Source of the DNA: Pseudomonadota bacterium
Lineage (GTDB): Archaea > Thermoplasmatota > SW-10-69-26 > JACQPN01 > JAJPHT01
Direction of reading: 5' to 3'
Assembly: GCA_021325135.1 (NCBI GenBank)
Contig: JAJPHT010000022.1
Coordinates: forward strand, 32,001 to 96,000
Length of the DNA: 64,000 bases
The notes under the pieces are model-generated. The model was not told the DNA's origin. It searched no databases and was given only the letters and a program-made list of their open reading frames with translations. The position numbers were made by a program, and so were the translations under genes. Every line of letters starts with the position of its first letter. The stretch's first letter is position 1. Below are positions 1 through 64,000 of this stretch, piece by piece.

Positions 1-1366
1 GACACGACCATCGTGAACGTCGCGCTCCCCTCGGTGAAGGCGGACCTGGGCTTCTCCGACACGGGCCTCGCCTGGGTCGTGAACGCCTACGTGCTCACCT
101 TCGGCGGGCTTCTGCTCCTGGGCGGGAGGCTGGGCGACCTGTACGGGCCGCGCCGCCTCTTCCTGGGCGGCATCGCGCTCTTCACCCTCGCTTCCCTCGC
201 GTGCGGCACCGCGACGACGCAGGCGTTCCTCGTCGCCGCGCGCGCCGTGCAGGGCGTGGGCGGCGCGGTGGTCTCCGCCGTCTCGCTCTCGCTGATCATG
301 GGCCTCTTCCCCGAGCCGGAAGGGCGCGCGAAGGCCATGGGCTTCTACGGCTTCGTCGCCGCGGGGGGGCGGCAGCCTGGGCGTCCTCCTGGGCGGCCTC
401 CTCACGCGCGCGCTGAGCTGGCACTGGGTCTTCCTCGTCAACCTGCCCATCGGGATCGCCGTCGCCATCTCCGCCCTCGCGGTCCTCCCCGACACGCGCG
501 GCCAGACGGGCGCGAGGCGCCTCGACGTCGCGGGCGCCGCCACCGTCACGGCCGCCCTCGTGCTCGCCGTGTACGCGGTCGTCAACGGCGGCGCCTCCGG
601 CTGGGCCTCGCCGCGCACGCTGGGCCTCCTCGCCGCCGCGGCCGCGCTGCTGGGGGCGTTCCTCCTCGTGGAGACGCGCGTGCGCGACCCGCTGGTGCCG
701 CTGGGCCTCTTCCGCCTGCGCAACCTCGCGACGGCCAACGCCATCGGCGTCCTCTGGGCCGCCGCCATGTTCGCGTGGTTCTTCCTCGCCGCGCTCTACA
801 TGCAGCTCGTCCTGGGGTACGATCCCCTCCAGGTGGGGCTGGGCTTCCTCGCGTCCAACGTCATCATGGCCGCCTTCTCCCTGGGCCTCTCCGCGAAGAT
901 CGTGCTGCGCTTCGGCATCCGGCTGCCCCTCGCCGCGGGGCTCGCCCTCGCCGCCATGGGGCTCCTCCTCTTCGCGCGGGCGCCCGTGGGCGGGACGTTC
1001 CTCGCGGACGTGCTCCCCGGCATGCTCCTCCTGGGCTTCGGCGCCGGCATGGCGTTCAACCCCGTGCTGCTCGCGGCCATGGGCGACGTGTCCCCCGAGG
1101 ACTCGGGGCTCGCCTCGGGCGTCGTCAACACGTCGTTCATGATGGGCGGCGCGCTGGGCCTCGCCATCCTCGCGAGCCTCGCCGCGGCGCGCACGCAGGC
1201 GCTCGCCGCGTCGGGGGCCGCCCCCCTCGCCGCGCTCAACGGGGGCTATCACGCGGCGTTCCTCGCGGGTGCCCTCTGCGCGGGCGCCGCGGCCGCGCTG
1301 GGCGGCACCCTCTTGAGCCCCGCCGCGCCTCCCGCGCCGTCCCCCGCCGCGCCCGCGGAGGTGTGA
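1..1366 (+). CDS. DHA2/EmrB-QacA family MFS transporter, 5'-truncated by window edge, apparent +1 frameshift in G7 run at ~363-369
   Basis: N-terminal frame has NVALPS, WVVNAY, GGRLGDLYGPRR and ARAVQGVGGA motifs. After the G7 run the MFS sequence continues in the frame of ORF 560..1366 (DVAGA, RDPLVPLGLF, SGLASGVVNTS). Confidence 0.85.
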
Positions 1367-1369
1367 GCC

Positions 1370-1717
1370 GTGAGCCTCGCCAAGAAGCTGAACCTCAAGG
1401 ACGGCATGAAGGTCCGCGTCGTGGGCAAGCCCAAGGACGTGGACCTGGGCGACGTCGCCGCCACCACGTCCGCCAAGGCCGACGCGATCCTCGTCTTCGT
1501 GCGCATGCTCGACGAGGTCGACGCCCGGTGCGCCCCCATGGTGGAGGCCGCGAGGGAGGACCGCCTCGCATGGGCCGCGTACCCCAAGGCAGGCCAGCTG
1601 GGCACCGACCTCAACCGGGACGTCCTGTGGCGGCACCTCCTCCAGCAGGGCATCCAGGGCGTGCGCCAGGTGGCGCTGGACGACGTGTGGAGCGCGATGC
1701 GCTTCCGCCCGAAATGA
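1370..1717 (+). CDS. DUF3052-like hypothetical protein
   Basis: LAKKLNLK ... WAAYPK ... DLNRD ... QVALDDVWSAMRFR pattern; typical codon usage. Confidence 0.7.
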   Translation: MSLAKKLNLKDGMKVRVVGKPKDVDLGDVAATTSAKADAILVFVRMLDEVDARCAPMVEAAREDRLAWAAYPKAGQLGTDLNRDVLWRHLLQQGIQGVRQVALDDVWSAMRFRPK

Positions 1718-2115
1718 AGAAGCGGCCCCCCATCGCTGCGCGCGCCGTGGCCGAGAAGCACCTGCGCCGCAACGGCACGCTGGAGAGCGTGGGACGCAAG
1801 GTCCGCGGCAAGCCCGTCGGCCCGTGGAGGTTCTACCACCACGACGGCAAGACGCTCAAGGCCGCCGGCCGGTTCGACGAGGACGGCCTCTTCACCGGCC
1901 CCTGGAAATGGTACGCCGCCAACGGCGCGGTGCGCCAGGCGGGCCGCTTCGAGAAGGGCCAGCAGGTCGGTCTCTGGAAGCGCTGGTACGGCGGCACCGA
2001 CCAGCTCTGCGACGTCGGGCGCTACGTCGAAGGGAAGCGCGTCGGGCCGTGGACGTTCTACGACCGGAAAGGGGGCGTCCGGCGCAAGCAGGCCTACGCG
2101 CCGAAGAAACGATAG
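1714..2115 (+). CDS. MORN-variant repeat protein (YwqK-like)
   Basis: ATGA overlap with upstream stop; four GxWxxY repeats (GPWRFY, GPWKWY, GLWKRWY, GPWTFY). Confidence 0.75.
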   Translation: MKKRPPIAARAVAEKHLRRNGTLESVGRKVRGKPVGPWRFYHHDGKTLKAAGRFDEDGLFTGPWKWYAANGAVRQAGRFEKGQQVGLWKRWYGGTDQLCDVGRYVEGKRVGPWTFYDRKGGVRRKQAYAPKKR

Positions 2116-2138
2116 CACGAACGCGCTGGGGGTGGAAG

Positions 2139-2211
2139 CGCCGCCTCACGGATTTGAACCGAGGACCTTGGGATTAACAGTCCCACGCTCTACCGGCTAA
2201 GCTAAGGCGGC
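2139..2211 (-). tRNA. tRNA-Asn (GTT)
   Basis: Reverse complement folds as a cloverleaf: GCCGCCT/AGGCGGC acceptor, TGGGA-CT-GTT-AA-TCCCA anticodon arm, GGTTCAAATCC T-loop. Confidence 0.95.
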
Positions 2212-2331
2212 AAGTGGTGCGGCCCGCTCCCGGGAGCCCGGGGGAGAGTCGCGTCCGGTGGCCGGGCAGAGCGGAAGGCCCTCAAAAGGATTTCTACCCC
2301 CGGGACGCGCGGGTCCCGGGGGCGCGCAGGC

Positions 2332-2931
2332 TTACTTCTCCAGTTCCTCGTCGCTCTTGCCCAGGTCGGTCTTGCGCAGGTCGGGGACGACCGGCGCCGC
2401 CGCCTTGTCCTCGGGGATGGCGTCGCCGACCTGCTGCATGGCGTTCTCCTGGAGGGAGGAGCCGCGCACGTTGCTCATGCCGGAGCCGCCCTGCATGGAG
2501 GAGCCGCCCATGGCGCCCGCGCCGGAGGCGCTTCCGCCCGGCTGCGAGCCGCTGCGGACGGTCTCCTTGACGTGGTCCTTGGTGCGCTTGACCTCCTCGG
2601 CGGTGGTGCCCACGACCTGGCGCGTGGTCTCACCGGCCTTGCTGATGGCCTCCTTGGTGGAGCCGGCGAGGTCGTGCTTCTTGGCCTCCTCGCTGAAGCC
2701 CTTGAGGGCGCCCGCGACGGCGGCGACGCCCTTCTGGACGGTCTCCTTGACCTTGTGCTTGACCTCCTCGGGGCTGGACTCCTTGAAGCGCTTCTCGCTG
2801 GCGCCCATGGTGGAGCCGCCCTGCGAGCCCGTCTCGGCGAAGGTCTCGCCGTAGGGGGTCTCGCGCGTCGCGTTCTCCTGCTCGTTTCCCATCTCGTTGC
2901 CCATGTTGCTCGTGTTCTCGTTGTCTTCCAT
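2332..2931 (-). CDS. Hydrophilic low-complexity LEA/general-stress-like protein
   Basis: E/K/G/S/T-rich, no TM segment, normal codon usage, GAGGTGA RBS-like sequence upstream. Confidence 0.6.
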   Translation of the reverse strand: MEDNENTSNMGNEMGNEQENATRETPYGETFAETGSQGGSTMGASEKRFKESSPEEVKHKVKETVQKGVAAVAGALKGFSEEAKKHDLAGSTKEAISKAGETTRQVVGTTAEEVKRTKDHVKETVRSGSQPGGSASGAGAMGGSSMQGGSGMSNVRGSSLQENAMQQVGDAIPEDKAAAPVVPDLRKTDLGKSDEELEK

Positions 2932-2943
2932 CGTCAGTTCACC

Positions 2944-3747
2944 TCAGAAGCCTGCCCGGCCGCGGCCCGCGAAGGCCTCGCGGGCGGGGCGGCCCACGTA
3001 GCGGATCTCCTCGCGCGAGCGCTGGAGCCTCCGGCGCGTCTCCGCCTTCGCGTGCGCGGCGCGGCTGCGCGCCACGCCCCACGCGACCAGCGCGATCACG
3101 ACGTCGATCCCGACGGTGATCCACGTGCCGGCGGGGTCGAAGAGGAGCTTGTTGAGCCCCGCGATGAGGGCGATGTGCAGGATGATCCACGCGGTCAGCG
3201 CGACGACGCCCAGGAGGACGCCCATGGAGATGGACGTCGTGAGGCCGCTCCACCAGGCGCCCGCGGCGGCCTTCAGCTCGCGGCCCACCTTGCGCGGCGC
3301 GGCGCGGGCCCGGCGGCCGGACTCGGCCACCGCGTCGGCGCGGACCCTCACCTCCTCCTTGAACGTCGAGGCCGCGTCCTTCGCGTCCTCGATCCTCTCG
3401 CTCACCGCGTAGGAGACGTCCTGCGCGGTGGCCTTCACGGCGTCGGTCGCGCGGCCGGCCGCTTCCGCGGTCGCCTCGCCCGCGCGCTTGACGCCGCGGC
3501 CCACCATGCGCATCTCGGGCGTCGCGGCCTGCGTGGCGCCCTCCTCGGCCGCGGCCCGGACGACCTTGCCGGCCTCCTGCACGCTCTCCTGGGCGTCGCG
3601 GCCCAGGTCGTTCTCCTCCAGCGCCTCGACGAAGCCCTCGATGGCCCCTGCGAGGGCGGCGGCGAAGCGACGCGCGCTCTCCTCGGCTTCGCGCCGCACC
3701 GATTCGTAGTCCGTGCTCTCGACGTCGTCGTCCGGAATGCGAGTCAC
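2944..3747 (-). CDS. Ala/Glu-rich helical protein with C-terminal 2-TM holin-like (YqjE/Phage_holin_3_6-like) segment
   Basis: Amphipathic A/E/R-rich N-terminus followed by two hydrophobic helices; GAGGTG RBS. Confidence 0.55.
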   Translation of the reverse strand: MTRIPDDDVESTDYESVRREAEESARRFAAALAGAIEGFVEALEENDLGRDAQESVQEAGKVVRAAAEEGATQAATPEMRMVGRGVKRAGEATAEAAGRATDAVKATAQDVSYAVSERIEDAKDAASTFKEEVRVRADAVAESGRRARAAPRKVGRELKAAAGAWWSGLTTSISMGVLLGVVALTAWIILHIALIAGLNKLLFDPAGTWITVGIDVVIALVAWGVARSRAAHAKAETRRRLQRSREEIRYVGRPAREAFAGRGRAGF

Positions 3748-3797
3748 CTCGTGATGCCGCTTGGTCGTCCGGAAGCGGGCTTAGCCGTTCTGGCCGC

Positions 3798-5543
3798 GTG
3801 GCCGGTGTGGTTTCGGCGCGCCGGCCGAGCGGACGTAGCGGGGGGCGCTCCCTCCACGCGCGCTTGACGCCCTCCTCGCCGCTCACTGCCGAGCAGTCCG
3901 CCGCCGTGCGCTGCGCGGCGCACGCGCTGGAGATCCGCGCGGGAGCGGGCACCGGCAAGACGCACACGCTCGCGCACCGCGTGGCGCACCTCGCGCCCGC
4001 GCCGGCGCAGCAGGCGCGCGTCCTCGTCGTCACCTTCACCCGGGAGGCGACCGCGGGCCTCCAGCGGCGCCTCTCTCTTCTCTTGGGCCGCGACCACCTG
4101 GTGCGCGTCGTCTCGTTCCACCAATGGGCCGCGCGGGAGCTTCCCCCCGAGGAGCGCCGCTTCCTCGGCGACGCGGAGGCGCGCAAGGCGATCCACGAGG
4201 GGATCGCGCGGGCGCGCCCCGGCCCCGGCCTGCGCCGCGCGCTGGGCGTCTCCGCCGCGGGCAACGACGACGTCGCGGGCCGCCTCCTGGGCGCGCTCTC
4301 CTTCGTGAAGAACGCGCAGACCACGCTGGGCTCCGCGCTGGAGGGCGCCCTCTCGGGCCTCGCCCCGTGGCGCGACGAGCTGGAGACGATATCAGAGACC
4401 TACGAGCGCCGCAAGGGCGATCGCCTGGACTACGACGACCTCCTCATCGCGTTCCGCGACCGGCTGCGCGGCAGCGCCGCGTTCCGCTCGGGCGTCGTCT
4501 CGCGCCTCGACCACGTCCTCGTCGACGAGTACCAGGACGTGAACGCCATCCAGGCGCAGGCGGTGCATCTTGTGACCGCGGGCCCCGGGGGCGCGCGCGC
4601 CACGGTGGTGGGCGACGCGCGGCAGAGCATCTACGGCTTCCGCGGCGGCGCGCCCCGGCACCTGGAGGACTTCCTGGCGCCCTACGGCAAGCGCGGCAAG
4701 CGGCTCGCCCTCACCGTGAGCTTCCGCAGCGACCGCGCGCTCGTGGAGGCCGGCAACCGCGCGCTGCCCACCGCGTTCCCGCTGCGCGCGCGGCGCGGGG
4801 CGGCGCGCGGCGAGGCGCCCGAGGTCCGCGCGTGCGAGGACCCGCGCGACGAGGCGCGCGTCCTGGCCGACCACGTGGAGGCGCTGCTGGCGGAAGGGGC
4901 GGACCCGCGCGAGATCGTCGTGCTATCACGCGCGCGGCACCTCGCCCTGCCCTACCAGGAGGAGGTGGTCGCGCGGCGCGCCGACGAGGCCTGGGCCGAG
5001 GACCACCCCGGCGCCATGGCGGACGCCATCGACGCCTTCCTCGTGGCCGCGCGCCGGCGCCGCGCCGCGCTGGACCCGTGGGCCGCCGCGCAGGAGGGCG
5101 AGCTGGGCCGCGCCGCGCGCATCCTCGCCCGCCGCGCCCGCAGCCAGGCGCTCCCCGCGCGCCCCACCGCCGCGCGCCTCCTCGCGCTCCCCCGCGGCGA
5201 GGACCTCTTCCACGTGAAGGCCATGACCATCCACGCCGCCAAGGGGCTGGAGTGGGACCACGTCCTCCTCGCGGGCGCGCGCGAGGGCGGCCTCCCCAGC
5301 GACCACGCGCTCCAGGCGCCCGAGGGCGTGCGCGACGCCCTCGTCGAGGAGGAGCGCCGCCTCCTCTACGTCGCCCTCACGCGGGCGCGCAGGAGCTTCC
5401 TCGCCACGTGGCCGCGCCTGGGCGAGCGCCGCGCGCACGCGCCGTGCCGCTGGCTGGAGACGCTGGAGAGAGGGCGCGCGCCGGAGCCGATGCCGGCCCG
5501 GTCGTCCCCGCCACGAGGGGCCATCCACCTGAAGGCTCTTTGA
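3798..5543 (+). CDS. UvrD/REP (SF1A) helicase, compact; start uncertain
   Basis: AGAGTGKT, VTFT, DEYQD, VGDARQSIYGFRG, TIHAAKGLEW and EERRLLYVALTRA motifs. Confidence 0.9.
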   Translation: MAGVVSARRPSGRSGGRSLHARLTPSSPLTAEQSAAVRCAAHALEIRAGAGTGKTHTLAHRVAHLAPAPAQQARVLVVTFTREATAGLQRRLSLLLGRDHLVRVVSFHQWAARELPPEERRFLGDAEARKAIHEGIARARPGPGLRRALGVSAAGNDDVAGRLLGALSFVKNAQTTLGSALEGALSGLAPWRDELETISETYERRKGDRLDYDDLLIAFRDRLRGSAAFRSGVVSRLDHVLVDEYQDVNAIQAQAVHLVTAGPGGARATVVGDARQSIYGFRGGAPRHLEDFLAPYGKRGKRLALTVSFRSDRALVEAGNRALPTAFPLRARRGAARGEAPEVRACEDPRDEARVLADHVEALLAEGADPREIVVLSRARHLALPYQEEVVARRADEAWAEDHPGAMADAIDAFLVAARRRRAALDPWAAAQEGELGRAARILARRARSQALPARPTAARLLALPRGEDLFHVKAMTIHAAKGLEWDHVLLAGAREGGLPSDHALQAPEGVRDALVEEERRLLYVALTRARRSFLATWPRLGERRAHAPCRWLETLERGRAPEPMPARSSPPRGAIHLKAL

Positions 5544-5566
5544 GGGGCCGTTCTGTTACACGCCGC

Positions 5567-6184
5567 ATGCCGGAGACCGTGACACCCGCCCAAGCCATCC
5601 GCAACCTGCTCGAGATCCAGAAGAAGGAGTGGGCGGGACGCCTGGGCTCCGTGGAGGGGCGCTACTCGCACTACGTCGGGCTGGCCGCCGACCGCGCGCA
5701 GTGGTACGCCGAGAAGCGCGTGAAGCATCGGCGCGTGGGGCGCGGGCTGAGGTTCGCCGCCATCCTCCTGGGCATCCTCGCCGGGCTCGTCCCCCTCGTG
5801 GCGCCGCTCACGATCCCCCTGGGGAAGTCGACCACGCTCACCATCCTGGCGATCCACGCCACCATCCCGCTCGCGGTGGCCGCGGGGCTCGTGCTGCTGG
5901 ACAAGTTCTTCGGCTTCTCCACGACGTGGCTGCGCTTCGTCCAGACCGAGCAGGCCATCGTGAGCCTCGCCGACAAGTTCCAGGCCGACTGGCAGAAGCG
6001 CAGCGAAGGGTGGACCGCCCCCATGGACGCCGCCCAGCGCGCCGAGGCCGGCAAGCTCATCGAGGAGTTCGTCGGGCGCATCGACGCGCTCGTGCAGAAG
6101 GAGACGAACGTCTGGATCGCGGAGTTCACGGGCGCCATGGCGCACATGGACGAGAGCGCCTCGGGCGCGAAGACGCCTGCGTGA
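5567..6184 (+). CDS. SLATT-domain (2TM effector) protein
   Basis: WY..KR, two TM helices, LLDKFFGFSTTWLRF, ET.VW..EF, as in SLATT families. Confidence 0.75.
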   Translation: MPETVTPAQAIRNLLEIQKKEWAGRLGSVEGRYSHYVGLAADRAQWYAEKRVKHRRVGRGLRFAAILLGILAGLVPLVAPLTIPLGKSTTLTILAIHATIPLAVAAGLVLLDKFFGFSTTWLRFVQTEQAIVSLADKFQADWQKRSEGWTAPMDAAQRAEAGKLIEEFVGRIDALVQKETNVWIAEFTGAMAHMDESASGAKTPA

Positions 6185-6267
6185 GAACCGCGCAGAGACG
6201 AGTCCTGCCGGATTCGGCTGATCCGTGTCTGCGCCTGCGCTTCGCCATCTTCGATGGCCCGGTGTAG

Positions 6268-6352
6268 TGCGCAGATACGGATTTGAACCGTAGAATCCCT
6301 AAGGAACTAGCCCCTCAAGCTAGCACCGTTGGCCAGGCTTGGTTATCTGCGC
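6268..6352 (-). tRNA. tRNA-Leu (GAG)
   Basis: 85-nt cloverleaf with long variable arm; CTAGC-TT-GAG-GG-GCTAG anticodon arm; GGTTCAAATCC. Confidence 0.95.
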
Positions 6353-6420
6353 GGATGCGATCCCCTGAGGTTGGGGGGTATGCCTGGAAACCCGTTCCCC
6401 TATTTGAAAAATGGGGTCGC

Positions 6421-6948
6421 TCAGACGGGGACGACGCCCACGAAGAGGGCGAAGGCGAGGACGAGGAGCGTCGCGACGGTCACGACGGGCATGAACGGGT
6501 ACGCGGCCTTGCCGCGCCCCAGGAGCCTCGCGGCGGGCCAGGCCAGGAGCTTGAGCGCGACGAAGTAGAGGACCACGAGGAGGGGCGGGAAGAGGGCGGC
6601 CGCCGCGACGCAGGCCGCGACGTCCGCGGTGGCGAGGCGCAGCCAGAGGCCGATGGCGCGGTGGCTCAGGAGCGCGAAGAGGACGATGAGGCCCCACTTG
6701 GCGAAGAAGGGCGCGCCGGGGCGGAAGTCGACGGCCCAGACGTGGATCGCCAGGAGGACGACGGCGAAGGCCCACCAGACGTCCATGAACTCGCGCTGCG
6801 CCGACATGTGCTTCACGTCGGAGAGCGTGGCCACCACGAAGGAGCCCAGGAGGAAGAAGAGGCCGTCCACCTCCAGGGGCGAGAGGTCCCACGCCACGAA
6901 GGGCGAGAGCGCGTCGAGCACGCTCCGGCGATCCTCCGGGCGCGCCAT
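6421..6948 (-). CDS. Divergent A24-like prepilin (class III signal) peptidase
   Basis: Multi-TM protein with first Asp in SDVK, second in LATADV (GxGD equivalent) and C-terminal YPFMP; divergently transcribed from pilins. Confidence 0.65.
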   Translation of the reverse strand: MARPEDRRSVLDALSPFVAWDLSPLEVDGLFFLLGSFVVATLSDVKHMSAQREFMDVWWAFAVVLLAIHVWAVDFRPGAPFFAKWGLIVLFALLSHRAIGLWLRLATADVAACVAAAALFPPLLVVLYFVALKLLAWPAARLLGRGKAAYPFMPVVTVATLLVLAFALFVGVVPV

Positions 6949-7070
6949 GAACGCGTCGAATCGCGTTCGGAGACGCGCGCGCGGCGCGCCGCTCCCCGCG
7001 ATAGCATTTTGGGTCCGCCAGGCCGGGAGACGGGGGAACGACGCCGGGGTTCCCTGTCGCCCGACCGTGG

Positions 7071-7080
7071 TCTTATATAG
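7071..7080 (+). promoter_or_regulatory. TATA box for pilin genes
   Basis: TCTTATATAG about 60 nt upstream of ATG 7138; GGAGGA RBS at ~7125. Confidence 0.6.
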
Positions 7081-7137
7081 GCCCTGCAACCGAGCAACCC
7101 GGCGAGTTGGGTTTCGGCCCGCTCGGAGGACCAAACG

Positions 7138-7617
7138 ATGAAAGCGAACCAGAAGTTCCTGGCTGGCGACGATGAGGCTGTTTCCCCGGTCATCGCCGTG
7201 ATCCTGATGGTGGCCATCACCGTCGTGCTCGCGGCGACCGTCTACGTCTGGGTATCCGGCTTCGGCGCCCAGAGCGGCAACCCGCAGAAGAGCATGTCGC
7301 TCACCAGCGCGGGCGCCCTGTCGGGCGGCTTCAAGACGTACAGCGTCGCGTCGAGCACCACCGGCATGAAGTACGGTGACATCTCGGTCACGCTCAACGG
7401 CGCGACCTTCGCCATGGACGCCACCGTCGCGTGCGCGAGCCCCCAGACCATCCCGACCGCCAGCCAGTACCTGGCGTGCACGGGCACGACGCGCCACGTC
7501 GCGGGCGACGTCATCAGCGCGGGCGACGTCATCTCGCTGCGCGCCTCGAGCGGCGACACGCTGCGCATCCTCGACTCGCAGGCGAACGCGGTCATCCTGA
7601 CCCTGACGGTGGGCTGA
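7138..7617 (+). CDS. Archaeal type IV pilin (DUF1628/Pilin_N)
   Basis: DEA|VSPVIAVILMVAITVVLAATVYVW class III signal and H-domain. Confidence 0.92.
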   Translation: MKANQKFLAGDDEAVSPVIAVILMVAITVVLAATVYVWVSGFGAQSGNPQKSMSLTSAGALSGGFKTYSVASSTTGMKYGDISVTLNGATFAMDATVACASPQTIPTASQYLACTGTTRHVAGDVISAGDVISLRASSGDTLRILDSQANAVILTLTVG

Positions 7618-7630
7618 GGGAGTTGATCTC

Positions 7631-8119
7631 TTGAAGGCCAACCGCAAGTTCCGCATGGACGACGACGGCGTCTCCCCGGTCATCGCCGTGATCCTGATGG
7701 TGGCCATCACCGTCGTGCTCGCGGCGACCGTCTACGTCTGGGTGTCGGGATTCGGCGCCCAGTCGAGCTCGCCGCAGAAGAGCATCGCGCTCACCAGCGC
7801 GGCCGCGCTCAGCGGCGGCAAGAAGACGTACACCATCGCCTCGTCGACGAGCACCATCAAGTACAGCGACATCCGCGTCACGGTGAACGGCGTGCAGCAG
7901 GACCTCACGCAGACGAGCCCCGGCACGGCCGGCGCCTGCTCCACGACGCCCGCGGCGGCCACGCTCTTCGTGGCGTGCGCGCAGAACGCCGAGGCGCTCA
8001 ACGCGACGATCATCCACGCCGGCGACACGCTGACGCTGGGTGGCGTCAGCTCGGGCCAGACGCTGCGCATCCTGGACTCCCAGGCCAACGCGGTGATGCT
8101 GACCCTGACCATCGGGTGA
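7631..8119 (+). CDS. Archaeal type IV pilin paralog (TTG start)
   Basis: DDG|VSPVIAVILMVAITVVLAATVYVW; shares C-terminal TLRILDSQANAV with the upstream pilin. Confidence 0.92.
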   Translation: MKANRKFRMDDDGVSPVIAVILMVAITVVLAATVYVWVSGFGAQSSSPQKSIALTSAAALSGGKKTYTIASSTSTIKYSDIRVTVNGVQQDLTQTSPGTAGACSTTPAAATLFVACAQNAEALNATIIHAGDTLTLGGVSSGQTLRILDSQANAVMLTLTIG

Positions 8120-8131
8120 GGATCGTCCCCC

Positions 8132-8172
8132 GCGGCCCGGGCGACCGGGCCGCACCCCCTCTTCTTTTCATC
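8132..8172 (+). terminator. Hairpin plus pyrimidine tract after pilin pair
   Basis: GCGGCCCGG-gcga-CCGGGCCGC followed by CCCCCTCTTCTTTTC. Confidence 0.55.
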
Positions 8173-8384
8173 TTCTGACGAACTCCAGGCGGAGCCATCT
8201 CCGGCGAAGCGCGACAAGCCGGCAGGCTCCCGGGCGTGTTCACGCGCGGAGGTGACACCCTCCCCGTGACACGCCGTGTCGGTGCGTCCCGCCGCTTGCC
8301 GGCGCTCGCGATTTCCACGAGAGAAACGCACGCACGCCGGACCTCGTTTCGCGCATCGCCGGCCCCCGACCGTTAACGGAAGTG

Positions 8385-8392
8385 TTTTTAAG
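8385..8392 (+). promoter_or_regulatory. TATA box of surface glycoprotein gene (long 5' UTR)
   Basis: TTTTTAAG about 110 nt upstream of ATG 8500; GGAGGA RBS at 8485-8490. Confidence 0.55.
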
Positions 8393-8499
8393 GGGGCCGT
8401 GGTTCGCGGCTCCAGACGGAGAGCCAGCTCTCTCACAGACGGCTGGGCATGATCCGCGAAATGGGACGAATCGTTTCGAATCATGGAGGAATCCATACC

Positions 8500-11400
8500 A
8501 TGGATGCTACTACTAAGACCAAGACCCTCGCGGTCGCCTTCGTGGCGTTCCTCGTCGGCTCCGTCTTCGTCTCGGGTGTCGCCACCGCGCACTCCGCTGA
8601 CCTGGCGGCCGCCGACGATGCGGGCCACAACGTGGCGAACCCCGCGAACGTCCTCACCGTGGGCAACCCCATCCGGGTCGTCCACTTCAACACCGCCGGC
8701 ACCATCTCGCAGGTCACGTACCCCGAGAACGGGACGATCGACTACAACCAGACGTACGACCTGACGCTGACGGCCATCGGCAACTCCACCGGCGCGACCG
8801 GCGTCAACCTCGCGTGGGGCACCCAGTACCAGCTCGTCGCCCCCTCGGGCACGCTGGTGGGCGCCACCCGCTCGGCCTACAACGACACCGAGCACTGCGG
8901 CCAGGGCTCCACGGCCCCCGTGGCCTACCAGACCGCGTGCGGCGCGCCCTACTCCTTCGCGAACATCACGTTCCCCAACGTGAAGTTCAGCGAGGGCGGC
9001 ATCTGGCTCGTCACCAACGCGACCAGCTCGGCGACCGTCGCCCAGTTCGTCGTCTCGCCCCACACCGAGATCGCGGTCTCCCTGAGCAAGACGAGCGTCG
9101 TCTACAACCCGACGGGCTCGTTCAACTACATCCTCACGGCGACCTACGCGGCGAACGGCACCCCCGTCTCCGGCGCGGTCATCGACGTCTTCCCCTCGGG
9201 CTCCGGCCTGACCAACGGCGTCACGACCCAGCCTGACGGCACGGCCACGGTCCTCCAGACCGGCACGCCCCACGCCAACGTGTACCACTTCTTCGTGAAC
9301 GCGTCCATCGCCAACACGGTGACGGGCTCGTGCGCCTCGGGCGACCCCGTCAGCACGTGCAGCGACATCTTCGGCGAGAACAACCTGACCATCAGCGCCG
9401 CGCCCCTGACGGTCAACAAGAACTCGACGACGGCGTACACGGGCTTCCAGAACAACGTGACGTTCACGCCCCAGTTCCAGTCCGCGCAGGACTCGAACAG
9501 CAGCTTCGCCTTCACCGGCGTGCAGGCCTCGGCCGGCACGGCGCTGGGCGCGGGCTTCTTCCCGAACGCCTCGAAGTTCAACGCCTCGGTGACCTTCCCC
9601 AACGGGACGGTCCTCTACATGTCCGGCGCGACCCGCGGCTCGCTCGCGTTCCCCGTGAGCGAGTTCACGGTCTCCGGCGGCTCGAACCTCCAGTGCTTCG
9701 ACCCCAACAACGCCGTCTGGATCTCCGGCCCCGGCAGCGCGTGCAACGTCACGAGCATCCTGGCCAAGTCCTTCGGCGTCGACCAGGACACCGGCCGCAT
9801 CTACTTCGTGCCCGGCTCCAGCCTCTGGCTGGGCGGCACGTACACCTTCGGCCTGACCATCAGCAACGACGCGGCGGGCAACTCGGAGTACTCCGGCTCG
9901 ACCACGCTTGTTCCCACCTCCCCCGCGGGCGTCAACCTCGCCCTCACGGACGGCAGCGGGAACTCGCTCACGGCGATCCCCGTCCTCCCCGGCACGGGCA
10001 GCCCCCTGGGTCTCCAGGGCCAGACGGTCCTGCTGAACATCACCGGCGAGTCGCTCTTCCAGCACCCCCTGTGCGAGTCGGGCGGCGCGCCCGGCGACGT
10101 GGGCTGCACGGCGAGCCCCACCGGCACCGAGGGTTCCGGCGGCAACTTCGCGGAGAACATCACCGTCTCCGGCGCGGTCCTCCCCACGCACCCCACCACG
10201 GGCTCCGCCTCGGGTGACATCACGTACAACCGCACGACCGGCATCGCGACGATCAGCAACCTCGTCACGAGCGGCTCGGGCAACGTGGTGTTCTCGGTCA
10301 ACTGGAAGGGCACGACGACGACCCTGACCGTCCCCACGAGCGGTGGCGCCAACATCACCACCGACACGGCGGACATCCAGGTCGGCAAGCTGACGAACTT
10401 CACGATCACCGTGAAGGACGCCTTCGGCAACCTCGTCCCCACCGCAACCATCAAGGGCTTCAACGAGGACGGCAGCGCGTTCTCGCCCACCACGGATCCC
10501 TTCGGCTCGGGCGGCATCACCGGCAACGGTGGCCCCACCATGGGCCAGGGCGGCGTGTACAACATCAACATCACGCCCGCCAGCGTGAAGAACATGATCG
10601 TCCAGGCGACGGTCCAGCCCCCCGGCGGCACCGCGACCTACGCGCTCTACCGCGTGAAGGTCGTCGCCGGCCACGACCTGACCGTCAACCTGTCGAAGAC
10701 GGACACCTCCGCGGGTCTGCCGACGTTCATCAGCGTGAACGCGACGAACTCGACGGGCGCGGGCGTCCCGACCGGAACGGCCCAGGTCTACCTGCTGACG
10801 GCCCAGGAGAAGACTGACCTCCTGGCCAACGGCAGCACGTCGCTGAGCAGCGTCCCGTCGTTCCGCAAGTTCGGGAACAGCCTCACGGCGTTCACGAACT
10901 CCAGCGTGTACGGCGTCAACATCACGGCTGCCCTCGGCGCGGACGTCTACAACGTCTACGTCCAGGACGCCGCCGTGCCCTCGCTCCAGCACGACAACCT
11001 GAACAGCATGCCCATGCTCACCGTGCACAACTACACGGTGACCTTCGTGCCCGCGACCATCGCGACCAACTGGACCGGCCAGACCAACGTCACGGTCAAC
11101 GCGACGATCAAGGACTGGCAGGGCAACCTCGCGCCCAACGGCACGCAGATGCGGTACAGCCTGGCGAACTCCACGGGCAACCTCACGGACCCGACGGTGG
11201 GCGGCAGCTACAACTTCGCCGCGCTGAACAAGACGGGCATCACGAACGGCGTGGTCACCCTGACGGTCACGGGCCGCGACCCGGGCGTCATCATGGTCGA
11301 GATCATGCCCGCCTCGAGCGCGGGCACCCCCATCTTCACGGGCGCCACCGGCGCGCTCGTCGTGGCGGGTCCGACCGTGACGGTGAACCCCACCAGCGTG

Positions 11401-12462
11401 AACATCCTCACGCCGCAGGTCTTGACGATCACGGCCGCCAACTTCACGGGTGGCGCGCTGGCTGGCGTCGAGGTCCGCGTGTGCGGCATCTCGCTGAACG
11501 CGAACTTCCCCTCGACCGCTCCCACGACGCTGACGGCCTCGGACCGCGCGAACTGCACGGCCGTGGACGTCACCAACGCCGACGGGACGGCCGCGGTCAA
11601 CGTCGCGCCCAACAGCCTGTCGCCGCTCCTGGTCTACGTGAACAACGTGAACACCGGCGTGTCGATCCCCGTCTTCGCGGGCACCCTCGCGGTGAGCATC
11701 GACAAGACGTCCCCCAAGACTGGCGACACCGTGACCATCACGGCCGCCCAGTCCCAGGGCGCCTCCGGCTCGGCGGGCATCGCGGTCAACGTGACCCGCG
11801 ACGGCACGTTCGTCGTCAACCAGACGAGCGACTCCTCGGGCCACGTCGTGCTCTCCAACGTGAGCGCCGGCAACTACAGCATCGTGGCGACCCGCAGCGG
11901 CTTCCTGCCTGGCTTCCTCAACTTCAGCGTTGGGGCGTCCAGCGGGAACGTCACGCCCCCGGGCCCGCACTTCACCCTGTCCAACCTCGTGGTGCCCGAC
12001 ACCGCGACGGTCGGCCAGCCGGTGACGGTCAGCGCTGACGTGAAGAACGACGGCACCTCCTCGGGCACGGCCAACATGCTGCTGCTCGTGAACGACAAGG
12101 TCGTCGGCACGTTCTCGCTGCCCGACCTCGGCGTTGGCGAGACGCAGAGCGTGCAGTTCCAGCCCTTCACGCCCAGCGTCCCCGGCACGTTCCACGTCGT
12201 CGTCAAGATCGGCACCACGACTGTCGACAAGACGATCACGGTGAACCAGCAGGGCACGACCACGTCGACGCCCACGACGAGCACGACGACCACGACGACG
12301 ACCACGACGACCACGTCGCCGACGGTCTCGTCGAGCCCCGTGACGAGCACGCCCACGTCGACCACGACCACGACGCCGAGCCCCAGGGTGCCCGGCTTCG
12401 AGTTCGTGGCCCTCGTCGGCGCCATCGCCGCGGCGCTCCTCGTGCTCCGCCGCAAGAACTAA
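8500..12462 (+). CDS. Major cell-surface (S-layer-like) glycoprotein with Ig-like/CARDB domains, Thr-rich linker and PGF-CTERM
   Basis: Sec signal; many N-x-S/T sequons; beta-rich; TTTT linker; C-terminal VPGF-TM-RRKN. Confidence 0.88.
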   Translation: MDATTKTKTLAVAFVAFLVGSVFVSGVATAHSADLAAADDAGHNVANPANVLTVGNPIRVVHFNTAGTISQVTYPENGTIDYNQTYDLTLTAIGNSTGATGVNLAWGTQYQLVAPSGTLVGATRSAYNDTEHCGQGSTAPVAYQTACGAPYSFANITFPNVKFSEGGIWLVTNATSSATVAQFVVSPHTEIAVSLSKTSVVYNPTGSFNYILTATYAANGTPVSGAVIDVFPSGSGLTNGVTTQPDGTATVLQTGTPHANVYHFFVNASIANTVTGSCASGDPVSTCSDIFGENNLTISAAPLTVNKNSTTAYTGFQNNVTFTPQFQSAQDSNSSFAFTGVQASAGTALGAGFFPNASKFNASVTFPNGTVLYMSGATRGSLAFPVSEFTVSGGSNLQCFDPNNAVWISGPGSACNVTSILAKSFGVDQDTGRIYFVPGSSLWLGGTYTFGLTISNDAAGNSEYSGSTTLVPTSPAGVNLALTDGSGNSLTAIPVLPGTGSPLGLQGQTVLLNITGESLFQHPLCESGGAPGDVGCTASPTGTEGSGGNFAENITVSGAVLPTHPTTGSASGDITYNRTTGIATISNLVTSGSGNVVFSVNWKGTTTTLTVPTSGGANITTDTADIQVGKLTNFTITVKDAFGNLVPTATIKGFNEDGSAFSPTTDPFGSGGITGNGGPTMGQGGVYNINITPASVKNMIVQATVQPPGGTATYALYRVKVVAGHDLTVNLSKTDTSAGLPTFISVNATNSTGAGVPTGTAQVYLLTAQEKTDLLANGSTSLSSVPSFRKFGNSLTAFTNSSVYGVNITAALGADVYNVYVQDAAVPSLQHDNLNSMPMLTVHNYTVTFVPATIATNWTGQTNVTVNATIKDWQGNLAPNGTQMRYSLANSTGNLTDPTVGGSYNFAALNKTGITNGVVTLTVTGRDPGVIMVEIMPASSAGTPIFTGATGALVVAGPTVTVNPTSVNILTPQVLTITAANFTGGALAGVEVRVCGISLNANFPSTAPTTLTASDRANCTAVDVTNADGTAAVNVAPNSLSPLLVYVNNVNTGVSIPVFAGTLAVSIDKTSPKTGDTVTITAAQSQGASGSAGIAVNVTRDGTFVVNQTSDSSGHVVLSNVSAGNYSIVATRSGFLPGFLNFSVGASSGNVTPPGPHFTLSNLVVPDTATVGQPVTVSADVKNDGTSSGTANMLLLVNDKVVGTFSLPDLGVGETQSVQFQPFTPSVPGTFHVVVKIGTTTVDKTITVNQQGTTTSTPTTSTTTTTTTTTTTSPTVSSSPVTSTPTSTTTTTPSPRVPGFEFVALVGAIAAALLVLRRKN

Positions 12463-12474
12463 CTGAGCGCACGG

Positions 12475-12520
12475 CGCGGGCGCCCTTGAGGCGCCCGCGC
12501 ATCCCCCCTTTTTCTCATCT
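12475..12520 (+). terminator. Hairpin plus T tract
   Basis: GCGCGGGCGCC-cttga-GGCGCCCGCGC then CCCCCTTTTTCT. Confidence 0.6.
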
Positions 12521-12597
12521 TCTCTCCCCCAGCGCGAGCGCCGCGTCGCCTCCAGCGGGGATCAGATGATAAGGCCGCGACGGCACGCTGGGGGAGC

Positions 12598-13002
12598 ATG
12601 CTTCCCCTCCTCGCCATCGGCCGCTCCATGCGACGCAGCCACGCCCGCCGCGCCGTCCTCGTCGCCCTCGACCGGCTCGGGCAGGCCGGGCTCGCGCCGC
12701 TCGCGGAGCAGGCGGGCCTCGCGCCCGAGCGCGTGCGCGCGGTCCTCCACGGCCGTCTGCCGGGCTTCCTGCCGGAGCTGTCGCTCCTCGCGCTGGAGCT
12801 CGTCCGCCAGGAAGGAGAGGAGTACGCCATCGCGCCGCGCGGGCGGCTCGTCGTGAGGTCGCTGGCGCGCGGCGGGCTCAAGCTCCTGCTGGAGGGGCCG
12901 GACGCCGCGCTGCGCGCGCCGCTGGAAGCCGCGCACGAAGAACGATGCCCCGCGTGCGGGCAGCGCGTGCCGCCGCGCGACCGCAGGCCGCAGAGGCGTT
13001 AG
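12598..13002 (+). CDS. EarA/DUF1495-like winged-helix regulator with C-terminal CPACG knuckle
   Basis: RRS..RR.VL ... V...L.G ... SL..L.LV ... Y.I..RG pattern typical of the EarA family. Confidence 0.6.
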   Translation: MLPLLAIGRSMRRSHARRAVLVALDRLGQAGLAPLAEQAGLAPERVRAVLHGRLPGFLPELSLLALELVRQEGEEYAIAPRGRLVVRSLARGGLKLLLEGPDAALRAPLEAAHEERCPACGQRVPPRDRRPQRR

Positions 13003-13003
13003 C

Positions 13004-13318
13004 TCACGCCTTGGGCTTCGCCTCGCCCTTGGGCGCCTCGGCGGCCTTCAGCGCCTCGGCGATCTGCTGGAGAAGCACGCTCTTCGCGCCGCGCGCGTCG
13101 ATGAGCACGCGCCCTTCGCTCTTCCACCAGCGCTTGGGGTGGCCCACGCCCTTCTCCAGGACGGGGCGCAGGTGCATCTTCGCGGCGACCTGGGCGACGG
13201 CCTCGGCGGTGGGCTCCGCGATGGCCAGGTGCCTGGGCACCCGGCGCCAGGGGCGCGGCTCGGCCGCGTCGAAGTAGAGCGGCCAGAGGACGAGTTTCCC
13301 GTCGTCGCGCGAGACCAT
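13004..13318 (-). CDS. srp19: Signal recognition particle protein SRP19
   Basis: LWPLYFD ... RRVP ... HPKRWW..EGRV ... KS.LL..IA. Confidence 0.92.
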   Translation of the reverse strand: MVSRDDGKLVLWPLYFDAAEPRPWRRVPRHLAIAEPTAEAVAQVAAKMHLRPVLEKGVGHPKRWWKSEGRVLIDARGAKSVLLQQIAEALKAAEAPKGEAKPKA

Positions 13319-13367
13319 GAGAATCAGAGGGAAGCGGCCGGCAGGGGCGGCCGAGGTGTCAGGCGGT

Positions 13368-13748
13368 TCACTCGACGAGGACGGCGTTGATCGCGCCGTG
13401 CTGGCCGGGGCGGCTCGTGATCCGCGCCTTTCCGGCGCTGGTCTGCACGATGGCGCCCTTGGTCATGATGTTGCGGCGCACGTAGTTGATGTTCGCCGGG
13501 TTGCCCGTCACGGTGGTGATCTTCGCGGGCGCGGTCTTCCCCGTCTTGGGGTTGGTCACGTTGGCCGTGTCCGCCTTGAGCATGCGCACGCGCATCTCGC
13601 CCGCGCGGACGCGGACGTACTTGCGCTTCGTCGCGCCGATGGTCGTGAGAACGGGCTCGCGGCCGATCTCGAACTTGCGCTTCTTGTGGGCCATCATCCG
13701 GCGGCCGCCGGAGGGCTTGCGCTTGGATTCGCCCTGCCAAATCGCCAT
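13368..13748 (-). CDS. rps8e: 30S ribosomal protein S8e
   Basis: MAIWQG.S.RKPSGG, RKFEIGRE, NPAN.NYVRRNI.TKGA, SRPGQHG. Confidence 0.97.
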   Translation of the reverse strand: MAIWQGESKRKPSGGRRMMAHKKRKFEIGREPVLTTIGATKRKYVRVRAGEMRVRMLKADTANVTNPKTGKTAPAKITTVTGNPANINYVRRNIMTKGAIVQTSAGKARITSRPGQHGAINAVLVE

Positions 13749-14046
13749 GCTGACACCGATCCTGAGGGGGCAGCGATCCCCGTTCCCCTATTTGAGTATT
13801 TTCCGGGCGGAGGATCCTCCGCGACTTGAGGGGCCCAGGGTTTCCACCGAGCGTGTTAAGTAGTGGCTAGCCTCTTTCCGGTGCAGCCACTCCCTCCCGT
13901 GCAGCCATGCGGCGGTGAGAAATCTTCTTATAGCGATATCGCAACATAGGCCTCACGCACGGGGCATCCGACCCGCATCGGGTATGGATCCACCAGGGAA
14001 ACGGGCCTCGGACGGCCTGTCTTCTGTGCCCAGGAAGGAATACGAG

Positions 14047-14451
14047 ATGGCTCAACTTTCTCGTCGGGAAGCCGACTTGGAGATCATCACCGTCGAGGAC
14101 CTTTCCCAGGCGATCCAGGACCGCATTGGCCTGGGGCTTGAGGAGGCCGACCGCGACGCCGAGTTCGTGATGGATATCTTCGGCTTCAACGACCGCATCA
14201 TCGACAACGTCCTCGAGCCCGAGGACCGTCAGCTCTTCTACATCCTGGAGGAAGAGGGGCTTCTCACCACCGAGCGCGAGGAGACCACGCTCTACGACGG
14301 CCGCGAGTGGCGCACCCACTACTGGCTCTTCAGGAAGGACAAGATCCTCGCCTCCGCCGAGGCCGCCCGCGCCAAGGCCGGCTCCGCCGACCACGAGTTC
14401 GGCATCTACGCCGAGATGCCCGAAGACGTGTGGGCCGCCCGGAAGCGCTAG
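14047..14451 (+). CDS. Conserved Thermoplasmatota protein (DUF6015-like)
   Basis: FGF.DRIIDNVLEPEDRQLFYILEEEGLL ... GREWR.HYW; TATA TCTTATAG at ~13927. Confidence 0.7.
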   Translation: MAQLSRREADLEIITVEDLSQAIQDRIGLGLEEADRDAEFVMDIFGFNDRIIDNVLEPEDRQLFYILEEEGLLTTEREETTLYDGREWRTHYWLFRKDKILASAEAARAKAGSADHEFGIYAEMPEDVWAARKR

Positions 14452-14618
14452 CTCCCGAAAGCGCCGACGAGCGGGCTCGTTGAGCGCCGCCCGGAAGCGC
14501 TGAGAGTTTTTTCGCCGGCCTCCGGCTGGCTCATCCTCAACCCACCAGGGGGCGCGCCGCCTCGGGCGAGCCAACCCTTGATATGGGGGAACTCCGTTGG
14601 CGCGGCCGAGGAACGCCC

Positions 14619-14834
14619 GTGGCCCTTCCCCTCGACGTGCTTGAGCGCAGCATCAACAAGAAGATGTCCCTCCAGCTCAAGGACGGCCGCGTCATCGAGG
14701 GCAAGCTGGTCGGCTACGACCAGTACATGAACCTCGTCCTGGAAGAGAGCGAGGAGAAGGCCGGAGAGACGGGCCGCCGCCTGGGCACCCTCGTGCTCCG
14801 CGGCAACAACGTCGTGACCATCTCCCCGCAGTAG
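14619..14834 (+). CDS. lsm: Sm-like (Lsm) RNA-binding protein
   Basis: PLDVL ... G.L.GYDQYMNLVL ... LRGNNVV.ISP; GTG start. Confidence 0.93.
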   Translation: MALPLDVLERSINKKMSLQLKDGRVIEGKLVGYDQYMNLVLEESEEKAGETGRRLGTLVLRGNNVVTISPQ

Positions 14835-14894
14835 GCCTGCCGGCGATCGCCGGACGCGGAACGCCTTATATATCGGCCGACCCCGTGTTTCAAA

Positions 14895-15077
14895 ATCTAT
14901 AAGACACGGGGCATTCTGATAGGAACTCGGAAGGGCCCGGCTGGTAGTTGTTCAAGTGCATCCCATCCCCTCCTTGTGAGGCCAGCTTCGTCCTTCCACT
15001 CTCACATCCGCCAGCCCCTCTGGCGGACTCACCATTCTTCCAGGCCGAGCCCTGGCCTGATCCTTTCTGCGTCGCAG
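14895..15077. ncRNA. Candidate small structured RNA between convergent lsm and map
   Basis: Own TATA (CCTTATATAT ~14864), lower GC, hairpins TCCGCCAG/CTGGCGGA and CAGGCC/GGCCTG, no credible ORF. Confidence 0.3.
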
Positions 15078-15160
15078 GCCCGTCGCGTCGTCACGCCTTC
15101 GTCGTGACGACTTGCGCCGGACCTGCAGCCCGTCGCGTCGTCACGCCTTTGTCGTGACGA
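15078..15160. repeat. 33-bp direct repeat (1 mismatch) duplicating the map 3' end
   Basis: GCCCGTCGCGTCGTCACGCCTTYGTCGTGACGA at 15078-15110 and 15128-15160. Confidence 0.85.
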
Positions 15161-16040
15161 TGCACTCGGATTCGAGCACGAGGACGGTGTGCTCGAACTG
15201 CGCGACCTGGCCCTCGCCGATCTCGTGGAGGATGGGGTACTGCTTCACGGCGCCCGCGCGCTCCAGCAGGCGCATGGCGTAGGCCACGCGCTCGGGGGGG
15301 ACGGCGCCCGCGATCCAGCGCTCGGCGAAGGGGAGCTTGGGATATCGTTCCGCGATGTGCTTCAGCGCGTCGCGCGCGACGGGGTCGCGCACGGGGCGCG
15401 CGCCCATGAAGTGGTAGATGTGCCCGCCCTTGGTGTCGCGGATCTTGCCCGCGCCGGTGGTGCTGAAGGGCTCGATGGCGATGGCGGTCCCGGGCTGCAC
15501 GCGGCCGCGCGCGGTCTGCGCGACGTTGGGGATGGAGAGCCCCGCGTGCTGCACGTATTGATCCACGCTGTGCCCGGTGAGGTTCACGATGGGCTTGTAG
15601 CCGCGGCCGCGGATGGTGCTCTCGATGGCGCGGCTGATGTCCTCGATGGGGACGTTGGGCTTCACGACCTCCAGCGCGGCCGCCAGCGCGTCCCGGGTGC
15701 ACTGCATGAGGTCCGCGTGCTTGCTCGTGCCCACCTCGACGGTGATGGCCGTGTCGCCGATCCAGCCGTCCACCTGCACGCCGCAGTCGAGCTTCACGAC
15801 CTGGCCTTCCACGAACTCGCGCGCGTCCAGCACGGCGGGCGTCTCGTGCGCGGCGTCCGCGTCCAGGCTGATGCAGCAGGGGAAGGCGCACTCGCCGCCG
15901 TTCTCGCGGATGAAGCGCTCCACGGCCTCCGCGACGTCGATCATGCGCGCGCCGGGCTTCACCAGCGAGGCGCCGTACTCGCGCGCGCGGCCGGCGAGGT
16001 TCCCGGCCTTGCGGTACTTCTCGATGGCGTCAGCGTCCAC
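15141..16040 (-). CDS. map: Type II methionine aminopeptidase
   Basis: AFPC.IS, KLDCG...DGWIGDTA, NLTGH, HAG, AIEPF, AQFEHT. Confidence 0.95.
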   Translation of the reverse strand: MDADAIEKYRKAGNLAGRAREYGASLVKPGARMIDVAEAVERFIRENGGECAFPCCISLDADAAHETPAVLDAREFVEGQVVKLDCGVQVDGWIGDTAITVEVGTSKHADLMQCTRDALAAALEVVKPNVPIEDISRAIESTIRGRGYKPIVNLTGHSVDQYVQHAGLSIPNVAQTARGRVQPGTAIAIEPFSTTGAGKIRDTKGGHIYHFMGARPVRDPVARDALKHIAERYPKLPFAERWIAGAVPPERVAYAMRLLERAGAVKQYPILHEIGEGQVAQFEHTVLVLESECIVTTKA

Positions 16041-16620
16041 GGGCTTCGACCTCCGCCGCGCGAATCGCGCCCTCGCGCAAAACCTTTGCCTCATCGCCCG
16101 TGGCGTCCACGACGGTGTCGAGCCTGCCGCTGCGCGCGCCCGCGTCCACGACGAGCCGCGCCTCGGCGCCCGCGAGGTCGCGCGCGCGCCGCGCGTCGGC
16201 CGCGTCGAGGTCCGCCGCCGCGAGGGGCCCGAAGTGGCGCGCGAGGCGCCGCGTGAGGTCGACGCTGGGCGCGCGCACGGCGACGAGGTCCGCGCCCGCG
16301 GTCACCTCGTCGGGGATCCACGGGCGCGGCCGCAGGAGCAGCGTCAGCGGGCCCGGCCAGAAGGCGTCGGCGAGGCGGCGCGCCAGCGGCGTCGCGAAGG
16401 CGACCTGCTGCACGTCCTCGAAGCCGCCCACGAGCACCGGGAGCGCCTCGTCCGCGCTGCGGCCCGTCGCGCGGAAGAGGCGCAGCGCGGCCGCGTCGTC
16501 CAGCGCGTCGCCGCAGAGCGCGTAGGCGCCGTCCATGGGCAGCACGGCCAGCTCGCCCGCGTCGAGGAGCCCGGTCGCGCGCTGCACGACGTCCGGCTCG
16601 GAGTGCGCGACGAGCTCCAC
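16030..16620 (-). CDS. Sua5/YrdC-family protein with degenerate catalytic motifs
   Basis: FWPGPLTL and VAVR.P conserved; PTET, KxR and SAN motifs replaced by PMDG, TGR and AAD. Confidence 0.75.
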   Translation of the reverse strand: MELVAHSEPDVVQRATGLLDAGELAVLPMDGAYALCGDALDDAAALRLFRATGRSADEALPVLVGGFEDVQQVAFATPLARRLADAFWPGPLTLLLRPRPWIPDEVTAGADLVAVRAPSVDLTRRLARHFGPLAAADLDAADARRARDLAGAEARLVVDAGARSGRLDTVVDATGDEAKVLREGAIRAAEVEARGR

Positions 16621-16624
16621 GGGA

Positions 16625-17134
16625 TCACTTCTTCTCGAGCTGCTTCTTGATGAGGTCGCCCAGCGTCAATTCCTTGGCGCCGGCGTTGCCCACGGGGCGT
16701 CCGCCGATGCCGGAGGGCGCCTCGGGCTTCTCCTTGAGCTTGACGTCCAGCGCCTTCTCCAGCTTCGCCACGAGCGCGTCGGGCGGGTGGTAGGTGCCCT
16801 TCTCGATGTTCGCCAGGTTGCTCACGCGCTCGTTGATGGCCTTGCCCAGGTCCTCGATGGAGAGGCCGGCGCGCTGGCGGGCCTGCTTCACGCGCTCGCC
16901 GTAGTCCTCGACGAGCTCCTCCTGCATCTGGTCGTAGATGTCGCGGGGCTTGCCGCGGACGGCGCGCCGCTCCAGCGCCTGCGTCGTCTGGCTGCGGCCG
17001 GTGACCTCGACCTTGGGGCCCGCCTGCTCGACGCCGAACTTCACGCAGTTGCCGCACACGCTCATGGTCGTGCCTTCGATCACGGCGCGCCGCAGCGAAG
17101 GGAACTCCTTGCCGCACATCTCGCAGGAGGGCAT
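16625..17134 (-). CDS. mbf1: Archaeal multiprotein bridging factor 1 (Zn ribbon + HTH)
   Basis: CEMCG ... VC..C..FG, ELVEDYG, HTH, TLGD. Confidence 0.92.
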   Translation of the reverse strand: MPSCEMCGKEFPSLRRAVIEGTTMSVCGNCVKFGVEQAGPKVEVTGRSQTTQALERRAVRGKPRDIYDQMQEELVEDYGERVKQARQRAGLSIEDLGKAINERVSNLANIEKGTYHPPDALVAKLEKALDVKLKEKPEAPSGIGGRPVGNAGAKELTLGDLIKKQLEKK

Positions 17135-17334
17135 CGTCGCTCCATGGGGGCTCCATGGATAAAGCCCTCTCCCGATGCTCGTGGAGGTGGAAGCCGCTCC
17201 GGAGATCGAACGATCAGCCGTCCGCCCCAGGCGTTTCCACAAACGCTTAATATGGAGCAACCCTACCCAGCGACTGCGCCACCCCCGGGGAAATGCGGGT
17301 TTCCCGGAGTTCTGGGCGCACGGGATTGGTCCGC

Positions 17335-18594
17335 GTGTCCGAGGACGACATCTTCACGCCGTCGCCCCTTCCTCTCGACGGCATCGTCCCCGGGGAGGAC
17401 GACGAGCGCTACCTTGTCGAGCGCGTCAAGCACCTGGAGGAGCGCAACGCCCAGCTTCGCGACCAGAAGCGCCGGCTGGAGACCCAGTACCGCAACGCGG
17501 AGAACGACCGCCAGCGCCTGGCGCGGGAGATCAAGCACATCAAGGCGGAGATGGAGAAGCTGAAGTCCCCGCCGCTCATCGTCGGCTACGTCAAGGACAT
17601 CCTGGAGGACGGGCGCGTCGTGTTGAAGAGCAGCACCGGCCCCCACTTCGTCGTCCACGTGGCGGACTTCGTCGACCGCGCCCAGATGAAGGCCGGCGAC
17701 CGCGTCTCGCTGAACCAGCAGAGCCTCAGCGTCGTGGGCGTGCTGCCCGCCTCGCTGGACCCCGCCGTCTACGGCGCCGAGGTCGTGGAGCACCCCACCG
17801 TCACCTACGAGGACGTGGGCGGCATCAAGGCGCAGCTCCAGGAGATCCGGGAGGCCATCGAGCTTCCCATGAACCGCCCCGAGCTCTTCGAGCGCGTGGG
17901 CATCGATCCGCCCAAGGGCATCCTCCTCCACGGCCCCCCGGGCACCGGCAAGACGCTCATCGCCAAGGCCGTCGCGCACCACACCAACGCCACCTTCATC
18001 AAGCTGGCCGGGAGCGAGCTGGTGCAGAAGTACATCGGCGAGGGCGCGCGGCTCGTGCGCGAGCTTTTCCAGATGGCGCGCGCCAAGGCGCCCAGCATCC
18101 TCTTCATCGACGAGCTTGACGCCATCGGCGCCTCGCGCTACGAGGCGAGCACCAGCGGCGACCGCGAGGTGCAGCGCACGCTCATGCAGCTGCTCTCGGA
18201 GATGGACGGCTTCAGCCCCCGCGGCGACGTGAAGATCATTGCGGCGACCAACCGCCCCGACATGCTGGACTCCGCCCTCACGCGACCGGGCCGCTTCGAC
18301 CGCCTCATCGAGATCCCCAAGCCCGACCTGGACTCGCGCCGCGAGATCTTCGCCATCCACACGCGCCGCATGAGCGTCGCCCTGGACGTGGACCTCGCGC
18401 GCCTTGCCTTGCAGGTCGGCGAGGACGCCACCGGCGCGGACATCAAGGCGGTCTGCACCGAGGCCGGCATGTTCGCCATCCGCGAGGAGCGCGACTCGGT
18501 CGCCATGGCCGACTTCGAGAAGAGCATCCGCAAGCTCCTCGGCCAGAAGATCGGCGGCGCCCAGAACCTCCACAAGGACTCGGCCTTTGCCTAA
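17335..18594 (+). CDS. pan: Proteasome-activating nucleotidase (AAA+)
   Basis: N-terminal coiled coil; GPPGTGKT, FIDELD, GDREVQRT, RPGRFDR; C-terminal AFA tail. Confidence 0.95.
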   Translation: MSEDDIFTPSPLPLDGIVPGEDDERYLVERVKHLEERNAQLRDQKRRLETQYRNAENDRQRLAREIKHIKAEMEKLKSPPLIVGYVKDILEDGRVVLKSSTGPHFVVHVADFVDRAQMKAGDRVSLNQQSLSVVGVLPASLDPAVYGAEVVEHPTVTYEDVGGIKAQLQEIREAIELPMNRPELFERVGIDPPKGILLHGPPGTGKTLIAKAVAHHTNATFIKLAGSELVQKYIGEGARLVRELFQMARAKAPSILFIDELDAIGASRYEASTSGDREVQRTLMQLLSEMDGFSPRGDVKIIAATNRPDMLDSALTRPGRFDRLIEIPKPDLDSRREIFAIHTRRMSVALDVDLARLALQVGEDATGADIKAVCTEAGMFAIREERDSVAMADFEKSIRKLLGQKIGGAQNLHKDSAFA

Positions 18595-18597
18595 AGC

Positions 18598-18625
18598 GGG
18601 GAGTTCGGGGGGCGCAGCCCCCTGA
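18598..18625. repeat. Single REP-like unit (half element)
   Basis: GGGGAGTTCGGGGGGCGCAGCCCCCTGA, matching the inner hairpin unit of the palindromic family. Confidence 0.6.
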
Positions 18626-18637
18626 AGAAAGAGGAGT

Positions 18638-18788
18638 CGTCCGGCCGCGCCGCAGCGCGGCCAAAATGGGGGATTTCAGGGGGGCTCGCCCCCCTGACGT
18701 CTCGGTCGCCTGCTCGACGTGATTTCACGTCAGGGGGCTGCGCCCCCTGAAACCCCCGCTTTTGGCCGCGCTGCGGCGCGGCCGGACG
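18638..18788. mobile_element. 151-bp REPIN/MITE-like palindromic element (complete)
   Basis: Perfect 29-bp terminal inverted repeat enclosing two inverted CAGGGGG-n-CCCCCTG hairpins; near-identical copy at 58410. Confidence 0.8.
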
Positions 18789-18805
18789 TCGCCTAGGGAA
18801 CGTTC

Positions 18806-19726
18806 ATGGCCCGGCCTGGCATCCTCCGGATCGTGAGGCTCCTCGCCGGGCTGGCCCTTGCCCTCCTCGCCTTGCCGCTTGCCGCGGCCCAGGCCAACCT
18901 GCCCATCCAGGCGCAGGTGACCGGCTTCATGGACGACCCGGGCCACCCGCTCCAGCCCGGCGCCAACGAGACGGTCGAGATGACCGTGAACTACCAGGCG
19001 GGGCCCGCCTCCCTGCCCGGCCCGCAGCCGGACAACAACGACCCCACCAGCAGCGGGCCCATGCTCACGCACATCACGTACCGCGCGAAGCAGGTGCCCA
19101 CCTGGGTGGAGAACCTCACCTTCGACCCGCCCGAGGTCTACGCCAACGACACGCCCGGCATGCAGCAGGAGCCGCACCACGTCCACGTCATCCTTCGCAT
19201 CGCGAAGAACGCGCCCGCCGGGAACCACCAGAACCTCAGCGTCGACCTCATCGCCGACCCCAACGGCCCCACCCCCGGCGCGACGGGCACGACCTCGGAG
19301 ATCGCGCTGCGCCCTGGCGCCGTCCCCAAGGTCAACGTCACCAAGGACGCGCAGGGGCAGGCCATCCTCAAGGGGGGAAGCTGGCAGCCGGTCCGCTTCC
19401 ACGTGACCAACGTGGGCAACGGCCAGATCACCGCGCGGCTCAACGTCACCGTGCGCCCCCAGGACAGCATCGTCGACTTCCCCGCGACGCTCACGCTGGA
19501 CCCCGGCCAGACGCTCCCCGTGGACGTCATGCTGCGCCTCCCGTGGACCTACGGCGAGTCGGGCGCTCTGGAGCTGGAAGCCACGCCGCTGGGCGCTGGC
19601 GACGAGGAGGGGAAGCCCGCCCACGCGGACGTGGACATCGCCGGGCAATCCGCGGTCCCCGCCCTGGAGCCCCTCGTCGCGGTGGCGGCCGTGGGCATGC
19701 TTGCCTTGCTGCGCCGCAGGTCCTAG
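18806..19726 (+). CDS. Secreted Ig-like surface protein with PGF-CTERM-like (VPAL) anchor; start may be 18833
   Basis: Signal peptide, beta-rich body, C-terminal VPAL-TM-RRRS. Confidence 0.7.
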   Translation: MARPGILRIVRLLAGLALALLALPLAAAQANLPIQAQVTGFMDDPGHPLQPGANETVEMTVNYQAGPASLPGPQPDNNDPTSSGPMLTHITYRAKQVPTWVENLTFDPPEVYANDTPGMQQEPHHVHVILRIAKNAPAGNHQNLSVDLIADPNGPTPGATGTTSEIALRPGAVPKVNVTKDAQGQAILKGGSWQPVRFHVTNVGNGQITARLNVTVRPQDSIVDFPATLTLDPGQTLPVDVMLRLPWTYGESGALELEATPLGAGDEEGKPAHADVDIAGQSAVPALEPLVAVAAVGMLALLRRRS

Positions 19727-19857
19727 CGCCGATCCTGGGTGGCGTGCAGCGCCTCGCCCCTCTAGTTTTCCCTGTGGAAGGGTACTTTCGACTGGAGCGG
19801 AGACGTTCCGCGCACCTTTAAGCCGGAGACACGGCTCTGGCGGCCAATCTCGGAGGG

Positions 19858-22089
19858 ATGCATAGGGCCAAGACCGTCGCCGAGGAGCTTGCGAAGAAGC
19901 AGAAGGAGATCAGCGTCTCGGAGTTCTTCGAGCGCAACAAGCACATCCTCGGCTTCGACAGCAGCGTCCGCGCGCTCATCACCAGCGTCAAGGAGGCGGT
20001 GGACAACGCCCTGGACGCCTGCGAGGAGGCGCAGATCCTTCCCGACCTCTACGTCGAGATCCGCCGCGAGGGCCCGGCGGCGAAGGTCGGCCAGACGGAG
20101 GAGCTCGTGATGATCGTCGAGGACAACGGCCCCGGCATCGTCAAGCAGCAGATCGGCAACATCTTCGGCCGCCTGCTCTACGGCTCGCGCTTCCACGCCA
20201 TCCGCCAGAGCCGCGGCCAGCAGGGCATCGGCATCTCCGCCACCGTGATGTACGGGCAGCTCACCACCGGCAAGCCCGCGATCGTCTACTCCAAGATCGG
20301 CGAGAAGCAGCCGGTCATCCTCACGCACCTCAAGCTGGACACGCGCAGCAACCGCCCCGACGTCCTCAAGCAGGACCCGGTGTTCGGCGACGAGCACTGG
20401 GCCGCCAAGGAGCATGGCACGCGCATCGAGGTCGCCATGACGGGCAAGTACCAGCGCGGCCCGCAGAGCGTCTTCGAGTACCTGCGCAGCACGGCCATCG
20501 TGAACCCGCACGCGCGCCTCACCTTCAAGGAGCCCGACGGCACGACCACCGTCTTCGAGCGCGCGACGGACCAGCTTCCGCCGCCCACCAAGGAGATCAA
20601 GCCCCACCCCGAGGGCACGGAGCTTGGCACGCTGCTGAAGATGGCCAAGAACACCTCGGCCAAGACGCTCACCACCTTCCTCCAGGAGGAGTTCAGCCGC
20701 GTCTCGTCGGAGAAGGCCAAGGAGATGTGCGACGCCGCCGCGCTCTCGCCGGGCATGCACATGGAGAAGTTCGACCTCGACGAGGCGAAGGCGCTCCTCA
20801 GCGCCCTCCCCAAGGTGAAGCTCCTCCCGCCGCCCACCGACTGCCTCAGCCCCATCGGCGAGACGCTGGTGCGCAAGGGCCTCAAGAAGGAGCTTCCCGA
20901 CACCGAGTTCATCGCCACCGTCACGCGCCCCGCCAACGTCTACAGCGGGCGCCCCTTCGTCGTGGAGGCGGGCCTCGCCTACGGCGGCGGGCTCCCCAAG
21001 GACGAGCCCGTGCGCATCATCCGCTTCGCCAACCGCGTGCCCCTCCTCTACCAGAAGGGCGCGTGCGTCAGCACCACCGCCGTAGAGGGCATGGACTGGC
21101 GCCGCTACGAGCTTGACCAGCGCGGCGGCAAGGGCATCCCCATCGGCCCCGTCGTGCTCCTCGTCCACGTCGCGTCGGTGAACGTCCCCTTCACCAGCGA
21201 GGCCAAGGAGGCCATCGCGGACATCGACCAGATCCGCAACGAGGTCGTCCTCGCGCTGCGCGAGTGCGCGCGCAAGATGGGCAGCCACGTTCGCAAGAAG
21301 GCCAAGCTCTCGCGCATGAAGGAGAAGGAGGAGATCATCCGCAAGATCATCCCCAAGATCGCGGAGAAGAGCGCCTCCATGCTGGGCAAGCCCGTCCCCG
21401 ACTACGAGCCCATCATCGCGCGCATCATGAACAACATGATGATCACCGACCAGATCGAGCCCGTGCCGAAGAAGGGGCTCAAGGTCTCCATCCAGGTCAC
21501 GAACTACTGCAACTTCGGCAAGACCTTCCAGCTCTACAGCGCGATCCCGCACAACGTCGCGCCCACCGACGTCTCCCCCGAGCCCGAGAAGGTGGAGGAC
21601 GGCCTCATCACGTGGAAGATCAAGCGCATCCCCACGGGCGAGACGGAGACGCTCTCCTTCCTGCTCCCGGGGCTGGACGCCTCCGACTTCGACGAGACGG
21701 ACCTCTACGTGAAGGGCATCGACGAGGAGCTTGTCATCGGCGCCGAGCCCTGGAAGGGCAAGGAGGAGCTCCCCCGCATCGAGGTCGAGACGGTGAAGAC
21801 CATCACCGCCGAAGGCCAGGTCGTCGAGGGCATCGTCCAGAAGGATGACCCCGTCCCCGAGACGCCCGATGGCGAAGAGGACGTCGAGGCCGAGAAGGAG
21901 CTATCAAAAGCGAAGGGCAAGAAGGGGAAGGAGGTGGAGCTTGCGTCCAAGGACGCGCGCCCCGCCGCGAAGCCCAAGAAGGGGAGCGCCTTCCCCATGC
22001 CCAAGGCCGCGCTGGAGCAGCAGGCGAAGCTTGGCAAGCCCTTCCCCGGCGCGAAGAAGGCCCCCAAGCCCAAGGGAGGGAAGAAGTAG
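19858..22089 (+). CDS. top6B: DNA topoisomerase VI subunit B
   Basis: [43 protein letters not shown]. Confidence 0.97.
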
Positions 22090-23223
22090 ATGGCGAAGAA
22101 GAAGGCCGCGAAGGCCGACGGCACCGTCCAGATCACCGAACGCCAGAAGGCGGCCATGACGGAATTGCAGAAGATCGCGGAGAGCATCTACGCGGACTTC
22201 CAGCACCACCGCATCCCCAACCTGGAGCTGTCGGTCCGCAGCAAGAGCAACATCCAGTTCGAGGACGAGCTCAACGTCTGGAAATACGGCGAGAACACCA
22301 CGGAGCGCAGCGCCAAGAAGACCGACGGCGCCTACATGCTCCTGCGCACCATGTACCTCGCCGAGTTCATCAAGCAGATGATCAACGAATCCAAGTCCTC
22401 CACGCTCAGAGAAATGTACTACATCAGCGAAGGCTGGGACATGGCGAAGTTCGGCGACCAGGCCGAATCCGACAAGCTCGCCGAAGACCTCGAGATCATC
22501 ACCCTCTGCCTCCGCGAGGACTTCAAGCTCCGCCCCGAAGAATCCGGCGCCTCCGTCCTGGGCAACATCACCCTGGAAGAGGTCACCCGCGACGGCAACC
22601 GCAAACGCTTCAACTGCCGCGACGACGTCGGCGACGCCGGCTACACCATCCCCTTCAACGTCGAGAAGGACAAGCTCAAGATCCTCAGCCACGACGCCGA
22701 CATGATCGTCGCCATCGAGACCGGCGGTATGTACGACCGCCTCGTGGAGAACCGCTTCGACGAGACCAACCGCGCCGTCCTCCTCCATCTCAAAGGCCAA
22801 CCCGCCCGCAGCACACGCCGCTTCCTCAAACGCCTCAACGAGGAGAGCGGGTTGCCCGTGGTGGTCTTCACCGACGGCGACCCGTGGTCGTTCCGCATCT
22901 TCGCCTCGGTGGCCTACGGCGCCATCAAGACCGCGCACATCTCCGAGTACCTCGCGACCCCCACCGCGCGCTACCTCGGCATCACGCCCTCGGACATCGT
23001 CAACTACGACCTGCCCAGCGACAAGCTCTCGGAGCAGGACGTCAAGGCGCTGGAGGCGGAGCTCACGGACCCCCGCTTCGCCGACGACTGGTGGAAGGGC
23101 GAGATCGAGCTGCAGCTCTCCCTCCAGAAGAAGAGCGAACAGCAGGCGCTCGCGAAGTACGGCCTCGACTTCGTGACGGACACGTACCTGCCGGAGAAGC
23201 TCTCCGAGATGGGGATCCTGTAG
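22090..23223 (+). CDS. top6A: DNA topoisomerase VI subunit A (Spo11-like)
   Basis: [32 protein letters not shown]. Confidence 0.97.
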
Positions 23224-23225
23224 GA

Positions 23226-24524
23226 TCACTCCTTCGGAAGCACGATGCCCGCCACGACGACGCCCTCGCCGCCGGAGGGCGCGCCCTCGGGCCAAGGCAG
23301 ATCGTGGTAGGCCACCTCGCCGTGCTCGGCCACGTCGAGGCCCACCTCCTCGTGGCGCTCGGAGACGCGCAACGAGACGAGCCTGTCGGTCGCCCCGAGG
23401 ATGCCCCACGTCATGGCGAACGTGTACGCGACGACGGCCAGGACCGCGACGGCCTGCTTGCCCACCAGGAGGAGGCTCCCGTCAGCGCCCGCCGGGTTCA
23501 CGGCGAGGCTCGCGAAGGCGCCGGTGAGGAGCGCGCCCAGGATGCCGCCCACGCCGTGCACGCCGAACGCGTCGAGGCTGTCGTCCAGCCGCAGCACCTC
23601 CTTGGTGAGCGCGACGCCGAGATGGCAGACCGCTCCCGCCGCGAGGCCGATGAGGATGGCCGCCATGGGCGCGACGAAGCCGCTGGCGGGTGTGATGGCC
23701 ACGAGCCCCGCGACCAGGCCGGCCGACGCGCCCAGCACGCTGGCCTTCCCCTTGCGCCACCACTCCAGGGCGCACCACGAGAGCGCGGCGGCCGCGGCGG
23801 CCAGGTGCGTCGCCGCGAAGGCGGACACGGCGAGGCTCCCCGCCGCCAGGGCGCTGCCCGCGTTGAAGCCGAACCAGCCGAACCACAGCAACCCCGCGCC
23901 CAGCACGGTGAGGGGGACGTTGTGAGGCCGCATCGCATCGCGGCCGAACCCCTTGCGGTGGCCCACGTAGAGGACGCACGCCAGCGCGGCGACGCCCGCC
24001 GTGACGTGGACCACGGTGCCGCCCGCGAAGTCCAGGGCGCCCAGCCTGCGCAGCCAGCCGCCCTCGCCCCACACCCAGTGCGCCACGACGTCGTAGACCA
24101 GCGTGCTCCACGCGAGGCCGAAGACCACGAGCGCCTTGATGGAGAAGCGCTCCGCGAACGCGCCCACGATGAGCGCGGGCGTGATGGCGGCGAACATCAT
24201 CTGGAAGAGCGCGAACGCAAGCGCGGGGACCGTCGCGGCGTACGCCGGCTCCGCCGCGTCGGCCCGCACTCCGGATAGCATCGCGCGGTCGAGCCCGCCC
24301 ACGACGCCGCCGTGGTCGTGGCCGAAGGCCAGCGAGTAGCCCACGAACGCCCACTGGAGCGAGACGAGGGCCAGCAGCACGAGGCATTGCATCAGTGTCG
24401 AGAGCACGTTCTTGTGGCGCACCATCCCGCCGTAGAAGAGCGCGAGGCCCGGCACCATGAGCATGACCAGCGCGGCGCCGACGAGCACCCATGCGGTGTC
24501 GCCGGTGGAGAGATCGACCGCCAT
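23226..24524 (-). CDS. amtB: Ammonium transporter
   Basis: PGLALFYGG, FQMMFA, DFAGGTVVH, WFGWFGFNAGS, DDSLDAFGVHG. Confidence 0.95.
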   Translation of the reverse strand: MAVDLSTGDTAWVLVGAALVMLMVPGLALFYGGMVRHKNVLSTLMQCLVLLALVSLQWAFVGYSLAFGHDHGGVVGGLDRAMLSGVRADAAEPAYAATVPALAFALFQMMFAAITPALIVGAFAERFSIKALVVFGLAWSTLVYDVVAHWVWGEGGWLRRLGALDFAGGTVVHVTAGVAALACVLYVGHRKGFGRDAMRPHNVPLTVLGAGLLWFGWFGFNAGSALAAGSLAVSAFAATHLAAAAAALSWCALEWWRKGKASVLGASAGLVAGLVAITPASGFVAPMAAILIGLAAGAVCHLGVALTKEVLRLDDSLDAFGVHGVGGILGALLTGAFASLAVNPAGADGSLLLVGKQAVAVLAVVAYTFAMTWGILGATDRLVSLRVSERHEEVGLDVAEHGEVAYHDLPWPEGAPSGGEGVVVAGIVLPKE

Positions 24525-24666
24525 GGCGCGCTCCTGCGGGCCGGGCGTATTTGGGCGCATCGGAAAAGTTCAGCGACGCATGATCGCCAAGCGCCTCGTC
24601 TTCCGTTCATCCGCTTGGACGGATGACGAACTCCGCTTCACTTGGCGAGGGACTCGGGAGGGAAGG

Positions 24667-24888
24667 TCACTCCGCCCCTTCCCGCTCCTCGCGCCGCGCG
24701 ATGGCCTCCTTGACGCGGCTGGGCACGCCGGGGCGCGAGCCGCCGATCTGCTCCTCGGCGGGGTACTGCGACGGCGCGGGCGCCTCGCCTCGCGGCGGCT
24801 CCAGGGGGAGGTCCGCGTCGCGCGCGCGGCGCATGTGCTCCATGTCGGGTGCCTTGCCTTCGGGGCGGTGCGGGTTGTGGCCGGGCAT
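24667..24888 (-). CDS. Small hydrophilic hypothetical protein
   Basis: 73-aa ORF with host-like codon usage. Confidence 0.45.
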   Translation of the reverse strand: MPGHNPHRPEGKAPDMEHMRRARDADLPLEPPRGEAPAPSQYPAEEQIGGSRPGVPSRVKEAIARREEREGAE

Positions 24889-24947
24889 GCGGTCCACCAG
24901 GCGTGGGCGCGCCAAGGGGGTTCTGGCCGGGTGGTCGGTGGCGCGTC

Positions 24948-25121
24948 CTACATGCTCCCCCGCGTCGGGTCCACCAGCGCGGGCCCCTCCACGAGCCTGG
25001 CCCCCTTCGCGCGCGCGTTGCGCTCCGCCCGCTGGCGCGCGGCCTCGCCGTTCCCCGCCGCGAGGACGTTCGTCTCCCGCGCGCCGTCGGGTCGCTCCAG
25101 GACGTAGCGCCAGAGGGCCAC
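24948..25121 (-). CDS. Small hypothetical protein (57 aa, not in ORF track)
   Basis: GTG start, MALWRYVLERPDGARETNVLAAGNGEAARQRAERNARAKGARLVEGP...; GC3-rich. Confidence 0.45.
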   Translation of the reverse strand: MALWRYVLERPDGARETNVLAAGNGEAARQRAERNARAKGARLVEGPALVDPTRGSM

Positions 25122-25193
25122 GCCCTTGGCATGGGCACGGAGGTGGGATGGACGTTGCGCTTCCCGGGGGTTTCGCTTCTCCTGTCACGCCTA

Positions 25194-25252
25194 GACGCGA
25201 CGGCGCCACGACGCGACGCTTGGGAATCGTCGCGTCGTGGCGCCGTGGCGTC
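25194..25252. repeat. Long intergenic inverted repeat
   Basis: Perfect 19-bp stem ACGGCGCCACGACGCGACG / CGTCGCGTCGTGGCGCCGT with 9-nt loop, extendable by 5 bp. Confidence 0.8.
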
Positions 25253-25276
25253 GTCGCGTTGAGTGGTGAGAGAGCC

Positions 25277-27142
25277 TCAGTCCGCGGCGCCGCCCGCGCC
25301 CACCAGGGCCGGCAGCCAGAGCGGGTTGTCCCAGCGCGAGACCTCGAAGGGGCGCTGCACGATGGGGAGCGTGAGCGTCGTGGCCTTGTCGCCGTACTGC
25401 ACGTCCACGGGCGCGGTCTGCGCGCTGGGGAGCACGTCGCTGCCGGCCATCTCCTGGGTGAGGACGAGCTTGAGCTTGGAGCCGGCGAGGAGGCGCGCGT
25501 CGAGAGGATAGAACTCCATCTTCGCGACGAGGGGCTGGCCGGGCGTCACGGGCTGCGGGTCCATGCCTCCGGCGGCGTAGCGCAGGTCCATCTGCGCGCG
25601 GCCGATCCAGATGTCGCTTCCGTTGGCGAGGACCTCGTGCAGCTCGGCCCACAGGAGGCCGCCGCCGCTGCGGGGGACGACGGTGACGTGGAACGTGGGC
25701 AGGCCCGCGATGCGCGTCTCGTTGGCGAAGGGCGCGGTGGTGAACGAGAGCAGCGTCTTCGCCGCAGCTTCAGGGACCTGGGCGGGGAGCGCGCCCTCGG
25801 CCATGGGCGCGTAGAGCGTGTCGGTGCCCTCCTGGGCGCCCTTCTCCACGAGCTTGCCCGAGGCGTCGGGGTGCAGGGCGAGGGGCGTCGCGTCCAGGGG
25901 CGGATAGGCGTTCACCGGCTCGGCGCGCCAGTTGCCGTGCGTGTCCTCCACCTGCACGGCGGGGCCTGTGTCGGTCTTGGCGCCCTTCAATTCCTGGTCG
26001 AACCAGCGCAGCAGCATTTCGGCCCAATCCATGCGGACGTCGGGGTGCTCGCTGGCGCGGTCGGCGTGGACGTGCGCCCACTCGCCGATGAGCGCCTTCT
26101 TCGGGCCGGGGAACTGGTTGTAGATATCAAGCCCCTGCGAGGGCTTCACGTTCCAGTCCTGGAAGCCGTGGATGTAGAAGAGCGAGCCGTGGAAGCTCTT
26201 CAGCGCGCGCTCGCGGTAGTCGCGGTCCTGCCAGTATTGCGCCTGCGGGCCCATGTCGGCGGGCGTGCCGCTCTGGCCGCCGCCGGTGAGGTAGCCGAAG
26301 GCGCCTTCGGGCGCGTGGAAGGGGCCGCTGAAGGGGGAGGGGCACGCGACGCGCGCCGCGGTCTGCGGGTCGTCGGGCGAAGCCCCGGGCCCGCCCTGCG
26401 TCGCGCCGTACGAGTAATATTCCTCGCCCAGGATGAGGCTCCGCGTCTCCGCGCTGCCGTTGCGGAAGTGGAGCTGCTGCATGGAGTCGATGCCCTCGAT
26501 GGGCACGATGGTCTTGAGGTACTTGTTGCCGGTGGTGGCGGCCTCCCACGCGGTCGTGCCGTCGTAGGACTTGCCGATGACGCCCACCGCGCCGCTGCTC
26601 CAGGGCTGCGTGCCCAGGTAGGTGAGCATGGCGTCGATGTCCTTCTGCTCGGTGGCGCCCAGGTAGTCGTTGCAGCCCTCCGACTGGCCCGTGCCGCGCA
26701 CGCTGGCCTGCACGACGGCGTAGCCGTGGGGGACAAGGTTGTCGATGAGGAACTTGCCCAGGCGCACGTGCGCGGGCGTGCCCACGTCGTCGTCAAGCTC
26801 GCCGTAGTAGGGCCCCACGTCCACCAGCACCGGGACCTTCGTGCCGTTGGGCACGTCGGGGAGGTAGATGCCCAGCGCGAGCTTCACGCCGTCGAAGCTG
26901 GGCATGAGGACGACCTTCGCGGGGAGCGCATGGTAGGGCCCCGTCTCCACGGGGCGGCTCCAGTCGAGGGGCTTGCCGTCGGTCCCGTTGACCTCGAACG
27001 CGCTGGCCGCCGGGAAGGGGAGCCCCGCCGTGGAGGCCGGCGTCGCCCCCAGGGGCGCGTCCGTCGTCGCGCCGGGGGAGAAGCACCCCGCGAGGCCGGG
27101 CGCGAGGAGGGCGAGGGCAGCGAGGGCGAGGACGGGCCGCAT
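25277..27142 (-). CDS. CocE/NonD (peptidase S15) family hydrolase, lipoprotein
   Basis: LAGC lipobox; RGTGQSEG, GKSYDG nucleophile elbow, HG.QDWNV. Confidence 0.88.
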   Translation of the reverse strand: MRPVLALAALALLAPGLAGCFSPGATTDAPLGATPASTAGLPFPAASAFEVNGTDGKPLDWSRPVETGPYHALPAKVVLMPSFDGVKLALGIYLPDVPNGTKVPVLVDVGPYYGELDDDVGTPAHVRLGKFLIDNLVPHGYAVVQASVRGTGQSEGCNDYLGATEQKDIDAMLTYLGTQPWSSGAVGVIGKSYDGTTAWEAATTGNKYLKTIVPIEGIDSMQQLHFRNGSAETRSLILGEEYYSYGATQGGPGASPDDPQTAARVACPSPFSGPFHAPEGAFGYLTGGGQSGTPADMGPQAQYWQDRDYRERALKSFHGSLFYIHGFQDWNVKPSQGLDIYNQFPGPKKALIGEWAHVHADRASEHPDVRMDWAEMLLRWFDQELKGAKTDTGPAVQVEDTHGNWRAEPVNAYPPLDATPLALHPDASGKLVEKGAQEGTDTLYAPMAEGALPAQVPEAAAKTLLSFTTAPFANETRIAGLPTFHVTVVPRSGGGLLWAELHEVLANGSDIWIGRAQMDLRYAAGGMDPQPVTPGQPLVAKMEFYPLDARLLAGSKLKLVLTQEMAGSDVLPSAQTAPVDVQYGDKATTLTLPIVQRPFEVSRWDNPLWLPALVGAGGAAD

Positions 27143-27267
27143 CGCCCGGGACCCCTCGGCGCGGAGGCATCAGCCTTGTGGTGGTGGAGGTGGGCGATGC
27201 CGCGCCCCTGTAGTTTCGCCCCTCCCCGTGGCGCCGGGAGAAGCCTCCACGCCCCTGAGGGGCGCCC

Positions 27268-27387
27268 ATGGCCTCGCTCGCCCCCGCGGCGCCCGTCCCG
27301 TGGTCCTGTCCTGATTGCCAGCGCCCCCTCGTCGCCACGGGCGGCTGCGCCTTCTGCCCCGCGTGCGGGTACTCGCCCTGTGGCTGA
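27268..27387 (+). CDS. 39-aa zinc-ribbon microprotein (not in ORF track)
   Basis: MASLAPAAPVPWSCPDCQRPLVATGGCAFCPACGYSPCG; GAGGGG upstream. Confidence 0.6.
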   Translation: MASLAPAAPVPWSCPDCQRPLVATGGCAFCPACGYSPCG

Positions 27388-27464
27388 GGGCGGGCAGCAC
27401 TTTCAGGCCCCCCTGGCCCGGGGCCGCTTGAGGCGAGCAGGCCTCGCTTCCTCTGGAGATTGGC

Positions 27465-27728
27465 ATGTTCTGCGCCCTGTGCGGCCAGCACGCGCGCCAC
27501 CCCAAGAGCCCCGTGCCGGAGCTGCGCCGGAAGGAATGCCCCCGCTTCCCCGACGGCGTGATCCATCGCGGCTGCTGCGCGGGGGAGGTGTGCTCGTTCC
27601 TCGACCGTCGCGGCCACGTGCGCTGCGGCTGGGAGACGGGCGGCAAGGAGAGGCTGGAGGTGGCTCAGCGCCTCCGTGCGGCGATCCAGGCCGCCTCGGG
27701 AGAGCCCGAGGCCGACCAGCATTCGTGA
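27465..27728 (+). CDS. Small Cys/His-rich putative metal-binding protein
   Basis: CALC, CP, HRGCC, C, C; GGAG RBS. Confidence 0.55.
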   Translation: MFCALCGQHARHPKSPVPELRRKECPRFPDGVIHRGCCAGEVCSFLDRRGHVRCGWETGGKERLEVAQRLRAAIQAASGEPEADQHS

Positions 27729-27888
27729 AGCCATCCACGTCGGACTTCCGCGCAAGGATGACGATCGCCTCGCTCCGTCGGCGCGCCGCTTTTGCATCCG
27801 TGTGGGTCCTCCTGCTGCCGATGCGAAGGGGGGAGTCCATGCTCGCGGACCCCGGGTGAGCCATCGCACCGCTGGAGCTTCGTCGTAG

Positions 27889-27918
27889 CCGGGGGAGGAC
27901 CCCCAGACCCCCCTTCGG
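27889..27918. repeat. Degenerate REP-like half element
   Basis: Reverse complement CCGAAGGGGGGTCTGGGGGTCCTCCCCCGG resembles the left unit at 42931. Confidence 0.45.
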
Positions 27919-27972
27919 AGGATGGCTCGGGGGTGGCGGCATCGCTTTCTGCCGGAGGCCAGATGGCCCCTC

Positions 27973-29106
27973 GTGCGAGCCTTCGTCGCGATCCTCCTGC
28001 TGGTCCTGGCCCCCGCGCTGGAGGGATGCGCGTCGCCCCCGACGACCCCCGCTTCGGCGCCCACGGCGCCCTCCGCGCTGCCTCTCCCCACGCACGTCGG
28101 CCACGTCTTCCTCATCGTGCTGGAGAACGAGGGGTACGACACGACGTTCGGGTCCTCGCCCCCGGCGCCCTACCTGGGGGCGACGCTCCCCTCCCAGGGG
28201 CGCCTCCTCACCCAGTACTTCGCCATCGGGCACTCCAGCCTGGACAACTACGTCGCCATGGTCAGCGGCCAGGCGCCCAACCCGCAGACGCAGAACGACT
28301 GCCTCGTCTACGCGGACTTCCACGAGGCGACGACGCTGGACGGGCAGGCCGTGGGGCAGGGCTGCGTCTACCCCGCGCACGTGAAGACCATCGGCGACCA
28401 GCTCGCCGCGAAGGGGCTCTCGTGGAGGATGTACGCGGAGGACATGAACGCCTCCGCGCCTGGCGTGCCCGGCGCGTGCCGCCACCCCGCCCTCGGCTCG
28501 CGCGACCCCTGGGAGGGCGCCTCGTCCGCGAAGGACCAGTACGCGACGAAGCACGTCCCCTTCGTCTACTTCCACAGCGTGATCGACGACGAGGCCTCCT
28601 GCAAGGCGCGCGTGGTCGACCTCAACCTCCTCTCCGACGACCTCAATGACTCTGCGCGCACGCCCGCCTTCTCCTTCATCTCGCCCAACCTGTGCGACGA
28701 CGGCCACGACGCGCCCTGCGCCAGCGGCGCGCCGGGCGGCTACAAGTCCATCGACGCGTTCCTCCAGGCCTGGGTCCCGCGCATCGTGAACTCCACCGCA
28801 TACCAGAAGGACGGCCTCCTCATCGTCACGTTCGACGAGTCCGACGGCGAGGACGACAGCACGGCGTGCTGCAACGAGCCCGCGGGCTACAACACGCTCC
28901 AGCCCGGCCTCACGGGGCCCGGAGGCGGCCACGTGGGCGCCGTCCTCCTCTCGCGCTGCCTCGCGGCGGGCACGAAGGACGACACGCCCTACAACCACTA
29001 CTCGCTCCTGCGCACGCTGGAGGACGACTTCGGCGTGGACCACCTGGGCTACGCGGGGCAGGGCGGGCTCAAGGACCTGGACCTGGGCGCGTGCGCGCTG
29101 CGTTAG
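27973..29106 (+). CDS. Phosphoesterase (acid phosphatase/phospholipase C family), probable lipoprotein
   Basis: HVFLIVLEN, H.SL.NY.A..SG, KHVPF, PNLCDDGHD, TFDE, YNHYSLLRT.ED; LEGC lipobox-like. Confidence 0.88.
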   Translation: MRAFVAILLLVLAPALEGCASPPTTPASAPTAPSALPLPTHVGHVFLIVLENEGYDTTFGSSPPAPYLGATLPSQGRLLTQYFAIGHSSLDNYVAMVSGQAPNPQTQNDCLVYADFHEATTLDGQAVGQGCVYPAHVKTIGDQLAAKGLSWRMYAEDMNASAPGVPGACRHPALGSRDPWEGASSAKDQYATKHVPFVYFHSVIDDEASCKARVVDLNLLSDDLNDSARTPAFSFISPNLCDDGHDAPCASGAPGGYKSIDAFLQAWVPRIVNSTAYQKDGLLIVTFDESDGEDDSTACCNEPAGYNTLQPGLTGPGGGHVGAVLLSRCLAAGTKDDTPYNHYSLLRTLEDDFGVDHLGYAGQGGLKDLDLGACALR

Positions 29107-29327
29107 GCCAGCAGCGCCGCGGCGTCCGCGAAGGGGCAGGAGACGCAGACGCGGTGGTTGTCCACGATGGTCTCGAAGCCGGGGCGCCCGTCGAGGCAGT
29201 GGGAGCAGACCGGCGTGTCCTGCGCGGGCCCCGCGAGGGAGAGGACGCGCTCGGCGTGGCAGGAGGGGTCGCTGGCGGAGGACAGGGGGACGAGGGCGGC
29301 GAGAAGGCAGAGGGCGACAAGGAGCAT
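29103..29327 (-). CDS. Small secreted protein with two CxxC motifs
   Basis: Signal peptide, then CSHC and CVSC. Confidence 0.5.
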   Translation of the reverse strand: MLLVALCLLAALVPLSSASDPSCHAERVLSLAGPAQDTPVCSHCLDGRPGFETIVDNHRVCVSCPFADAAALLA

Positions 29328-29428
29328 GGTTCTCAAAGGGGTTCCCCGGGCCTGGAGCGGACTGGCGCAGAAAATAACAGACGACCGTGCAGCCGGCCTT
29401 CTGCGGGCGCGGCCTTGGGGGCGGGGTG

Positions 29429-30166
29429 TCACGGCGCGCGCGCCGGCAGCCGCGGCTTGGGGCTCGTGGGCCGGAACCGCAGGCGCAGGAGCGTCTGGAG
29501 GAAGCGCACGAACTCCGAGGGGCCCAGCTTGGACTTGCCCACGGTGCGGTTCTCGAACGTGATGGGCACCTCGACGATGCGCAGGCCCGCGCGGCGCGCG
29601 AGGTGCAGCGCCTCCACCTGGAACGCGTAGCCGTCGCTCTGCGCGAGCTGCACGACGCCCGCCGCGCCGCGCACGTAGGCGCGGTAGCCGCTGGTGGCGT
29701 CGCCCACGGGGAGGCCCAGCAGCATGCGCGCGAGGAGGTTGCCCACGCCGCTGACGAGCTTGCGGTACCAGTTCCAGCCCACGATGCGCCCCTGCGGCGT
29801 GTAGCGCGAGCCCACCGCGACGTCGGCGCCGCTCTCCACGGCCTCGATGAGCGCGGGAAGATAGCGCGGGTCGTGGGAGAGGTCGGCGTCCATCTCGAAG
29901 ACGACGTCCCCCTTCGCCGCCGCGAAGCCGTCGCGGTACGCGCTGCCCAGGCCGCTCTTGGCGGGGCGCTGGATCACGCGGATCGGGTGCTTGGCCGCCA
30001 GGTCCCGGGCAAGGTCCGCCGTGCCGTCAGGGCTCGAGTCGTCCACGACCACGATCTCGTAGTCGATGGGCATGTGCTCGGCGATGGCCGCGACAAGGCG
30101 AGGCAGGTTCTGCCGCTCGTTGTAGGTCGGCACCACGATGCTCGCGTGACGCGCCCGGCGATCCAT
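29429..30166 (-). CDS. Polyprenol/dolichol-phosphate mannosyltransferase (GT2, DPM1-like)
   Basis: VVPTYNE, VVDDSSPDGT, GLGSAY, MDADLSH, GSRY, DATSGYR. Confidence 0.92.
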   Translation of the reverse strand: MDRRARHASIVVPTYNERQNLPRLVAAIAEHMPIDYEIVVVDDSSPDGTADLARDLAAKHPIRVIQRPAKSGLGSAYRDGFAAAKGDVVFEMDADLSHDPRYLPALIEAVESGADVAVGSRYTPQGRIVGWNWYRKLVSGVGNLLARMLLGLPVGDATSGYRAYVRGAAGVVQLAQSDGYAFQVEALHLARRAGLRIVEVPITFENRTVGKSKLGPSEFVRFLQTLLRLRFRPTSPKPRLPARAP

Positions 30167-30310
30167 GCGCCCGCGGCTCGCTGCTGCGAGAAAATCGCCT
30201 GTGGTACACCCGTGGAAGGCGTCCGGCTGACCGGCTGGAGGCCGCTTCCCCGCTTCGGCCCGCGCCCTCTGTACCAGAAACCACTCCAACCACGCGGCCG
30301 ACGCGCGCGC

Positions 30311-31336
30311 ATGGCCTCGTCCAGGCTCAAGGCTGCCCTCCTTCTCGGTCTCGGCCTGGCGCTCCTCGCCGCCATGGTCCTCTGGGTGGGGCCCTCCAAG
30401 GTGCTCCTCGCCCTCTCGCGCGCCTCGCCGGTCTACCTCGCGCTGGCGTTGGCCGCCTACGCGACGTTCTTCGTGCTGCGCGGCTGGCGCTGGAAGACGC
30501 TCTTCGCCCAGAGCGCGCCCGAGGTGCGCATGCGCTCGACGACGGGCATCACCGCCGTGGGCTGGCTCGCCAACAGCATCCTGCCCCTCAAGGGCGGCGA
30601 CGTGCTGCGCGCGGCCCTCCTGGCGAAGAAGGAGAAGGTGGGCCTCGGGCCCGCCGCCAGCACCGTCGCCCTGGAGCGCGTGCTGGACATGCTGGGCCTC
30701 GCCATCGTCGCCGCCGTGGGGCTCCTCCTCGTGCCCGACGACGGCGCGCTGCCCCGCGGCATCGCCCGCGCGCTGGAGATCGCGTGGATCCTCCCCATCG
30801 CGGGCCTCGTCATCCTCGCCGTCCTGGTCGTCATGCGCGACCGCGTGATCGCGCTGGCCACGCGCACCGTGGGCCAGTGGGGGCCCTTCGGCGTCCGCCT
30901 GGTGGAGTACCTCGCGACGACGCTCGCGGGCCTCGCCGCCCTGGCCAAGCGCCCGCGCCTGCTGCTTGCCCTCGTGCCGCAGAGCGTCGTCGTCGCCATC
31001 GCGCAGGCGGCCGTGTTCGCCTTCCTCGTGGAGGCGTTCCTGCCTGGCACGCCGCTTCTGCTGGCCTTCGGCGGCGCGAGCCTCTTCCTGCTCTCGTTCG
31101 TCGTGAGCATCACGCCGGGCAACGTGGGCACCTACGAGGCGGCCTTCGTCGCCGTCTACGCCGCGCTGGGCCTCCCCACGGCCCTCGTCGTCCCCGCGGC
31201 CATCCTCACGCACCTCACGACCACCATGATCGTCGCCCTGCTGGGAAGCCTCGGGCTCCTCTCGCTGGGCGTCGGGAGCAAGGGATTCTCGTGGCTTCCC
31301 GCGCGCCTCTCGCGCCCCAGGAGTGAGACGCCGTGA
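30311..31336 (+). CDS. LPG-synthase TM / AglD2-like flippase-domain membrane protein
   Basis: R.WRW, N..LP..GGD..R, ER..D, TPG..G.YE. Confidence 0.85.
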   Translation: MASSRLKAALLLGLGLALLAAMVLWVGPSKVLLALSRASPVYLALALAAYATFFVLRGWRWKTLFAQSAPEVRMRSTTGITAVGWLANSILPLKGGDVLRAALLAKKEKVGLGPAASTVALERVLDMLGLAIVAAVGLLLVPDDGALPRGIARALEIAWILPIAGLVILAVLVVMRDRVIALATRTVGQWGPFGVRLVEYLATTLAGLAALAKRPRLLLALVPQSVVVAIAQAAVFAFLVEAFLPGTPLLLAFGGASLFLLSFVVSITPGNVGTYEAAFVAVYAALGLPTALVVPAAILTHLTTTMIVALLGSLGLLSLGVGSKGFSWLPARLSRPRSETP

Positions 31337-32556
31337 AGGCCGCCATGACGTACCCCACCTACGTCCACGACCTCGTCGAGGGCGTCAGCAAGAACGTGCA
31401 CCACCTCCGCGAGGCGCTCAACGAGCGGGGCGTCGACGCCGTGGACGACTCGCCCCGCGTCGACGTCGCCGACATGAACAGCAAGATCGTGTACGTGAAG
31501 CAGGGCGTCCGCGCCTACAAGCGCGTGCGCGCCGCGCTGGAGGACCCCAGCGTGGACGTCGTCCACTACCACGTCTCCATCCCCGGCATGGCCGTGTGGG
31601 CGGCGCTGGCCCGCGCGCGCAGCCGCAGCCGCACGCCCATGGTGCTCCACCTCTGGAACCCGTGGTTCGACGCCAACGACATCCACGTCGACGCGGGCCG
31701 CGACGCGAGCTATCACCGCCTCTTCAACGGCGCGTTCACCGCGACGCCGTGGCTCGCCAGCTTCGATGGCATCGTCGTCTCCAGCGACTACCAGCGCCGC
31801 CAGCTCGCGGCCCGGGGCATCCCGCGCGTGAGCGTCATCCCCAACGGCGTGGACCTCGACGCGTACCCGCCGGCCCCGGCCGACTCGACGCGCCGCAACG
31901 CCCGCCGCGAGCTTGGCCTCCCCGTCGACCGCACGCTCCTTCTCTACTACGGCCACCTGACGCCGTGGAAGGGCGTGCGCGTGCTCGTCGACGCGCTGCC
32001 CCGCGCCCTGGCCGAGAACCCCGACGCGGACCTCGTCATCGCGCGCACGCGCTACGGCCGGGACGAGCGGGCGATCCGCGACCGGCTGCGCCAGCTGGGC
32101 CTCCTGGACCGCGTGCGCTTCCTGGGCGTCTGCGACGTGCCGCTCCTCCTTCAGGCCGTCGACTGCGGCGTCGTGCCCGCCACCGCGGCCGTGGGGACCG
32201 CGTGCCACCCCAACGTCGTGCTGGAGTACCACAGCGCGGGCGTGCCCATCGTCGCCTCGCACGTGGGGAGCATCCCCGAGGCGGTCCTGGCGGACGAGAC
32301 GGGCCTCCTCGCGACGCCCGGCGACCCGCAGGACCTGGGCGACAAGCTCGCGCGCCTGCTCTCCGACGAGCCGCTGCGGCGCCGCATGGGGCAGGCCGCG
32401 CGCCGGCACGCCGAGGCGCAGTTCGACTGGCGCGACATCGCGCGCCGCTACGAGGCCGCGCTGGGCGACGTCATCGGCGCCTCCAGCGCCGAGCGCGCGG
32501 GCCGCGACGCGACGCGCGCCTGGCTGCGCGCCTCGCGGGCTCGCCGCTCCCCGTAA
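31333..32556 (+). CDS. GT4 glycosyltransferase
   Basis: VIPNGVD, KG...L..A, VLEY...G.PIVAS.VG.IPE. Confidence 0.88.
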   Translation: MKAAMTYPTYVHDLVEGVSKNVHHLREALNERGVDAVDDSPRVDVADMNSKIVYVKQGVRAYKRVRAALEDPSVDVVHYHVSIPGMAVWAALARARSRSRTPMVLHLWNPWFDANDIHVDAGRDASYHRLFNGAFTATPWLASFDGIVVSSDYQRRQLAARGIPRVSVIPNGVDLDAYPPAPADSTRRNARRELGLPVDRTLLLYYGHLTPWKGVRVLVDALPRALAENPDADLVIARTRYGRDERAIRDRLRQLGLLDRVRFLGVCDVPLLLQAVDCGVVPATAAVGTACHPNVVLEYHSAGVPIVASHVGSIPEAVLADETGLLATPGDPQDLGDKLARLLSDEPLRRRMGQAARRHAEAQFDWRDIARRYEAALGDVIGASSAERAGRDATRAWLRASRARRSP

Positions 32557-32697
32557 GGGGCCCTCCGCCGCCCGGCTCCGCGGTCCGTTCGACGGTCCCG
32601 GCGCCAGGGAGGCGGGCGTCTTCCACGATAGTACCAGAAAGGTCCAGCCCTCCCCGAGGAGCCCTCGCGCAGCCACCCCGCCAGGGGGAACTTCACC

Positions 32698-33375
32698 ATG
32701 ATCGCCAAGACCTCCACCTTCGCCACGCTCGTGCTCGCCTGCGCCCTGGCGCTGGCGGCGCCCCTCGTCGCCGCCCAGGACAACTCGGCGATGCACGGCC
32801 AGGACTCCGAGTTCGGCAGCGTCAGGGCCCCCTACACGCTCACCATCAACGGGCAGCGGGCCCACATCGACGGGCACGTCATCCTCAAGACGACGTACTC
32901 CGAGCAGAACGCCCGCTTCTTCATGTTCGCCATCAGCGTCGAGAACTCGCCCTCCCTCGACGTCACGTACGACCACCTCGTCCGCACGGACACCAACAAG
33001 GAGCTGCCCTGCGTGCGCCCCAAGGAGGGCGACTCGCACAGCAGCCTGCGCTGCTTCGTGGACCTCAAGGACCTCCCGCCCACCGGCACGGAGATCCTTA
33101 TCCAGGGCACCGTGGGCGCCAGCAAGCTGGGCAGCTTCCAGGTGGGCTTCAACGTCATCGCCTTCGACTACAACTACGCCAAGGTCAAGATGAGCAACGG
33201 GCTGGAGGCCGAGCTGTACGGCTACAGCGAGGTCACGGTCCAGAAGACGACCGCCCAGGAGAGCGGCGGGCTCATCGGCATGGGCAACAAGGTGCCGGCC
33301 CCGGGCGTCGCGGGCGTCCTCGCCGTGGGCGCCCTGGCCGCGGTCCTCCTGGGCGCGCGCAGGCGCCGCGCCTGA
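32698..33375 (+). CDS. Secreted protein with PGF-CTERM-like (VPAP) anchor
   Basis: Signal peptide; C-terminal VPAPG-TM-RRRRA. Confidence 0.7.
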   Translation: MIAKTSTFATLVLACALALAAPLVAAQDNSAMHGQDSEFGSVRAPYTLTINGQRAHIDGHVILKTTYSEQNARFFMFAISVENSPSLDVTYDHLVRTDTNKELPCVRPKEGDSHSSLRCFVDLKDLPPTGTEILIQGTVGASKLGSFQVGFNVIAFDYNYAKVKMSNGLEAELYGYSEVTVQKTTAQESGGLIGMGNKVPAPGVAGVLAVGALAAVLLGARRRRA

Positions 33376-33422
33376 GCCCCCCTTTCGCGAGCTTCAAGCC
33401 CGAAGCGAGCCCTGCCCGCCGC

Positions 33423-34382
33423 GTGGACGTGGCCAGCGGCAACGGCGTGCAGGTCGCTTCGGGGGGCCGGACCCTCTTCCTCGACCCCAAGCGCGCCACC
33501 GCCTCGTCTGTCGTGACGCACGGGCACACGGACCACCTCGTGCCCGACGCGCACATGACGCCCCCCACGCTGGATTTCCTGCGCGTCCGCAAGCCCGCCC
33601 GCAACGGGAGCCCGCTCCCCTACGGGAAGACGATGGAGATCGCGGGCATGTCCGTCCTCCTCCACGACGCGGGCCACATCTTCGGCAGCGCCATGGTGGA
33701 GGTCACGACGCCGGAAGGAACGCTCCTCTACACGGGCGACTTCAATCCGCGCGGCAGCTTCACCACGGGGAAGGCCGAGCCGCGCGAGGTCCGCGTGCTC
33801 GTCACCGAGAGCACGTATGGCGACCCCCGCTTCGACCTGCCGCCGCGCGAGCTGGTGCTGGAGAGCCTGGAGGCGTGGGCGCTCAACCGGCTCCTCAAGG
33901 GGCCCGTGGCGCTGGGCGCCTACCCCCTGGGGCGCGCGCAGGAGTTGATCTTCCTTGCGAACCGCGCGGGGGTCACGCCCATCGTGAGCCCCGAGATCGG
34001 CGCGTTGACCGCCGTCTACAACGCCCACGGGCACGACCTGGGCTACGCCGTGCTGGGCACCGAGCGGGCGCGCGACCTCGCCCCCAGCGGCGCGCTCCAC
34101 ATCGTGCCCCGCGAGTGGCTCAAGCGCGACCACGACTTCGCGCGCGGGCTGGAGGCGCGCGGCGGCTCCGCGGCGTACCTCAGCGGCTGGTGCCATCGCT
34201 ACAGCTACTTCGGCGCGTTCGCCATCCAGGCGCAGTTCGCCTTGAGCGACCACGCGAGCTTCCCCGATCTCGTGGCGTTCGCCGAGGCCTGCCGCCCGCA
34301 GCGAGTCTACACGATGCACGGCGCCGCCTCGCACCTGGCTCGCGAGCTGCGCAAGCGGGGGCTCCAGGCCGAGCCCCTGTAA
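33423..34382 (+). CDS. Metallo-beta-lactamase/beta-CASP-like nuclease
   Basis: THGHTDH, AGHIFGS, YTGDF, TESTYG, Y.LGRAQE, LSDHA, HG. Confidence 0.88.
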   Translation: MDVASGNGVQVASGGRTLFLDPKRATASSVVTHGHTDHLVPDAHMTPPTLDFLRVRKPARNGSPLPYGKTMEIAGMSVLLHDAGHIFGSAMVEVTTPEGTLLYTGDFNPRGSFTTGKAEPREVRVLVTESTYGDPRFDLPPRELVLESLEAWALNRLLKGPVALGAYPLGRAQELIFLANRAGVTPIVSPEIGALTAVYNAHGHDLGYAVLGTERARDLAPSGALHIVPREWLKRDHDFARGLEARGGSAAYLSGWCHRYSYFGAFAIQAQFALSDHASFPDLVAFAEACRPQRVYTMHGAASHLARELRKRGLQAEPL

Positions 34383-34429
34383 CAGCGGGCGCCCGACGCG
34401 CCGCTGCTCGCGCCATCGCGCAAGGGCGG

Positions 34430-34790
34430 AGCTAGATGAATGGTGTGAAAGCAAGGATCGGGCCGCTAACATTATCCTCTGGACGACCATGCAAGGTCGC
34501 TCCCGGGCCGCAAGATCCCGCCTAACAAAACTCTTCCCCGGGAGTCGTCCCCGTGGGCCCGCAGGCCCGCCCCCTTTGCTCAAGCAACCTGCGGGCCCTT
34601 CTGCTCACCGTCAGGAAGAAAGGTCCCGCCGCGAGGAGGCTGAACGGGCGGCGGGTGCTGGGAGGCTGCCCGGCAAGGCCGGGTCGGAGGCTACGGGGGC
34701 AGCCCGCGTCCGCGAGCCGCTCCGCGTGGCCTCGTTCCTCCACGTGACCATAAGCTCCTCGCTTTCGCGCCAGGCCCGTTCGTCACGATG
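34430..34790. ncRNA. Candidate ~350-nt structured ncRNA between convergent genes
   Basis: Series of stems (GGGCCCGCAGG/CCTGCGGGCCC, CCCGCCGC/GCGGCGGG, GGCTGCCC/GGGCAGCC, CGACC/GGTCG); no credible ORF. Confidence 0.35.
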
Positions 34791-34803
34791 ACGGCGCGCG
34801 CCG

Positions 34804-35151
34804 TCACGGTGACGGTCGCCTGGGGGAGTGCTTGCGGACGCGCACGTCCTCGGTGAGGACCAGCCCCTCGGCCACGAGCGCGGCGACCTCGGGGAGGACG
34901 GCCTCGATCTTCTCCGGGCGGTCCACGGCCTCGATGAGGATGGGGAGGTCCTGCGACAAGCGCAGCGGGCTCGCGGCGTGGAGGACCGATTTGGCGCCGA
35001 AGCCCATGACGCCGCGGAAGGCGGTGGCGCCCCAGAGGCCGCGCTCGCGCAGCAGCTTCACCAGGTGCTTGTAGAGCGCCTCGTGGCCGTGCTTGTCCGC
35101 CTCGCCCACGTAGATGCGCAGGATCATCGCGCGCTCGCCCAGGTCGTCCAC
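34804..35151 (-). CDS. DUF190 (PII-like) protein
   Basis: LRIYVGE.D, GAT.FRG..GFG, LS.DLP; adjacent to crcB. Confidence 0.88.
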   Translation of the reverse strand: MDDLGERAMILRIYVGEADKHGHEALYKHLVKLLRERGLWGATAFRGVMGFGAKSVLHAASPLRLSQDLPILIEAVDRPEKIEAVLPEVAALVAEGLVLTEDVRVRKHSPRRPSP

Positions 35152-35155
35152 GGGA

Positions 35156-35551
35156 TCACCTCGCCGCCGGGATCGCCAGCGCCAGCGCGCGCCCCGCGAG
35201 CGCCATGCCGAGGCTGCCAAGGATCGTGAGGGCCGCGTAGGCCGCGGCGCGCGCCACCTCGCCGTCGTCCAGGAAGGCCGTGGTCTCGTAGGCGAAGCTG
35301 CTCATGGTGGTGAACCCTCCCAGGACGCCGGTGACGAAGAAGACGCGCGCGTCGGGGCCGAGCCAGCCCTGGTTGAAGCCGCCGAAGACCAAGAGCGCGA
35401 TGAGGAAGGAGCCCGAGAGGTTCACGAGCACCGTGCCCCACGGGAAGTCCGCGCGCGTGAGCCACACGCCCGCGAAGTAGCGCAGCACGCACCCCAGCGC
35501 GCCCCCCAGCGCGACGAGGCCCGCCGCGCGCAGCGACCAGTCCGCAGCCAT
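35156..35551 (-). CDS. crcB: Fluoride efflux channel Fluc
   Basis: GGALG..LRY, FPWGT..VN..G, TG.LGGFTT.SSF..ET. Confidence 0.93.
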   Translation of the reverse strand: MAADWSLRAAGLVALGGALGCVLRYFAGVWLTRADFPWGTVLVNLSGSFLIALLVFGGFNQGWLGPDARVFFVTGVLGGFTTMSSFAYETTAFLDDGEVARAAAYAALTILGSLGMALAGRALALAIPAAR

Positions 35552-35646
35552 CGGGGCGCCACGCGGGCCGCGCCGCTTGACCCCTTCGATCCGTCGCCCC
35601 GCGGAGCTTCGACGGCTTCAGGCGCACCCGGCGCGTGCCCACGCGC

Positions 35647-36117
35647 ATGGCCGCGGCCGGCGCCGCCTTCACCCCCGGCTCGCTCCTTCAGGGGGCATGG
35701 GACCTCCTCCGCGAGCACCCCCTTCCGCTGCTCCTGCCCCTGGTGGTCATGGGCCTCGTGGGCCTCGCGCTGATGGCCATCGTCCTGGTCTTCCTGCTCC
35801 TCGCGGCGCAGGTCGTCGTGTGGCTCGTCACGATGGAGTCCGCGCGGCTCGCCCTGGCCCGCCGCGAGGCGCCTCGCCTGGGAGAGGGGTGGCGGTCGGT
35901 GTAGCGGCGCGCGACCGAAGGGCGCCGCGGCGAGCTGGTCCTCGCGCTCCTCGTCCTCGTCGTCGCGCAGGTGGCGGCCGACGCCCTCCTGGGCCTGCTG
36001 CCGGCGCTTGGCGCGCTGCTGGCGGGCGTCGTCGCGGGCCTCTTCGGCGCGGCGCGGGCGGCGACGCTGGCCGTCTACCGCCACAGGAGGCTTTCAAGCA
36101 CGGCGCCGGCCCCATGA
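35647..36117 (+). pseudogene. Shorter paralog of the downstream membrane protein with in-frame TAG at 35902-35904
   Basis: Both sides of the TAG align with 36122..36862 (LLREHPLPLLLPLV vs LLKAHPVSLLLPLV; ATEGRRGELVLA vs LTRGHRWSLFLA). Confidence 0.55.
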
Positions 36118-36121
36118 TATC

Positions 36122-36862
36122 ATGGACAGCCCCGCCCTCCGCCCCGGCGCGCTCCTCTCCGAGACGCTCGACCTCCTCAAGGCGCACCCCGTCTCCCTGC
36201 TCCTGCCCCTGGTCCTCCTCGGCCTCGTGGACGGCGGCGGCCAGGGGCAGCCCCGCTACGCGTTCCGCCCCGGTGAGTCGCCCCTGCTCCTGCTGCCCTT
36301 CTTCGCGTTCCTGGGCGTCGTCGCGCTGGTGGTGGTCGCGCTCCTCGTCGCCGCCACCTGCTTCGCGGTCCTCATGACCGCCAAGGCCGCGCGCGCCGCG
36401 TCCATGGAGAGCCGCGGCATGGACCTCGCCGAGGCGTTCCGCGAGGCGCGCCCCCTCTTCGTGCCCAGCCTCGGCACGTTCCTCCTCTGGCTCCTCGTGG
36501 TGGCCGTGGGCTTCGTCCTCCTCGTGGTGCCGGGCTTCATCGCCCTTGCGGGCCTCCTCCCGCTCCCCGGCGTCGTCGTGGCGGAGGGCCTCCAGGGGAC
36601 GGCCGCGCTGCGCCGCGCGTGGGACCTCACCCGCGGCCACCGCTGGAGCCTCTTCCTCGCCATCGTGCTGCTCTTCGTCATCGACCTCGCCGCGAGCGTG
36701 CTGCTGCGCTGGATCCCCTTCGTGGGCGCCGCGCTGGCGGGCCTCGTGGGCGGCGCCGTGCTCGCGGCCAGCGTCGTCCTGGGCGTGTGCGCGCACGAGC
36801 ACCTGCGCCACGACGCGCCGCGCCACGCCGGCGTCGTCGCGCAGGGCGCGCCCTTCCCGTGA
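36122..36862 (+). CDS. YciC/UPF0259-like integral membrane protein
   Basis: Multi-TM; G..LLVVPG, AL.RAW.LTRG motif. Confidence 0.7.
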   Translation: MDSPALRPGALLSETLDLLKAHPVSLLLPLVLLGLVDGGGQGQPRYAFRPGESPLLLLPFFAFLGVVALVVVALLVAATCFAVLMTAKAARAASMESRGMDLAEAFREARPLFVPSLGTFLLWLLVVAVGFVLLVVPGFIALAGLLPLPGVVVAEGLQGTAALRRAWDLTRGHRWSLFLAIVLLFVIDLAASVLLRWIPFVGAALAGLVGGAVLAASVVLGVCAHEHLRHDAPRHAGVVAQGAPFP

Positions 36863-36868
36863 GGCGGC

Positions 36869-39800
36869 TCACGGCGGGGCCAGCACCCGCGCGCCCCACG
36901 CGTCCATGGCGAGCCCGTGCCACTTCCCGTCGTCCCCCTTCGCGACGGCGGTGAACGTCACCTGGTCCACGGGCTCTCCGTCGCGCCAACCCCCCATCTC
37001 GAAGTTCGGGAACTCTTGCGCGAGCTGCGCCGGGTGATAGCTCACCAGGGGCCCGCCGGGCGTGGTGGCCCGCGAGCCCAGCGCCCACCCGGGCATCCAC
37101 GCCGTCGCATGCCCTTCGGCGGGCGCCGCGCCCAGCGCCATGTCGCCGCCCTGGGGCAGGAACGCGGGGGCCGGCGGGCTCAGACGCGACGCGCCGGCGT
37201 CCGCGACGTAGAAGACGTAGTCCGGCTGGCCCTCGTCGAGCCCGCCTTCGAGGCAGGGCCACGCGGCGTCCCGGGCGGGCGGGCACGCGACGACGCGCGC
37301 CTCCACGCGCCACACGCCCGGCTCGTCCACGACGAAGTTGAGGGCGGGGTCGTGCACGTGCCCCCAGGCGTTGGCCTGCGTCGCGAACGCGCGGACCTTG
37401 CCCGACGGGCTCGTGACGTTGAGGTAGAGGCGCTGCGGGCCCAGCGGCACAAGGTAGCCCCCGAAGTCCGCCGTGTCGCCCGCGACGAGGAGCGAGCCGG
37501 GCCGCGTCCCCGTGGGGTCGTAGAACGCGCGCACGTCGTGGCCGCCGATCCTGAAGAGCGGCGTCGCGGCGGGGTCGAACGGGCTGTCCACGCGCGTCCC
37601 CTTGGCGTCGCCCTGCGGGACGTCGATCCAGAGCGCGCTGTAGGCTCCGGTGAACGACGCGCCGGCGTCGGGCGCGCGCACCACGGCGCCGCCGAAGAGG
37701 AGCTTGTAGTCGTTGGGCGCGTCGCCTTGCGGCCCCATGCCAGGCTGGAGGGCATACGTGTCCTCGCCAAAGCGCCAGTAGGCGCGCGGCACGAGGTCCT
37801 CCCGCGCCGACTCGCGCACGCGAACGCCCGGCTTCTCCACCGTCGCGTAGGCGTAGGCCGTCCGCTGGAGCGTCCCGCCCACGTGGACGTCCGCGCCCGA
37901 GGCCGTCGCGCTGAAGAGCGGCCCGATCCCGGATTGATAGCGCGGCGCCACCACGTCCTGGCCGAAGCCCGGCGTCTCGGGGCCGTCGCTCTGGGGGAGC
38001 GTGATGCCGGTGACGCCCTGCGCCTTGGCCTCCAGCAGCGGCGCGAACGCGTTCGCGGGGTCGGCCGCGGTGAGGGCGACCTTCATGGCGTCGTCGTCCG
38101 TCTCCCACGCGACGTCGCCCGCGAAGTAGGGGAAGTTCAGGTGGTCGCCCCCCACGGGGATGCCCGTGTCGCGGCGCTCGAAGCGCGTCTTGTCCTGCGC
38201 CGAGAGGTCGATGCCGGGGCGGCCGTGCAGCTCGACGCCTCCCGTGGGGTCCGCCACCACGCCGCCGAACGACCACGCCGCGGCCCAGAGCCTTCCCGAG
38301 GCGTCCGTGTGGTTGGCGTAGACGTCGACGCGGTACTCGCCGGGCTGCGTGGGCCGGACGGGCTGGCCCGCGTGCGGGTGGACCCAGCCGAACTCGCTCG
38401 CGTCGGCCTCGGTCGTGCTGTCCACCGTCAGCGCGGCGTCGGGCCCCGTCCACTCGCGGAAGCGGTACGTCACGTGCGCGGGCATCGGCGGGTGGACCTG
38501 CACCGCGCGGTCCACGTACTGCCCCGTCTCCAGGGGCGTCCCGGGCAGCATGCCCAGGTCGAGGTCCAGCGGCTCCGCCACGAGCACGCGGTAGGTCCCC
38601 GAAAGGGCGTAGGCGTTCCCCTGGTCGTCGCGCACCTCGCCCGTCACGCGGATCGTGTGGAGCCCGTCCTTCGCGAACGCGTGGAGGAACGCCCCATCGT
38701 CGGCGGTCGCGAGGCGCGCGACGCCGTCCACGTGGTCGCCGCCGTTGTCGATCATGCCGCCCTCCGCGGTGGTCGCGGTGCGCGAGACCAGCGTCGCGAA
38801 GGGCGCCGGCCCCAGCGTCGTCGTGGCGCCCGACGGGTCGGTGATGGCGACGCTCCAGCTCCCGCCGGGGAGGACGGGGCGCAGCAGGCGCGGCGCGGCG
38901 CCGTCGCGGTCGGTGAGGAGCACCTGCGGCAGGTAGGGGTCGAGAAGGTAGCGGATGGGCGCGCCCGTCGCGTCCGTGCGCGGCGTCACGTGGAGCGGCG
39001 CCTGCCAGGCGATGGCGTTGGTCCAGCCCCAGGCGTCCTCGTCGGCCTGCACGCCGCGGTCCGTCTGCCCCAGCTGGTCGACCAGGAGGAGCGTCGCGAG
39101 GCGCATGGGGGCCGCGAGGCCGCGCGGCAGGATGGAGAGCGGCACGCCGTCCTCGATGACGTACTGCCGCGCGCTGGTCTCCACCACCTCGTTGGGCGGC
39201 GCGCGCGGGCCGTCCACCGGCACGAGGAGCTTCACGGCCCAGCCCCCGGCGGGGAGCCCCGCGGCCTTCGCGCGCACGTCGACGTCGCAGCGCAGCGTGC
39301 TGGCGTCCTCGCGCACGGGCTTGCAGAGCTCGGGATCGGAGAGCGTGGGGTCCGCGCCCTGCGTCATGCGCTCCAGCGGGAAGCCCGCGGGCGTGCGCGT
39401 CGCCGTGGCGAACGCGTCCATGAGGGGCGTGGGGCTCCCCTGCGCGTCGAAGGCGCGGGCGAGCCGCGCGTGGACGGGCACCGTGGGGAGGTCCGCGCTG
39501 GACTGGATGCGCAGCGTGCCGCGCACGCGCACCGTGGCGCCCTCGTCCGCGACCGCGCCGGCGAAGCGCCACCCCAGGTCGGGCGGCGAGTGCCCCGTGG
39601 CGACGGCCTCGCGCTCCCCGGCGGCCAGCGTCACCGGCGCGTGCGCCGCCCGCACGTAGGCCGAGCCGCGCGTGTGGAGGACGCCCGTGACCTGGTCCGC
39701 GATCCGCTCGCCCGGAGGAAGCTGCTCGGGGAGGGTGGCGACCTGCACGTCCGCGCCCTCGCCGCCCGTCACGTCCAGCGAGAAGGAGCCGTCGGCGGCC

Positions 39801-40180
39801 GCGCGGCCCAGGGCGGCGCGCCCCATGCCGAGGTCCGAGGCGTAGACGCGCGCGCCGCCCGGCACCGCGCCCGCCGCGCCCGCGACGCGCAGCGTCCACG
39901 GGCCCGTGGGCGTCGCGGAGATGAGGTCCTCCCGGGGCGGCGCGGGCTCGTTGTAGCCGGCGACCTCGAAGGCGGCGCCCGCGGGCGGAGGCGGCGGGGG
40001 CGCGGGCGTGGAGGGGGTCGGCGTCGCTGCCGTCGTCGCCGTGGGGGTCGAGGGCGTCGTCGCGCCCGTGGGGGAAGGGAGCGTCGTGGTCGCGGGCGGC
40101 GTGCTCGTCGTGGGGCTGGGCGACGAGGGCGCGGAGCAGCCCGCGAGCAGGAGGACGAGCAGGAGCGCCAGGAGCCGCAT
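36869..40180 (-). CDS. Large lipoprotein of unknown function
   Basis: LLAGC lipobox, T/P-rich linker, ~1050-aa beta-rich body. Confidence 0.75.
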   Translation of the reverse strand: MRLLALLLVLLLAGCSAPSSPSPTTSTPPATTTLPSPTGATTPSTPTATTAATPTPSTPAPPPPPPAGAAFEVAGYNEPAPPREDLISATPTGPWTLRVAGAAGAVPGGARVYASDLGMGRAALGRAAADGSFSLDVTGGEGADVQVATLPEQLPPGERIADQVTGVLHTRGSAYVRAAHAPVTLAAGEREAVATGHSPPDLGWRFAGAVADEGATVRVRGTLRIQSSADLPTVPVHARLARAFDAQGSPTPLMDAFATATRTPAGFPLERMTQGADPTLSDPELCKPVREDASTLRCDVDVRAKAAGLPAGGWAVKLLVPVDGPRAPPNEVVETSARQYVIEDGVPLSILPRGLAAPMRLATLLLVDQLGQTDRGVQADEDAWGWTNAIAWQAPLHVTPRTDATGAPIRYLLDPYLPQVLLTDRDGAAPRLLRPVLPGGSWSVAITDPSGATTTLGPAPFATLVSRTATTAEGGMIDNGGDHVDGVARLATADDGAFLHAFAKDGLHTIRVTGEVRDDQGNAYALSGTYRVLVAEPLDLDLGMLPGTPLETGQYVDRAVQVHPPMPAHVTYRFREWTGPDAALTVDSTTEADASEFGWVHPHAGQPVRPTQPGEYRVDVYANHTDASGRLWAAAWSFGGVVADPTGGVELHGRPGIDLSAQDKTRFERRDTGIPVGGDHLNFPYFAGDVAWETDDDAMKVALTAADPANAFAPLLEAKAQGVTGITLPQSDGPETPGFGQDVVAPRYQSGIGPLFSATASGADVHVGGTLQRTAYAYATVEKPGVRVRESAREDLVPRAYWRFGEDTYALQPGMGPQGDAPNDYKLLFGGAVVRAPDAGASFTGAYSALWIDVPQGDAKGTRVDSPFDPAATPLFRIGGHDVRAFYDPTGTRPGSLLVAGDTADFGGYLVPLGPQRLYLNVTSPSGKVRAFATQANAWGHVHDPALNFVVDEPGVWRVEARVVACPPARDAAWPCLEGGLDEGQPDYVFYVADAGASRLSPPAPAFLPQGGDMALGAAPAEGHATAWMPGWALGSRATTPGGPLVSYHPAQLAQEFPNFEMGGWRDGEPVDQVTFTAVAKGDDGKWHGLAMDAWGARVLAPP

Positions 40181-40213
40181 GCGCCGGCACCGCGGCCCCC
40201 GCGCTTAAGCGAA

Positions 40214-40837
40214 TCACTTTGGCCTGACGGCGCGGTCGCCGAAGATCGCGCGCCCCACGCGGACCATGGTGGCGCCCTCCTCGATGGCGGCCTCGTAGTC
40301 CTCGCTCATCCCCATGGAAAGCTCCACGAGAAAGGGCCAGCGCGGCAGAAGCGCGTCGCGCATCTCGCGCAGGCGCCGGAAGTGCGGCCGCGGGTCCTCG
40401 CCCTGGGGCGGCAGCAGCATGAGCCCCACGGCGGGCGCGCCCGCGAGGGCCATGCGCCGCAGCGCGGGCTCCACCTCCTCGGGCGCGAGGCCGTTGCGGT
40501 GCGTCCCGCCGCCCAGGTGGACCTGCACGAGGAGCGGCGCGTCGCGCAGCGCGCCGGCAAGCTCGGGCCGGTCGAAGCTGTGCACGGTGGCGCCCACCTC
40601 CAGGATCTCCTTGAGCTTGTTGCGCTGGAGGTTGCCCAGGAAGTGCCAGCGCGCGTCGCGGGGGAGCGCCTGCGCCTTGGCGCGCATCTCGTCCACGCGG
40701 TTCTCGCCGAAGTCGCGCTGCCCCAGGGCGTAAAGCTCCTGGAGCGCCGAGGCGGGGTGCCCCTTGCCCACGGCGACGAGGCGCGCGCGGCCGCCGACGC
40801 GGCGGACGACCTCGCGATATCGCTCCTCCAGGCTCAT
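40214..40837 (-). CDS. yggS: YggS/PLPBP pyridoxal-phosphate homeostasis protein
   Basis: LVAV.K, DFGEN, WHF.G.LQ.NK, LSMGMS.DY..AI..GAT.VRVG. Confidence 0.92.
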   Translation of the reverse strand: MSLEERYREVVRRVGGRARLVAVGKGHPASALQELYALGQRDFGENRVDEMRAKAQALPRDARWHFLGNLQRNKLKEILEVGATVHSFDRPELAGALRDAPLLVQVHLGGGTHRNGLAPEEVEPALRRMALAGAPAVGLMLLPPQGEDPRPHFRRLREMRDALLPRWPFLVELSMGMSEDYEAAIEEGATMVRVGRAIFGDRAVRPK

Positions 40838-41679
40838 GGCGCCAGCTTCGTGAGCTTCACGCTCTCGTCCCAGAGCCGCTTGCGCGCCGCGAGGTCGCTC
40901 CCCTGGCCCGGCGTCGCGATCTCCTTGCGCTTCGCGAACATCTTGCCCGTGACGGCGGCGTTCTCGGGCGCGGTGGCCAGCCAGACCACGGTGTCCGCGC
41001 CTTCGGCCGCGCTCTTGCCGAACGCGTTGGTCATCCAGCGGAAGACGCCGCCCACGTCGTTGAGCAGCTGCGTGTCCTTGACGAGGCCGGGGTGCAGCGT
41101 GTTCACGACGACGCCGGTGCCCTTGAGGCGCTCGGCCATCTCCTGCGTGAAGAGCACGCGCGCGACCATGGTCTTGGGCGTGGAGCGCATGTAGGAGTAC
41201 TTCTTCTCCGTCTGGAGGTCGGAGAAGTCCACCTTCGCGCCGCCGTAGCGCGACGAGACGTTCACGACGCGCGAGGGCGCGCCGCGCTTCAGCGCGGGGA
41301 GGAGCAGGTTCGTGAGGAGGAAGTAGGCGAGGTAGTTCGTGGCGAACGTCTCCTCCAGGCCGTCGGGCGTGACGCGGCGCGCCTTGCGGAAGACGCCCGC
41401 CGAGTTCACGAGGACATGGAGCTTCTCGTGGGTCGCGAGGAACTCCGCGGCGGCCCGGCGGATGGAGGCCTGCGAGGAGAGGTCGCACTCCAGCAGCGAG
41501 ACGGGGGGCGCGCCGGGCGCGGCGGCCGCGATCTCGCGCGCCGCGGCGGCGCCGCGCTCCTTGCTGCGCACGAGGATGGTGATAGCGGCGCCCTCCTTCG
41601 CGAGCCCGATCGCGGTGGCCTTGCCGATGCCCGAGGTGGCGCCCGTGACGAGGGCGACCTTGCCGTCCATGGTTCCCAT
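40834..41679 (-). CDS. Short-chain dehydrogenase/reductase (retinol-DH-like)
   Basis: TGATSGIG, CDLSS, NSAG, NVSS, LHPG. Confidence 0.88.
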   Translation of the reverse strand: MGTMDGKVALVTGATSGIGKATAIGLAKEGAAITILVRSKERGAAAAREIAAAAPGAPPVSLLECDLSSQASIRRAAAEFLATHEKLHVLVNSAGVFRKARRVTPDGLEETFATNYLAYFLLTNLLLPALKRGAPSRVVNVSSRYGGAKVDFSDLQTEKKYSYMRSTPKTMVARVLFTQEMAERLKGTGVVVNTLHPGLVKDTQLLNDVGGVFRWMTNAFGKSAAEGADTVVWLATAPENAAVTGKMFAKRKEIATPGQGSDLAARKRLWDESVKLTKLAP

Positions 41680-41705
41680 GCCGGGCCCCATGCGCGCGGG
41701 GGCGC

Positions 41706-42890
41706 TTAAGCCAGCTTGGCGAGGCGGGCGGCGGCCGCCTCCAGCGTGGGCATGCTCTTGGCGAAGTGGAAGCGGACGTGGTCCCGCCCAAGCTCCTTGC
41801 GCGAGAAGAACGACGAGGCGGGCACGCCCGCGAGGCCCACGTCCTTCACGAGCCAGAGCGCGAACTCGCGGTCGTCCATCCCCGCGCGGGGCCGCAGCGC
41901 GGAGAAGTCGGCCATGACGTAGTACGCGCCCTCGGGGCGGCTCGCCCGGAAGCCCGCCTTCTGGAGCGTGCCCACGAGGAACTCGCGCTTCGCCTGGTAC
42001 TCGGAGGCCAGCTTGTCGTAGTAGCCGCGCGGCAGGGCCAGCGCGCGGGCGACGCCCATCTGGAGCGGGTGCGGCGCGCCCACGGTGAGGAAGTCGTGCG
42101 TGCGGCGGATGGCGGCGGTCACCGCGGGCGGGGCGACGACCCACGCGACGCGCCAGCCCGTCATGCTGTACGTCTTGCTGGCGCCGCTCACCATGATCAC
42201 GTGCTCGCGCAGGCCCGGCAGGCCGATGGGTGCCACGTGCTTCCGCCCGTCGTAGAGGATGTGCTCGTAGATCTCGTCCGTGACGAGGAACGCCTTGTGC
42301 TGGCGGCAGAGGTCGCCGATGAGCTGAAGCTCCTCGCGCGTGAACACCGTGCCCGCCGGGTTCGCGGGCGTGTTGACGATGATGGCCTTGGTCTTCGCGC
42401 TGAACGCGGCCTTCAGCTCCTCGGGGTCGAAGCGGAAGCCGCGGGAGGGGTGGAGCGGCACGAAGCGCAGCGAGGCGCCGCTGAGCGTGGCGTCGGGGCC
42501 GTAGTTCTCGTAGAACGGCTCGAAGACGATCACCTCGTCGCCCGGGTTCACGATGGCGAGCATGATGGCCATCATCGCCTCGGTGGCGCCGCAGGTGACG
42601 ACGATCTCCTGGTCCGGGTCGACCTCGACGCCGTTGAACCAGCGCATCTTCTCCGCGATGGCCTTGCGCAGCGCGGGCGCGCCCCAGGTGATCGCATACT
42701 GGTTGAATGGGCCGTCCAGGGCCTCCTTCGCGGCGGCGACCACCTCCGCGGGCGGGTTCCAGTCGGGGAAGCCCTGGGCGAGGTTCACGGCGTCGTGCGC
42801 GAGCGCATGGCGCGTCATCTCGCGGATGACGCTCTCGGGGAAGAGGCCGGCGCGCTGCGAGAGGCGCGGGTCGGCGAGGGCGTGGGACAC
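41706..42890 (-). CDS. Class I/II PLP aminotransferase (YbdL/kynurenine AT-like)
   Basis: NLAQGFPD, GATEA, NTP.NP.G, DEIY, SKTYS.TGWR. Confidence 0.93.
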   Translation of the reverse strand: MSHALADPRLSQRAGLFPESVIREMTRHALAHDAVNLAQGFPDWNPPAEVVAAAKEALDGPFNQYAITWGAPALRKAIAEKMRWFNGVEVDPDQEIVVTCGATEAMMAIMLAIVNPGDEVIVFEPFYENYGPDATLSGASLRFVPLHPSRGFRFDPEELKAAFSAKTKAIIVNTPANPAGTVFTREELQLIGDLCRQHKAFLVTDEIYEHILYDGRKHVAPIGLPGLREHVIMVSGASKTYSMTGWRVAWVVAPPAVTAAIRRTHDFLTVGAPHPLQMGVARALALPRGYYDKLASEYQAKREFLVGTLQKAGFRASRPEGAYYVMADFSALRPRAGMDDREFALWLVKDVGLAGVPASSFFSRKELGRDHVRFHFAKSMPTLEAAAARLAKLA

Positions 42891-42930
42891 GCCTCGCCAT
42901 CCGGCGGGGCGCCCATGAGGCTTCCCTCAG

Positions 42931-43055
42931 CCGAAGGGGGTTCGGGGGGGCGAAGCCCCCTGGCGTTTTCATCCCTGGATCAGACGACTTCACGTCAGGG
43001 GGCTTCGCCCCCTGAAACCCCCTCGGGTCGCCGCGCTGCGGCGCGGCGGAGACGA
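42931..43055. mobile_element. REPIN/MITE-like palindromic element (lacks left outer arm)
   Basis: Inverted pair GGGGGGGCGAAGCCCCC and CGTCAGGGGGCTTCGCCCCCTGAAACCCCC, plus right arm GCCGCGCTGCGGCGCGGC. Confidence 0.72.
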
Positions 43056-43060
43056 TCCGA

Positions 43061-43858
43061 TCATCCCGAGCGACGGGCGCGCCCAATCACGGGCGCCTCC
43101 AGGGCGTAGCGCTCGCGGACCCAGCGCGGCGGCCGGTGCGCCAGGAGCACGCCCGCGCTGGCGAGAAGCTCGATGGCCTGCTGGCCGGAGAGCCACCACG
43201 GATCGAGGGAGTGGCCCGACGCGCCCACGGCGAGGGTCACCAGGAGCAGCGCCAGGAGGCTCGCGGAGACCAGCACGACGCGCAGGCGCGCCTGGCGGTC
43301 GCCCACGCGGCGGAAGAGCGCCAAGTAGAGGCCCGCGACGATCACCTGAGGCACGAGGAAGAGCGAGTAGAACACGAGGTAGACGAGGCCCGAGTCGGGG
43401 AGCGGGTTCGCGTAGGCGATGCCCACGGCGTAGTCGTAGGCGCGGAAGCCCACGGGGCGCTGCCACGCCATGGAGGCCCCCGCCGCGACGTAGACGAGCC
43501 CGTAGAAGAAGGTGAAGAAGGGCGAGCCGCGCAGGCTCCCCGTGTAGAGGAACCAGAGATAGCACATGAGGCCGCAGAGGCCCATGCACGCGCAGAGCAC
43601 GTAGAGGAACTGCGTCGAGGCGGCCGCCACGGGGATCCACGGCTGGTCGTTGGCGAAGGAGGCGAGGAGCCCCTGGAGGCCCGTGAGGGCCGAGAGGCCG
43701 GCGAGGCCCCACCACCAGAAGCGGAACGTGCGCGCGCCGTGGCGCCCCTCCTCGGTGAAGGAGGAGCGGGCGGCGTGGCGCCCGATCGCGAGGTAAAGCC
43801 CCGCTGTCGCGAGGCTCAGGACGGAGAAGACGGGAAGGCCTGCGGTTGCCATTGCCAT
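43061..43858 (-). CDS. 7-TM membrane protein of unknown function
   Basis: About 7 hydrophobic helices; host-like codon usage. Confidence 0.65.
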   Translation of the reverse strand: MAMATAGLPVFSVLSLATAGLYLAIGRHAARSSFTEEGRHGARTFRFWWWGLAGLSALTGLQGLLASFANDQPWIPVAAASTQFLYVLCACMGLCGLMCYLWFLYTGSLRGSPFFTFFYGLVYVAAGASMAWQRPVGFRAYDYAVGIAYANPLPDSGLVYLVFYSLFLVPQVIVAGLYLALFRRVGDRQARLRVVLVSASLLALLLVTLAVGASGHSLDPWWLSGQQAIELLASAGVLLAHRPPRWVRERYALEAPVIGRARRSG

Positions 43859-43922
43859 CCTTGAGGGCTCGCGCGCCGCCTGGCTTCAGGGAGCGCGGCA
43901 GGGGCCCTGGGCCCCTGGGCGC

Positions 43923-45644
43923 TCACGAGAGGTGCGTGAACGCCGCGACGCTGGGCACGTCGCCCTTCCCCTCCACGTGCGTCCTCAGGAAGACCATCCA
44001 GTCGCCCGGCTGCGCGACGTCGGCGTCGGGCGGCGCGCGCACCCACACGCCGTCGGAGTCGCGCCGCTCCACGGGGAGCACGACCGCGCGCTCCGCCGCG
44101 TCCCACGCGTGCGTCGTGGCGCCGGGGTGGACGAGCATCACGTCCTGGACCTCCGTCGCGTTGGGCGTCTCCACCTTGAAGGGCTCGCCATACCCGACTC
44201 TGGAGGGCGCCTCGGAGATCACGGGGCGGTGGCCCCAGAAGAGGTAGGGCGGGTCGTAGATCTGCAGGCGCGTCTCGGCGATCTGGTCCTCGTAGGGCAC
44301 GTCGTCCCGGACGGCGGTCCACGGCATGGGCAGCGGAACGTGGCCTCCCGAGAGCACGCGGCCGTCGGGCAGCAGGATGGCCGTGCTGTGGTAGGTGCGC
44401 GGCACGTCCATGCTGGCGCGCTCCTGCCACTGGCCCGTGGCGAGGTCGAACTGCTCGGCGTCCATGACGGGGGGGCTGCGCTGGCCGTGCGCCACGACGT
44501 TGTCAATGAGCCCTCCGCCCACCGCGAGGACGCTGCCGTCGGGGAGCAGCACGCCGTTGGGGAACCAGCGCGCGTGGTTGAGGAGGCCGGTCGCCGCGTG
44601 CGTGACGCCCTCGGGGCCCAGCGTCGTGACCTCGCTGGCGGGCGTCGCGACGACGCTGCGCTGGAGCGTGCCGCCCAGCGTGAGCAGGCGCGCGGTGTAG
44701 CCGTCCGAGGGGTCCAGGGGCAGCATGACGGTGGCGCCGTGCTGGCGCGCGCCGAACTCGCTGGGGCCGAGATAGCTCCAGGCGTTGGTCGCGGGGTCGT
44801 AGGCCTGCTCCAGGCTCCAGAGCCCCTCCTCGGGGCGCTCGCCGAAGGGGCCCCAGAGCGTCGCGTCCGTCTCGTAGAAGAGCTGCCCCTTCAGGGGGCC
44901 GCTGGGCACGACGAAGAGGCGCGGGTACATGGGCAGCAGGTGGTCCGCGCCCGCGACGGGGTGCCAGAGGTCGGCGCCCGCGGAGTAGGTCTCCAGGAGC
45001 GTGTCCATGGTGCGCGGGTCGGTGAGGTTCTGGATGCCGGAGACCGCCAGCGCGCTGCCGTCGGGAAGCTCCATGACCGTGGGGTACCAGCGGCCCACGC
45101 CCATGTCGGCGACGCGCGTCCACGCGCCGGTGGCCGGGTCGAAGGCGCGCGCGTCCTTGAGGCCGTTGACGATGGGCCACGGGTCCTGCGCCTGCCCTTG
45201 CTGCGCCGCGTCCGCGCTCGCCAGCGCCGAGCCGGGGAGCGTCTGCCAGTCGGAGCCGCCCGCCGTGAGCACGCGGCCGTCGGGGAGGATGGTCTGCCCG
45301 CTGCAGAAGAGGTCGCCCGCCGCGCCCTCGGGGTCCGCGGGCGTGGAGACGATCCCGGTCGCGGGGTCCCAGACGCGGCTCTGCGCGTCGACGGGCGTGC
45401 CGGTGAAGAACACGCCGTCGTTCTGGCCCGCCTCGACACCGCTCCAGTAGAGGACCTTCCCGTCGCGGAGAAGCACCATGTTGACCGCGGGGGCCTGGCC
45501 GTCGAAGGGCGCCTCCCAGACGCCCATGACGTCGGCGGGCCCCGAGGGGCCGCGCACCTGCGGGACGGGGGGCAGCGCGAAGGCGAGCGTGGTGGGGACG
45601 ACGAGGGCAAGGAGCGTCAGCGCGACGAACGTCGGACGGACCAC
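43923..45644 (-). CDS. Secreted copper radical oxidase (galactose/glyoxal oxidase, AA5-like; Kelch + DUF1929)
   Basis: DLFCSG (Cys), RWYPT (Tyr), RTYHS (Tyr-His), TTHA (His); N-terminal signal peptide. Confidence 0.85.
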   Translation of the reverse strand: MVRPTFVALTLLALVVPTTLAFALPPVPQVRGPSGPADVMGVWEAPFDGQAPAVNMVLLRDGKVLYWSGVEAGQNDGVFFTGTPVDAQSRVWDPATGIVSTPADPEGAAGDLFCSGQTILPDGRVLTAGGSDWQTLPGSALASADAAQQGQAQDPWPIVNGLKDARAFDPATGAWTRVADMGVGRWYPTVMELPDGSALAVSGIQNLTDPRTMDTLLETYSAGADLWHPVAGADHLLPMYPRLFVVPSGPLKGQLFYETDATLWGPFGERPEEGLWSLEQAYDPATNAWSYLGPSEFGARQHGATVMLPLDPSDGYTARLLTLGGTLQRSVVATPASEVTTLGPEGVTHAATGLLNHARWFPNGVLLPDGSVLAVGGGLIDNVVAHGQRSPPVMDAEQFDLATGQWQERASMDVPRTYHSTAILLPDGRVLSGGHVPLPMPWTAVRDDVPYEDQIAETRLQIYDPPYLFWGHRPVISEAPSRVGYGEPFKVETPNATEVQDVMLVHPGATTHAWDAAERAVVLPVERRDSDGVWVRAPPDADVAQPGDWMVFLRTHVEGKGDVPSVAAFTHLS

Positions 45645-45739
45645 GATGGGGCCTCCCGCCGCGGCGACCAGTCGAGGGGGGCATGAGCATTCTCGTGGGA
45701 CCACGCAGGCTTTTCCGTGCCCCGCGCCGTGCGCCCGCC

Positions 45740-46207
45740 ATGGACACCCCCGCGGTGCAGGACCAGTACGCGCCCCACGGCATCTGCTTTGGATGTGGCC
45801 CCGCGAACGCCAAGGGGCTGCGCATCAAGAGCCGCTGGGAGGGGGACAAGCTCGTCGCCCACTGGCATGCGGAGCCGCACCACCAGGCCTTTCCGGGTGT
45901 CCTCAACGGGGGCATCTGCGGCGCGCTCCTGGACTGCCACTCCAACTGGTGCGCGAGCACGACGCTCCTCAAGCAGCGCGGCCTCTCCGAGGCGCCCACC
46001 ACCGTCACGTCCGAGTTCCACGTCAAGCTCAAGCGCCCCACGCCCGCCGAAGGGGAGATCACCGTGGTCGCCTGGCCCACCAAGGTCGAGGGCGACGTCG
46101 TCACCGTCGAGGCGGAGCTGCACGCGGGCGGCAAGGTCACCGCCACCTGCACGGGCGTCTTCGTCGCCGTGAAGCCGGGCCACCCGGCGTACCACCGGTG
46201 GGGATGA
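45740..46207 (+). CDS. PaaI/hotdog-fold thioesterase
   Basis: CFGCGPAN..GL, G.LNGG....LLD, KRPTP. Confidence 0.85.
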   Translation: MDTPAVQDQYAPHGICFGCGPANAKGLRIKSRWEGDKLVAHWHAEPHHQAFPGVLNGGICGALLDCHSNWCASTTLLKQRGLSEAPTTVTSEFHVKLKRPTPAEGEITVVAWPTKVEGDVVTVEAELHAGGKVTATCTGVFVAVKPGHPAYHRWG

Positions 46208-46316
46208 GCGGAGCTGCCCGGCGCGCCGTGCTGGCGCCCACTGCCCCGGCCTCGCCTGGCGATCCCTCCCGCGACGGGCCCATGGGCTTCATCCGCGCCT
46301 GCGCCCCTGGCCGCGC

Positions 46317-47378
46317 GTGAAGGTCGCGGTCCTGGGCGCCACCGGCCACACGGGGCGCCTCGTCGTGCGCGCGCTGCGCGAGCGGGGCGCGGAGGTCATC
46401 GCGTGCGGCCGCGACGAGAGGGCACTGGCGGCGCTGGGCGTCGAGGCGCGGCGCGTGGACGTGGGCGACGCCGCCTCGCTGCGCTCCGCGATGCGCGAGG
46501 CCGACGCCGTCGCGAACCTCGCCGGGCCGTTCCTGAAGACGGGCCTGGGCCCCGCCCGCGAGGCCGTCGCCCGCGGCGTCCCCTACGCGGACACCACCGG
46601 AGAGCAGGCGTTCATGGCGGCCGTGCGCCGCGAGCTTGACGCCGAGGCGCGCCGCGCGGGCGTCGCGCTGGTGAGCGCGCTGGCATACGAGTACGCCTTC
46701 GCGGACCTGGCCGTCCGCGACCGCTGGCCCTCCGGCGGCGAGGCGCTGCACGTCCTCTACCGCAACCGCGGCGCGCAGGGCAGCGCGGGCACGAAGAAGT
46801 CGATCCTTCGCGTCATGGGCGCGCCCGCCCTGGGCCACGAGGACGGGCGCCTGCGCCGAGTGCCCGCCGCGCGCTTCGCCCGCGTCTTCGCCACCGACGA
46901 CGGGCCGCGCACGGGCCTCTCCTTCCCCGGCGGCGAGATCCTCACCGTGCCGCGCCACACGCCGTTCCGCACCGTGCGCACCTACGTCCCCGCGCGCCAC
47001 CCGCGCATCGTCCGCGCGGTGGCGCCCCTCGCGCGCGCCGCGCTCCGGGGCCCCCTCCTGCGCGCGGCCGAGGCCTACGTCGACGCGCGCCACCGCGAGC
47101 CGCGCAACGAGCGCGCGCGGGGCGAGGTCCATCTCCTGGGCGACGAGCGCCACCTCGTCGTGCGCACGCCCGGCCCCTACCTCGCCACCGCCGAGGTGAT
47201 GGCCGAGGGCATCCTCGCCCTCCCCCGCTCGCCCGCCACCGGCGCGCTGGCGCCCGCGGAGGCGCTCCCCGCCGGGGCGATCCTGGCCGCCATGGCTCGG
47301 CGGATGCCGGAGTTCCGCGTGGAGCCGTTCACGGGCCGCGACGGTCACCGCCCCGCGGCTGTCGAAACCAGTATATAG
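46317..47378 (+). CDS. Saccharopine dehydrogenase-like NAD(P) oxidoreductase
   Basis: GATG.TG, N.AGPF, Y.DTTGE. Confidence 0.8.
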   Translation: MKVAVLGATGHTGRLVVRALRERGAEVIACGRDERALAALGVEARRVDVGDAASLRSAMREADAVANLAGPFLKTGLGPAREAVARGVPYADTTGEQAFMAAVRRELDAEARRAGVALVSALAYEYAFADLAVRDRWPSGGEALHVLYRNRGAQGSAGTKKSILRVMGAPALGHEDGRLRRVPAARFARVFATDDGPRTGLSFPGGEILTVPRHTPFRTVRTYVPARHPRIVRAVAPLARAALRGPLLRAAEAYVDARHREPRNERARGEVHLLGDERHLVVRTPGPYLATAEVMAEGILALPRSPATGALAPAEALPAGAILAAMARRMPEFRVEPFTGRDGHRPAAVETSI

Positions 47379-47476
47379 TGGACCCCCGGCTGCTCGCCCC
47401 AATCCCCACGGATGGTGCCCTGGTGTCCCCCGAGGAGAAGCTTGCCGCCGCGCAGACCCACACGCCCAACCTGGGC

Positions 47477-48745
47477 ATGACCGCGCCCACGCCCGAAGGG
47501 AAGGGCCCCCCCTCCCTCGCGGAGATGGCGCACCAGCAGTACGTCCGCGCGACGCACCACGTGAGCCTCGAGCCGTGGGTCGTGGAGCACCTCAGCCACC
47601 CCATGCGCACCACCATCGCCAGCGTCCCCGTCCGCATGGACGACGGCCAGGTCAAGGTCTTCACGGGCTACCGCTGCCAGTACAGCAACGCGCTGGGCCC
47701 CACCAAGGGCGGCATCCGCTATCACCAGGACGTGACCCTCGACGAGGTCATCGCCCTCGCGGCGTGGATGAACTGGAAGTGCGCCATCGCCGGCCTCCCC
47801 TACGGCGGCGGCAAGGGCGGCGTCGTCGTCGACCCCACGCGGCTGAGCATCGGCGAGCTGGAGCGCATCACGCGGCGCTACACGGTGGAGATGATCAACG
47901 TCTTCGGCCCCGAGAGCGACATCCCCGCGCCCGACGTGAACACCACCAGCGAGATGATGGGCTGGATCTACGACACGTACAGCATGATCAAGGGCGGCGC
48001 CGCGGCCGGCGTCGTCACCGGGAAGCCCCTCGCGCTGGGCGGCAGCCTCGGCCGCACCGAGAGCACGGGCCGCGGCGTCGTCGAGACCATCGAGGCCGCC
48101 GTGAAGCACAAGGGCAAGCGCATGCAGGACATGACCGCGTGCGTCCAGGGCTTCGGCAAGGTGGGCTACTACAGCGCCCGGTTCCTCGCCGAGCGCGGCG
48201 CCAAGGTCGTGGGCGTCAGCGACGTGAGCGCGCAGCTCTACAACAAGAACGGCATCGACGTCGAGGACCTCTTCGCCTTCGCCCGCAAGAACAAGGGCCT
48301 CATCAAGGGGTACGGCAAGGCGCAGGAGATCTCCGACATCCTCACCTCCGAGTGCGACATCCTCGTCCCCGCCGCGCTGGAGAACCAGATCACCAGCCGC
48401 AACGCGGCCAACGTCCGCGCCAGCATCGTGGGCGAGGGCGCCAACGGCCCCACCACCGTCAAGGCCGACGAGATCCTCCACAAGAACGGCGTCTTCGTCA
48501 TCCCCGACGTCGTCGCCAACAGCGGCGGCGTCGTCGTCTCCTACTTCGAGTGGGTCCAGAACCAGCAGCACTACCCCTGGACCGAGAAGGAGGTCAACGA
48601 CCGCCTCGGCGTCATCATGGAGCGCAGCTTCCGCAACACCGTGAAGATCGCCGAGAGCAAGAGCGTCGACATGCGGACGGCGGCCTACGTGCTCGCCCTC
48701 GAACGCTGTGGAGAAGCGGTCAAGGCACGCGGCCTCTTTCCGTAG
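47477..48745 (+). CDS. gdhA: Glu/Leu/Phe/Val dehydrogenase (glutamate dehydrogenase); start may be further upstream
   Basis: GP.KGGIRY, GGGKGG, DIPAPDVNT, TGKP, QGFGKVG, EGANGP, SYFEWVQN. Confidence 0.93.
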   Translation: MTAPTPEGKGPPSLAEMAHQQYVRATHHVSLEPWVVEHLSHPMRTTIASVPVRMDDGQVKVFTGYRCQYSNALGPTKGGIRYHQDVTLDEVIALAAWMNWKCAIAGLPYGGGKGGVVVDPTRLSIGELERITRRYTVEMINVFGPESDIPAPDVNTTSEMMGWIYDTYSMIKGGAAAGVVTGKPLALGGSLGRTESTGRGVVETIEAAVKHKGKRMQDMTACVQGFGKVGYYSARFLAERGAKVVGVSDVSAQLYNKNGIDVEDLFAFARKNKGLIKGYGKAQEISDILTSECDILVPAALENQITSRNAANVRASIVGEGANGPTTVKADEILHKNGVFVIPDVVANSGGVVVSYFEWVQNQQHYPWTEKEVNDRLGVIMERSFRNTVKIAESKSVDMRTAAYVLALERCGEAVKARGLFP

Positions 48746-48874
48746 CCCTATCTCCACTGCCGCTCGCGATGGGTGGGGCCTGTGGCTGCCACCTCAGGAG
48801 GAGTCCCACGGAAGGCGCGGTCGGCCCCGCGCGACGGAGGAGGGGCCCTTTGTGGGCCGCCACGGGGGATTTTG

Positions 48875-49879
48875 CTATCGCGGGACGCCCAGGTCGTCGG
48901 GCTCGTCCTCGGCGAGGACCGCGGCGCCGACGTCCTTTCTGGGGATGGCGGCCTGCTGGAGGAGGCGCTGGGTGACGAGGATGGGCGCGCCGACGCGGAC
49001 GGCCAGGGCGATGCCGTCGCTGGGGCGGGCGTCGAAGCGGCGGCGGAAGGTCACGCCGTCGCGCTCCACCTCCAGGGCGAGCACGGCGAAGAAGGTGTCC
49101 GTCGCCTCCTGGAAATCGTCGATGAGGACGTGCTCCACGATGGCGCCCAGCTCGTTGAGGATCTGCGAGAAGAGGTCGTGCGTGAAGGGGCGCGGCGTCA
49201 ATTGGCCATCCAGGGCAAGCTGGATGCTCATGGCCTGCGCCTGGTCGATGCTCATGGCGAGGACGTGCTCGCTCCAGGGGCCCGGCTGCGTCGCGGAGAG
49301 GAACACGCGCACGCCGTCCGAGGTCGTGTAGACGCCCTCCACCTGCACGCGCACGAGGTCGCCCGTCGCGGGCTCGGGCACCTCGCCGCGCGCGAGGGGG
49401 CGCGTCGCGAGGCCCTGCGCGTCCTGCTCCGCCGCCAGCGCGTCGAGGCGCTGGTCGTGGGGCACGCCCGCCGCGCGGAGCACCTTCGCGTGCGCGTAGA
49501 TGGGGCAGCGCGTGCGCGCCGCCAAGGCCAGGCAGTCGCTGGGCCGCGCGTCGATCCATCGGCGGCGCTCCTGCGCGCCCAGGTGGTCCACCGCGATCTG
49601 GCCGTAGAACGTAGTCTGCTCCAGGTCCTCCACCACGATCTCGCCCACGCGCGCGCCCAGGGCGTCGAGCACGCGGCAGAGGAGGTCGTGCGTCGTGGGC
49701 CGCGTGGGCGCCACGCCGTGCAGGCCCAGCTGGATGTTGTGCGCCTGCACGGGGTCGATCCAGATGGGGAGGTCGGTCCCGGCGCCGCGGGCGTCCTTGG
49801 CGGAGAGGATGACGACCGGCGGACCCTGCGCGGCCTGGAAGACGCCGAGGATCTCCATGCGCGTGCGGTCGCCGCTCAT
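48875..49879 (-). CDS. Bifunctional nuclease (DUF151/BFN) with two tandem domains
   Basis: Two copies of ...QA..I.L ... RP.THDL ... DARPSD..ALA.R. Confidence 0.85.
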   Translation of the reverse strand: MSGDRTRMEILGVFQAAQGPPVVILSAKDARGAGTDLPIWIDPVQAHNIQLGLHGVAPTRPTTHDLLCRVLDALGARVGEIVVEDLEQTTFYGQIAVDHLGAQERRRWIDARPSDCLALAARTRCPIYAHAKVLRAAGVPHDQRLDALAAEQDAQGLATRPLARGEVPEPATGDLVRVQVEGVYTTSDGVRVFLSATQPGPWSEHVLAMSIDQAQAMSIQLALDGQLTPRPFTHDLFSQILNELGAIVEHVLIDDFQEATDTFFAVLALEVERDGVTFRRRFDARPSDGIALAVRVGAPILVTQRLLQQAAIPRKDVGAAVLAEDEPDDLGVPR

Positions 49880-49955
49880 GCCGCCCGCCAACGGGGGGTC
49901 CTCGGCATAAGCGTTCGTGGCAGACGAGACGCCGCGCTCGCTGAGCTTCGCTCAG

Positions 49956-50030
49956 CGAGCGCGGCGGGATTCGAACCCGCGACCCCTGGCTTAGAAGGCC
50001 AGTGCACTATCCGGACTGTGCTACGCGCCC
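49956..50030 (-). tRNA. tRNA-Arg (TCT)
   Basis: Cloverleaf; CTGGC-CT-TCT-AA-GCCAG anticodon arm; GGTTCGAATCC. Confidence 0.95.
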
Positions 50031-50168
50031 CGTGGGGACGCACCAGCGGAGCGGGTCCCTCGCCTTGAGCCTTCGGAGGCCGAACCGGCCTCGCCTCATT
50101 CCCCTCAGGCACAATCCATACCTATTTCAAGGAAGGGTTGGCGAAACGGGAGGGAAAGGTATCCAGCC

Positions 50169-50891
50169 ATGGGACTTGCGACGACGGGCATCGCCGGCCT
50201 CGACGCCCAGCTGGGCGGGGGCATCCCGAGGGGCACGACGCTCCTCCTCATCGGCGAGCCTGGCAACGCCATCCCGCTCTTCAGCGAGCAGTTCGCGGGA
50301 GGCGGCCTCGACACGGGGGAGGACGTGCACTTCTTCGAGTTCGACCGGCCCGTCAACGAGCTTCGCAAGAGCATCGGCTCCTACGTCATGCGCGGCAACG
50401 AGGAGAAGGCTCAGCTCACCCTCTACGACGGCTACGCGCCCAGCTTCGCCTCCGCGCGCAGCGTGAAGCTCCGCGAGGCCAACGCCAGCCCCGTCCACCC
50501 CGCGCAGGCCCTTGCGACCTGCATGGGCGCGCTCCAGGGAGTGGGCGCCAAGCCGTACCGCGTCGTCGTCGAGACGCTGTCTTCCCTGGCGCGCCCCGAC
50601 AACGAGCGCGAGCTTGTCGAGTTCTTCCGCAACCTCGTCTTCATGGGCCAGGAGCTCGGAGGCATGCACCTCGTGAGCATCGTGAAGGGCCTCCACAGCG
50701 CCGCCTTCGAGACGCAGATGCGCCACCTCGCCGGCGGCGTCATCGAGTTCGGCGCCGAGCGCAAGGGGTTCGGCATCTACAACTACCTCGTCGTCTCCAA
50801 GCTCCTCAACGTCAAGGACCCCACCCGCATCCTCCTCTGGAAGGAGACCGAGAAGGGGCTCTGGCTGGAGAGCACGAAACGCGTCTTCTGA
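50169..50891 (+). CDS. RAD55/KaiC-like single-domain protein with degenerate Walker A
   Basis: TGI.GLD..LGGGIP.G..LL.GEPG, followed by NAIPLF instead of xGKT. Confidence 0.8.
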   Translation: MGLATTGIAGLDAQLGGGIPRGTTLLLIGEPGNAIPLFSEQFAGGGLDTGEDVHFFEFDRPVNELRKSIGSYVMRGNEEKAQLTLYDGYAPSFASARSVKLREANASPVHPAQALATCMGALQGVGAKPYRVVVETLSSLARPDNERELVEFFRNLVFMGQELGGMHLVSIVKGLHSAAFETQMRHLAGGVIEFGAERKGFGIYNYLVVSKLLNVKDPTRILLWKETEKGLWLESTKRVF

Positions 50892-51128
50892 GCTTCGCTC
50901 GCGGAGGGGCCTCTGCTCGCGCTCCCGATGGGTGGGGCCTTTGTGGGGCTCGCAACGAGGGAGGGCCCTCAGGCGCGGGGCGGCGCGCCGCTTCCGGAGG
51001 GGGTCCTTTGGGAAGGTTCGACGGGGATATCCGCCCTGGCGGGCCGTCAGATCGCCGGAGTGCAGGGGCGCGGGAGGGGTCCCCTGGGATGACTCCCCGG
51101 GACTGGGGCGGTTGGGCGAAAGGAGACC

Positions 51129-51136
51129 TTTTATAA
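51129..51136 (+). promoter_or_regulatory. TATA box of the pilus operon
   Basis: TTTTATAA about 30 nt upstream of ATG 51166. Confidence 0.65.
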
Positions 51137-51165
51137 TTCCTGTTTGAGGAAAACCCTCCGCAGCC

Positions 51166-52335
51166 ATGACCCTGGAGGCGACGTCGGAGGACCGCAACCC
51201 GTCGCGAGGGCTGCTGGGGGACGAGGGCGTGAGCCCCGTCATCGGCATGATCCTCGTGCTCGCCATCTCCATCGTGGGGATCGCGGCCATCCTGTACTGG
51301 GGCCTTCCCGCCATCGACGAGATGAAGGCCAACGTCGAGCACCGCTCGGTGCAGAGCCAGTTCCAGGACCTGGACAGCACGCTCAAGGAGCTCGTCGCCG
51401 GCACGACGGAGAAGACCGCCAAGCGCTGGCAGCCCACCATCAACCGCGGCGAGATCGTCGTGCGGAACAACACCGAGCCGTGGCTCTTCGCGACCGACGG
51501 CTACCAGTCGGACGCCGTCAACGGCAAGGCCTACGACTTCGGCTGGTGGGGCTTCACCGACGGCGACAACACCTTCACCGTCCACAACAACGCGACGTTC
51601 AACATCCCCTCGGCGCAGGTCTTCGGCTACAGCGTCGGCGCGGGCGCCTCGCTCACGCAGTTCAACCTCTCCGGGCCCGGCGACGCCAACGGCGTGCAGA
51701 ACGCCTCCGTCACCAACTGGGGCGCGAACACGTCCATCAGCTTCCGCGCCTACCTCATGAACAGCGCGACCTCCATGGGCCTGAACGGCGGGCCGTTCTA
51801 CTTCAAGGTCTACAACGGCACGCAGCTGGTCGCCCAGGCGTGGTACGTCAACACGTCGCGCATCGACTACTCGCTCCACGCGGGCGTCTCCGAGCGCTCG
51901 GTCACGGAGAACAACGGCGCCGTCATCTCCAGCGTCTCGGGCTCCTACACGCTCCTCAACGCGCCCTCCATCCCGCCCCCCACGAACACCAGCGGCTCGC
52001 ACCGCTTCTTCGCGCGCGCCCTCGTGCTCAACGGCTCCTCGGGCTTCGCGGGCAACAACCAGTTCGACCTCCTCGTCAGCCTCTACTCGACCTCCGTCCT
52101 GGCCAGCTACGACTGCGCGGCCACCGACCACAGCGACTGCGTGGCCTCCGCGAAGATCACGGACTTCGGCACGCTCCAGGCGCCCTGGTACGCGTACCTC
52201 AGCGATCCCAACCGCGGCTACGGCAGCCTCGTCCAGAAGACGGAGTACGGCAACACCGCCGTGAAGTACCTCGAAGACCGCCAGGCGTACATGGGCTACA
52301 CGCTGATCGAATCGGCCCTCAACCTCTCCGGGTGA
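51166..52335 (+). CDS. Type IV pilin-like protein (minor pilin)
   Basis: DEG|VSPVIGMILVLAI...YWG.P class III signal; many N-glycosylation sequons. Confidence 0.82.
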   Translation: MTLEATSEDRNPSRGLLGDEGVSPVIGMILVLAISIVGIAAILYWGLPAIDEMKANVEHRSVQSQFQDLDSTLKELVAGTTEKTAKRWQPTINRGEIVVRNNTEPWLFATDGYQSDAVNGKAYDFGWWGFTDGDNTFTVHNNATFNIPSAQVFGYSVGAGASLTQFNLSGPGDANGVQNASVTNWGANTSISFRAYLMNSATSMGLNGGPFYFKVYNGTQLVAQAWYVNTSRIDYSLHAGVSERSVTENNGAVISSVSGSYTLLNAPSIPPPTNTSGSHRFFARALVLNGSSGFAGNNQFDLLVSLYSTSVLASYDCAATDHSDCVASAKITDFGTLQAPWYAYLSDPNRGYGSLVQKTEYGNTAVKYLEDRQAYMGYTLIESALNLSG

Positions 52336-52338
52336 CGC

Positions 52339-52812
52339 ATGAGACGAGCGATGGACGACTCGGGCACCTCCGAAGTCATCGGCTTCATCCTCAGCTTCGC
52401 CCTGAGCTCCATCTTCCTCCTCATCGCGCTCTCCACCTACCACCAGGCCAGCGACAACACCGACGGCGTCGTCACCGGCGTCGAGCTCAAGGCGGTCGCC
52501 GACCGCATCGCGACGCGCGTCGTGGACGCCGGCCTCATCGGGCAGGAGTTCCCCAACGCGAGCCTCAACATCACCATGGACCTGCCGCAGACGGCCAACG
52601 GCCACTCCTACCTGGTCACGGCCAACGCGTCCACCATCAGCGTCGCGGCGACCGACGGCACGGTCTCCGCCTCCTCGACCACGTTCAAGCTGGACGCGGT
52701 GTCCGGCGTCACCGTCTCCGGGTCGGTCTACTCGACCCAGGAGCGCATCGTCATCACCTACAGCCTCCAGAACGGGGGCTCGACCAAGCAGATCGTCATC
52801 CACGGGGCATGA
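52339..52812 (+). CDS. Type IV pilin-like protein
   Basis: DSG|TSEVIGFIL H-domain; EL..VADRIA ... LP motif seen in euryarchaeal minor pilins. Confidence 0.8.
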   Translation: MRRAMDDSGTSEVIGFILSFALSSIFLLIALSTYHQASDNTDGVVTGVELKAVADRIATRVVDAGLIGQEFPNASLNITMDLPQTANGHSYLVTANASTISVAATDGTVSASSTTFKLDAVSGVTVSGSVYSTQERIVITYSLQNGGSTKQIVIHGA

Positions 52813-55007
52813 ACATGGAAACGCAGATTCCCTTCCCGAAGTTCGTCCAGGGCCTCAAGGACGCCGGCGCGTCCATCACGGGCGCGCAGCTCCTGGCGGA
52901 CCCCAACGGCTCGTGGCGCGGCCTCTCCCGCGAGGTCCGCGCCCGCTGGCTCGCGGAGGCGCAGATCGCCGCGGACCCCGACGCGGTCGAGCTGCGCACC
53001 GGCAAGCTGCCCGACGCGAAGAAGAGCCTCGACGCGATCCTCGTCATCCTCTCGTACCCCGAGCCCTCCGCGCAAGGCGCCGCCCCCGCCCCCGCGCCGG
53101 AGCCCGCCAAGAAGTCGCGCAAGCCCAAGGCGAAGGCCAAGGGCAAGGTCGAGTCCCACGAGCAGACGCCCGTCCATGCTCCCGCGCCGCCCCCCGCGCC
53201 CGAGGCGCAGGCCCCCGCCCCGGAGCCTGCCCCCGCGCCGGAGCCCGCGCCCGCCCCCGAGGCGCCCGCGGCGAAGGGCATCAAGGGTCTCTTCGGCAAG
53301 CTCACCGGCGGCGCCAAGAAGGAGGCGCCCGCGGCGGCCGCGCCCACGAGCGTCACCGAGATCCCGCCTCCGCCCGAGGACTCCGACCAGGTCGAGGTCT
53401 ACGCGGTGCAGGAGCCCTACGCCTACGTGCGCATCCTCTTCCACAAGGAGAAGAAGGAGCACCGCTACGAGGTCATCGAGCCGCCCCTCACCGAGCGCGA
53501 GCGGAGCATCCTCGACTTCATCGAGAACACCATGATCGACGTGATCGAGGTGGGCCTGGCCGCGATCACGAAGGAGCAGGCCGCGACCATGCTGCGCAAG
53601 CACGTGGACGAGGTCATCTACGACTACAGCATCTCGCTGACCGCCCTCGCGCGCGAGAAGGTGCTCTACTACATCCTGCGCGACTTCCTGGGGTTCGGCA
53701 AGCTCGACCCCATCATGCGCGACGAGTTCATCGAGGACGTCTCGTGCGACGGCCCCGGCACGCCCATCTTCCTCTACCACCGGAAGTACGAGTCCATCCG
53801 CAGCACGGTGGTCTACCCCACCGACGAGGAGCTTGACAGCTACGTCATCAAGATGGCGCAGCGCTCGGGCAAGTCGGTGTCCATCGCGGAGCCCCTCCTC
53901 GACGCCACGCTTCCGGACGGCTCGCGTCTCAACGCCACGCTCTCCGACGAGGTGACGGACGGCGGCTCGACGTTCACCATCCGCAAGTTCAAGGAGGACC
54001 CGTTCACGCTGCCCGACCTCATCCGGTTCGGCACCATGAGCGACGACCTCCTCGCCTACTGGTGGCTTGCGGTGCAGAACGGCGCCAGCGCCATCTACGC
54101 GGGCGGCACGGCGTCGGGCAAGACGACGAGCCTCAACGCCATCCTCCTGTTCATCCCGCCGCAGATGAAGATCGTCAGCATCGAGGACACGCGCGAGGTC
54201 AACATCCCCCACGAGAACTGGATCGCGGGCGTCACGCGCGCCGGCTTCGGGCCCCGCGACAACAACGGCCGCCAGGCGGGCGAAATCGACATGTTCTCGC
54301 TCCTGAAGGCCGCGCTGCGTCAGCGCCCCGAGTACATCCTCGTGGGTGAGGTGCGTGGCCAGGAGGCCACCGCGCTCTTCCAGGCCATGGCCACGGGCCA
54401 CACGGCCTACGGCACGATGCACGCGGACTCCACCGAGGCGGTCATCCACCGCCTGGAGAGCGAGCCCATCAGCATCCCGCGCTCGCTGCTGGAGGCGCTC
54501 GACGTCGTGTCCATCCAGATCCAGACGCGCATCGGCGACCGCCGCGTGCGCCGCACCAAGGAGCTGGTGGAGATCGTCGGCCTCGACCCGCACACGCGCG
54601 AGATCCTCACCAACGAGGTGTTCCGGTGGGACTCCGCGACGGACACGTTCGAGTTCAGCGGCGTCTCCTACGTCCTGGAGCGCATCCAGATGGAGCGCAA
54701 CATGACGGAGTCCGACATGCGCGACGAGTTCAACCGCCGCAAGCGGATCCTCCGCTACATGGTGGACAACAACGTGCGCAGCCTGGAGGAGGTCGGGCGC
54801 ATCATCGCGACGTACTACCGCGACCCCGAGTCCGTCGTCGCCATGATCGAGGGCCGCGACACGCCCGAGGCGCAGCGCGCGGCCGAGGTCGTCGCCGCGG
54901 TGGCCGCCACCTCGGGCCCCAAGCCGCTCGTCGTCGAGGCGGAGCAGGCGACCGACTTCCCGGAGGTGCCCTTCCCGGGCGAGGAGAGCGGGTCCGATGG
55001 TCCTTAA
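52809..55007 (+). CDS. pilB: Type IV pilus/type II secretion assembly ATPase (PilB/FlaI/VirB11 family) with N-terminal P/A-rich linker
   Basis: IEDVSCDG, LPDGSR, TIRKF, GGTASGKTT, IEDTRE, LRQRPE...GEVRG.E, TGH..T.HA. Confidence 0.93.
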   Translation: MNMETQIPFPKFVQGLKDAGASITGAQLLADPNGSWRGLSREVRARWLAEAQIAADPDAVELRTGKLPDAKKSLDAILVILSYPEPSAQGAAPAPAPEPAKKSRKPKAKAKGKVESHEQTPVHAPAPPPAPEAQAPAPEPAPAPEPAPAPEAPAAKGIKGLFGKLTGGAKKEAPAAAAPTSVTEIPPPPEDSDQVEVYAVQEPYAYVRILFHKEKKEHRYEVIEPPLTERERSILDFIENTMIDVIEVGLAAITKEQAATMLRKHVDEVIYDYSISLTALAREKVLYYILRDFLGFGKLDPIMRDEFIEDVSCDGPGTPIFLYHRKYESIRSTVVYPTDEELDSYVIKMAQRSGKSVSIAEPLLDATLPDGSRLNATLSDEVTDGGSTFTIRKFKEDPFTLPDLIRFGTMSDDLLAYWWLAVQNGASAIYAGGTASGKTTSLNAILLFIPPQMKIVSIEDTREVNIPHENWIAGVTRAGFGPRDNNGRQAGEIDMFSLLKAALRQRPEYILVGEVRGQEATALFQAMATGHTAYGTMHADSTEAVIHRLESEPISIPRSLLEALDVVSIQIQTRIGDRRVRRTKELVEIVGLDPHTREILTNEVFRWDSATDTFEFSGVSYVLERIQMERNMTESDMRDEFNRRKRILRYMVDNNVRSLEEVGRIIATYYRDPESVVAMIEGRDTPEAQRAAEVVAAVAATSGPKPLVVEAEQATDFPEVPFPGEESGSDGP

Positions 55008-55875
55008 CGAGTTCCAGCGCGTCTCCTACAAGGTCTTCGGAGGCGCCGCGGTCCGCGGCATGAAGCTCCAGAAGCTGGAGAGCGACCTGCGCAAGGCGCG
55101 CCTGGGCGTCCGCGCCGAGGCCTACATGGCGACGACGCTCGCCTTCTCCGTCATCAGCGGGCTCTTCGGCCTCGTCATCAGCGCGTTCGTCTTCTTCGTC
55201 CTCGTGCCCGTGGCGCTCCCCCACGCGCCCAAGGTCCTCCTCGTCTTCTTCCCCGTCGTGCCCCTCATCATGGCCGCGATGTGCTACGCGACCCTCGTGG
55301 CCGCGCCCGCCAGCAAGGCCAAGAGCCGCGCGAAGAACATCGACCAGCGCGTGCCCTACGCGCTCAACTACATCAGCGCCATGGCCGGCGCGGGCGTGAA
55401 CATCGACCAGGTGTTCCGCAGCCTCGGCGAGCAGGAGAAGGTCTACGGCGAGTGCGCCAAGGAGGCGCAGGCCATCTACCGCGACATGGCGTACTTCGGC
55501 AAGGACTCCGTGACGGCCATGAAGCGCGCCATCGAGCGCAGCCCCTCCGACAAGTGGCAGGAGTTCCTCCAGGGCGCCATCACGACCGTCACCAGCGGCG
55601 GCAACCTCCAGCTCTACTTCGCCAGCAAGGCGGAGCGCTTCATGTGGGAGAACCGCCAGAACCAGAAGGCGTTCGTCGACCTCATGGGCCTCATGGCCGA
55701 GACCTACGTCACGGCCGCCGTGGCCGGCCCCCTCTTCCTCATCGTGATGATGAGCATCATGGGCATGCTGGGCGGCGGCGGGCCCGGCTCGCTCTACCTC
55801 ATCGTCTACATGATGCTCCCCGCGGCGAACTTCGGCTTCGCCTTCGCGCTGACCGCCATGACCCCGGAGGTGTGA
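54997..55875 (+). CDS. pilC: PilC/TadC (T2SS F) membrane platform protein
   Basis: ID..VPYA..Y ... YGE...E ... SPS....EFL ... AE.YV. Confidence 0.88.
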   Translation: MVLNEFQRVSYKVFGGAAVRGMKLQKLESDLRKARLGVRAEAYMATTLAFSVISGLFGLVISAFVFFVLVPVALPHAPKVLLVFFPVVPLIMAAMCYATLVAAPASKAKSRAKNIDQRVPYALNYISAMAGAGVNIDQVFRSLGEQEKVYGECAKEAQAIYRDMAYFGKDSVTAMKRAIERSPSDKWQEFLQGAITTVTSGGNLQLYFASKAERFMWENRQNQKAFVDLMGLMAETYVTAAVAGPLFLIVMMSIMGMLGGGGPGSLYLIVYMMLPAANFGFAFALTAMTPEV

Positions 55876-55878
55876 GAC

Positions 55879-58383
55879 GTGGACCGCAAGAAGATGGAAT
55901 ACCTCGCGCTGGCCGGCATGGGCGTCGGCCTCGTGGGCGCGATCCTGGGCGCCGTGCCCGCGATGCGCCTGCTCTCCCCCTTCGCGCTGGCCGCCGGCGT
56001 CGGCCTCGTGGCGCTCCACGGGTGGATGCTGGGCCGCCTCGCGCCCTCGGAGCGCCAGGAGAGCGACGACGAGCGCTTCCAGCGCGAGCTGGCGCTCAAC
56101 GCCTCCAGCATCTTCCTCTCCGTCGTCTTCCTGCTCCTGGCGCTCGTGGAGGTCCTCGCGATCCCCGCGACGCTGGGCTACCTCGTCGTGCTTGACGCCC
56201 TGGGCCTCCAGCTCATCGCGTTCTACCCGGTGATCACGGCGGGCCTCCTCTGCACGCTGGCCGGCGCGGCGCTCCTCGCGGGGCGCGGCCACGGCGGCGC
56301 GCGCTTGACGAGCCAGCAGCGCGCGGGCGCGCAGGCCGCCCTGGGCCTCACGGGCGCCTTCGTGCTCGCCGGCCTCCTCGTGGGCGTGGGCGCGGGCCGG
56401 CCGCTGGACATCCAGCCCGAGCGCGCGGTCTTCCTCATCGCGGCGAGCCTCGTCTCGCTCTTCTTCTTCCTGCGCTCGTGGCTGGCGCTCCCCTCGTACT
56501 CGCAGGTCACCGAGTGGCTGGAGAACGAGGACCGCCTCAAGGACTCGGGCCTCCTGCGCAAGGTGGCCCTCTCCATGCTGGGCCTCGCGGCGGTGGGCAT
56601 CGTGCTCTCGCTGGTCCCCATGTTCGGCGTGCTGCCGCGCAAGGCGGGCATCGCGGGCACGGGCGTCGCCATGCTGACGCTCCTCTTCGCCACGTTCAAC
56701 GTCGGCGTCTCCCACGTCGTGCCCTTCGCGGGCCTCTCGGGCGATGCCGCCGACGAGCGCCGCAAGCGCCGCGTCATCCTCTCGGCCGCGAGCATCGTGC
56801 TCAACGTGCTCGCCCTCGCCGTGGGCATCCTCACCATTCTGGCGTTCTTCGCGCAGGTGGGCGGCGTCGTCATCTTCCGCTCGCTCCTGGCCGCCTTCGT
56901 CGCGAGCTACCCGGCCATCTTCGCCGCGGTGTTCCTCGCCCTGGGCGCCGTCGTCGCGGTGCGCATGCGCATCCGCAGCGACCTCGCCTACTCGGACAAG
57001 CTCAAGGCCCTCGCGCTGGGCATGGCGACGCTCGTGCTGGTGCTGGGCTTCTTCGGCATCTTCATCGGCAGCGGCCTCGCGGAGGGCAGCGGCATCGAGA
57101 TCGAGAACGCGGTCCTCGCCCTGGGCGCGGCCGTCGTGTGCCTCATCCAGTTCGTCAAGGCCCGCACGCTGCTGCCCGGCGTCGTGGGCATGATCCGCGA
57201 CTCCATCAAGTCCAGCGCCCAGGCCGACAAGAGCCAGCAGGCCAGCATCAAGAACCGCATGATCGCGACCTACGTCACGGCCCTGGTGTTCGTCCTGGGC
57301 TTCGTGGCGTTCGTCGCGGCCACGACGCTTGGCGCCATCCCCTCGCCCAAGTCGAGCCTGGGGACGGACGTGGGCTTCTTCGTCTACCTCCTGGGCGGCA
57401 TCGCGCTCCTGGTCGTCGTCGTGATGCGCTACTTCCAGAGCGTCAACATCGACCAGCGCTGGCAGAAGCGCGCGACCGACGAGGAGAGCGCCATCGGCAA
57501 GAAGCGCCTCACCTCCCAGCAGGTGCAGCGCTACCTCATCCTGGGCTTCTCCTTCGGCATCGCGGGCGCCCTCGCCCTCATGGGCCTCCTCGTCACGCTG
57601 GACAAGGTCCACCAGCTGGGCCCCCTGCCCCTGGCCAAGAAGTACGGCACGGACTTCTTCGTCTTCGCCATCCTCATCGGCCTGGGCCCCTACGGCTGGT
57701 ACTCGGCGCGCGAGGCCAACCGCATCGAGGCCATCGACCAGAAGTTCCCCGAGTTCCTGCGCGACCTCGCCGAGTCCCAGCGCGCGGGCATGACGCTCAC
57801 CGAGGCCGTCATCACGGCGAGCAAGGGCAACTACGGCGTCCTCTCCAGCGAGATCCGCAAGATGGCGGCGCAGATCCAGTGGGGCGTCTCGTTCCCCAGC
57901 GCGCTGGAGCGCTTCGCCGCGCGCGTGAACACGCCCCTCATCCGCCGCACCGTGAGCCTGGTCATCCAGGCGTCCAACGCGGGCGGCAACACCGTGGACG
58001 TGCTCACCGCGGCGGCGGACGACGCGCGCGAGATCCAGCAGATCGTGAAGGAGCGCAAGCAGTCGATGAGCATCTACCTGATGATCATCTACATCGCCTT
58101 CGCCGTCTTCGTGGGCGTCATCGCCGTGCTCAACGCGCAGTTCATCCCCGAGGTCGCCAAGGCCGTGAGCAAGGCCGACGGCGTGAGCATCGGCGGCCTG
58201 CACTTCCGCAAGTTCGACCAGGACGACTTCAAGACGCTCTTCTTCCACGCCGCGGTCATCCAGGGCCTGGGCGGCGGGATCGTGGGCGGCATCATGTCGG
58301 GCGGGAAGCCCGTGCAAGGGTTGAGGCACAGCTTCATCCTCGTCTTCCTGGCGTGGGTGCTCTTCCGGATCGTCATCGGGTGA
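55879..58383 (+). CDS. PilC/TadC protein with large duplicated multi-TM N-terminal extension
   Basis: C-terminal T2SSF domain (FPEFLRDLAE..RAGMTL, YG.L..EI, GG....VL); about 600 aa of TM helices upstream. Confidence 0.85.
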   Translation: MDRKKMEYLALAGMGVGLVGAILGAVPAMRLLSPFALAAGVGLVALHGWMLGRLAPSERQESDDERFQRELALNASSIFLSVVFLLLALVEVLAIPATLGYLVVLDALGLQLIAFYPVITAGLLCTLAGAALLAGRGHGGARLTSQQRAGAQAALGLTGAFVLAGLLVGVGAGRPLDIQPERAVFLIAASLVSLFFFLRSWLALPSYSQVTEWLENEDRLKDSGLLRKVALSMLGLAAVGIVLSLVPMFGVLPRKAGIAGTGVAMLTLLFATFNVGVSHVVPFAGLSGDAADERRKRRVILSAASIVLNVLALAVGILTILAFFAQVGGVVIFRSLLAAFVASYPAIFAAVFLALGAVVAVRMRIRSDLAYSDKLKALALGMATLVLVLGFFGIFIGSGLAEGSGIEIENAVLALGAAVVCLIQFVKARTLLPGVVGMIRDSIKSSAQADKSQQASIKNRMIATYVTALVFVLGFVAFVAATTLGAIPSPKSSLGTDVGFFVYLLGGIALLVVVVMRYFQSVNIDQRWQKRATDEESAIGKKRLTSQQVQRYLILGFSFGIAGALALMGLLVTLDKVHQLGPLPLAKKYGTDFFVFAILIGLGPYGWYSAREANRIEAIDQKFPEFLRDLAESQRAGMTLTEAVITASKGNYGVLSSEIRKMAAQIQWGVSFPSALERFAARVNTPLIRRTVSLVIQASNAGGNTVDVLTAAADDAREIQQIVKERKQSMSIYLMIIYIAFAVFVGVIAVLNAQFIPEVAKAVSKADGVSIGGLHFRKFDQDDFKTLFFHAAVIQGLGGGIVGGIMSGGKPVQGLRHSFILVFLAWVLFRIVIG

Positions 58384-58391
58384 GGGAAAAA

Positions 58392-59143
58392 ATGACAGAC
58401 TGCCAGACGTCGTCGGCCGCGCCGCAGCGCGGCCAAAAGGGGGGTTTCAGGGGGGCTCGCCCCCCTGACGTCTCGTCTGGTGAGCCGACGCTCTTCCCGT
58501 CAGGGGGCTGCGCCCCCTGAAACCCCCGCGGGTAGCCGCGCTGCGGCGCGGCCGACGATCGGGTGATCATGGTCAACTGATGCTCGTCTCCGGCATCGTC
58601 ATCACCATCGCGTTCCTCCTCACAGCGCTGACCCTCTCGCAGGTGAGCAGCATCGAGCGGCAGGCCGCGGCGGACAAGCCCACCTCCCTTTCGGCGGAGT
58701 GGCGCTTCCTCCACGACCGCCTCAAGACGAACCTCCAGACCGCTGTGAGCGTGGACACCACCAACGACACGCTCATCAACACCACCTGGCCCGCCGTGGC
58801 GGCGACGTTCCGCAACATCGAGGCGGAGAAAGGGTACGACCTCGTGCTCCGCATCGCGGGGAACACCACCTCGGGCGTGGGCACGTTCAACCTCAGCGAG
58901 AACCGCACGGGGATCACGTCGGGCGGCGTCTTCACGACCTACAACGCCACGAGCTTCGACGGACAGACGACGTTCAACTGGGCCGCGGACGGGAAGGACG
59001 ACGGCTTGATCTGGCACGCCTCGTGCCTCGACCAGACCAACGGCAACGTGGGCTGCATCCAGGGGGTCCTGGTGGGCATGCACCTGGCGGACCAGTCGAC
59101 GAACATCGATGAGGTCGTCCTCATCGCCGTCAACACCGGGTGA
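58392..59143 (+). CDS. Pilin-like protein whose 5' end is interrupted by a palindromic element (uninterrupted ORF from 58580)
   Basis: Joining 58392-58409 to 58559-59143 gives MTDCQTSGDHG|QLMLVSGIVITIAFLL, a class III signal. Confidence 0.65.
58410..58558. mobile_element. 149-bp REPIN/MITE-like palindromic element (complete)
   Basis: Perfect 24-bp terminal inverted repeat; inner hairpins identical to the 18638 copy. Confidence 0.85.
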
Positions 59144-59247
59144 GGTGGACCGGTCCGTCCGGGCAACGCGGCCCTGGGGCGCCCGGGCGAAGCGACATAT
59201 ACCCTCGCTTGCAGAGCCAGGGGTGGGCTTTGGAGGACGTGCAGGCG

Positions 59248-62200
59248 ATGCGCAGACCGCGGGACGACGCCGGAAGCACCCACGTGCTCGAGGCGGTCAT
59301 CATCGCGACGATCATGGTCTCCTCCGTGATCTACGTCGCGACGTTCCAGTCGCCCCCCGCCGCGACGACCAACACGCGCGCGGGCCTCCAGCAGCGCTCG
59401 CAGGACGCGCTGGACATCCTCGCCGACACGCCCGTGCCGGGCTCCTCCTTCGGCGACAACATGCTCTCCGCGTACTCCGCGGCGTGCCTCCAGGGCAGCT
59501 GCGACGACCTGCGCCAGACCATGGAGCGCCTCCTGCCTCCGGGCACGCAGTTCTCGCTCTCCATCTCCAACGGCTTCAACACGTGGCCCGTCTACGAGCC
59601 CCGCTCGCCCCCCGGCGAGGCCGTCACGACGTCGCACCTCATGGAGCCCAAGTGGAGCTACACCTTCCTGGGCACGGGCCAGAGCCTCGTGAACCCCTCG
59701 CGCGACCCTCTCTACACCTACTCGCTGCCCGTCTTCGACTCCAACGTGCTCGACCAGGGCGGCAGCCCGCTGCGCGTCATCCTCCACGGCTCGGCCGGCA
59801 GCGGCAACTTCACGCTGAGCACGGCGGCCACGACGGAGGCGCGCAAGACGACCAGCGCGGCCACGCCCGCGGCGTCGCTCTTCTTCGTCGACGGCTCGGG
59901 GACCCCCGTGGGCGCGCTGGACATCGCCGGCACGACCGCGCACGGCACGCCCTCGACGCCCACCCACGCCAACGTGCAGTTCCGCCTCCGCCTCCAGGAG
60001 TCCGCCAACCAGCCCATCCCCGCGGGCGCGCAGCTGGACGTGAGCCTCCCCCGCGGCTGGAACGCCAGCGTCACCTCCGCGCTGGACCCGGGCTGGACGA
60101 TCGTCGCCTCCGCCGCCAACGCCACCGGCGGCGCCACCGACGCCGTGCTCAGCGCCCGCCTCGCGACGGCCCTCCAGAACGGGACGCGGGACTTCGTGTT
60201 CAACGCCACCTACCAGGGCGACCTCGTGGGCGACTACCTCTTCCACGCCGCGATGTCGCGCGGCTCGCTGGCCCAGGCGGGCCTCGCCGTGCGCGCGGAC
60301 ACCTCCACGACCAGCTCCTACGCGACGCCCGTCTTCACCATCTCCGCGCCCCGGCCCATGGGCGCCAGCGCCACGACGACGTGGACGCTGGGCGCCACCA
60401 TCCCCAACGGCACGGCCGTCACCGTCAACTCCATCGAGATCGTCGAGCAGGACGGGCGCTCCATCTTCGGCAACGCCTCGGTCGTGAGCGGCGGCGGCTC
60501 GGTCGTGGCCGGAGGCGACCGCATCGTGTGGACCGCCCCCGACGTGGACGTCACGAGCTTCCTCACCCTCGCGCTCAACGTCACGCCCAGCGGCACCGTC
60601 GCGAGCCCCGACAACCCCCGCGCCGAGTTCCAGCCCCCCATGACCGTGGCGAACTTCACCGGCCGCTGGATCGAGTCCGCCGGCACGGGCCTCTGGCGCC
60701 AGGCGCTCCTGCCCAACGTGACCTACGGCGGCTACGACACCAACTCGGGCCTCTCCCTCACGACGAACCACTCCATGTCCAGCGAGGGCACCTACAAGGG
60801 CATCGCGATGCCCGGCAGCGGGAACTACACGCTGGGCAACGTCAGCACCAGCAACACCGCCGCCTACGGCTCCTACGTCGGGCTGGAGCGCCGCCAGGTC
60901 GCGACGGGGGACACCGCCGTCGTGGACATCGACGTGCAGTCGCTCCTCTTCACGCTCTCCTCCGCGGGCCAGAAGGCCGGCATCACGCTGCACGTCTATC
61001 CTCCCTGGAGCGGCGACCAGCGCATCCCCATCCAGTCCAACACCAGCTTCGACACGGAGCTGCTCACGAGCGACGTCATGTCGATGACGCTCCTCGACGT
61101 CAACGGCGACGGCTACGCGGACCCCGTGCTGGGCACGAGCAACGGCCGCGTCCTCGCCCTCCACGCGCTCACCGGCGGCCGCATCGAGGCGGACGTCTTC
61201 TCCGCGCCCTTCGACTCCTCCCAGCAGGGGAGCACGGCGCCCTCCATCACGCAGCTGGGCCTCATCGACCTGGGCGGCCAGACCTACATCGTGGTCACGA
61301 CGAACCAGGGCAGCGTCTTCGTGCTGGACCACTCGCTGCGCCTCGCGTGGTCGTGGTACTGGTCGTCCGCGTCCCCCTCCAACGTCGCGGCGCAGGTCAT
61401 CTCCATGGACGCCAGCGCCGACGTCGACGGCGACGGCCGGCACGACGTCGTCGTGGGCGTGCAGGTGCAGGACCAGGGCGGCGCCAGCGCGGGCAACGTC
61501 GTCTTCGTCCTGCGCGCGCTCGTGGGCGACCCCTACCTGGAGGCGTGGGACCCGGCGGACGGCCCCTCGGGCCAGAACCAGCTCTACACCACCGTGGGCA
61601 CGCCCAACGCGGTGCTGGGCCTCTCGCGCATCGGCCCCGCGGGCACGCACCCGGGCATCGCGACCACCTTCCAGTACACGCCCGGCCTCGCGGGCGTGGG
61701 CACCCAGTCCATCAACCCGCTGGGCCCCTCCGGCGCCACCGCCACGCTCTCGCTTCCCAAGGCCGGCATGCACGGCGTCAACAACGACAGCACCGACGCG
61801 TGGACCTTCTCGGGCCCGCCCATCACCGTCGCGCGCACCTACGACTACGAGGGCAACGGCATCCCCGACATCGTGGGTGGCGCCCCCGCGGGCTACGTCT
61901 TCATGATGAACGGCACCGAGCCCACCTCGCCCGTCGTCTCCACGTCGCTCACGAGCCCGCCCGCCACGGAGGTCATCGCCTCGGCGACGCACGACGGGCT
62001 GCGCAGCGCGTTCCTCACCCGCGACCGCTCCATCTACTACACCACCGACGGCTGGATCTCGCAGCACAACGTCTGCGACCCCGCGACGCAGGTCTGCCTG
62101 GCGCCCCTGGGCGCCGCGGCCCTGGCCATGAACGCGTCGTCCTCCTTCTGGGTCGCCGGAAGCGCGGGCGGCCTGTGGCGGACGCCCCCCGCGGCGGACT

Positions 62201-64000
62201 CGGCCAGCGCGTCCTCGCTCAACCTCGCGACCGTCTCCCCCATCAACGCGACCAAGGACGGCAGCGCGTTCGACCTGGGCGTCACGGGCACGCTCTACAA
62301 CTTCAACGGCGTCTCCTTCCGCTGGGGCGACCAGGGCAACGTGGGCTTCGTCATCGGCACGCCCGTCTCCTGCGTCCTCGCGCCGTGCGCGGCGGAGGAC
62401 CTCGTCATGAACACCAGCACCGGCGGCCAGACCTGGACCGTCGCCTCCAATGCGTCGGGCACGCTCCAGGGCCGCGACAACCGCACCGTCACGGCCCCGC
62501 TGGTCCGCCTCAACTTCTCCACGGACTCCCTGGGCTGGATCGTGGGCGGCAACGGCACGCTGCTGCGCACCCTCGACGGCGGCGCCCACTGGCACGGCGT
62601 CAACGTGTCGGGCACCATCGTGAACCTCACCGACGTCTCGTGCGCCGCCCTCGCGCCCGACACCTGCATCGTCGTGGGCGCCAGCGGCCACGCGTGGCGC
62701 ACGACGAACTCCCGCGCCGCGTACCCCACGTGGACCGCCATCGACCTGGGCCCCGCCGCCAGCGGGCGCGACATCTCCTCGGTGGGCCTCGTGAACACGA
62801 GCGTCGCCTACGCGGGCGCCAGCAATCTCATCCTGAAGACCTGGGACGGCGGCGACCACTGGACCGTCATGCCGCTGAGCTACGTCCCGTCCAACGGGGA
62901 CATCGTCAACGTGCTCCCCGACGGCCAGGGCTACGTCTACGGCGGCACCGCGACCACGCAGCGCACCTTCTACCTGGGCGCGCACAACCTCACCAGCCGC
63001 GCGCAGACGACCAACGTCGCCACGGGCCTGCCCCCCGGCTCCCAGGTGACGCGCGTCGACATGGAGGTCAGCGACTCGCAGAACTACGCGACCCCCCCCT
63101 CCACGTCCATGTCCATCGTCACGTTCAACGTGACCGCGGACGGCGGCGCGCACTGGTTCGCGGCCTCCACCAACAGCAGCGGCTACGTGGACCCGCTCAC
63201 CAACCTCGTCACCGCGTACTACCCCAAGGCCTCCAGCCACGCCGAGTGGGGGAGCCAGGTCTACGACTACGTCGAGGGGTGGACGACGAGCACCGCGACC
63301 GCGACCGGCTCCGACGTGCGCGTGCGCATGGACTTCAACACCACCGGCGATTTCGCGGCCTTCACGGCCTCGGTCCACGCCATCACGCTCAACGTCACCT
63401 ACTGGAACGGCAGCGCGTACAACATGATGCCCTTCACGGTGGACCTCAACAGCACGGCGAAGAAGGACGCCGCCAACACCGACGCCGTCTGGGTGGATGG
63501 CGGCGGGAGCGTCTACCAGCCCCTCGTGCAGCCCTACTGGGTGCGCAACGTGAGCGGCTCCGTGCAGGACCTCCTCGTGGGGCTCAACGTCACGGGCGAC
63601 TCGCGCGCCGAGGTCTACGTCTCCACGGGCGCGGTCATCGCCGAGAACAGCCCCGACAGCATCCCCTACGCGGGCAACAACCCCGGCATGACCATCGCGC
63701 CCGACGACAACCGCGTCTACCTCCTCGACGGGAAGAACGGCACCATCGCCGCGCAGACCGCGAGCTTCGGCGGCGCCGTCACGCACCTGGCCCTCAGCGA
63801 CTCCAACGGCGACGGCGTCCCTGAGTACCTCTACGCGACCGTGTGGGACGGCGCCAGCACCGCGCAGCTCGTGTGCATGGACCCCGCCACGCTGGCCATC
63901 AAGTGGCAGAAGACCATCGGCGCGACGATGCCCACGGCGCTGGCCGCCGGCGCGCTCCAGGGAGCCAACGCCACCGCCTTCGTCACCGACCGCACCGGCG
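59248..64000 (+). CDS. Giant pilin-like adhesin with FG-GAP and BNR/YCF48 repeats, 3'-truncated by window edge (>1580 aa, absent from ORF track)
   Basis: MRRPRDDAG|STHVLEAVIIA N-terminus; DVNGDGYAD, DVDGDGRHD, DYEGNGIPD and DSNGDGVPE loops; RTLDGGAHW and KTWDGGDHW Asp-boxes; GGAGGA RBS. Confidence 0.85.
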   Translation, partial: MRRPRDDAGSTHVLEAVIIATIMVSSVIYVATFQSPPAATTNTRAGLQQRSQDALDILADTPVPGSSFGDNMLSAYSAACLQGSCDDLRQTMERLLPPGTQFSLSISNGFNTWPVYEPRSPPGEAVTTSHLMEPKWSYTFLGTGQSLVNPSRDPLYTYSLPVFDSNVLDQGGSPLRVILHGSAGSGNFTLSTAATTEARKTTSAATPAASLFFVDGSGTPVGALDIAGTTAHGTPSTPTHANVQFRLRLQESANQPIPAGAQLDVSLPRGWNASVTSALDPGWTIVASAANATGGATDAVLSARLATALQNGTRDFVFNATYQGDLVGDYLFHAAMSRGSLAQAGLAVRADTSTTSSYATPVFTISAPRPMGASATTTWTLGATIPNGTAVTVNSIEIVEQDGRSIFGNASVVSGGGSVVAGGDRIVWTAPDVDVTSFLTLALNVTPSGTVASPDNPRAEFQPPMTVANFTGRWIESAGTGLWRQALLPNVTYGGYDTNSGLSLTTNHSMSSEGTYKGIAMPGSGNYTLGNVSTSNTAAYGSYVGLERRQVATGDTAVVDIDVQSLLFTLSSAGQKAGITLHVYPPWSGDQRIPIQSNTSFDTELLTSDVMSMTLLDVNGDGYADPVLGTSNGRVLALHALTGGRIEADVFSAPFDSSQQGSTAPSITQLGLIDLGGQTYIVVTTNQGSVFVLDHSLRLAWSWYWSSASPSNVAAQVISMDASADVDGDGRHDVVVGVQVQDQGGASAGNVVFVLRALVGDPYLEAWDPADGPSGQNQLYTTVGTPNAVLGLSRIGPAGTHPGIATTFQYTPGLAGVGTQSINPLGPSGATATLSLPKAGMHGVNNDSTDAWTFSGPPITVARTYDYEGNGIPDIVGGAPAGYVFMMNGTEPTSPVVSTSLTSPPATEVIASATHDGLRSAFLTRDRSIYYTTDGWISQHNVCDPATQVCLAPLGAAALAMNASSSFWVAGSAGGLWRTPPAADSASASSLNLATVSPINATKDGSAFDLGVTGTLYNFNGVSFRWGDQGNVGFVIGTPVSCVLAPCAAEDLVMNTSTGGQTWTVASNASGTLQGRDNRTVTAPLVRLNFSTDSLGWIVGGNGTLLRTLDGGAHWHGVNVSGTIVNLTDVSCAALAPDTCIVVGASGHAWRTTNSRAAYPTWTAIDLGPAASGRDISSVGLVNTSVAYAGASNLILKTWDGGDHWTVMPLSYVPSNGDIVNVLPDGQGYVYGGTATTQRTFYLGAHNLTSRAQTTNVATGLPPGSQVTRVDMEVSDSQNYATPPSTSMSIVTFNVTADGGAHWFAASTNSSGYVDPLTNLVTAYYPKASSHAEWGSQVYDYVEGWTTSTATATGSDVRVRMDFNTTGDFAAFTASVHAITLNVTYWNGSAYNMMPFTVDLNSTAKKDAANTDAVWVDGGGSVYQPLVQPYWVRNVSGSVQDLLVGLNVTGDSRAEVYVSTGAVIAENSPDSIPYAGNNPGMTIAPDDNRVYLLDGKNGTIAAQTASFGGAVTHLALSDSNGDGVPEYLYATVWDGASTAQLVCMDPATLAIKWQKTIGATMPTALAAGALQGANATAFVTDRTG

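Follow-up and report, generated by a model that had tools for sequence, protein, structure and literature searches.

The window, meaning the whole 64,000-nt stretch of DNA that was analysed, belongs to a Thermoplasmata MAG (G000; 3.77 Mb, 51 contigs, 94% complete). Two T2SSF genes in it lie directly upstream of a gene that is predicted to encode a minor pilin of the DUF7261 type in an archaeal type IV pilus locus (Table 1). Against the Pfam DUF7261 model this pilin scored 25.2 bits, short of the 27-bit cut-off (E 2e-5), and a precomputed hit to PF23922 was present for three of its close homologues. The pilin frame carries a class III signature, SGDHG|QLMLVSGIVITIAFLLTALTL, in which a hydrophilic leader ending in Gly is followed by about 20 hydrophobic residues (the vertical bar marks the predicted cleavage site). 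The cleavage consensus of the prepilin family is [DE]xG|QLM, and the homologue P0069 has RSGDHA|Q at this position. No second DUF7261-like gene was found in G000, and a match to Peptidase_A24 (prepilin peptidase) at C22:12771-13112 scored 31.3 bits, above the cut-off. Motifs similar to the Shine-Dalgarno-like sequence listed in Table 1 precede the other internal genes of the operon, with GGAGGTG before 55879 and GGAGG before 59248.

Table 1. Features of the pilC-pilin junction and adjoining genes, in window positions.
Feature	Position	Strand	Remarks
PilC/TadC-like platform gene	55879..58383	+	834 aa; T2SSF domain (Pfam PF00482, E 2e-22); stop TGA 58381-58383
Shine-Dalgarno-like GGTGAGGG	58378..58385	+	6 nt ahead of ATG 58392
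Ancestral pilin start and first six codons (MTDCQT)	58392..58409	+	where orthologues start; severed from the gene body
42-codon frame from the ancestral ATG	58392..58520	+	enters the element; TGA 58518 in the right arm
REP/REPIN-like palindromic element	58410..58558		terminal modules 58410-58434 and 58535-58558; inner G/C-run modules 58440-58470 and 58498-58527; variable 27-nt loop
Pilin frame, open without ATG/GTG/TTG	58484..58579	+	ADALPVRGLRPLKPPRVAALRRGRR (element-coded), then SGDHGQL; gap-free alignment to the P0004 leader
Leader remnant SGDHG	58559..58573	+	predicted prepilin cleavage G|Q between 58573 and 58574
DUF7261-like pilin body as callable	58580..59143	+	187 aa; begins at Met +3 of the mature pilin
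Next operon gene	59248..64000	+	runs off the window; giant DUF7262-like protein with FG-GAP/BNR repeats; leader MRRPRDDAG|S

The start of the pilin gene was examined in twelve orthologous loci of the same taxonomic order, read as DNA. The distance from the pilC stop to the pilin start is 0-15 nt in nine of these loci, which have a short class III leader ending in G|Q, G|N, G|S or A|Q, for example MMRRDDDRG|QLMML in a genome of the same genus (G004), MWRRDDRG|Q, MARDERG|Q, MRGRDSESG|Q and MTTVAEVGDQG|S. Since orthologues start right after the pilC stop, the ancestral start of the pilin is ATG 58392, and the upstream start that had been proposed from the sequence of this locus agrees with those of its orthologues. 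A search widened to the level of the order, which holds only 15 species genomes, added nothing new. At the pilC-pilin junction of G011 (L035:1230-1510), the start region of the pilin was found in at least three tandem copies of 63 nt (21 codons), each with an in-frame GTG, in an array interrupted by a scaffold gap of 100 N.

Across the homologues, called leaders range from 5 to 41 aa, and a class III-type leader is called in 40 of 70. A further 28 of the 70 are annotated from Met +3 of the mature pilin, which is the residue encoded by ATG 58580 in the window. The pilin of the congeneric MAG G002 is among those called from Met +3, despite an in-frame upstream GTG, and the closest relatives P0005 and P0006 are likewise called from this residue. 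With so many starts placed at Met +3 by gene callers, leaders in this pilin family are probably often mis-annotated. Such starts (among P0003-P0072) could reflect either unreliable start calls or common disruption of the leader.

A hairpin lies inside the leader-coding part of the minor pilin gene and parts the ancestral start from the gene body. A sequence-only reading of this region had placed ATG 58392 8 nt past the pilC stop and a 149-nt hairpin at 58410-58558, with TCG at both junctions. It had also ended the frame of ATG 58392 at 58518 and had seen no ATG, GTG or TTG in the pilin frame, open from 58484, before ATG 58580. All of these statements were confirmed, the hairpin by an inverted-repeat search together with an RNA fold. 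ATG 58580 is the Met of SGDHG|QLM and thus lies 3' of the predicted cleavage site; a Shine-Dalgarno-like GGTGATC lies 11 nt from it, farther than at the other genes of the operon. CTG 58508 was considered as a start and rejected, as the only purine-rich stretch abuts the codon without a spacer. A promoter within the element that would give a leaderless mRNA at 58580 was likewise rejected, no AT-rich TATA-like box being visible by eye in 58540-58560.

The same reading had held that exact removal of the hairpin restores the frame. Joining 58409 to 58559 does read MTDCQT-SGDHG|QLMLVSG, but this outcome depends on the ends chosen. When the ends are set by the family consensus (RTCGTY...RACGAY), the element spans 58409-58559, and removal of these 151 nt leaves the frame broken; restoration of a frame by any deletion has a one-in-three chance. 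An 8-nt direct repeat, TCGGGTGA (58376 and 58559), was also assessed as the target duplication of a 183-nt insert, and this was rejected as its removal leaves the pilin frame without a start.

The arms of the hairpin (58410-58470 and 58498-58558) are 61 nt each, 80% complementary and separated by a loop of 27 nt, and the RNA fold of 58392-58600 has an energy of -143.6 kcal/mol (z = -10.8 versus shuffles). The 161-nt stretch around the hairpin gave 86 matches of 72-90% identity in its own genome, and merged BLAST matches identified about 87 places. The earlier claim that a palindromic element has been inserted here was borne out. The hairpin is one of about 87 copies of a family, which the sequence-only reading had missed. 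Aligned copies consist of a terminal mini-hairpin module, TCGTC-CGGCCGCGCC GCAG CGCGGCC, an inner module with runs of G and C, GGGGGGTTTCAGGGGGGCTCGCCCCCCTGACG, a variable loop, and both modules again in inverted order; one terminal module is missing in many copies. Each 61-nt arm has mini-hairpins of its own, and the element shows the REPIN architecture of an inverted pair within one long hairpin. It is bounded by 24-nt terminal inverted repeats, in which TCGTCGGCCGCGCCGCAGCGCGGCC pairs with GCCGCGCTGCGGCGCGGCCGACGA.

No consistent target-site duplication was found in the flanks of 45 aligned copies, and the TCG at the junctions belongs to the inverted repeat itself. A search of the 94%-complete genome for a Y1/RAYT transposase (PF01797) gave no match, while control genomes were detected, and a search for a parent IS with identical ends, which covered the Y1_Tnp family only, identified none. 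Comparison with Rfam returned only sub-threshold matches to generic long hairpins (miRNA precursors), which are meaningless here. The loop occurs in two reverse-complement forms among the genome copies (GACGTTTCGGTCGTCTGCTGGAACGG... and GACGTGAAGGAACCGTTCCAGCAGACG...), and the right-arm subtypes TGAAA/CGAAC and GCGGGTAG/GCTTTTGG were found in each of the four possible pairings, a pattern suggestive of recombination between modules or inversion of the loop. One copy of the element (C22:12256-12383) lies about 400 nt from the only Peptidase_A24 match in the genome.

The genes flanking the family copies were identified using a crude codon-usage score classifier in place of annotation, and in 25 of the 69 strong copies one flank or both scored too weakly for classification. 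The 44 classifiable copies include 26 between convergent, 16 between tandem and 2 between divergent genes, as compared with 19, 62 and 19%, respectively, of all neighbouring gene pairs (p about 1e-10). A gene 3' end adjoins 42 of these 44 copies, 88 of 109 scored flanks face a gene 3' end, and the upstream stop is usually 1-44 nt away. Other tandem copies occupy true spacers, followed by a Shine-Dalgarno-like motif and a start codon 15-50 nt on. Two further copies in the window, at 18596-18784 and 42936-43050 (G000:C24:50596-50784 and 74936-75050), are located in short spacers directly after a stop, with the next gene 21 and 45 nt downstream, respectively. The hairpin at 58410 begins 26 nt past the pilC stop, yet it is inside the leader of the next gene. 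As the family sits behind stop codons and pilC has no spacer after it, the copy at this position falls in the pilin leader, and the family's behind-the-stop rule accounts for where the hairpin lies. The family is built and placed like bacterial REP, REPIN and BIME sequences, minus their defining enzyme.

Repeats that appear to be read in frame were found at the same position in relatives. The homologue P0004 (84% identical, 230 aa) has a 41-aa leader, MGKTPPSKPLPARRRHVRGLRPPNPPLLLALRRSLRAEDGG|Q, that matched translated element copies of G000 in a tblastn search with E values of 2e-8 to 4e-8 (for example KPPDVISVPADDRNVRGLRPPNPPLLAALRR, E 4e-8), and the ATG of this leader is inside the element. 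The leader aligns gap-free to the translation of the pilin frame in the window, VRGLRPLKPPRVAALRRGRRSGDHG|Q, and therefore the P0004 element would lie at the same distance to the cleavage site and in the same orientation, read as leader. The right-arm subtype is PPNPPLL in P0004 and PLKPPRV in the window copy. The two repeats would thus represent either one old insertion that was later homogenised against other copies, or a site that was hit twice. P0004, P0005 and P0006 are known from protein sequences, and two metagenome scans gave only distant loci.

A scan of genome contigs for close relatives returned only G002 and G004. In G002 (JAXDQU01, Thermoplasmata archaeon BP_742, a congeneric MAG), which encodes a pilin 74% identical to that in the window, the junction (L032:1382-1505, JAXDQU010000120.1) carries a different palindrome composed of CACGAAGC/GCTTCGTG 8-mers (fold z = -8.2). 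A search for this palindrome gave 72 matches in G002 but none in G000. Read from either of two GTG codons, one overlapping the pilC stop and the other within the right arm, it shares the reading frame of the pilin. Its ends share TCGTC...GACGA words with the G000 family, which hints at a common mobilisation mechanism. That the same pilC-pilin junction bears repeats in relatives, to all appearance translated ones, is secure, and by the evidence of these sequences the junction is one that repeats have hit more than once. An in-frame coding insertion of the kind described in Rickettsia, which had been among the earlier suggestions, is thus what P0004 and G002 display, whereas the window copy is 149 nt in length and has a stop at 58518.

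The state of the window copy turns on a single base. Among 81 copies, the loop between the inner motifs measures 27 nt in 17, 28 nt in 26, 29 nt in 21 and 30 nt in 11. The window copy has a 27-nt loop; a 28-nt loop, the commonest, combined with its own arms would be in frame, and as assembled the copy is one base short. A C after 58493, present in 77% of aligned family copies, is absent from it. One base added anywhere within 58484-58517, the zone that had been singled out earlier and in which the site of the extra C lies, fuses both frames without a stop to give a 61-aa leader. It is conceivable, if doubtful, that the true element is 150 nt and in frame, with the missing base an assembly or consensus error or a minority variant, and that a largely element-coded leader of 61 aa is cut at G|Q. 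The in-frame relatives P0004 and G002, the undecayed pilin and the good Shine-Dalgarno-like motif retained at ATG 58392 are consistent with this. However, a 27-nt loop is nothing unusual among the copies, the arms have G and C runs of the usual family lengths, and P0005 and P0006 are also called from Met +3. The loop sequence of the window copy is moreover shared with no other copy, which rules out a chimera of another assembled one. Its arms are nearly at the family consensus, which suggests that the insertion may be young. The mature pilin shows no deviation at any of the 45 columns whose conservation among 68 homologues is 90% or more, and its terminal branch, at 0.13 substitutions per site, is comparable to the branches of its nearest relatives. 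Should the insertion be young, this lack of decay reveals little about tolerance; should it be shared with P0004, the same observation is an argument for a gene that functions while carrying the element. A recent knockout had also been put forward; the element, or a later 1-nt deletion in it, would have inactivated the minor pilin, with decay not yet begun. The broken frame, which lacks a canonical start upstream of the cleavage site, and the young appearance of the arms leave room for it. The absence of decay at the conserved columns, the retention of the gene with an element in its leader in related lineages, its standing as the sole DUF7261-like gene found in G000 and the near-mature protein that ATG 58580 could still yield all make inactivation rather unlikely. 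A working pilin could also be made without a leader, starting at ATG 58580, two residues shorter than the processed form and with no need of the peptidase. Conservation of Met +3 in the close family (QLM), the many homologues annotated from this residue, the GGTGATC upstream of ATG 58580 and the constraint on the gene body fit such a start. Against it, the annotated starts are choices of gene callers, as the G002 case illustrates, the positive charges of the leader set the membrane topology of prepilins (PMC4471445), and all readable repeat-bearing relatives have kept an upstream in-frame start. A leaderless functional pilin is hence regarded as improbable.

Recoding of the gene as assembled is very unlikely. 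A tRNA-Pro could slip by -1 on CCCCC before TGA 58518, where re-pairing is perfect (GCC CCC TGA, 58512-58520, to CCC CTG), adjacent to the stop and within the zone of frame overlap, and the shift lands in the pilin frame. However, the slip word CCCCCTGA belongs to the family consensus and recurs in most of the about 87 copies; it therefore provides no gene-specific signal. Ribosomes could otherwise bypass the element from TCG 58410 to TCG 58559, as the take-off and landing codons match and stand at the base of a very stable hairpin, and bypassing of mobile inserts is described for phage T4, with a gap of 50 nt (bioRxiv 10.1101/2022.08.31.505936). In the window the take-off TCG is followed by TCG GCC, with neither a stop nor a rare codon directly after it, and at 149 nt the gap is about three times that of T4, the one known length compared, such that the earlier proposal of bypass is not supported. 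The reversible excision switch for pilus assembly that had been suggested with it fared no better and is highly improbable. The TCG at both junctions would permit scarless loss, but it is part of the inverted repeat, no transposase of the Y1/RAYT type was detected in the 94%-complete genome, and the copy in the relative P0004 has not cycled in and out but has diverged as a coding sequence. Database sequences of at least 83% identity included no empty-site allele. Nothing was found in support of an excision switch, RNA-level removal or bypass. Taken as a description of the present state, a real 1-nt frame break is somewhat favoured, with its likelihood divided about evenly between a leaderless working pilin and a dead one. 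An assembly error or population variant is a lesser possibility, some other state is unlikely, and recoding is very improbable. A broader reading was also considered, in which the pilC-pilin junction is a selected landing site where different hairpin families were acquired independently in sister species and retained thanks to the cleavable leader, and in which the hairpin acts as an RNA-level regulator in the pilus operon (for example by uncoupling the pilin from the platform), the pilin being made via a -1 slip at CCCCC-UGA or naturally leaderless from Met +3. This is judged quite unlikely.

The evidence is probably best explained by a REP/REPIN-like copy that, placed behind the pilC stop, landed in a disposable class III leader which tolerates insertions. 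A dispersed, modular and transposase-less palindromic repeat sits in this genome almost always a few to about 40 nt past a stop codon, and the copy at pilC would have landed six codons into the leader of the next gene, in a part that prepilin peptidase cuts off. Class III leaders in classic cases are 6-26 aa and are removed on the cytoplasmic side (PMC4471445), and tolerance of an insert in a cleavable leader is inferred from this disposability. In one relative the same element, with an ATG inside it, would be read as a leader of 41 aa, and in a congener a different palindrome would be read via GTG. In the window copy as assembled, translation from the ancestral ATG would end after 42 residues. 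This would leave ATG 58580 as the sole start for a pilin, one that lacks the leader and the first two residues of the mature form, unless no pilin is made.

Palindromes that are located within genes and read as protein are best known from Rickettsia, and here an archaeal REP-like family appears to show the same behaviour. That the leader is discarded after export gives a simple reason why such insertions survive. The loci form a natural series, from the empty site (G004 and others) through the in-frame palindrome of G002 and the domesticated element of P0004 to the out-of-frame copy in the window. This series allows one to ask how far a class III leader can change, and whether a pilin functions without one. 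A practical point concerns the annotation of starts in the pilin family, where calls at Met +3 make the annotated leaders probably often wrong.

Like the REP, REPIN and BIME sequences of bacteria (PMC3116915), the G000 family comprises short, GC-rich, imperfect palindromes that are combined as inverted pairs into a long hairpin and form modular mosaics. It also has about 90 dispersed copies that are biased towards positions behind genes, especially between convergent genes. It differs in its archaeal host and in that no RAYT/Y1 transposase was found, and the window copy is in a coding region rather than a spacer. The palindromic elements of Rickettsia (PMC10969869) are similar in that a palindrome of ~150 bp lies in an open reading frame, and P0004 and G002 are likewise predicted to be read through with residues added. 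Here, however, these residues are added to a cleaved leader and not to the mature fold, the window copy is out of frame as assembled, and the family is mostly extragenic whereas Rickettsia elements are often intragenic. Like MITEs, the family is small and non-autonomous, encodes nothing itself and has terminal inverted repeats of 24 nt, but no consistent target-site duplication was seen in the aligned copies and no parent IS was identified in the search for Y1_Tnp.

Mitochondrial byps are mobile hairpin inserts that are bypassed by ribosomes. A gap of 50 nt is bypassed in phage T4 (bioRxiv 10.1101/2022.08.31.505936). The window copy resembles such cases as a hairpin-forming mobile insert in a coding region, flanked by identical junction codons; it differs in that the take-off codon is not followed by a stop or hungry codon and that the distance is 149 rather than 50 nt. 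The leader itself resembles the long class III leaders of type IVb pilins and Flp (PMC4471445), which are hydrophilic, end in Gly and precede a hydrophobic helix, and whose length varies between systems. Against the 6-26 aa of the classic cases, the long leaders at this junction, at 41 to about 61 aa, consist of repeat-element sequence that differs between sister species.
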